Assembly (NCBI RefSeq): GCF_000007145.1
Contig: NC_003902.1
Location: 4,733,426-4,765,425, forward strand
Reading direction: 5' to 3'
Length of the DNA: 32,000 nt
Source: Xanthomonas campestris pv. campestris str. ATCC 33913
GTDB lineage: Bacteria > Pseudomonadota > Gammaproteobacteria > Xanthomonadales > Xanthomonadaceae
In this document: positions 1 to 32,000 of the stretch, in pieces
Numbering within the stretch: the stretch's first letter is position 1
How the letters are laid out: every line of letters begins with the position of its first letter
Made by a program: the position numbers and the translations under genes
The notes under the pieces: model-generated
Databases searched by the model: none
What the model saw: the letters and a program-made list of their open reading frames with translations, nothing else
Told to the model about the DNA's origin: nothing

Positions 1-62
1 AAGGCATCCCCCAAAAAGCCCCAACGCGCGCAAGAAAGCTCCTACGCAATCTTCTCCCGTCT

Positions 63-1838
63 CTACGAAGCGCTCTTCTTGACGACTTTGGTTGCCGGCT
101 TCGTCGCCTTTTTGGTGGCGCGCTTGGTGACCGCCTTGCTTGCCGCCTTGCTCGGCGACGCCGCCGCTGCAGATTTCCCGGCAACCGCAGCGCTGCGCTT
201 GGCAGGCGCCTTGGCGACTTTTTTCGCAGCCTTTTTGACCGCCTTCTTGGCGCTCTTCTTCGCCGGTGCCGCCGCACCCGCACGCGCTTCAGGCGGGCGA
301 CGCGGCGGCGGTTTGCGGCCCGGAGTGAGCGCACGCCAGGCGTGCCCGCCGTTCATCGCCAGCAACGCATCGGCCGCCGACGGGCCGGCACTGCCAGCCG
401 CGTAATTGGGAAAGTCACTGGGCGGTTGCTTCCACGCATCCAGGATCGGCTGCACGATGCGCCACGCGCCTTCCACCATCGCTGCATCCTGGAACAGACC
501 GGCCTCGCCATTCATGCAGTCCTGCAGCAAGCGCTCGTAGCCAACGGTGTATTCCTTCGGGAACCAGTCGCGGTAGCGGAAGTCCATCCGCACCGGCGCC
601 AACGCCACTTGCGCGCCCGGGCGCTTGACGTCGAACTGCAGCGAGATGCCTTCGTCGGGCTGGATATGCAGCACCAGCCAGTCGGGGCCGTAGCCGCCCA
701 CTTCGGTGCTGCGGAATGGCGCCAACGGTGCAGGCTTGAAGCGGATCGCAATCTCGGTGGTGCGTTCGCGCAGGCGCTTGCCGGTGCGCAGATAGAACGG
801 CACGCCGGCCCAGCGCCAGGTGTCGACCTGCAACTTCATCGCCACGAAGGTTTCGGTTTCCGACTCGTCCGGTACCGTGTCTTCTTCGCGGTATCCCGGC
901 ACGGCGCTGCGATTGACCGCACCGGACGCGTACTGCCCACGCACCACGTCTTCAGGTTTGATCGGGCGCACCGCTTCGATCACTTCGGCGCGGCGGCGAT
1001 GCATCGCCTCGGTGGTGAACGCGGCCGGCGGCTCCATCGCAATCATCGCCAGCAGCTGGAACAGATGGTTGGGCACCATGTCGCGCAGGCAGCCGGTGGG
1101 ATCGTAGAAACGCCCGCGCCCTTCCACACCGATGGTTTCGGCGGCAGTGATCTGCACGTGGTCGATCCGGTCGCGGTTCCACACCGGCTCGAACAGGCCA
1201 TTGGCGAAGCGGAACGCCAGGATGTTCTGCACGGTTTCCTTGCCCAGGAAATGGTCGATGCGGAACACCTGGTCTTCGTGCAGCACGCGCGCAACCGTGG
1301 CATTGAGATGCTTGGCGCTGGGCAGGTCGTGGCCGAACGGCTTTTCCACGATCACCCGGCGCCAGCCGGCGCCCTCGCGCTGCTTGACCAGCCCGGCCTC
1401 GCCCAGATTCAGCAGCACCGGCTCGAAGAAGCGCGCGGCGGTGGCCAGATAGAACAGCACATTACCGCGGGTGCCATAGCGCTTGTGCAGTTTTTCCAGC
1501 ACGCCGTCCAGCGACTGATAGGCACGCAGGTCGGTGAAGTCGCCGCGCACGTAATGCATGCGCTCGCGCAACCAGTCCCAGGTGTCGGTATCGAATCCAT
1601 CGGCCTGGAACTCGGCATCGCGGCTGCTCAGCAGCTCGGTCATCGCCTTGCCCATGTTGGTGCGCCAGGCACGCTCGGTGATGTCGCCGTGGTCCATGCC
1701 GACAATGGCGAATTCCTCGCCAAGTGCACCGGCGCGGCGCAGGTTGTACAGCGCCGGCATCACCAGGCGCCGGGTCAGGTCACCGCGCGCACCGAACACC
1801 ACGATGATGCACGGCGGGGTGGTCACTTGCTCACTCAT
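63..1838 (-). CDS. zwf: Glucose-6-phosphate 1-dehydrogenase with an ~84-aa Lys/Ala-rich C-terminal extension
   Basis: Part of the 640-aa ORF 63..1985. I chose the ATG at 1838 (MSEQVTTPPCIIVVFGARGDLTRRL). It precedes the NADP-binding GARGDLTRR motif and forms an ATGA overlap with the stop of the upstream gene (1835-1837). The G6PD signature FRIDHFLGKETVQN is present. The core ends near ...GGHAWRALTPG and is followed by the tail PAKKSAKKAVKKAAKKVAKAPAKR...TKKATKPATKVVKKSAS. Confidence 0.9.
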   Translation of the reverse strand: MSEQVTTPPCIIVVFGARGDLTRRLVMPALYNLRRAGALGEEFAIVGMDHGDITERAWRTNMGKAMTELLSSRDAEFQADGFDTDTWDWLRERMHYVRGDFTDLRAYQSLDGVLEKLHKRYGTRGNVLFYLATAARFFEPVLLNLGEAGLVKQREGAGWRRVIVEKPFGHDLPSAKHLNATVARVLHEDQVFRIDHFLGKETVQNILAFRFANGLFEPVWNRDRIDHVQITAAETIGVEGRGRFYDPTGCLRDMVPNHLFQLLAMIAMEPPAAFTTEAMHRRRAEVIEAVRPIKPEDVVRGQYASGAVNRSAVPGYREEDTVPDESETETFVAMKLQVDTWRWAGVPFYLRTGKRLRERTTEIAIRFKPAPLAPFRSTEVGGYGPDWLVLHIQPDEGISLQFDVKRPGAQVALAPVRMDFRYRDWFPKEYTVGYERLLQDCMNGEAGLFQDAAMVEGAWRIVQPILDAWKQPPSDFPNYAAGSAGPSAADALLAMNGGHAWRALTPGRKPPPRRPPEARAGAAAPAKKSAKKAVKKAAKKVAKAPAKRSAAVAGKSAAAASPSKAASKAVTKRATKKATKPATKVVKKSAS

Positions 1839-3634
1839 GGATGCGTCTCCTTCTCGCCCATGCGTCCATGCAGGCGCAATGCCGCATTGACCAGGGCCAC
1901 GTGGGAATACCCTTGCGGGAAGTTGCCAAGCATGCGTTTGCTGCGCGGGTCGTACTCTTCGGCGAGCAGGCCCACGTCGTTGCACAGCCCGAGCAGGCGC
2001 TCGAGCAATGCGCGCGCCTGCTCGGTGCGGCCGAGCAAGGCGTAGTTTTCCACCAGCCAGAAACTGCAGGCGATGAAGGTGCCCTCGCCGGCCGGCAGGC
2101 CATCGGCACTGTCGTCGGCGCGATAGCGTTCGACCAGGCCATCGATGGTGAGATCGCGCGCGATGGCGTCGGCGGTGGCGGCAATGCGCGGATCATCCGG
2201 CGGCAGGAAGCCGACGATGGGAATCAGTAATAACGAGGCATCCAGCCGATCCGAGCCGTAGCTCTGCACGAAATACCCATCCGGGTGCACGCCTTTTTCC
2301 AGCACCTCGGTGCGGATCTGCTCGGCGATGCGGCCCCAATGCGCGCGTTTTTCGGCGCTGGCATTGGTGATGCCGTCGCGGCAGCCGCAATCGAAGGCCA
2401 GCCATGCCATGACCTTGGAATGCACGAAGTGGCGGCGCTCGTCGCGCACTTCCCAGATGCCTTCGTCGGGTGTGCGCCACAGGTCTTCGAGCATTTCCAG
2501 GAAATGCTCCAGCAACGAGGCCGAAGAACCATCGTCATCGGCCGGCGGCGGGACGCCTTTTTCGCGCGCGTAGTGAAACGCGCCGATCAATTCGCCGTAG
2601 ACGTCGAGCTGAAACTGGTCCACCGCGCCGTTGCCGATCCGCACCGGCGCCGAGCCTTCGTAGCCAGGCAACCAATGCGCTTCCCACTCCTGCAAGCGAC
2701 GCTCGCCGGCAATGCCGTACAGCGCCTGCAGCTGATCCGGCGAACCGGCGATGGCCCGTTGCACCCAGTCGCGAAATGCCGAGGCTTCATCGCGGTAGCC
2801 GGCCTGCAACAACGCGATCAGGGTGAACACCGAATCGCGCAGCCAGCAATAGCGGTAATCCCAATTCCGCGTGCCGCCCAGGTGTTCGGGCAGCGAGGCA
2901 GTGGGCGCGGCGACAATGCCGCCGGTGGGCAGATAACTCAGCCCCTTCAGCACCACCAATGATCGCTTCACCTGCTGCGTCCACGGCCCCACATCGGTGC
3001 ACCGCCGCGCCCAGCCGTGCCAGAACGCGGTGGTGCGCTGCAGGGCTTCATCCGGGTCGATGGCCGGCGGCACGGTCTGGTGCGACAGGCCGTGACTGAG
3101 CAGAAACCAGGTGCTTTCGCCCTCGCGCAGGGTGAAGTCGGTTTCGGTGCCCAGGTCCTTGCCTTGCAGCGTCTGTGGCGTACGCAGGGCCAGCTGATCC
3201 GGACCGGCAATGGCGCGAATGCCGCCATCGATGCTGGTCACCCACGGCACCGTGCGGCCGTAATTGAAGCGGAAGGTCAGGCGCATGTGCATGGGCACTT
3301 CGCCCTGTACGCAGCGCACCATGCGCACCAGATGCTGATGCACCTCGCCGTCGTCGCTGGCCACCATGAAGTCGACCAGTTCCACCGTGCCGGCGGCGGT
3401 GATGAGCCGGGTGCGCAGCACCAGGCTGTCGTCTTCGTAGGCGCGCTCGCTGCGGAAATCGGCGGCCGGTGCCAGCGCCCATTGGCCGTGTTCCGGCGTG
3501 CCCAGCAGGGAGGCGAAGACTGCATCGGAATCGAAGCGTGGCAGGCACAGCCAGTCGATGGTGCCGCAGTGGTCGACCAGGGCCGCGCTGTGGCAATTGC
3601 CCAGCATGGCGTGGTCCTCGATACGGACGCTCAT
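1835..3634 (-). CDS. Glycoside hydrolase family 15 (glucoamylase/trehalase-like) protein
   Basis: 599-aa ORF. The N-terminus MSVRIEDHAMLGNCHSAALVDHCGTIDWLCLPRFDSDAVFASLLG and the later WDYRYCWLRDS / FWLVENY segments are typical of bacterial GH15 glucoamylase-related proteins. The stop overlaps the zwf start (ATGA). Confidence 0.8.
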   Translation of the reverse strand: MSVRIEDHAMLGNCHSAALVDHCGTIDWLCLPRFDSDAVFASLLGTPEHGQWALAPAADFRSERAYEDDSLVLRTRLITAAGTVELVDFMVASDDGEVHQHLVRMVRCVQGEVPMHMRLTFRFNYGRTVPWVTSIDGGIRAIAGPDQLALRTPQTLQGKDLGTETDFTLREGESTWFLLSHGLSHQTVPPAIDPDEALQRTTAFWHGWARRCTDVGPWTQQVKRSLVVLKGLSYLPTGGIVAAPTASLPEHLGGTRNWDYRYCWLRDSVFTLIALLQAGYRDEASAFRDWVQRAIAGSPDQLQALYGIAGERRLQEWEAHWLPGYEGSAPVRIGNGAVDQFQLDVYGELIGAFHYAREKGVPPPADDDGSSASLLEHFLEMLEDLWRTPDEGIWEVRDERRHFVHSKVMAWLAFDCGCRDGITNASAEKRAHWGRIAEQIRTEVLEKGVHPDGYFVQSYGSDRLDASLLLIPIVGFLPPDDPRIAATADAIARDLTIDGLVERYRADDSADGLPAGEGTFIACSFWLVENYALLGRTEQARALLERLLGLCNDVGLLAEEYDPRSKRMLGNFPQGYSHVALVNAALRLHGRMGEKETHP

Positions 3635-3697
3635 CGGGTGGGCGCTTCCTTCGTGCGAGTCAAACCCCAGTGTTGCACGCGAGGTGTCGGGATCGGG

Positions 3698-4027
3698 TTA
3701 CGAATGCACCGGCAAACGCAGCAGTGGTGGCACCGTGTGTTCCAGCCGGCGGATCAGTTCCGGCTGCATGTAGGCGTAGTCGTCGTGAATCTGCAGGCAG
3801 GCCACACGGCAGTGCTGCAGGTGCGCAGCGAAGCGCCGGCGCAACAGCTGCAGATGGCGGCGCTCCATCACCAGCACCAAATCGCTGTCGTGCAGCAGCT
3901 CGGGTGTGACCGGTTGCTCGGCATCGGGCGCCAGTCCGGCCGATTGCGTGAGCACATTCGGCCACTGTGCGAAGACGTGCTCGGCGGTGGGGCTGCGCAG
4001 CCGGTTGCGGCTGCACACGAACAGCAC
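3698..4027 (-). CDS. Low-molecular-weight phosphotyrosine protein phosphatase-like protein (short, ~109 aa)
   Basis: C-terminal part of ORF 3698..4507. It contains the CX5R(S/T) P-loop VLFVCSRNRLRSPTAE. There is no in-frame ATG near it. The GTG at 4027 (V of RVLFVC) is the nearest plausible start, 27 nt downstream of the ankyrin-gene stop. The start is uncertain. Confidence 0.6.
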   Translation of the reverse strand: MLFVCSRNRLRSPTAEHVFAQWPNVLTQSAGLAPDAEQPVTPELLHDSDLVLVMERRHLQLLRRRFAAHLQHCRVACLQIHDDYAYMQPELIRRLEHTVPPLLRLPVHS

Positions 4028-4053
4028 CCGCAGCGGCGCGAAGGCGCGCTGGC

Positions 4054-7000
4054 TCAGCGGCCTTCGCGCAGGAAGCGCGCCATCGACGACACCCCCGGCA
4101 ACGCCGGTTCGAACTGGCCCGCCACGTCGATGAAGCCGCGCATGATCGCAATCTCGCGCGGGGTGCGGTTGAGCGCGTCGCGGCGGTCCGAATCGGCACC
4201 GGCACGCAACAGGCGCTGCACCAGCAAGGGCAGCCCATGCAGGGCTGCCAGATGCAGCGGGCCGAAGCCGCGTTGATCGGCCACGTCCAGCGCCACGTCT
4301 TCGTCGAGCAGGCGCTCCACACCGGCCAGTACGACCTGCTCGTCGCAGGCGGTGCCAGGTTCGGCGCGTGCGCCCAGCAACATCAGCAGCGGGCTGACCC
4401 GCCCGCCGGCCAGGTAATCCGGGTCGGCGCCGGCCAGCAGCAAGGTGTCCAGCAGCGCGAGCAGGCGGATCTTGTCGCGCGCGGTGAAGCCGTACAGTGC
4501 GGCGCAATGCAGCGCCGCCAGGCCCTGGTCGTCGTTGGCATGCACGTCGGCGCCAGCGGCGAGCAGGCGCGCCACGATGTCAGGCAGGCCCAGCGCACAG
4601 GCCAGCATCAGCACGGTGACGCCACCGGGCAGGCGGTGTTCGATCTGCGCGCCGGCCGCCAGCAGCGCCGCCACGATCTCGGTCTGGCGCATGCTCACCG
4701 CCGCCGACAATGGCGTGGCGCCGCTGTTGGCGGCACGCTGCGGGTCCGCGCCACGGCCGAGCAGATGGGTCACCACGGCCAGATGGCCGCTGCCGGCTGC
4801 ACGCAGCAGTGCGGTGCAGCCCTGCGCGTCCACCGCATCCACCGGCAGGCCGAGGTCGATCAGGCGACGCACCGCATCGGTATCGCCGGTCATCGCCGCG
4901 GCCGGCACATCGGCCTCGCGCAGCGTGCGGCGTGGCAGCGACCAGATACGCCAGTCCAGCCAATCGGCCAGATCGCGCCGGCCGATCGACAACGCCACGC
5001 CCAACGGGGTCTGCCCGTCGGCGGCGCGCGCTTCCGGCGAGGCACCTTGCTTGACCAGCAATTTGAGCGAGGCCTCGCGGCCCAGCGCGGTGGCCAGATG
5101 CAGCGCGGTCATGCCGTGGCTGTCGCGCGCTTCGCGGTCCACGCCGTGTTCGAGCAGCCACTGCTGCAGGCGCAACCAGCCCAGGCGCACCGCCAGCGAC
5201 AGCGGCGGGTCGCCAGCGGCCGACGGCGCGAATGGGTCGGCGCCGCGTTCAAGCAATTCCAGCGCGAACTGTTCCAGCCCGCGCGAGGCCGCGTCGTGCT
5301 GCACGCAGGCGCTGAGCAGGCGGGTCAGCCCGCCGGCACCGGCCGGCGAGACGCCGTGGCGCAGCAACACCTGCAGCGCCGGTACCGCTTCGACACCACG
5401 CGAGAGCAGCGCGAACATCGGCACGTCACCGCAGGCATCGCGCACCTCGGCATCGGCCCCGTGGCGCAGCAGCCAGTCGACCGCGTCGGCATTCAGGGCC
5501 AGGTGCGCGTCGTGCAGCAGGCCGCCCAGTTCTTCCGGGCCGCACAGCCGCGCCAGTGCAACCAGGCCATCGCGCTGGCCCAGCTGCAGGCCTTCGCGCA
5601 ACAGCACCAGCGGCGGGCGGTCCGGTAATTGCGTGGTGGGACCGACACCGTCGCCGTGCGCGTCGCTGACTGCCGAGGGCAGCGGATAGGCCGGATCGAG
5701 CAGGCGCACGATCGCCCAACGGCCTGCTTCGGCGGCCACATCCACGGCGCGGCGGCCGTGCATGTCCTGCGCATCAGCGGGGACATCCAGCTCCAGCAGG
5801 CGGCGGATCAGCGCTGGCGACACGGTGTCGGCAGCGCAGGCCAGCATCACCGCATTGCGGCCGTCTCCATCGATCGCCAGCACGTCGGTCTTGCGCGCCA
5901 CCAGCCGCTCCAGCACCGCGCTGCGGGCCTGGCGGGCGGCATCCAGCCACGGCGTGCGGCCGAGCAGGTCGCGCGCTTCCAGATTTGCGCCGGCCGCCAG
6001 CAGCGCCTCGACGATGTCGCCGTGCCCGGCCAGCGCGGCTTCGTGCAGCGCGCTGCGGCGCTGGCGGTCGCGCGCATCCACGCGCGCCTTGTGCTTGAGC
6101 AGCAGTTGGACGCCAGCCGGGTCGTCTTCCTGGGTCCCGGCGGCCGGCAGCAACACCGGCGCACCACCGGCCGGCTCGGACTGCGCGCCGCGTTCCAGCA
6201 GGAACTTGGCCAAGCGCCAGTTGCCGACCTGGCAGGCCATCGCCAGCGGCGAGTGGCCTTCGTTATTGAGCGCATCCAGTTCGGCGGCGGCATCGCGCAG
6301 CAACGCGGCCACGCCGGGGTCGGAACTGCGCACCGCGTGATGCAGCGGCGTGTCGCTGTCGTTGTCGGTGGCGCGCGGGTCGGCGCCGTTGGCCAGCAGC
6401 GTCATCACCGCATCCGGGCGACCATGCCAGCTGTCGCGGGTGGCCGCCAGCAGCGGGGTCATGCCGCGGTGCGGCTGGTTCACATCTACGCGCCGGGTGA
6501 TCAGTTCACGTAGCAGGCGCAGGTCCGGCAGCACTGCAGCCAGCGCCGGCAGGCTGCGTTGATCGCGCCATTCCGGCAGCGGCAGCGCCTGCGGGTCGGC
6601 GCCGGCCTCGAGCAGTTGCAGCGCCCGATCCACGCGCCCGCCGCGGGCGGCTTCATACAGCTCCGGCACCAGCTGGTGCTGGGCCACCGGTTCCAGCGGG
6701 CCAGGTTCGGCCGCGGCTTCGGAGAAGAAATCCGCGGCCTGGCGGGGCGCCAGTGTCTCGGTGCGCGCCGGCGGCACGGTGCGCTGCAGCAGCAGGTGGG
6801 CAGCCGGCAGCAATACGCTCGCGGCGACCGCCAGGCCCCAACGCAGCCCGCCGGACAGACCGCCCGGCCATGCCAGCGCCACGCCCAGCCCGCACACCGC
6901 CAGCACCAGGGCCGCGACCAACAGGCCGCGCCAGGCGTGCAGTTCCTGCGTGGCCAATGCATGCCAGCGTGGCGTCAGCGGGCCGCCGTCGCGTTCCACC

Positions 7001-7377
7001 TCGCCCCACAGCGGCCAGGTACGCCACAGCCCGAGCAACGCGGCGCTCACCGCCACACTGAGCGCCAGCGCGGCGGCCAGGCTGCCGCTGTCGCGCAGGG
7101 CGGTCAGCGGCCAGGTGATCAGCGCGCCCAGGGCGAGCAGCCCAACGCCCCACAGCGTCAGCAAAGGCGGCAGGCCTGGCAGCAGTGCGCGGGGTTGGGA
7201 CGGCATCGCGCGGGTGCCGCGCAGCCAGGACACCGCCAGCGCGAAGGCCGGTTGCGCCAGCCACAGTGCCAGCGCGGCAACAACGCCGCCCACGCCGCCG
7301 AGCAGGGTGAGCACCACGCCGGCCGCAGCGGCCAGCCCCGCAGCGCGCAGCCGCGCGGCTCGCTGCGGCTCAGTCAT
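4054..7377 (-). CDS. Large membrane-anchored ankyrin-repeat protein (1107 aa)
   Basis: The first ~215 aa are hydrophobic and helix-rich (e.g. [67 protein letters not shown]). The rest contains, by eye, about 20 or more ANK-like units. Examples: [11 protein letters not shown]...[114 protein letters not shown]. Confidence 0.85.
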
Positions 7378-7630
7378 AGTCGCACTCGCCCGCCAGCACC
7401 ACCGTCTTCGGCAATTGCAGATAGAAGCCGTGGCTGGCCAGCGCCGCGCGCACAGTGTCCGCGTCGGCCTGCGCCAGGCGGCGCTCCGGCGTCAACGCCG
7501 CGTCCAGCACGAACGCGAACGGCGCCAACCGCGCCTGCACGTCGGCGGGAATCACGGAGAAATCGTCACGCGTGGCGAGATAGACGAACGTGTCCTGCTT
7601 GCGTTGGCTTTTATAGACGTAGGCGTGCAT
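7370..7630 (-). CDS. YcgL-domain protein (86 aa)
   Basis: Internal ATG at 7630 of ORF 7370..8092 gives [38 protein letters not shown]...FYLQLP, which is the typical YcgL family layout. It overlaps the ankyrin gene start by 8 nt. The upstream part of the long ORF overlaps the KS gene on the other strand and is treated as non-coding. Confidence 0.7.
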
Positions 7631-7820
7631 GCGCGCGTGGTCGCGCTCTAGGTGATGTGGGTCGCAGGATTGTGTCCCAATTGCGGCCATGGCGAAAGCG
7701 CGGCACGCGCGGAAAATCCCAGTCGCGTCAGCCACATGACCGTCACGTTCAGTTGCGCCATCAACGGGTGCCCTACCCGCCACCGATATACTGCGGTCAC
7801 TTTTTGCCAGCCAGACCACC
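7631..7820. promoter_or_regulatory. Divergent intergenic region between the ycgL operon (-) and the KS operon (+), presumed to hold promoters
   Basis: This call is based on position only: 190 bp between divergently oriented first genes. I could not pick out a convincing -35/-10 pair by eye. Confidence 0.3.
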
Positions 7821-9044
7821 GTGAGCCAAGCGCATCGTTCGTCCCAGATGGCCCCGGTCGCCATCACTGCCTTCACCGCCACCACTGCGCTCGGCGCCGG
7901 ATTGGATGCCCAGGCCAGCGCGCTGCGCGAACGCCGCAGCGGCATGCGCCGCAACGATTTCGGCCCGCAGCCGCTGGAATGCTGGATCGGCCGGGTTGCC
8001 GGCGTAGAAGACGTGGTGCTGCCAGACGCGCTGCAAGGCTGGGACTGCCGCAACAACCAGCTGGCCTGGCTGGCCCTGCAACAGGACGGCATGGCCGCCG
8101 CCGTGCAGGCCGCCGCGCAGCGCTATGGTGCCGAGCGCGTGGCGGTGGTGATGGGCACGTCCACCTCCAGCGTGGGCGCCAGCGAAGAGGCCTACACGCG
8201 CCTGGTCGAAGACGCCCACGGCCTGCGCTTCCCGGACGACCTGCAGCGCCCGATCGTGCACACCCCGCATTCGCTGGGCGACTTCGTGCAGCACGCTACC
8301 GGCCTGCGCGGGCCGGCGATCACCGTGGCCACGGCATGTTCGTCCAGCGCCAAGGTGTTCGCCCAGGCCGCGCGGTTGATGGCGGCCGGCGTGGTCGATG
8401 CGGCCCTGGTCGGCGGCGTGGATACCTTGTGCGGCAGCGTGTTGTTCGGCTTCAACTCGTTGCAGGTGGTGGCACCACAGCTATGCCAGCCGTTCGACGC
8501 ACGCCGGGTCGGCCTGAGCCTGGGCGAGGCCGGCGGCTTTGCCCTGCTCGAACGCCCCGCCGCCGCGCCGGACGCCGCGCAGTGGCTGTACGGCTATGGC
8601 GAATCCAGCGATGCCCACCACATGTCCGCCCCGCACCCGCAGGGCCTGGGCGCGCAGTTGGCGATGCGTGGCGCGCTGGACACCGCCGGGCTGGATGCCG
8701 CGGCGGTGGGATATCTCAACCTGCATGGCACCGCCACGCCGGCCAACGACAGCGTCGAGGCGGCCGCGGTAGCGGCGATCTTCCCCGACACCTTGCATGC
8801 CAGTTCGACCAAGGCCTGGATGGGCCACACGCTGGGCGCGGCCGGCATCGTGGAGTCGGTGATTGCGCTGCTCGCGCTGCGCGACGGCCTGCTGCCGGGC
8901 ACGCTCAACAGTGCGGTGCCCGACCCCGCCTGCGGCCCGCAGATCCGCTTCGATAACGCCCATTCCCGGATTCAGTACGCAATGAACAACTCCTTTGGCT
9001 TCGGCGGCAACAACTGCTCGCTGCTGTTCGGGCAGGCACGCTGA
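7821..9044 (+). CDS. Beta-ketoacyl-ACP synthase (FabF/FabB-like KS of the aryl-polyene pathway)
   Basis: 407-aa ORF that starts with GTG at 7821. An alternative ATG at 7848 would give [10 protein letters not shown]. The catalytic triad contexts are present: [13 protein letters not shown] (Cys), [13 protein letters not shown] (His) and [15 protein letters not shown] (His). The C-terminus [14 protein letters not shown] is typical of a KS. Confidence 0.9.
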
Positions 9045-9817
9045 TGTTGACGGCCACTATCGAAGGCATCGGTTTCTGGACCCAGGGCCTGCCCACCTGG
9101 GATGCGGCGGTCGCGTTCGCGCATGGCGCCGACCTGCAGGACACCCCGGCCCGTCCGTCCCCCCAGTTGCTGGCCCCCAACGAGCGCCGGCGCGCGCCCG
9201 ACACCGTGGCCGTGTCGCTGGACGCGGCGCTGGCCGCCTGCCACGCCGCCGGCCGCGACCCCACCATGCTGCCATCGGTGTTCACCTCCACCCACGGCGA
9301 TCTGGCGATCACCGACTACATGTGCACCACCCTGGCCAGCGACCCAACGGCCATCTCGCCGACCAAGTTCCACAACTCGGTGCACAACGCCGCCGCCGGT
9401 TACTGGACCATCGGTGCCGGCGCGATGACCCCGACCACCGCGCTCAGCGCCGGCGCCGGTAGCTTCGCGCAGGGCCTGCTGGAGGCGCTGATGCAACTGG
9501 GCGCCGGCGCCGAGGCGGTGTTGCTGGTGGGCTACGACGCGCGCTCGATCGGGCCGCTGGGGCGGGTGTCGCCCAGCGAAGGCCTGCTTGGCGCCGCACT
9601 GGTGCTGGGTGCGCCCGGCCAGGCCGGCAAGCCGCAGCTGGCGCTTCGCTTCGACGACGGCGTGCCCACGCCGGGCGATGGCCCGCTGGCGCGCTACATG
9701 GCCGCCAACGCCATGGCGCCGATGCTGCCGCTGTTCGACTCACTGGCCGCAGGCGGCACCCACACCGCGCTGTACGCCGGCCCGGGGCGCGTGCTGCAGG
9801 TGGAGGTGCAGCCATGA
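9044..9817 (+). CDS. KS-partner / chain-length-factor-like protein (beta-ketoacyl synthase N-terminal-like domain, no catalytic Cys context seen)
   Basis: 257-aa ORF. The ATG at 9044 overlaps the KS stop (TGATG). Its size and its position directly after the KS match the ApeC-like CLF partner of aryl-polyene clusters. The assignment rests on context and general resemblance. Confidence 0.65.
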   Translation: MLTATIEGIGFWTQGLPTWDAAVAFAHGADLQDTPARPSPQLLAPNERRRAPDTVAVSLDAALAACHAAGRDPTMLPSVFTSTHGDLAITDYMCTTLASDPTAISPTKFHNSVHNAAAGYWTIGAGAMTPTTALSAGAGSFAQGLLEALMQLGAGAEAVLLVGYDARSIGPLGRVSPSEGLLGAALVLGAPGQAGKPQLALRFDDGVPTPGDGPLARYMAANAMAPMLPLFDSLAAGGTHTALYAGPGRVLQVEVQP

Positions 9818-10635
9818 GCCGCATCCCGCTGAGCCGCGACGACACCGCCATCCTGGTGCCGGCCTTGAACGAGTCGCTGCGCATCCGCGAAGTGGTCAAC
9901 GACGCGCTGACCTATTGCTCGCAGGTGATCGTGATCGACGACGGCTCCGATGACGGCACCGCCGATTGCATCGCCGATTTGCCGGTCACCCTGATCCGCC
10001 ACCCGCAGCGCATGGGCAAGGGCGCCGCACTGCGTAGCGGCTTTGCCGAAGCCCAGCGGCAAGGCATGCGCGCGGTGATGACCATGGACGGCGACGGCCA
10101 GCACAGGGCCGCCGATTTCCCGCGCCTGCTGGCTGCGGCGAACCGCCACCCGGGCGCGGTGATCGTGGGCGCGCGCATGCGCAAGCGGGCCACCCAGCCC
10201 ACCATCCGCCGCATCGGCAACGACTTCGGCGACTGGGGCATCGCCTGGGCCTGCGGCTTCCGGCTGGTCGACAGCCAAAGCGGCCAGCGCCTGTATCCGG
10301 CCTCGGTGTTCACCCTGCCCAACGTGCCCGGCGAAGGCTTCGTGTTCGAAGCACAACTGCTGATCTCCGCCGCGCGCCAGGCCGGTGCGCGCGTGGTCGC
10401 GGTGCCGATCGAAACCCGGTACGCGGGCACCTCGCCCGGCACCTTCCGCAAGAGCCATTTCCGGCTGGTTCGCGATCTGTGGAACATCACCTCGCACGTG
10501 GTCAAGCAGGTGTGGGCTTACGGCCACATCTGGCGCGAATACCGCCGCGTGCGCGCACACCCGGTGCTGATTGACGACCCGGACGGCGAATTTGCTACTG
10601 TGCCCGCGGTCACCAAGAGCAATCCATCCACATGA
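9814..10635 (+). CDS. Family 2 glycosyltransferase
   Basis: 273-aa ORF with an ATGA overlap with the upstream gene. GT2 hallmarks are present: AILVPALNES, VIVIDDGSDDGT and TMDGDGQH (DxD-type). Confidence 0.85.
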   Translation: MSRIPLSRDDTAILVPALNESLRIREVVNDALTYCSQVIVIDDGSDDGTADCIADLPVTLIRHPQRMGKGAALRSGFAEAQRQGMRAVMTMDGDGQHRAADFPRLLAAANRHPGAVIVGARMRKRATQPTIRRIGNDFGDWGIAWACGFRLVDSQSGQRLYPASVFTLPNVPGEGFVFEAQLLISAARQAGARVVAVPIETRYAGTSPGTFRKSHFRLVRDLWNITSHVVKQVWAYGHIWREYRRVRAHPVLIDDPDGEFATVPAVTKSNPST

Positions 10636-12257
10636 GTGCACAACGCGCAGATGTCGTGATCACCGGCGGTGGCCTGGCCGGCCTGAGCCTGGCGCTGCAG
10701 TTGCGCCAACGCGATCCGGCACTGGCCATCACCGTGCTGGAACGCCGCGCACACCCGGTGCGCGAGGCGGCCTTCAAGGTCGGCGAATCGACCGTGGAGA
10801 TTGGCGCGCATTACTTCGCCGATGTGCTCGGCCTGCGCGAGCATCTGGAAGCCGAGCAGATCCGCAAGTTCGGTTTCCGCTTCTTCTTCTCCGACAAGCG
10901 CGACGACATCGACCGCTGCACCGAACTGGGTGTCAGCAAGATCCTGCCGACGCCGTCATGGCAGATCGACCGTGGCCGCTTCGAGAACTTCCTCGGCGAA
11001 CGCGCCCGCGCGCAAAGCATCGCGTTTTTGGATAGCTGCAGCGTCAAGGGCGTGGACCTGAGCGACGACGATGCCAGCGACCACAGCGTGCGCTACGAAC
11101 GCGGCGGCGAAGCCGGCACGCTCAACGCACGCTGGGTGGTGGATGCCAGCGGCCGCGCAGGATTACTCAAGCGTAAGTTGGGCCTGGCGCAGGACAACGC
11201 GCACGACGCCAACGCGGTGTGGTGGCGGGTGGAAGGACTGATAGACCCCAATGCCTGGTCGCAGGACAGCAGCTGGCTGCAGCGCTGCACGCCGCCGGAC
11301 CGCTGGCGTTCGACCAATCACATGTGCGGGCCGGGTTACTGGTTCTGGCTGATTCCGCTGTCGTCCGGTGCGCATTCGCTGGGCATCGTCTGCGATGCGG
11401 CGATGCATCCGCTGGAAACAATGAACACCCATGACAAGGCGATGGCCTGGCTGCGCACGCATCAGCCGCAGGTTGCCGCCACCCTGGACCAGACCGATTA
11501 CCGGCTGCAGGACTTCCTGTTCCTGCGCAACTTCTCCTACGGCTGCAAGCAGGTGTTTTCCACCCAGCGCTGGGCGCTCACCGGCGAGGCGGGTGTGTTC
11601 CTGGACCCGTTCTATTCGCCTGGCAGCGACTTCATCGCCATCTCCAACACCTACATCTGCGAACTGATCGGCCGCGACCGCGCCGGCCGCTCGCTCAGTC
11701 CCTACGTGGAGCTTTACGAGCAGCTGTACTTCTCGTTCTACGAAAACACCTTGAGCCTGTATCAGGACCAGTACGCCTTGTTCGGCGATGCCCAGGTGAT
11801 GCCGGTCAAGGTGATCTGGGACTACACCTATTACTGGTCGTTGCTGGCGCCGCTGTTCTGCAGCGGGCGCATCGCCGACCTGGGCCTGCTGGCGCGCATG
11901 AAGGCGGACTTCTTCCATGCGCGCGACATGAATCTGGCCATGCAGCGCGTGCTGCATGACTGGGGCCAGCACAACACCGCGCTGGGCACGGTTACCGGTG
12001 ACGGCCGCCTGCTCGATCAATACCTGATCGGCTGGTTCAATGAACTCAACGGCGCACTGCACGACACCCTGGACGACGAGGCATTTGCTGCGCGCATCCA
12101 CGCCAACATCGCGCGCATGGCGGTGCTGGCACGCGAGATCCTGGAACAGGCTCGCCAACGCCACCCCGCCCTGCCCGACCACGGCCTGGCCGCACTCACC
12201 GCCAACGCCGTCGGCGACCCGATCCTCACCGCCGCGTGGTATGCCGACGCGGCGTGA
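10632..12257 (+). CDS. Flavin-dependent halogenase (paralog 1)
   Basis: 541-aa ORF with an ATGA overlap with the GT2 gene. It has the N-terminal FAD fold VVITGGGLAGLSLAL. Both halogenase signatures are present: WxWxIP (GYWFWLIPL) and FxxPxxSxG (FLDPFYSPGSDF). Confidence 0.85.
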   Translation: MSAQRADVVITGGGLAGLSLALQLRQRDPALAITVLERRAHPVREAAFKVGESTVEIGAHYFADVLGLREHLEAEQIRKFGFRFFFSDKRDDIDRCTELGVSKILPTPSWQIDRGRFENFLGERARAQSIAFLDSCSVKGVDLSDDDASDHSVRYERGGEAGTLNARWVVDASGRAGLLKRKLGLAQDNAHDANAVWWRVEGLIDPNAWSQDSSWLQRCTPPDRWRSTNHMCGPGYWFWLIPLSSGAHSLGIVCDAAMHPLETMNTHDKAMAWLRTHQPQVAATLDQTDYRLQDFLFLRNFSYGCKQVFSTQRWALTGEAGVFLDPFYSPGSDFIAISNTYICELIGRDRAGRSLSPYVELYEQLYFSFYENTLSLYQDQYALFGDAQVMPVKVIWDYTYYWSLLAPLFCSGRIADLGLLARMKADFFHARDMNLAMQRVLHDWGQHNTALGTVTGDGRLLDQYLIGWFNELNGALHDTLDDEAFAARIHANIARMAVLAREILEQARQRHPALPDHGLAALTANAVGDPILTAAWYADAA

Positions 12258-12260
12258 CAA

Positions 12261-12905
12261 CTACCCCTCTTTAAGTGACCGTTTTCGATAAAGAGAATTT
12301 ACGTCAGCTTTAAACTGAGCATAAGAGGGGAGTTGGCAAATGGGTCCTTCTGCATCTATAGCAGAAACTAACCTAGCGCGCATTTTACCGAACAAGTTTT
12401 TAAACTTCTTAAGCTTGATTCCCTGTAGTTCGCTGCATTCACATAATGCATCTAGCAGGAGCCTTTTACTATCGACGACGTTCTCCAAAGCTTTAATTGC
12501 AGGTACGCAACCGATCTCACCGTAGCTAGCTTTTCCTGCCACCCTACTAATCGCCGTCATATCCACCAATAGCCACGTTTCAAGCATTTTCACTGGCACA
12601 ACGGGAATCACGGCTTCCGGGTCGAAAATTCCGACGCAGGCATCCTGTATCTCCTGTCGCCTAGCTTTCAGACCCTTAGAATCAGCGTCTCGGTGCACAA
12701 ATATCACGTCCGCGGATGGATACAGATCGCGTACAGCTAGCAACTTTTCTTTTACTGAATGACCGACATGAAACGGCAACCTTGATGGGTCAAAAGGTGT
12801 TCCACTAACCTCTGAGAAACCAGCATTTACCAACAATGTCTCAATGTGGTCAACCAAATTTAAATCTGATGCGCCTTCGCCAGTCAGCACAAACCTGATC
12901 TTCAT
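12261..12905 (-). CDS. Small TOPRIM-like protein (DUF4276/RloB/DUF4435-type pattern), putative nuclease partner of the ATPase
   Basis: 214-aa ORF. Its ATG (12905) overlaps the ATPase stop (ATGA). The motif order is that of the TOPRIM fold: MKIRFVLTGEGASD (Glu10), VIFVHRDADS (Asp73-x-Asp75), PVKMLETWLLVD (Glu109). The family assignment was made by eye, not by HMM. Confidence 0.7.
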   Translation of the reverse strand: MKIRFVLTGEGASDLNLVDHIETLLVNAGFSEVSGTPFDPSRLPFHVGHSVKEKLLAVRDLYPSADVIFVHRDADSKGLKARRQEIQDACVGIFDPEAVIPVVPVKMLETWLLVDMTAISRVAGKASYGEIGCVPAIKALENVVDSKRLLLDALCECSELQGIKLKKFKNLFGKMRARLVSAIDAEGPICQLPSYAQFKADVNSLYRKRSLKEG

Positions 12906-14320
12906 ACGGTGGCTTCCAGATTTATCGCTACACCGGTCGTTTTGAGGTTAAGAGATATCTGCCTATCAGGCGGCAATTCAAGATAAGAAATTATGGAGGC
13001 GCGATCAATTCCATTACCTTCCTCATCAGAGAATCTCCAGCTTTCGCGCAAACATTTACATCTTATAGTTGTAGCCGGCATTCCATTGGGACCTTTGACC
13101 TTAACCACATCTGCAAATATCAAATCATTCGGCTCTTCCAAAGAGACCAGGACAGGCGAGTGTGTTGCTACTACGATCTGCCTCATAGAGTTTGATTCAG
13201 ACACCTCATCGTGAGGATCGACGGACAGTTCTTTCAACAATGCCAACATTGCTCCAACTCGTGCAGGATGAATCCCATTTTCGGGCTCCTCGAAGCACAA
13301 AACACCATTAAAATCAGGATCTTCCGCAATTATTGAGAGTGCTAAGAATCTCAAAGTTCCATCAGAAAGTGCGCGAGCAGGTAAAAACGCGCCGCTCCTT
13401 TCTTTGACCTCGACGGTTAAAAGCTGACGGACCTGATCTACATCTACTCGAATGTCAGAGGTGGGCACAATTTCGGATAGTCGACTTGCTACACGGGTGT
13501 AAACAGAGGGATCTTTCCTGTGTAGCTTGTAAAGTGCCGCCCCTAGGCGCCCGCCCCCTGAACTGACCGCACCTTCTTCGTGTATTTTATTAGAGCGTCG
13601 CATCGCGCTTGGCTCGAGCGACAGAAACCGCCAAGACTGCATCTCGCGCCTAGCCGCAAGAATTGTGGGCCAGACGCCGCTATTAGTGTTGGACACCACC
13701 GTCTTAGGCGCATTCCTCGCAGGGAACTTCTGCGGCTGCCCGCTACTTCCTCCATCCTGATGGAGATGGATCTCAACAATTCCATCACGATCCTGATGCG
13801 TGGAGATAAAACCTGCACCTTTTCGTTTGTTAATTACAATATTTTCCCTAAACTTTGCCGCACTCATAGGAAAGCGCAACCGATCTACAGCCTCTCCTTT
13901 ATTAATGTGAATCAAAGTTTCTTTAACTAGATGCAAGCCAAGAGAGCCAGACTCTCGCTCGCCATCATCTCTCGCTAGCTCGACCTCGTAACGCAAGAAA
14001 GTTGAAGTTGCTTTTGCACGACGTCCGAAATCATCAATAACGTCGACAGGGACAATCATTTCAACGGCAAGAGAAAGGCGCTCGGATCTAAATTCGCCAT
14101 TTGTCCAAAAAATATCAAGTGGATCAGTGGAATCAGACTCTCTAACTTCTAAAGCAGCCTCCACTATTGATTTATCTGCTAAAAGAGATAAAAACTTTAT
14201 TGAGTCAAATATATTTGACTTACCAACCCCATTGAGCCCCGCAACGCAGTTAAAAGGCCCGAAGTTTACTGAAAATCCCAGGAGGTTTTTAAAGCAATTT
14301 ACTTCAAGCCGCGTTAACAT
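12902..14320 (-). CDS. ABC/SMC-type ATPase (AAA_15/AAA_21-like, OLD/AriA/AbiLi/PtuA-class head)
   Basis: 472-aa ORF. Motifs: Walker A GLNGVGKS (res 28-35); signature-like ALSDGTLRFLAL (res 317-328); Walker B plus D-loop VLCFEEPENGIHP (res 340-352); H-loop VVATHSPV (res 383-390). An AGGAG lies 9 nt upstream of the ATG. Confidence 0.9.
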   Translation of the reverse strand: MLTRLEVNCFKNLLGFSVNFGPFNCVAGLNGVGKSNIFDSIKFLSLLADKSIVEAALEVRESDSTDPLDIFWTNGEFRSERLSLAVEMIVPVDVIDDFGRRAKATSTFLRYEVELARDDGERESGSLGLHLVKETLIHINKGEAVDRLRFPMSAAKFRENIVINKRKGAGFISTHQDRDGIVEIHLHQDGGSSGQPQKFPARNAPKTVVSNTNSGVWPTILAARREMQSWRFLSLEPSAMRRSNKIHEEGAVSSGGGRLGAALYKLHRKDPSVYTRVASRLSEIVPTSDIRVDVDQVRQLLTVEVKERSGAFLPARALSDGTLRFLALSIIAEDPDFNGVLCFEEPENGIHPARVGAMLALLKELSVDPHDEVSESNSMRQIVVATHSPVLVSLEEPNDLIFADVVKVKGPNGMPATTIRCKCLRESWRFSDEEGNGIDRASIISYLELPPDRQISLNLKTTGVAINLEATV

Positions 14321-14329
14321 TTAACAGCG

Positions 14330-14334
14330 CTCCT
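14330..14334 (-). promoter_or_regulatory. Shine-Dalgarno (AGGAG) of the islet ATPase gene
   Basis: The minus strand reads ...TATCATATTTAGGAGCGCTGTTAAATG, with AGGAG spaced 9 nt from the ATG at 14320. Confidence 0.6.
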
Positions 14335-14361
14335 AAATATGATAAGCATACCTGAGAAAAT

Positions 14362-15099
14362 TCAGCCCATGCCGCCGTTGATGCCAATCACCTGGCCGTT
14401 GATGTAACCAGCCACATCCGAGCACAGGAACGCCACCAGCGCGGCAACTTCGTCGGGTTTGCCAACGCGGCCAGCCGGCACCATCTGCTTGATCATCTCC
14501 GGCGCGAAGCTGTCGCCGACCATCTCGCTTTCGATCACGCCCGGTGCGACCACGTTGACGGCGATGCCGCGGCTGGCCATCTCGCGCGCGAGCGATTTAC
14601 TGGCGCCGTGCAGCGCGGCCTTGGCAGCGGCGTAATTGGTCTGGCCGCGATTGCCCAGCACCGCCGCCACCGACGACACGCTGACGATGCGGCCCCAGCG
14701 CGCGCGCGCCATCGGCAGCAGCAGCGGTTGGGTGACATTGAAGAAACCGTGCAGCGACACATCGATGACCCGATGCCACTGTTGCGCGTTCATGCCGGCC
14801 ATCGGCGCATCGTCGTGGATGCCGGCGTTGTTGACCACGATGTGGATCGGCCCGGCCTCCAGCAACGCCGCCAATGCATCCGCACTGGCCTGCGCATCGG
14901 CCACATCGAAGGCCACCGCTTCGGCACTGCCGCCCGCGGCCACGATGGACGCCACCACTTCTTCGGCACGGGCGAGATTGCGATTGGCATGCACAAGGAC
15001 GTGCCGGCCCTGCGCCGCTAGCTGACGGCAGATCGCACCGCCAAGATCGCCGCTACCGCCGGTGACCAGCGCACGGCGCTGTGGAACAGATGTGCTCAT
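14362..15099 (-). CDS. 3-oxoacyl-ACP reductase (FabG-like SDR ketoreductase)
   Basis: 245-aa ORF. It has the cofactor motif ALVTGGSGDLGGAI, NNAG, the catalytic region SSVAAVLGNRGQTNYAAAKAAL (S...YxxxK), and the C-terminus GQVIGINGGMG. A GAGG lies 6 nt upstream of the ATG. Confidence 0.9.
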   Translation of the reverse strand: MSTSVPQRRALVTGGSGDLGGAICRQLAAQGRHVLVHANRNLARAEEVVASIVAAGGSAEAVAFDVADAQASADALAALLEAGPIHIVVNNAGIHDDAPMAGMNAQQWHRVIDVSLHGFFNVTQPLLLPMARARWGRIVSVSSVAAVLGNRGQTNYAAAKAALHGASKSLAREMASRGIAVNVVAPGVIESEMVGDSFAPEMIKQMVPAGRVGKPDEVAALVAFLCSDVAGYINGQVIGINGGMG

Positions 15100-15180
15100 G
15101 GAAACCTCGTCGGGGCCGCAACTGGCAGCAGCAAGCGCACCATCCTAGCGATTCACGCGCGTCGCCGGAACCGCCCCCCA

Positions 15181-15249
15181 CGTAGGAGCGCGCTTGCGCG
15201 CGATGACGCGTTCCCGTGAATGCCTATCGCGCGCGAGCGCGCTCCTACG
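15181..15249. repeat. REP-like imperfect palindrome (GTAGGAGCGCGC...-type Xanthomonas intergenic element)
   Basis: The left arm is cgtaggagcgcgcttgcgcgcgat (15181-15204). The right arm is atcgcgcgcgagcgcgctcctacg (15226-15249). The arms are reverse complements with 1 mismatch in 24, separated by a 21-nt spacer. The element lies in the 168-bp gap between the dehydratase and KR genes. Confidence 0.8.
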
Positions 15250-15267
15250 CGAAGTCAGAACGATCGA

Positions 15268-15705
15268 TTAGGCCCGCGCGGCGCCCAACATCACCGTGGC
15301 GCGCCCTTCGGCCAGCAACTGCTCGCCGTGGGTGAGCCGGAAGCTGTATTGCTGGCTGTCCTCGCCCTGCAGCAACACCTGCGCTTGGCAGGTGATCGCA
15401 TCGGGCAGGTCATCGAGATAGGCCACGTGCAACTCCACGCCGCGTAGCGCCACCAGCATGCCCGGGCGCACCGGTTTGCCCGATGCCTGCCCCAGCAACC
15501 CACCGTGCACCGCCATCGCCTGCGCGCCGTATTCGCACAGATGCAGCGCACGCAGGCGGCCATCGGCACGCAATGGGTGCTCGGCGCTGTGATGCGCGCG
15601 GCTCTGCACCACGATACGCTGCGCGTCCCAGTCCAGCACCGCTTCCCACAGGCACATGGCGCCCTGGTGCGGAATCAGCGCCGCAATCGCCTCACGTCCG
15701 AGCAT
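15268..15705 (-). CDS. Hot-dog fold dehydratase-like protein (FabA/FabZ-related, aryl-polyene type)
   Basis: 145-aa ORF beginning MLGREAIAALIPHQGAMCLWEAVLDWD. Its size, N-terminal pattern and cluster context match the ApeP/ApeI-type dehydratases. It overlaps the MMPL stop by 14 nt. Confidence 0.7.
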   Translation of the reverse strand: MLGREAIAALIPHQGAMCLWEAVLDWDAQRIVVQSRAHHSAEHPLRADGRLRALHLCEYGAQAMAVHGGLLGQASGKPVRPGMLVALRGVELHVAYLDDLPDAITCQAQVLLQGEDSQQYSFRLTHGEQLLAEGRATVMLGAARA

Positions 15706-18058
15706 CGGTCACCTCGCCTGCGGTGCGCTCCAGCGCCGGCTCACGCGACACCAGCAACGCCAGGATGAAATTGAACAGCACGCCCAGTGCGACCGTGCTG
15801 CCAATGGCGCGCAACACCGGGATGCTGGAGGCCGCCAGCAACGCGAACACCAGCAGCGTCATCAGGCTGCAGACGATCAGCGCGTGCAAGGTGCGCAATT
15901 GATCGGCGTGATCATCGCCGGCATGGTCGAAGAACAGCGCGTAATCCAGGCCCAGCCCCGCGGCAAGGATCAGCGCGATCAGGTGGAACAGGTTGAGCTC
16001 CACGCCCATGCCGCGCAGGATCGCCAGAATCAGCACGGTGGTCAGCGCCATCGGCAGCAACACGCGCACGATACGACGCGGGCTGCGCAGCGCAATCGCC
16101 ACCGTCGCTGCCAGCAACAACGCGGCCAACAGCAGCGCACCGAGTACGCGCCCACGGTAGGCGGCGACCAGCGATTCGGACGCCTCCTTCAGATCGAGCA
16201 GCTGCGCGCCGCTGCCTTGCACGGCGCTGGCGATGACGGCCGGATCGCGCAGGCCGGTGAGCGATACCAGCGCGGTGCTGCGATCGCTACGCCCCAGCAA
16301 CAGCCCGCCGACCGACGTCGCCAGCGGCGAGCCGGCCAGATCCTTCGGCGCCAGCGGCGCGGCCTGCTTGGCGGTCTGCAGATCCTGCAGGAACGGGGCA
16401 AACACATCGCTGCGAAACGGCGTGGCTGCCACCGCTTGCTGCAGCAGCGCGCTGGCCTGGGCTGCATCGGGCAACGCGGCCTGGCGTGCCTGCTGAGTCT
16501 TGGCGCTGGGCAAATACCGCGCCGCCATGTCGTAACCGGCCAAGGCACCCTCACGCACCAACGCATCCAGACGCGGGCGCAAACGCTCGCTGGCCTGCAG
16601 CGCGGCTTCGTCCGATGGCGCGGACAGCGCCAGCACATACCGCACATCCGGTGCGCCCAGTTCCTGGCGCAAATGGGTGTCCTGCGCCAGCGCCTTGGGC
16701 GGTACGGGAGTGAGTTTGGACAAGTCGTTCTGCCAGAACTGCCCGGGCGCGAAGGCAATCACCGCGATGCCGACCACCGCAATCACCGCCAGGCTGATGC
16801 GCGGGCGTCGCAGCCGCGCAATCGCGCGCCACAGCGTGGCCAGCAGGCGCGAATCGGCATAGTCGCGCGGCGCCGGATCGATCAACCACGGCAGCAGCCA
16901 ACGCGTGGTGGCCGCCGCAGTGGCCAGGCCGGCGATGGTGAACACCGCCAGCTGGCGCAGGCCGTCCACACCGGAAAACAGGAAGGTCACATACGCAATG
17001 CAGGTGGACACCACGCCGGTGGCCAGGGTGGGCCACAGATGCCGCGCGTTGGCGCGTGGATCCAGGCCCGGGCGTTGATGACTGAACAGGTGAATCGGGT
17101 AGTCCTGCACCACGCCGATCAAGGTGAAACCAAAGGCCACGGTGATGCCGTGCACGCCTTCGAACAGCAGCGCCACTGCGCCCAGGCCTGCCAGCCCGGC
17201 GCTGGCCAGCGGCAGCACGCCGAGCACCGGAATCTTCCAGCTGCGGTAGGCCACCAGCAGCAACAGCACCAGACCCACCGTGTCCAGCGTGCCGATCCAC
17301 TGCGCCTCGCCCTGCGTGCGCGCGGTGATCTCCACCGCGAACGCACCCGGGCCGGTCAGCGTCATCCGCGTGGCGGTGCCGGCGCTGACCTTGGCAAAGG
17401 CCGCCTGCACGGCGTCGTAGGCCAGTTGCTGGCCGGTCGGGTCGAAGCCGGCGGCACGCGTCTGCACCACCAGCAGCGCCGAGGTGCCGGCACGGTCGAA
17501 CCAGACCTCATCGTGTGTCTGCGGCGCGGCGGCTGGCTGCAAGGTTTCGGCCAGATGCAGCACTTCCAGCGTAGGGTCACGCGGCAGCAGCGGTTCCACC
17601 ATCGCGCCGGCGGGCGAACCCAGATCCTGCACGCGCGCCTGCAGCGCCGTCTCCAGCGCAGCGGCATCCAGGGGTGCGGCATCGAAGCTGTCGCTGAGCA
17701 GGTAGCGGTACGGCAGCAGGCGCTGCGGAATCGCCTCCAGGCCAGCGCTACCGCCATTGCCGACCAGCTCGAACAGGTCCGGCTGCGCGGCCAGTGTGCG
17801 ATACAGCGCGCGCGACTGCGCCGCCAAGGTCGCCGGGTCGCTGTTGGATAGCGACATCAACAACAGCCGCGAGCCAGGGCCTTCGCCGAGTTCTTCGATC
17901 AACAGCTTCTGCGCCGGCGTGCGCGGAGCGGGCATGAATTTACGCAGGTCACCGGAGACCTTGAGCGTTTCGCTCAACCAGAAACCAGCCACCGCCAGCA
18001 GCGCCAACCACAGCAGCGCCAAGCCGATGCGCCGGTTGGCATTTAACTCAAACGCCAT
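15692..18058 (-). CDS. MMPL/RND-superfamily membrane exporter
   Basis: From ORF 15692..18109. I chose the ATG at 18058 (MAFELNANRRIGLALLWLALLAVAGFWL), giving 788 aa. Two blocks of multiple TM helices are separated by large soluble loops, which is the typical MMPL topology of aryl-polyene clusters. Confidence 0.85.
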   Translation of the reverse strand: MAFELNANRRIGLALLWLALLAVAGFWLSETLKVSGDLRKFMPAPRTPAQKLLIEELGEGPGSRLLLMSLSNSDPATLAAQSRALYRTLAAQPDLFELVGNGGSAGLEAIPQRLLPYRYLLSDSFDAAPLDAAALETALQARVQDLGSPAGAMVEPLLPRDPTLEVLHLAETLQPAAAPQTHDEVWFDRAGTSALLVVQTRAAGFDPTGQQLAYDAVQAAFAKVSAGTATRMTLTGPGAFAVEITARTQGEAQWIGTLDTVGLVLLLLVAYRSWKIPVLGVLPLASAGLAGLGAVALLFEGVHGITVAFGFTLIGVVQDYPIHLFSHQRPGLDPRANARHLWPTLATGVVSTCIAYVTFLFSGVDGLRQLAVFTIAGLATAAATTRWLLPWLIDPAPRDYADSRLLATLWRAIARLRRPRISLAVIAVVGIAVIAFAPGQFWQNDLSKLTPVPPKALAQDTHLRQELGAPDVRYVLALSAPSDEAALQASERLRPRLDALVREGALAGYDMAARYLPSAKTQQARQAALPDAAQASALLQQAVAATPFRSDVFAPFLQDLQTAKQAAPLAPKDLAGSPLATSVGGLLLGRSDRSTALVSLTGLRDPAVIASAVQGSGAQLLDLKEASESLVAAYRGRVLGALLLAALLLAATVAIALRSPRRIVRVLLPMALTTVLILAILRGMGVELNLFHLIALILAAGLGLDYALFFDHAGDDHADQLRTLHALIVCSLMTLLVFALLAASSIPVLRAIGSTVALGVLFNFILALLVSREPALERTAGEVTDART

Positions 18059-18284
18059 GTGCCAGCTCCCGCTGCGTGGCCGAACGTGCACTGGCCGCAC
18101 GCCCGGCATCGGGCAGCAACAGTGCTTTCAGTTTGCTGAGAGCGGGCATGAACTTCCTTAAATCGCCCGACACCTTGAGCGTTTCGCTCAACCAGAAACC
18201 GGCTATTGCCAGCAGCGCCAGCCACAGCAGCGCCAAGCCGATGCGCCGGTTGGCATTCAACTCAAACGCCATGTGCCAGCTCCC
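17927..18284. repeat. Tandem duplication (period 214 bp) of the MMPL gene 5' end plus 12 nt of leader
   Basis: 17927-18070 aligns without gaps to 18141-18284, with 129/144 identical by hand alignment. Weaker similarity continues upstream: 18071-~18110 versus 18285-~18325. Confidence 0.9.
18048..18272 (-). pseudogene. Truncated duplicate of the MMPL exporter N-terminus (74-aa ORF, first 44 codons homologous)
   Basis: The ORF product is MAFELNANRRIGLALLWLALLAIAGFWLSETLKVSGDLRKFMPA, followed by unrelated sequence and a stop. It is identical to the MMPL N-terminus except for V23I. Confidence 0.6.
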
Positions 18285-18359
18285 ATGTCATGGCACCACG
18301 TGCACCGGCCGGGTGCGACATCAAGAGGTGCTGGCGCTGTGCGCTGCCGATGGGCGCGA

Positions 18360-19007
18360 TCACGCCGCCGGGCCGTGGCACAGGGTGGTGAGCGCCGCCG
18401 CGTCGGTCACGGCCGCCGCATCGCGTGCCGCACCGGCCAGCAAGGTGCGCTGCACATCGCCCTTGACCGGCACACTTTCGATGCAGCGCAGCTCATCGCC
18501 ACGCCCGTACAGGCGCAACTCGCGCACCTGCTTGGCCACGGCCGCATCCTTGGGCTGCAACTGCAGCTGCCAGGCCTGCGGCCGGCCCTGCCCGCTGACG
18601 CGGTACTGCTGTTCCAGCAAGGCGCGATCGCCGGACAGCAGCGCACCGAAGCCGGACTTCAAGCCGGCCAGTTCGGGGACGCGGCTCAAGGAAAAACGAC
18701 GCGGCGATTTGCCTTCGCGTTCCAGCACGCCTTCGTCGCCGCGCAAGGTGGTCGTCTCGCGATACGGCGCGCTGACCTCGCGCACCAGGGTTTGCGCATC
18801 CGGGCGGCGGTAATGGCCCTGCACGCGCAGCGGCGACTTCAGCAGCGCCGAGCCACGCAACTCCACGAACTCGGTGCTGACCGGGGCCGGGCGTGCCAGG
18901 CGTTGCAGCACCTGGCCTACATCCAGCGCCTCAGGCGGTGCGGCGCATAGCGGTGCGGCGCTGAACAGCAGTATCAGCATCCACGGCAGGGTGCGGCGCA
19001 TCGGCAT
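18360..19007 (-). CDS. LolA-like outer-membrane lipoprotein carrier family protein (secreted)
   Basis: Internal start of ORF 18360..19235, at ATG 19007 or 19001. It has the signal-peptide-like N-terminus MPMRRTLPWMLILLFSAAPLCAAPPEAL. Its ~215-aa size and its position next to the MMPL gene match aryl-polyene clusters. Confidence 0.7.
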   Translation of the reverse strand: MPMRRTLPWMLILLFSAAPLCAAPPEALDVGQVLQRLARPAPVSTEFVELRGSALLKSPLRVQGHYRRPDAQTLVREVSAPYRETTTLRGDEGVLEREGKSPRRFSLSRVPELAGLKSGFGALLSGDRALLEQQYRVSGQGRPQAWQLQLQPKDAAVAKQVRELRLYGRGDELRCIESVPVKGDVQRTLLAGAARDAAAVTDAAALTTLCHGPAA

Positions 19008-19905
19008 GATGGGTGTTCCAGAAATCGTAGAAGTTGAACCAGTTGTACGGCGCGTAGCGTGTGTAATGTTCCAGCCTGGCGGCGTAATCGCGCATGAGCA
19101 CGGCCAGCACCGGCGCACGCTGGCGACGCGGCACGTCCAACCCTTCGCTGAAGGTCTCGAAGGCCAGCTCGTAATGGTTGCCGCCGCGGTACAGGCCGAA
19201 GGCCAGCACCACCGGCACCTTGAGCGCAGCGGCAATCAGCCACGGCGAGGTCGGGAACATCGCATTACGGCCGAGGAACATCGCCGGCAACGCCGGGTCG
19301 CCCTCGCGCGGGCGATCGATCAGCAGCGCCACCAGCGCGCCGGCGTCGGTGGCTTCCTTGATCGCCATGACGATCGAGGTCGCATCCATCCCGGCATCGA
19401 TGATGTTGGCGGCCAGCTGCGGATTGAGCGCGCCCAGCAGATCGGTCATGGCGCGGTTATGCGCCTTGTCCAGCACCACCTTGACCTGCACGTCCGGGCG
19501 TTCGGTGGCCAGCACGCGCAACGCATCGAAACTGCCCAGGTGCGAGCCGAAGATCAGCACGCCACGGCCGCGGTCCATCTGCGTGTGCAGTTGATCCAGC
19601 CCGGTGATATCGACCTGGAAGCGCTGCATCTGGCCGCACAGCATGTACACGCGGTCCAGGATGGTGGAGGCAAAGGTATGAATATGGCGCGCCACATCGC
19701 GCACCGTGGCCGGCCGGCCGAGCACACGCGCCAGGTAGGCGCGCGAGGCGGTGCGCTCAGGCCCGCGCACCAGCAGGAAGTACAGCGTGATCGGATACAG
19801 CAGCGCGCGCCCGACCGAACGCCCGGCGTGCCGGGCAATGCCACGGATCAGCCACAGCGCGAACCGGCCGCCGCCCTCGGGGCGTTGTTTCCAGTGATTG
19901 CTCAT
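18931..19905 (-). CDS. LpxL/HtrB-like (lipid A lauroyl-type) acyltransferase
   Basis: 324-aa ORF with the HX4D motif in IFGSHLGSFDAL. It has an ATGA overlap with the upstream dehydratase gene. Its non-conserved-looking C-terminal tail overlaps the LolA-like start. Confidence 0.75.
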   Translation of the reverse strand: MSNHWKQRPEGGGRFALWLIRGIARHAGRSVGRALLYPITLYFLLVRGPERTASRAYLARVLGRPATVRDVARHIHTFASTILDRVYMLCGQMQRFQVDITGLDQLHTQMDRGRGVLIFGSHLGSFDALRVLATERPDVQVKVVLDKAHNRAMTDLLGALNPQLAANIIDAGMDATSIVMAIKEATDAGALVALLIDRPREGDPALPAMFLGRNAMFPTSPWLIAAALKVPVVLAFGLYRGGNHYELAFETFSEGLDVPRRQRAPVLAVLMRDYAARLEHYTRYAPYNWFNFYDFWNTHHADAPHPAVDADTAVQRRTAMRRTA

Positions 19906-20189
19906 GCCGCCGCCTCCGCCACCAGCTCGCCACTGACCAGCAACTGGCCGTCGCGCTGCACGCGGAAGCGCCAGCGCGGGCCATCGCCTTCCAGCGTCAC
20001 CGAGGCCGTCTGGCCAGGCAACAACGGTTGCACGAACTTCACCTGCGGCAAGCGTGCCGGCGCACGCGCACCGTGCACCGCTTCCACGGCCTGCAGCACG
20101 TGGTCGAGCACCACCACGCCAGGCACCACCGGGCGGCCGGGAAAATGCCCAGGCAGGGAGGGATGATCATGCGGTACGACGAAATCCAT
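19902..20189 (-). CDS. Small hot-dog fold dehydratase (FabZ-like active-site motif)
   Basis: Last 95 codons of the composite ORF 19902..21230, with ATG at 20189. The product MDFVVPHDHPSLPGHFPGRPVVPGVVVLDHVLQA contains the FabA/FabZ-type H...FPG.PV.PG motif. Confidence 0.75.
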   Translation of the reverse strand: MDFVVPHDHPSLPGHFPGRPVVPGVVVLDHVLQAVEAVHGARAPARLPQVKFVQPLLPGQTASVTLEGDGPRWRFRVQRDGQLLVSGELVAEAAA

Positions 20190-20200
20190 AAGCGTGGAAC

Positions 20201-20977
20201 TCAGATCCTGGGTTGAAGCATTGCAGCCACCATACGGTGTGCCTGCTCGGTCAATTGTTGGCGGTCCGGCGCGTCCGGCCCGGTCACCGGGATGGGCGCG
20301 CCGATGCGCACGCGGATCACGCCGGGCCTGACCCGGAACAGCCCGTCCACCGGCAACACCTTGCCGCATCCATCCACGGCCACCGGCACCACCTGCACAC
20401 CAGCATCGATAGCGGCCTGCAGTAGCCCGGCCTTGAATGGCAATAGTGCGCCTGTGCGGCTGCGCGTGCCTTCGGGAAACAGACACAACTGTTGACCATT
20501 GCGCAGCAAGGCGGCTGCCTGCCGGCGCACCATCGCACCGGCGCGACGGCTGTCGCGGTCCAGGAACAGCATGCCGGTGGCGCGCGCATACCAGTTCACG
20601 AACGGCACCTTGAGCATTTCTTCCTTGAGCAGAAAGCGCAGCGGCACCGGCAAGGCGTAGAACAACGCGCAGATGTCGATGATCGACTGGTGGTTGCTGA
20701 CGAACAGATAGTTCTTGGACCAGTCCACGCGCTCGCGGCCTTCCACGATCACCTTGGCACCGGCGCCGCGAAACAGCACCGGCGCCCACATCCAGGCGCC
20801 CATGCGCAGAAGCCGGTCCGCATCGCGCGTGATCGCCAGCAGCACCAACGCATACACGATCCCGCCAGCGGTAAACGCCAGCGTGAAAGCGAATTGCAGG
20901 AGGTTGAACACAGCCCACGCCAAGCGCGACGGCATCCTTGCCAAAGGCATTTTTGTCTTGTCCCCGAAAATGTGCAC
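20201..20977 (-). CDS. 1-acyl-sn-glycerol-3-phosphate (lysophospholipid) acyltransferase, PlsC-like
   Basis: 258-aa ORF starting with GTG at 20977. An alternative ATG at 20950 gives MPLARMPS. It has the HX4D motif FVSNHQSIIDI and the FPEGTRSRTG motif. Confidence 0.85.
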   Translation of the reverse strand: MHIFGDKTKMPLARMPSRLAWAVFNLLQFAFTLAFTAGGIVYALVLLAITRDADRLLRMGAWMWAPVLFRGAGAKVIVEGRERVDWSKNYLFVSNHQSIIDICALFYALPVPLRFLLKEEMLKVPFVNWYARATGMLFLDRDSRRAGAMVRRQAAALLRNGQQLCLFPEGTRSRTGALLPFKAGLLQAAIDAGVQVVPVAVDGCGKVLPVDGLFRVRPGVIRVRIGAPIPVTGPDAPDRQQLTEQAHRMVAAMLQPRI

Positions 20978-21003
20978 GTAAGTCGGTGCCCCTGGCTACA
21001 CCG

Positions 21004-21750
21004 TCAGCGTAGCAAATCGCGCCAGAATTCCGGCCCGAGCTGCGCCATCTGGCGCAAGAAGTCGGGCAGATTACGATAGGGGCGCTGCGGAAACCAGCGG
21101 CCGCGCAACAGATATTCGCCAACGAAGAACCCGCCGACCACGCCATAGGCCAGCAGATTGGCGAACAACGAGGCGCGCGCGTCGCTGATCGGCAGCGGTG
21201 AGGCGTAGCCCAGCTGCGCCAGCACGCCACTGGGTTCGGCGCACAGCCCCAGCACCAGATTGACCAGGGTCAGCAGTGACAACAGCACCGCCCAGCCCAG
21301 CGTGAGCCGGCGCGTGTAGGTGTATTGCGCAGGGGTGATCGGCATGCCCGCCTGGCGGTACAGCCCTTCGACGATGCGGGTGATCAGCGGCGTGCGCCCG
21401 CGGCGCAGGCTGCGGCCGAAGAACCAGGCAATCCAGCCGGTGAACACCACCGGCGGCGCGGCCAGCAGCAGCATGGCGTAGGGCGAATGCCACAGCGCGC
21501 CCAGCCCCACCAGGATCAGCGCCGTCAGCGCCCACGCCCACAAACGGCGGCTGGCCAGCGGCTCGATCAACACCATGGCCAGCAGCAGGCCGCCGGCGAT
21601 GACGGCCAGGTCCGAGCGATGCGTGGCGTTGGCCCAGTGCGCCAGCGGCGAATACGCCACGGCCAGCAGCACGCCCAGCCCCAACACCCACGGCGCCGCT
21701 TCGGCAGGCGGCGTGGCCGGGTCTTCAGGTAGTCTTGTTGGCTTCGACAT
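21004..21750 (-). CDS. Integral membrane protein of unknown function (pigment-cluster associated)
   Basis: 248-aa ORF with several hydrophobic helices (WVLGLGVLLAVAYSPLA, LAVIAGGLLLAMVLI, ALTALILVGLGALW, LLLAAPPVVFTGWIAWFF, LGWAVLLSLLTLVNLVLGL). No motif was recognised. Confidence 0.65.
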   Translation of the reverse strand: MSKPTRLPEDPATPPAEAAPWVLGLGVLLAVAYSPLAHWANATHRSDLAVIAGGLLLAMVLIEPLASRRLWAWALTALILVGLGALWHSPYAMLLLAAPPVVFTGWIAWFFGRSLRRGRTPLITRIVEGLYRQAGMPITPAQYTYTRRLTLGWAVLLSLLTLVNLVLGLCAEPSGVLAQLGYASPLPISDARASLFANLLAYGVVGGFFVGEYLLRGRWFPQRPYRNLPDFLRQMAQLGPEFWRDLLR

Positions 21751-21994
21751 GCGCCGACAATGCGCGCAGCGACGCGAAGATGCGACGGTTCTCGTCGTTG
21801 TCCGAACGCAGCTGGAAGCCGTAGCGCTTGCTGATCGCCAGCGCCAGTTCCAGCGCGTCGATCGAATCCAGCCCCAGGCCGGTATTGAACAGCGGCGCCT
21901 CCGGATCGATGTCGGCGGGCTGGACGTCTTCCAGGTTCAGGCTTTCGACCAGGAGTTCGGCCAGTTCACGTTCGGCAGCGGTTTGCGAGGACAT
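21725..21994 (-). CDS. xanC: Acyl carrier protein
   Basis: ATG at 21994 within ORF 21725..22054, giving 89 aa. The phosphopantetheine attachment context GLGLDSIDALELA is present. The xanC symbol is assigned only from context (an ACP next to xanB2/xanA2-like genes) and is tentative. Confidence 0.8.
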   Translation of the reverse strand: MSSQTAAERELAELLVESLNLEDVQPADIDPEAPLFNTGLGLDSIDALELALAISKRYGFQLRSDNDENRRIFASLRALSAHVEANKTT

Positions 21995-22123
21995 CCAGGG
22001 AGCTTCCAGGCTGAGGGGTGCGGGTAACGATTGCGGTGACCGGCGCCAGGGCATAACTGCCCCGGGCCGCCGGGCAGGCTATCATGACTCAATGACGCTC
22101 GCCCGCTGCAGGTTCGTTCCAGG
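21995..22123. promoter_or_regulatory. Divergent intergenic region between the ACP-led operon (-) and the halogenase/xanB2 operon (+)
   Basis: Positional inference. A TATCAT hexamer at about 22080 is a possible -10 for the + strand, but it is unsupported otherwise. Confidence 0.3.
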
Positions 22124-23491
22124 ATGACTTCCACTGTTGTTTGCCCCACCCCGTCCGCCATGCCGGCAGCCGGGCAGGCTCCCGGGCCGGAGTGTCCGGA
22201 TGTATTGATCATCGGCGGTGGCCCCGCCGGTTGCGCTGCCGCCATCGTGCTCGCGCAGCAGGGCTGGGCCGTGACGCTGCTGGAAAAAGAGCAGCACCCG
22301 CGCTTCCACATCGGCGAGTCGCTGCTGCCGATGAACATCCCGATCCTCGAACGCCTGGGCGTGCTCGAGCAGGTGCGCGACATTGGCGTGCTCAAGCGTG
22401 GCGCCGACTTTCCCAATGACGCCGGCGGCTACAACACCTTCCGCTTTTCGCATGCGCTCGATGCCAAGGCCGACTACGCCTTCCAGGTGCCGCGCGCGCA
22501 GTTTGACCAGGTGCTGTTCGCGCGGGCGCGCGAAGTTGGCGTGGATGCGCGCGAACAGGTCAAGGTGGAGAGCGTGGCGTTCGATGGCGAGCAGCCGGTG
22601 CTCCAGGCACGCGGCGTGGACGGCGTGCAGCAGTTCCGCCCGCGTTATCTGCTCGACGCCAGCGGCCGCGACACGTTTATGGGCAACCGCCTCAAGCTCA
22701 AGCGCGCCAATGCGAAGCACCAGTCGGCGGCGGTGTTCAGCCATTTCCGTGGGGTGACCCGGCGCCCGGGCGAGGACGCCGGCAACATCAGCATTTACCG
22801 CCATGCGCATGGCTGGATGTGGCTGATTCCGCTCCCGGACGATGTGATGAGCGTGGGCGCGGTCTGCTACCCCGACTACATGAAGACGCGCAAGGGCGAC
22901 AGCGAAGGCTTTTTGCTGCGCACGCTGGCGTTGAATCCGGAAGTGGCCGCGCGCATGGCCGATGCCGAGCGCGTGGCGCCGGTGCACGCCACCGGCAACT
23001 ACGCCTACGAATGCACGCGCATGAGCGGCCCGCGCTGGCTGCTGCTCGGCGATGCCTACACGTTTGTCGACCCGATGTTTTCCTCCGGCGTGTTCCTGGC
23101 CATGCACAGCGCCGAACGCGGCGCGGCCATGGTGGATGCGGTGCTGCGCGCGCCGCACCGCGAAGCCAGCCTGCAGCGCGCGCTGTCGCGCGAGTTGGCG
23201 CGCGGCCTGAGCGAGTTCAAGTGGTTCATCTACCGCTTCACCTCGCCCACCATGCGCGCACTGTTCGCGCAGCCGCAGAACGTGTGGCAGGTGGAACAGG
23301 CGGTGGTGGCGATGCTTGCCGGCGACGTGTTCGACAGCCCCAAGGTGCGCCGCCGCCTGCGCGTGTTCCGCGCCATCTATTCAGTCACCGCGCTGTCGAT
23401 GCTGCCGCGCGCCTGGCATGCCTGGCGGCATCGCCGGCGCCAGGCCCGGCTCGGCTTCGACGGTGACACCTTGCACAGAGACGCTCCATGA
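22124..23491 (+). CDS. Flavin-dependent halogenase (paralog 2)
   Basis: 455-aa ORF. An alternative ATG lies at 22160. It has the FAD fold VLIIGGGPAGCAAAIVLA. Both halogenase signatures are present: WxWxIP (HGWMWLIPL) and FxxPxxSxG (FVDPMFSSGV). Confidence 0.85.
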   Translation: MTSTVVCPTPSAMPAAGQAPGPECPDVLIIGGGPAGCAAAIVLAQQGWAVTLLEKEQHPRFHIGESLLPMNIPILERLGVLEQVRDIGVLKRGADFPNDAGGYNTFRFSHALDAKADYAFQVPRAQFDQVLFARAREVGVDAREQVKVESVAFDGEQPVLQARGVDGVQQFRPRYLLDASGRDTFMGNRLKLKRANAKHQSAAVFSHFRGVTRRPGEDAGNISIYRHAHGWMWLIPLPDDVMSVGAVCYPDYMKTRKGDSEGFLLRTLALNPEVAARMADAERVAPVHATGNYAYECTRMSGPRWLLLGDAYTFVDPMFSSGVFLAMHSAERGAAMVDAVLRAPHREASLQRALSRELARGLSEFKWFIYRFTSPTMRALFAQPQNVWQVEQAVVAMLAGDVFDSPKVRRRLRVFRAIYSVTALSMLPRAWHAWRHRRRQARLGFDGDTLHRDAP

Positions 23492-24495
23492 CCGCGCCAA
23501 CGCTCCAGCCCAACCAGACCGTGCGGCATCCGCGCCTGCAGGTCGACTATGTCGCGCAGACCGATCCCTCCACGCTGCTGCAGGATGCGCAGGTGCTGGC
23601 GGTGTTCGGTTTCGGCGATGCCGCGCCGCGGCTGGACGACCCACGCTATTTGCGCGTGCCACTGCAGCCGTACGCGGCCGATGTGCTGGAAGTCTGGCGC
23701 ACCGACGCACCGGTGCGCAGCGGCCGCGACGGCAACATTGCCTGGTCCAGCGACGGCCGCCTGCAGTTCGGCGTGATCGAGATCGACGAGCAGGAGGTCG
23801 AGATCGAAGAAGCCGCCGCCAAGGCGTATGCGGAGATCACCGCGTTCGTCTCCGGCAGCCAGACCCCGCGCCTGTTGCGCATCTGGAATTACCTGGATGC
23901 GATCACGCTGGGCAGCGGCGACCGCGAACGCTATCGGCAGTTCTGCGTGGGCCGTGCGCGCGGCCTGGGCGCCTTCGATGTTGCGCAGTTGCCCGCCGCC
24001 ACTGCCGTGGGCCGCTGCGATGCCGAGCGCATCATCCAGATCTACTGGCTGGCCGCGGCGGATGCCGGCACGCCGCTGGAAAATCCACGCCAGGTCAGCG
24101 CTTACAACTACCCGCGCCAGTACGGCCCGCAGCCGCCAAGTTTTGCCCGCGCGATGCTGCCACCGGCCGGCGGCGACATGCCGCTGCTGCTCTCGGGCAC
24201 CGCTGCAGTGGTTGGCCACGCCTCCATGCACACCGGGCAGCTGCTCGCGCAGCTGGAAGAAACCTTCGCCAATTTCGACGCCCTGCTCGGCGCCGCGCGC
24301 CAGCACGCACCCGGCCTGCCGGCGCAGTTCGGCGCCGGCACCCGCCTGAAGGTCTACGTGCGCGAACGCGACGATCTACCCAAGGTGGCTCAGGCCCTGG
24401 ACGCACGCTTCGGCGACGCGGTCCCGCGCCTGCTGCTACACGCGGTGATCTGCCGCGACGAACTGGCAGTGGAAATCGACGGCGTGCACGGCTGA
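23488..24495 (+). CDS. xanB2: XanB2-like chorismatase (3-/4-hydroxybenzoate synthase; often annotated 'pteridine-dependent deoxygenase-like')
   Basis: 335-aa ORF with an ATGA overlap with the halogenase gene. The assignment rests on size, position between a halogenase and the aryl-AMP ligase, and my recollection of the family. No catalytic motif was verified by eye. Confidence 0.7.
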   Translation: MTAPTLQPNQTVRHPRLQVDYVAQTDPSTLLQDAQVLAVFGFGDAAPRLDDPRYLRVPLQPYAADVLEVWRTDAPVRSGRDGNIAWSSDGRLQFGVIEIDEQEVEIEEAAAKAYAEITAFVSGSQTPRLLRIWNYLDAITLGSGDRERYRQFCVGRARGLGAFDVAQLPAATAVGRCDAERIIQIYWLAAADAGTPLENPRQVSAYNYPRQYGPQPPSFARAMLPPAGGDMPLLLSGTAAVVGHASMHTGQLLAQLEETFANFDALLGAARQHAPGLPAQFGAGTRLKVYVRERDDLPKVAQALDARFGDAVPRLLLHAVICRDELAVEIDGVHG

Positions 24496-24529
24496 GTCAT
24501 GGCGCGCACTGGCTGATGCACGTGGTGGC

Positions 24530-24549
24530 CTGCGCGGCAGCACGCGCAG
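24530..24549. terminator. GC-rich hairpin between convergent xanB2 and xanA2 genes (possible bidirectional terminator)
   Basis: The sequence is ctgcgcg-gcagca-cgcgcag: a 7-bp perfect stem with a 6-nt loop. No U-tract follows on either strand, so this is weak. Confidence 0.25.
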
Positions 24550-24554
24550 ACGCC

Positions 24555-25895
24555 TCAGCTACTGAGCAACCCCAACACCAGATCGCGCGGGAGCTTGCCG
24601 GTTTCGTTGCGTGGCAGGGCGGCGAGCTTGCGCAGGCGGCGCGGCAGGAATACCGGGTCGAAGCTGCCGCGCAAGGCGGTGAGGATCTGTGCCTCGTCCA
24701 GGCTCGGGGCCACCACCAGCGCGGCGATGCGGCCCACCGATTGGCCGTGTTCCGGCGCGAGTTGCACGATGGTGCCGTCGACCACGCCCGGCACGGCGAG
24801 CAGGCGGCGGGTGAGATCTGCGAGCGAGGCGCGTTTGCCGGCGATTTCCAGCAGATCGGCCTGGCGGCCACGCACCTGGAAACGGCCATCGGCGGCCACG
24901 TCCATCATGTCGGCCAGCAGCACCGGGCTGGCCAGATGCGGCGCGTGCACCAAGGTGCCGGCGGCCTGCGATTCCAGACGCACGCCGGGCAGCGGCGTCC
25001 AGGCAGCTTCCACGGCGGTACGCCGCACCGCAAACACGCAGGTTTCGGTGGAGCCGAACATCTCGCGCACTTCCCCGCCAAAGCGCGCTTCGGCGGCGGC
25101 CGCCACCTCCTGCGCCAGCGGTGCGGTGGCCGAGACGATGCCTACCAGCGGCGGCAGGTGCACGCCCGATTCGACCAGCGCGCGCAGATGCACCGGCGTG
25201 GTCACCAGCACGCGCGGCTCGGGAATCTCCGCAAGCGCACGTGCCACATCGTCGGGGAAGAACGGCCGGCCGGCATGCACCGCCAGTGCGGTGACCATCG
25301 GTAGCAGCACCGACAACTCCATGCCGTACATGTGTTGTGGCGGCACGGTGGCCACCACGTGCGGCACCGCGTCGGTGTGCGCCCACAGGCTCTGCAACGC
25401 CACCAGATCCTGCCGCGTGCTGGTCAGGAAACTGCCCCAGGTCTTGGGATTGGGTTGTGGCGCGCCGGTGCTGCCGGAGGTGAAGCCGATCGCCACCAGG
25501 GCATCGTCGGCCAGCATCGGGACCGGGCCTTCCAGCCGCGGTAAGTCCGCCGGCAATTGCCAATAGCGCGGCGGCGCCAGTTCCAGCGCTAGATCGCCCA
25601 GGCAGTACGCATCGGCGTGGCGCGCCTGCACTTCGCCGACCACCGCCGGCGCGCGCGAAGACGGCAGCAGCGACACCTGCCCACGCACCGCGCAGGCATA
25701 AAACGCCACCATGAAGCGATAGCGGTCCTCGCACAGGTTCACCGCGTGGCGGCCGTCGGGCAGCAACTGCGCCAGGCCATGCACGTGTGCGATGAAGGTG
25801 GCCAGGTCCACCGCCTGCCCGTCGCGCCACGCCAACGGCCGGCCGGGTTCGCCAACGGCCAACGGATGGGACAGCGGAGTGGACGGACTGGGCAT
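24555..25895 (-). CDS. xanA2: AMP-dependent synthetase/ligase (XanA2-like 3-hydroxybenzoate:ACP ligase)
   Basis: From ORF 24555..26243. I chose the ATG at 25895 (MPSPSTPLSHPLAV...), giving 446 aa. Upstream ATGs at 25961 and 25970 are possible. The adenylation motif is IGFTSGSTGAPQPNPKTW, and the C-terminus is NETGKLPR. Confidence 0.8.
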   Translation of the reverse strand: MPSPSTPLSHPLAVGEPGRPLAWRDGQAVDLATFIAHVHGLAQLLPDGRHAVNLCEDRYRFMVAFYACAVRGQVSLLPSSRAPAVVGEVQARHADAYCLGDLALELAPPRYWQLPADLPRLEGPVPMLADDALVAIGFTSGSTGAPQPNPKTWGSFLTSTRQDLVALQSLWAHTDAVPHVVATVPPQHMYGMELSVLLPMVTALAVHAGRPFFPDDVARALAEIPEPRVLVTTPVHLRALVESGVHLPPLVGIVSATAPLAQEVAAAAEARFGGEVREMFGSTETCVFAVRRTAVEAAWTPLPGVRLESQAAGTLVHAPHLASPVLLADMMDVAADGRFQVRGRQADLLEIAGKRASLADLTRRLLAVPGVVDGTIVQLAPEHGQSVGRIAALVVAPSLDEAQILTALRGSFDPVFLPRRLRKLAALPRNETGKLPRDLVLGLLSS

Positions 25896-26448
25896 GGGCA
25901 CCGGGGATCGCAAAAGCGCGCTAGCTTGGCGGCCCCCTGCGCTGCTGGCAAGTCGGGGCATTCCTGGCATTGGCTGATAGTCTGCGCTCGTGACGGCGCG
26001 TGTTCGCGGCAATGCCGCAACTTCGCTGCTGTGTGCAGCGCGGCTTGGCGCCGGAAAGCGCTGATTGGAAGCATGGAGCGCTTGGCACACGCGCTGATAG
26101 GCGCCGCATAAATATGCACGCATCGCCGACGCGTGATTCGTGCAGCAATCCCGCGCTCGTCGCCGGATGAGCGTCAATGCAAGCGCTCTGCTGCTGGCCC
26201 ACCGAAACACGCTGCGATCGTGAAACGCGGTTGATCGCCACAATTTCCGGCACGCGCGCTTGTCTCAATCGCGGCCGCCTCGCACGACAACGCAGTCCGC
26301 CGTGTAGCTCTAGTCCAGCCTGCTTCAATCACAGCAATCACCACCGATGACCCGCGCACAGACGCCATCACGCATGACCTGTGGCCCAGCCCCGTGCGGA
26401 AACGAACTGCTAGGCTTGCCCGCTCTTCTTGCGTTTCGATCCTGTCCG

Positions 26449-28821
26449 ATGCCCAGATTGTTGCCGTTGTCCCTCCTGTTGCTGGCCGCCACTGCGCAGG
26501 CGCAGTCCACCGCACCGCTCACCATCGAACAGGTGATGGCCGACCCGGACTGGATCGGGCCGTCGGTCGAGCAGGCCTGGTGGCAATGGGACGGCAAGCA
26601 GGTGCAGTACCAGCTCAAGCGCGAAGGCAGCCCGGTGCGCGATACCTATCGCCAGCCTGCAGCGGGCGGCACCGCCGCCGAGCGTGTGGCCGACACCGCG
26701 CGTGCGGGGCTGGATGCCGCCAACCCGAGCTACGACGCCGGCCGGCAACGCATGCTGTTTACGCGCAACGGTGACATCTTCCTGCGCGATCTGCGCTCCG
26801 GGGCGCTGACCCAGCTGACCCGCAGCAACGAGGTCGAATCGCGCCCGCAATTTGCCAGCGATGGCGGTGCGATCTGGCGCGCGGGCAACAACTGGTACCA
26901 CTGGCGTGCCGATGGCGGTACCGCGCAGGTGGCAGTGGTGAAGGCCGAGCGCGATCCCAACGCCGCGCCCAAGGCCGATGTGCTGCGCGAGCAGCAACTG
27001 GCCACCCTGGCCACCTTGCGCCGCGACCGCGAGCAACGCGAGGCGCTGCGCACCCAGGACGATGCCTGGCGCCGCGCCGACAGCACCCGCGCACCGGCAC
27101 CGGTGTATCTGGGCGATGAGGTGGAGATCGTCGACAGCGCGCTGTCGCCGGATGGACGCCATCTGCTGGTGGTCACCCAGGCCAAGGGCGCCGACGAGGG
27201 CCAGGACGGCAAAATGCCCAAGTACGTCACCGAATCCGGCTACGAGGAATTCCAGGAAGTCCGCACCCGCGTTGGCCGCAATGCCCCGGTGGCGCACGCG
27301 CTGTGGCTGGTGGACGTGGCTGCCGGCAGTGCCAGAGCGCTGTCGTTCGACCCGTTGCCCGGCATCGCCACCGACCCGCTGGCCGCGCTGCGCAAGGCGG
27401 CCAAGAAAGATCCGCTCAAGGGAAACCGTGCCGTGCGCGTGGAAAGCGACGGCGATGGCAGCGGCCCGGCCGTGCACTGGAGCGATGACGGACGCAACGT
27501 GGCGGTGGAAATCCGCGCCGTGGACAACAAGGACCGCTGGATCGCCAGCGTGGATCTGGACGATGCCAAGCTGCAGCCGCGCCATCGCCTGAGCGACAGC
27601 GCCTGGATCAACTGGGGCTTCAACGAATTCGGCTGGCTGCCAGACAACCGCACGCTGTGGCTGCTGTCGGAAGAATCCGGCTATTCGCAGCTGTACACGG
27701 TGGAAGGCAATGGCAAGCCACGCCAGCGCACCCGCGGCACATTCGAAGTGTCCGCACCGGTGCCCAGCGCCGATGGCAGCGGGATGTTCTTCCTGTGCAA
27801 CCGGAAATGGCCGGGCGATTACGAGGTGTGCAAGCTGGATCTGCGCACCGATCAGCTCAGCGAAGTCACCGCGCTCGACGGCGTGGAAGATTTCAGTCTG
27901 TCGCCGAACGGCCAGCAGGTGCTGGTGCGTTATTCCGGCAGCTACCTGCCCCCGCAGTTGGCGGTGGTGCCGGCCGCTGGCGGCCAGGCCACGGTGCTCA
28001 CCGACACGCGCACCGCTGCCTTCAAGGCGCAGCCGTGGATCGCGCCGCAATACGTGCAGGTGCCTTCAACGCACGGCGCCGGAACGGTGTGGGGCAAGTA
28101 CTACGGCCCGCAGCATCCCGAGCCCGGCAAGCAGTACCCCATCGTGATGTTCGTGCACGGCGCCGGCTACCTGCAGAACGTGTCGGCGCGCTACACGCCG
28201 TATTTCCGCGAGCAGATGTTCCATAACCTGCTGGTGCAGCAGGGCTACATCGTGCTGGATCTGGACTACCGCGCCTCCGAAGGTTACGGCCGCGACTGGC
28301 GCACCGCGATCTATCGCAACATGGGCCATCCGGAACTGGAAGACTATCTGGACGGCCTGCACTGGCTGGTCGACACCAAGCAGGGCGATCGTACGCGTGC
28401 CGGCATCTACGGTGGCTCCTACGGCGGTTTCATGACCTACATGGCCCTGTTCCGCAGCCCGGGCACGTTCAAGGCCGGCGCCGCGCTGCGGCCGGTCGGC
28501 GACTGGATGCAGTACAACCACGAGTACACCTCCAACATCCTCAACACGCCCGACCTCGACCCGCAGGCCTACAAGACCTCCTCGCCGATCAACTATGCCG
28601 ACGGCTTGCGCGACCATCTGTTGATTGCGCACGGCATGATCGACGACAACGTGTTCTTCAAGGACTCGGTCGACATGACCCAGAAGCTGGTCGAGCTGCA
28701 CAAGGAAAACTGGCAGGTGGCGCCGTATCCGCTGGAGCGCCACGGCTTCACGCGGGCCGATTCGTGGCTGGATGAGTACAAGCGCATCCTCAAGCTGTTC
28801 AACGAACAGGTGAAGCCGTAA
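26449..28821 (+). CDS. Secreted S9-family serine peptidase (prolyl oligopeptidase / dipeptidyl-peptidase type)
   Basis: Internal ATG at 26449 of ORF 26347..28821 gives the signal peptide MPRLLPLSLLLLAATAQAQS. There is an N-terminal beta-propeller-like region. The C-terminal alpha/beta hydrolase domain has the nucleophile GIYGGSYGGFMT, the acid HGMIDDNV and the His context LERHGF. Confidence 0.9.
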   Translation: MPRLLPLSLLLLAATAQAQSTAPLTIEQVMADPDWIGPSVEQAWWQWDGKQVQYQLKREGSPVRDTYRQPAAGGTAAERVADTARAGLDAANPSYDAGRQRMLFTRNGDIFLRDLRSGALTQLTRSNEVESRPQFASDGGAIWRAGNNWYHWRADGGTAQVAVVKAERDPNAAPKADVLREQQLATLATLRRDREQREALRTQDDAWRRADSTRAPAPVYLGDEVEIVDSALSPDGRHLLVVTQAKGADEGQDGKMPKYVTESGYEEFQEVRTRVGRNAPVAHALWLVDVAAGSARALSFDPLPGIATDPLAALRKAAKKDPLKGNRAVRVESDGDGSGPAVHWSDDGRNVAVEIRAVDNKDRWIASVDLDDAKLQPRHRLSDSAWINWGFNEFGWLPDNRTLWLLSEESGYSQLYTVEGNGKPRQRTRGTFEVSAPVPSADGSGMFFLCNRKWPGDYEVCKLDLRTDQLSEVTALDGVEDFSLSPNGQQVLVRYSGSYLPPQLAVVPAAGGQATVLTDTRTAAFKAQPWIAPQYVQVPSTHGAGTVWGKYYGPQHPEPGKQYPIVMFVHGAGYLQNVSARYTPYFREQMFHNLLVQQGYIVLDLDYRASEGYGRDWRTAIYRNMGHPELEDYLDGLHWLVDTKQGDRTRAGIYGGSYGGFMTYMALFRSPGTFKAGAALRPVGDWMQYNHEYTSNILNTPDLDPQAYKTSSPINYADGLRDHLLIAHGMIDDNVFFKDSVDMTQKLVELHKENWQVAPYPLERHGFTRADSWLDEYKRILKLFNEQVKP

Positions 28822-28989
28822 CGGCAGCGGTCCTGTCAGGGCGATGCGTCGTGTATCGCCATGGCGTGGAGGTAATGCCGGCATTGCGTTCGCCGCCCTC
28901 CACGCTGGTGCGGTTACACAGTGCGAGCGCCAGCGCGTTTGATTCGCAGATAACCGCGTGCGTGGGGGCATCAGCGTGCTTGCCAGAGG

Positions 28990-29114
28990 GTCCGAGTGAC
29001 GCGACCGTATGTACAAGCGCACCTGGGCGCGATGGGACTTCTCGGTAAAGCCCCATCGCGCCCGGTGCGCTCCTACGACGGAATGCTGCGGCTGAGAGGA
29101 ATCCGCCAGATCGG
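28990..29114. repeat. Composite REP-like element, copy 1 (~125 bp, internal palindrome partly degenerate)
   Basis: It starts gtccgagtgacgcgacc and ends ggaatccgccagatcgg. The internal arms are ...caagcgcacctgggcgcgatggga / ccccatcgcgcccggtgcgctcctac. Confidence 0.75.
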
Positions 29115-29185
29115 ACACCCGGGCGCTTGGTTCGCGGGAAATGGCATGTGTGGGGTCTTTTCTCATCGGCGTGCTTGTGCAGAGC

Positions 29186-29312
29186 GTCCGAGTGACACGA
29201 ATCACCCGTAGGAGCGCACCTGGGCGCGATGGGAGTTCCCGGTAATGCCCCGTCGCGTCCAGGTGCGCTCCTACGGCGGAATGCTGCGGCTAAGAGGAAC
29301 AGGCCAGATCGG
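29186..29312. repeat. Composite REP-like element, copy 2 (~127 bp, intact palindrome)
   Basis: It starts gtccgagtgacacgaat and ends ggaacaggccagatcgg. The internal arms are cgtaggagcgcacctgggcgcgatggga / ccccgtcgcgtccaggtgcgctcctacg. It is a direct repeat of copy 1 at a 196-bp offset. Confidence 0.75.
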
Positions 29313-29546
29313 CTGCCAGCGCTGCGTCGACCCATGATCGGAGTGGTGTATGCCGACCACGTGTGCGCGCACGGCAGTGACGCTGCAACGCACTCACCCC
29401 ACCCTACGTGTCACGCATTAAGCTTGGTGCAGGATCGGCAGCAGGCATGCGTGTATGCGCCTCGTGCGCCGGTCCGCTGCATGACCGGTGCGCCACCGGC
29501 CGCGCGGCGCCATCCATTCCTCAATCGGCGCGTAGAAGGGATCGCG

Positions 29547-30251
29547 ATGGGCCTGTGGGACCGTTTGTTTGGACGCAAGACCCCGGCGACACCGCCGCCC
29601 GCTGCAGCGCAAGCGGCGCCCGCCGCGGATGCAGATCCCGCTGCCGACATCGATCCACAGCTGCAACCCGCGCTGGCGCTGTTCCAGCAGGGCGATCACG
29701 TCGGTGCGTACAACGCCGCCGTGGCGCATCTGGACGTCGGTGCCGATGCGCACCGCCTGTGCGCGATCTCGCTGAGCGCCCTGGGCCGGTACCACGAAGC
29801 GTTTCCGCATTGGCTGGCGTTGTTCGAGGTGGAGCAGAGCGCGCACAACGCGCTGCAACTTGCCACCACCTCGGTGATGTGCAACGAGATCGACCGTGGC
29901 GAAGCCTGGCTGATGAAGTTCGACCAGTTGAACGAGCAGGAACGCGCCACCTCGCCGGCCACCGCGCGTACCAATTTCCTCAGCGCGCTGACCCAGGCCG
30001 GCCACGGCGAGCATGCATTGCCGCACCTGGAATGGCTGCGCGAAGCGTATGCCGGCATGTCGATCACCGATGGGCATTTCCTGTTCGTCCGCGGGCTGCC
30101 GTTCTTCGAAACGTTTCTGGAGCGCAGCACACCACTGTTGCGCGTCTGCCTGCCCGCCGATGCGCTGGCCGACTGGTATCTGCAGATGCAGCCGGCGCTG
30201 GATGCACCGGGCCAGGCGGCAGTGGCCGCGCACGTCGCCTCACTGCAATGA
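29547..30251 (+). CDS. Hypothetical protein (234 aa, helical/TPR-like by eye)
   Basis: Internal ATG at 29547 of ORF 29229..30251 (MGLWDRLFGRKTPATPPP...), preceded by GAAGGGA. The upstream part of the ORF runs through the REP elements and is unlikely to be coding. No motif was recognised. Confidence 0.55.
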   Translation: MGLWDRLFGRKTPATPPPAAAQAAPAADADPAADIDPQLQPALALFQQGDHVGAYNAAVAHLDVGADAHRLCAISLSALGRYHEAFPHWLALFEVEQSAHNALQLATTSVMCNEIDRGEAWLMKFDQLNEQERATSPATARTNFLSALTQAGHGEHALPHLEWLREAYAGMSITDGHFLFVRGLPFFETFLERSTPLLRVCLPADALADWYLQMQPALDAPGQAAVAAHVASLQ

Positions 30252-30817
30252 ACCGCACGCGGTCACCGGCAACGCGCGGCGGGTTCGTCACGCCAATGGC
30301 GTGGGTGTCGCTGCTGCTGGGCGTGGCCAGCGCGCTGACCAACCTGCTGCAGATCCTGCTGATCGGGCTGGTGCCCGGCTCCACCACGCTGCCACTGCCC
30401 CCGGGAATGCGCATGCCCGCTTCCTGGCAATGGCTGATCGACCATGCGGTGAGCTTGTCGGTGCTGGGCATGGTGCTGTCGGTGGCCTTCGCCTGGATGA
30501 GCTGGGCCTTGCTGCAGCGGCGCGAGTGGGCGCGGATCGGCTTCGTGCTGGTGCTGGTGGTCACCGGATTGCTTAATTTCGCTGGCTTGGCCCTGATAGG
30601 GCCGCTGTTCGATGGCCTGCAGTCGATGCTGCCGGCCGACATCCTGCACAGCCCGGAGTGGCCGCAGATGCAGGCGCGCCTGCAGACCACGCGACTGATG
30701 GCGCTGCTGCTGACCGGCATCGGTGCGCTGGTGATCGCGCTGTTTCAGTGCGCCCTGGCGTGGCGGCTGTGCGCGCCTGCGGTGCGCGCGGAGTTTGCGG
30801 CCTCGCCACGGGGCTGA
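30248..30817 (+). CDS. Small integral membrane protein (189 aa, ~4 TM helices)
   Basis: The ATG at 30248 forms an ATGA overlap with the previous gene. The product is MNRTRSPATRGGFVTPMAWVSLLLGVASALTNLLQILLIGL..., with further hydrophobic helices. It is the C-terminal part of the long composite ORF 29408..30817. Confidence 0.6.
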   Translation: MNRTRSPATRGGFVTPMAWVSLLLGVASALTNLLQILLIGLVPGSTTLPLPPGMRMPASWQWLIDHAVSLSVLGMVLSVAFAWMSWALLQRREWARIGFVLVLVVTGLLNFAGLALIGPLFDGLQSMLPADILHSPEWPQMQARLQTTRLMALLLTGIGALVIALFQCALAWRLCAPAVRAEFAASPRG

Positions 30818-31109
30818 TCGTTCGCCTGGAATCACGGCTGGGAGCGGTTGTCTTCAATCGAAGAGACCTCGCGTGCGTGGCGCCCGCACTGCCTGCGGGG
30901 CACGGCGCCGATCCAGCCTGGAAAACGCCTTCGCGACCGCCCTGCCGCCCCAAGCCCCTGCACGCAGTGATGGCTCTGCACCTCCACGGTGGATCGGCGT
31001 GGTGGCGACAACCTGGCGGCCCTGCACGCGAACGACCAGACGACCCACCGCGTCGCACGCGACACCTTGGCGCGGGTGCGAAATGCACGCAGCGCGGTGC
31101 ACCGCTTAG

Positions 31110-32000
<891 letters not shown>

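Follow-up and report, generated by a model that had tools for sequence, protein, structure and literature searches.

ABC ATPase–TOPRIM pairs recur in OLD, Gabija, PARIS, AbiL and MADS3-4 (PMC11464382). In PARIS the sensor is the ATPase AriA, which depends on ATP and has the TOPRIM nuclease AriB bound to it; the ATPase oligomer sequesters the nuclease, and a phage trigger frees it (PMC11464382). DUF4276 is a Toprim member, and Mad4 is a homologue of it (PMC12065111). HEC-01 (Hma-embedded candidate 01) entered the literature with PADLOC-DB v2 (Payne et al. 2024, bioRxiv 10.1101/2024.01.29.577857), and the metal-binding site of BpOLD is common to HEC-01B (same reference). When an HEC-01 representative was assayed in E. 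coli MG1655 dRM against BASEL and classic coliphages, it was not protective (bioRxiv 10.1101/2024.01.29.577857), and a cold-seep representative protected E. coli B from one or more of T7, T5 and T4 (PMC12881386). We note that the latter report gives few details, and that the similarity of its representative to the copy described below is not given. That copy lies in a 32,000 bp window of the Xanthomonas campestris pv. campestris ATCC 33913 chromosome. By profile matching its two genes are of the HEC-01 type, a PADLOC candidate anti-phage system, and they are an additional member of a family already catalogued.

Extent, boundaries and expression of the islet

The islet is foreign in composition and is located inside the xanthomonadin (yellow-pigment) gene cluster. 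The GC content of positions 12258–14361 is 0.461, compared to 0.684 and 0.679 in the 5 kb to the left and right, respectively, and 0.666 in the whole window; 300-bp windows within the islet range from 0.40 to 0.56, with a rise to 0.54–0.56 at about 13350–13800. The low-GC block reported in the initial annotation is real, although the 38–45% GC given there is slightly low, the measured value being 46% in DNA of 67–68% GC. The boundaries read at that time hold to the nucleotide: the TGA of the halogenase-like gene ends at 12257 and, after a gap of CAA, the stop codon of the small gene occupies 12261–12263, and the opposite edge is the ketoreductase stop codon at 14362–14364, with the ATPase ATG (14320) 41 nt downstream. 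Between these edges are two minus-strand ORFs joined by an ATGA overlap (Table 1). The match to other Xanthomonas genomes ends exactly at 12257 and picks up again at 14362, and a comparison of related genomes, proposed along with the annotation, did find empty sites; these show the block to be an insertion. Its ends carry no convincing repeats, direct or inverted, and none of its ORFs is integrase-like or transposase-like. Of the boundary genes, XCC4003 is fabG3/xanH (PMC6859482); its orthologues are 88–92% identical in Xanthomonas loci and match Pfam adh_short/KR in syntenic loci. The halogenase-like gene has orthologues in 80 loci, with FAD_binding_3 / Trp_halogenase matches in the syntenic ones.

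The ATGA overlap implies translational coupling of the ATPase and partner genes. A scan of the spacer upstream of the ATPase gene found no minus-strand promoter or terminator, and alignment of four Xanthomonas spacers gave a conserved -10-like element at about 14339–14344 (TATCAT, TATAAT, GCTAAT and CGTGAT). Transcripts of the module probably come from pigment-operon read-through, from a weak module promoter, or from both. From its position the ATPase gene would be XCC4002 in the numbering used for X. campestris pv. campestris. XCC4002 adjoins fabG3; its transcript has been followed by RT-qPCR in this pathovar and was unchanged in a fabG3 deletion mutant (PMC6859482).

Table 1. Features of the islet and its boundary genes (window coordinates)
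Feature	Position	Strand	Basis or remark
FAD-dependent halogenase-like gene	10632..12257	+	ORF; convergent with module
HEC-01B-type partner, 214 aa	12261..12905	-	ORF, PADLOC HEC-01B match and AF2 model
E141 ... K147, helical C-terminal half	12465..12485	-	Invariant, 55 homologues
E109, acidic, after strand 4	12579..12581	-	Invariant, 55 homologues
HRDAD (H71-D75) with TOPRIM DxD, just after strand 3 (67-71 in model)	12681..12695	-	Five residues invariant
E10, predicted TOPRIM catalytic glutamate, just after strand 1 (2-8 in model)	12876..12878	-	Invariant
ATGA stop/start overlap	12902..12905	-	Sequence
HEC-01A-type ABC (SMC-head-like) ATPase, 472 aa	12902..14320	-	ORF, profile matches and AF2 model
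H-loop THSP	13154..13165	-	T386, H387, S388, P389 invariant, 48 homologues
Walker B + D-loop VLCFEEPENGIHP	13265..13303	-	E344 to P352 invariant, 48 homologues
ABC signature motif LSDG	13358..13369	-	L318, S319, D320, G321 invariant, 48 homologues
Walker A / P-loop GLNGVGKS (K34)	14216..14239	-	G28, N30, G31, G33, K34, S35 invariant, 48 homologues
Spacer, fabG3 stop to ATPase start, 41 nt	14321..14361	-	AGGAG Shine-Dalgarno 9 nt before ATG
fabG3/xanH ketoreductase (XCC4003), xanthomonadin cluster	14362..15099	-	ORF; directly upstream of module, same strand

The ATPase and its TOPRIM-like partner

The 472 amino acid protein is an ABC/SMC-head type AAA_21/AAA_15 ATPase (Pfam AAA_21, E 2.1e-23; AAA_15, E 4.4e-15), and a protein of X. 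campestris pv. raphani matches it at 100% identity. The motifs first assigned by eye (Walker A, the signature LSDG(T), Walker B and the H-loop) were all found again in the translation. Its AF2 model (pLDDT 87.4) matches SMC heads and Septu/retron PtuA with E values of 1e-12 to 1e-10. Membership in a housekeeping ATPase family, which would have spoken against the annotation, is not seen, as the RecF, RecN and SMC models score far under their thresholds (RecF TIGR00611, 26.8 bits with a cutoff of 172; SMC, 14 with a cutoff of 729) and SMC_N gives a weak match at the N-terminus (32.4 bits, cutoff 40). Sequence comparison with the PDB returned no meaningful match to the ATPase, and its matches in PHROGs are of unknown function only.

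The best PADLOC match of the ATPase is HEC-01A model PDLC04184 (E 1.9e-94, 315 bits, residues 1–426 on model positions 1–432 of 464), and the partner matches HEC-01B model PDLC04210 (E 1.2e-14, 52.6 bits) and, more weakly, seven further HEC-01B models. The HEC-01 assignment made here consists of these per-protein profile matches plus adjacency, and the gene order agrees with it, gene A being upstream of, adjacent to and co-oriented with gene B. Because the best match is to one of 11 HEC-01A models, with scores of 111 bits or less against the others, the X. campestris pair may belong to a different subclade from the HEC-01 representatives already assayed. The ATPase and the partner each have hundreds to thousands of homologues. 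The proposal that an ATPase and a TOPRIM-like protein form a candidate defence module is supported by these HEC-01A and HEC-01B calls; the suggestion that the family might be one flagged only computationally, or none, is superseded, since HEC-01 was published in 2024 and has been tested twice with mixed results.

The 214 amino acid partner is a peripheral DUF4276/TOPRIM member. Its own match to Pfam DUF4276 (PF14103) is 19.3 bits (E 1.4e-3), under the gathering threshold of 30.2 bits; 46 of 55 homologues match this family at E <= 0.01 (best 8.5e-8), and several are labelled DUF4276 by NCBI or UniRef. The first 125 residues or so form an N-terminal TOPRIM-like domain, and the C-terminal half is all helical. 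In the AF2 model (pLDDT 95.8) DSSP places strands at 2–8, 32–38, 67–71 and 99–102 with helices between them, and model and alignment together give the four-strand alpha/beta core, the glutamate after strand 1 and the DxD after strand 3 that characterize TOPRIM domains. The residues E10, D73 and D75 singled out in the initial annotation are present in the translation and belong to a set that is invariant in the 55 homologues (E10-G11, H71-R72-D73-A74-D75, E109, E141 and K147). E109 is a candidate second-metal ligand, and E141 and K147 are possible catalytic or substrate-binding residues. A non-nuclease fold for the small protein, the other result that would have counted against the annotation, was not obtained; the top PDB fold match of the model is an OLD nuclease, 6nk8 (the B. 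pseudomallei OLD C-terminal catalytic region), with a probability of 1.00 and a modest score (TM 0.40–0.42, E 2.3e-3). The partner profile has no meaningful match in the PDB by sequence, the partner has none in PHROGs, and in a viral structure library its model finds nothing below E 0.017 and no TOPRIM-specific match.

Distribution and age

The ATPase occurs widely in X. campestris, and the islet is found at the same fabG3/halogenase junction in five further Xanthomonas lineages that are scattered across the tree of the flanks. Most Xanthomonas that make xanthomonadin lack the pair, as does every other Lysobacteraceae locus examined, and X. arboricola is one islet-less relative. It is not the case that all relatives carry the pair with host-like composition; some are without the genes, and the composition is foreign. 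No decayed remnants were detected in the gaps of islet-less Xanthomonas (tblastn E <= 1, blastn E <= 0.1), and the pair has been lost repeatedly in many members of the genus with no visible trace. In two lineages the partner gene is truncated and the ATPase gene persists.

ATPase dN is 0.034–0.052 and its synonymous sites are about 85% saturated, values that point to very strong purifying selection on the ATPase. Naive dS values would make the islet far older than its flanks, a reading that we reject because the flank GC3 of 0.72–0.86 lowers their saturation ceiling. With codon usage controlled, synonymous saturation is 0.85–0.93 in the islet and 0.65–0.69 in the flanks; by this measure the age of the islet equals or exceeds that of the flanks, by perhaps twofold in synonymous turnover and not by orders of magnitude. 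The initial annotation had proposed horizontal acquisition, and the foreign insertion stands. The acquisition is ancient rather than recent, since X. campestris carries the ATPase widely, the same site is occupied in five other lineages and synonymous sites are near saturation. The islet is an old resident of a recombining cargo slot with four or more alleles, and not a recent arrival. Low GC alone is evidently a poor acquisition clock, as an islet whose age equals or exceeds that of the species splits still has 46% GC. The junction was also considered as a defence hotspot, an idea that we reject, its other occupants being a tannase, a Na+/H+ exchanger, a small secreted protein and a repeat-rich spacer.

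One could go further and read the islet as a trans-species polymorphism, an alternative slot occupant that has been kept since the species arose, whose AT-richness is actively maintained and whose expression is coupled to the xanthomonadin operon; we think this unlikely. Reasons to keep it AT-rich might then include xenogeneic silencing or expression at a low level, and the operon concerned serves photoprotection and epiphytic life. If this is true, life on the leaf surface would be tied to immunity, or to a nuclease function outside defence, and the pair would not be a generic roaming defence gene.

Outside Xanthomonas the pair was found, on its own, in nine unrelated chromosomal contexts (Pseudomonas, Bordetella, Ralstonia, Halomonas and others), and in 13 of 13 other loci examined the two genes overlap by ATGA or are separated by 18 nt or less. 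The survey of neighbourhoods suggested with the annotation gave a divided answer. Five of the nine contexts adjoin type I R-M, toxin-antitoxin (TA) modules, Bro-N genes or IS/resolvase, and the other four are purely housekeeping. The phage collection gave a single remote match (34.7%), the plasmids gave one 591-kb Burkholderia replicon and three remote matches, and the viral contigs gave one remote IMG/VR match at 27%. The four housekeeping contexts and this near absence from phage, plasmid and viral collections mean that there is no strong guilt by association, and the near absence also leads us to reject a phage- or plasmid-borne clade.

Proposed function and relation to known systems

We consider it fairly probable that the two genes are a self-contained, split OLD-like HEC-01 module in which an ATPase controls a TOPRIM nuclease and which acts in abortive anti-phage defence; a defence function of the X. 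campestris copy itself is inferred from its family. The ATPase and the partner probably form a complex, as the genes appear to be translationally coupled and always occur together. The ATPase probably dimerises or oligomerises on ATP and would serve as sensor and scaffold, as do its analogues AriA (PARIS) and PtuA (Septu). The partner, with its TOPRIM fold and invariant residues, is probably a metal-dependent nuclease, and the ATPase probably keeps it inactive in the uninfected cell. A phage cue (a phage protein or a change in the nucleotide pool) would then release or activate the nuclease, and cleavage of DNA or tRNA would abort the infection. Complex formation, nuclease substrate and trigger are all proposed here by analogy.

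A selfish, addiction-like or non-defensive cassette, which would persist without anti-phage benefit because its loss is costly (as with toxin-antitoxin) or because it hitch-hikes in the slot, would account for the original HEC-01 assay without protection, for the housekeeping surroundings in four of nine contexts, for long persistence at one locus with low GC retained and for the TA modules that adjoin the pair in three contexts. We regard it as rather unlikely, given that one HEC-01 representative protected against a T-phage and that the ATPase is under very strong purifying selection and widespread in X. campestris; strong addiction in particular sits poorly with repeated traceless loss, as does the cassette in general with lineages that keep the ATPase gene next to a truncated small gene. 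The pair could also be an orphaned accessory of a larger system linked to methylation or restriction, such as Hma, MADS Mad3-Mad4 or type I R-M; lacking the partner genes it needs, it would here be inactive or differently employed. HEC-01 was indeed discovered within Hma loci, the ATPase matches NCBIfam MAD3 (E 8.8e-42) and Mad4 is a DUF4276 homologue, and in Ralstonia the cassette directly follows a type I R-M operon. However, with 143.7 bits the MAD3 match stays far under the 420-bit cutoff and the partner matches no mad4-labelled model (E <= 1), no methylase or helicase is adjacent in 8 of 9 non-Xanthomonas contexts or in any Xanthomonas locus, and strong purifying selection favours autonomous function, which together make an orphan quite improbable.

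Very improbable, in our view, is a housekeeping or pigment role, either as a RecF/RecN/SbcC-like repair pair or as an accessory of xanthomonadin synthesis or export that is co-transcribed with fabG3. The module does share the strand of fabG3 and begins 41 nt after it with no intervening terminator, it occurs widely in X. campestris, and the ATPase has its weak N-terminal SMC_N match. Against this, the SMC_N and RecF scores are below cutoff (above), most xanthomonadin producers in Xanthomonas and all other Lysobacteraceae loci examined do without the pair, the same cassette is found in unrelated contexts from Pseudomonas to Halomonas, and its composition is foreign at a junction that carries unrelated cargo elsewhere.

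The locus has practical merit. HEC-01 is common and its heterologous tests conflict, and the X. campestris copy offers a native, tractable test system in a genetically tractable plant pathogen with its own phages. The islet is bounded by well-studied genes, the XCC4002 transcript has apparently been measured, which is an asset of the native system, and there is relevance to phage biocontrol of black rot.

Among the related systems, Septu (and retron PtuA) shares the two-gene arrangement of ATPase and nuclease, and among solved structures of defence proteins those of PtuA (8eea, 8sux, 9n69 and others) come closest to the ATPase model, with E about 1e-12; the PtuB effector is HNH, however, whereas that of X. 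campestris is TOPRIM-like, with no HNH match in the partner and 13.1 bits for the ATPase on the PtuA NCBIfam model (cutoff 500). OLD and Gabija GajA (classes 1-2) likewise combine an ABC ATPase with TOPRIM, and BpOLD 6nk8 is the best PDB match of the partner, but in them the two are fused in one polypeptide and here they are two ORFs; the Old and GajA PADLOC models match short ATPase segments only (E 1e-8 to 1e-10), and there is neither a Toprim_Old Pfam match nor a GajB helicase.

PARIS is the best-understood mechanistic analogue of the pair. It is likewise a split two-gene ATPase/TOPRIM system (AriA ABC ATPase and AriB DUF4435 TOPRIM nuclease), but the X. campestris partner is of the DUF4276 branch, with no DUF4435 or AriB match. 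AriA models match the ATPase at residues 283–393, the C-terminal ABC core (E 1e-24), or at 1–101 only, and AriA is absent among the top 50 fold matches of the ATPase model. MADS Mad3-Mad4 has the same combination of AAA_15/21 ABC ATPase and DUF4276-type TOPRIM protein, and differs in the MAD3 score, which is under the equivalog cutoff, and in its neighbours; fabG3 and the halogenase-like gene flank the X. campestris pair, and no other mad genes or methyltransferase adjoin it. With HEC-01 the pair has in common the gene order, ABC ATPase first and small TOPRIM-like protein second, and the OLD-like metal-site residues described for HEC-01B, and the X. campestris copy is different in lying inside a pigment cluster and not in an Hma or other defence locus.

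The islet and its place in the pigment cluster

The block at 12258-14361 has a GC content of 46.1%, against 68.4% and 67.9% in the adjoining 5 kb on each side, and its only two ORFs lie on the minus strand, where their ATGA stop/start overlap implies translational coupling of the pair. It is the whole interval separating two convergent pigment-cluster genes: the stop codon of the small gene starts 3 nt beyond the end of the halogenase-like gene at 12257, and the ketoreductase (KR) stop (14362-14364) lies 41 nt upstream of the ATPase ATG. The low-GC two-gene islet described in the initial annotation is therefore borne out by its composition, ORFs and boundaries, and all of the motifs listed there were found in the translations and are invariant across homologues. 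Within the ATPase gene GC rises locally over the codons for residues ~175-320, as far as the signature motif.

The surrounding cluster is the xanthomonadin (aryl-polyene-type) pigment cluster; its syntenic loci carry acyltransferase, ApeI-like, LolA_3, MMPL, ApeP-like, KR, halogenase, glycosyltransferase and two ketosynthase genes. Of these, fabG3/xanH (XCC4003) is the KR gene, with neighbours given as XCC4002 and XCC4004, the latter a dehydratase gene (PMC6859482). Because these two flank fabG3 and XCC4004 is the dehydratase, XCC4002 should by position be the ATPase gene; its RT-qPCR level was unchanged in a fabG3 deletion (PMC6859482). A scan of the fabG3-ATPase spacer found neither a terminator nor a consensus sigma-70 promoter; the 41 nt contain a good Shine-Dalgarno sequence and a -10-like element kept in four species, which the consensus scan did not pick up. 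Transcription of the module by read-through from the pigment operon, from a weak promoter of its own, or by both, is plausible.

Features of the islet, of the halogenase/KR junction and of related loci (L001-L080, loci with halogenase orthologues; L081 and higher, loci from protein look-ups; unprefixed positions are in the window)
Feature	Position	Strand	Remark
ABC ATPase gene	12902..14320	-	ORF, 472 aa
Small-partner gene	12261..12905	-	ORF, 214 aa
-10-like hexamer	14339-14344	-	TATCAT, TATAAT, GCTAAT or CGTGAT in four Xanthomonas spacers of 40-42 nt
GC bump in ATPase gene	13350-13800		GC 0.54-0.56; remaining islet 0.40-0.48
Truncated small partner, X. axonopodis DSM 3585	L008 7727-8275		182 aa, C-terminally truncated
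Spacer ~0.5 kb, GC 0.52 (low)	L001 7620-8111; L010 7640-8110 (also L005, L007)		conserved signal-peptide protein, ~156-163 aa, no assigned function
Repeat-rich "type B" spacers	gaps of L002, L003, L004, L006, L011, L014, L044		repeat units ~110-140 bp, partly inverted
Tannase/feruloyl-esterase inserts	L009 gap 7621-10220; L015 gap 7621-9697		X. vasicola, X. maliensis
Na+/H+ exchanger	halogenase/KR junction		many Luteimonas and Lysobacter
Second halogenase paralogue + exchanger	L058 junction
Bro-N genes adjoining the cassette	L088 12264-12770; L096 9384-9833		Pseudomonas; one downstream, one upstream

The ATPase and its small partner

The ATPase matches Pfam AAA_21 (2.1e-23) and AAA_15 (4.4e-15) and, over its full length, the PADLOC-DB profile HEC-01A (PDLC04184, E 1.9e-94), the ABC ATPase of a candidate anti-phage family; against RecF, SMC and RecN models it scores far under the thresholds. 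A fold search with its AF2 model (pLDDT 87.4) retrieved SMC, cohesin and condensin heads together with Septu/retron PtuA ATPases at E 1e-12 to 1e-10. The protein is an ABC/SMC-head ATPase carrying a beta-rich insert, and its ABC motifs are intact.

The small protein matches HEC-01B, the TOPRIM-like component of the same family (E 1.2e-14), and lies at the edge of DUF4276, since its own match is weak (19.3 bits, cutoff 30.2) but 46 of its 55 homologues match that model. Aligned with these homologues, to which identity falls as low as 29%, it has invariant E10-G11, H71-R72-D73-A74-D75, P104, E109, W111, E141 and K147. Its AF2 model (pLDDT 95.8, pTM 0.90) has four strands alternating with helices, then an all-helical C-terminal half, with E10 directly after strand 1 and the DxD directly after strand 3. 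The top PDB match, of probability 1.00, is 6nk8, the catalytic C-terminal region of Burkholderia pseudomallei OLD, though the similarity is modest (TM 0.40-0.42, E 2.3e-3). The predicted structure is thus a TOPRIM fold, and acidic residues in it are conserved. The family comprises 2,654 representative clusters (E <= 1e-3), almost all of stand-alone proteins of ~210 aa.

The ATPase and partner genes strictly co-occur. The HEC-01A and HEC-01B profile matches, the TOPRIM fold and the intact ABC motifs support the earlier reading of the pair as a split-OLD-like candidate defence module; it is a member of the known, catalogued candidate family HEC-01 and no new kind of system. X. axonopodis DSM 3585 has a truncated small partner, and in X. 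cannabis the partner is reduced to a 130-aa fragment (P0069); both keep the ATPase gene, and decay may be under way in some lineages.

Distribution, age and proposed exchange at the junction

Among 80 loci with halogenase orthologues from Xanthomonas and other Lysobacteraceae, the islet was found only in X. axonopodis DSM 3585. In the remaining loci homology ends at 12257 and picks up at 14362 across a gap of 24 bp to 4.2 kb, so the empty sites anticipated by the initial annotation exist; no decayed remnants of the pair were found in the islet-less Xanthomonas gaps. Protein look-ups placed the same pair at exactly the same junction in X. fragariae, X. axonopodis pv. vasculorum and X. floridensis, and also recovered the X. 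cannabis pair. The ATPase is common across X. campestris, one sequence variant accounting for 301 contigs (pv. campestris and raphani), and both islet proteins are 100% identical to pv. raphani proteins. On the flank-gene tree the islet-bearing species are scattered, each with islet-less sisters, and the other junction occupants are likewise at odds with that tree. X. arboricola pv. juglandis and X. pisi share the ~0.5-kb spacer at 93.7% DNA identity, even though a different spacer occurs in other X. arboricola strains. The "type B" units, which give multiple overlapping blastn matches on both strands, may be REP- or MITE-like elements. The tannase inserts are 93.6% identical over 1.9 kb despite the wide separation of their two hosts on the flank tree, which suggests inter-species exchange at the junction. 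In some genomes the junction is empty (24-325 bp). We infer that this convergent halogenase/fabG3 junction is a multi-allelic, recombining cargo slot whose contents are swapped via the conserved flanks; neither terminal repeats nor integrase or transposase genes were found at the islet.

Composition and between-species divergence of the islet and flanking genes
Measure	ATPase gene	Small gene	Flanks
GC	0.46-0.47	0.41-0.47	0.63-0.67
GC3	0.40-0.42	0.35-0.44	0.72-0.86
Protein identity	93-95%	73-82%	89-94%
Nucleotide identity	78-81%	70-75%	84-88%
Synonymous saturation, codon-usage controlled	0.85	0.93	0.65-0.69

By all divergence measures together, the islet copies are no younger than the species splits, and the low dN of the ATPase (0.034-0.052) indicates strong purifying selection. 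GC3 is 0.35-0.44 in all four Xanthomonas copies (window 12261-14320; L081, L083 and L084) despite 85-93% synonymous saturation, so there has been no drift towards the host GC3 of ~0.8 since the species diverged. Such lasting low GC would require no recent transfer; AT-biased mutation could also hold it low if the islet escapes the selection, or the biased gene conversion, by which core genes stay GC-rich. The foreign composition and the empty sites bear out the horizontal acquisition first proposed; the islet is a long-standing resident, not a new arrival.

HEC-01 elsewhere and related systems

Outside Xanthomonas an ATPase homologue (52-77% identity) is followed by a 197-226-aa partner in nine places, in Pseudomonas (three), Bordetella, Paraburkholderia, Ralstonia, Castellaniella, Paucibacter and Halomonas. 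In all nine the pair stands alone, and in the five cassettes measured its GC is 0.45-0.54 against 0.57-0.67 in the flanks. Because the cassette is elsewhere just the pair amid varied neighbours, lone insertion into an unrelated operon is typical of this clade. Five of the nine neighbourhoods include a type I R-M operon (in Ralstonia), HipBA and Gp49/HTH TA pairs (in Castellaniella), PIN/Phd and Bro-N (in Pseudomonas), an IS (in Bordetella) or a resolvase (in Paraburkholderia); in the other four the neighbours are plain housekeeping genes. A Bro-N gene directly adjoins the cassette in two different Pseudomonas contexts, which hints at a recurrent association. The phage, plasmid and viral-contig collections searched contain hardly any copies of the cassette.

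HEC-01 was defined in 2024 through "guilt by embedding" in Hma loci, its candidates being shortlisted if found in >100 genomes, as an ABC ATPase with a TOPRIM protein that has the BpOLD metal site in common; one representative gave E. coli no protection against BASEL phages and classic coliphages (bioRxiv 10.1101/2024.01.29.577857). A 2026 study reports that E. coli B carrying a cold-seep representative was protected from one or more of the phages T7, T5 and T4 (PMC12881386). The question raised in the initial annotation thus has an answer: the family had already been flagged, and its two tests disagree; other surveys still count it as unvalidated. As a conserved and apparently expressed copy native to a tractable host, the pair offers a chance to test the HEC-01/DUF4276 mechanism.

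DUF4276 is described as a Toprim member with MADS Mad4 as a homologue (PMC12065111), and the ABC-ATPase/TOPRIM systems recognised alongside PARIS include AbiL, MADS3-4 and OLD classes 1-4; AriA of PARIS is described as a sensor that depends on ATP and binds the AriB nuclease (PMC11464382). On the model of PARIS, Septu, Gabija and OLD, an oligomer of the HEC-01 ATPase would sense infection and keep the nuclease restrained, and the nuclease, once activated, would cleave DNA or tRNA and so abort the infection.
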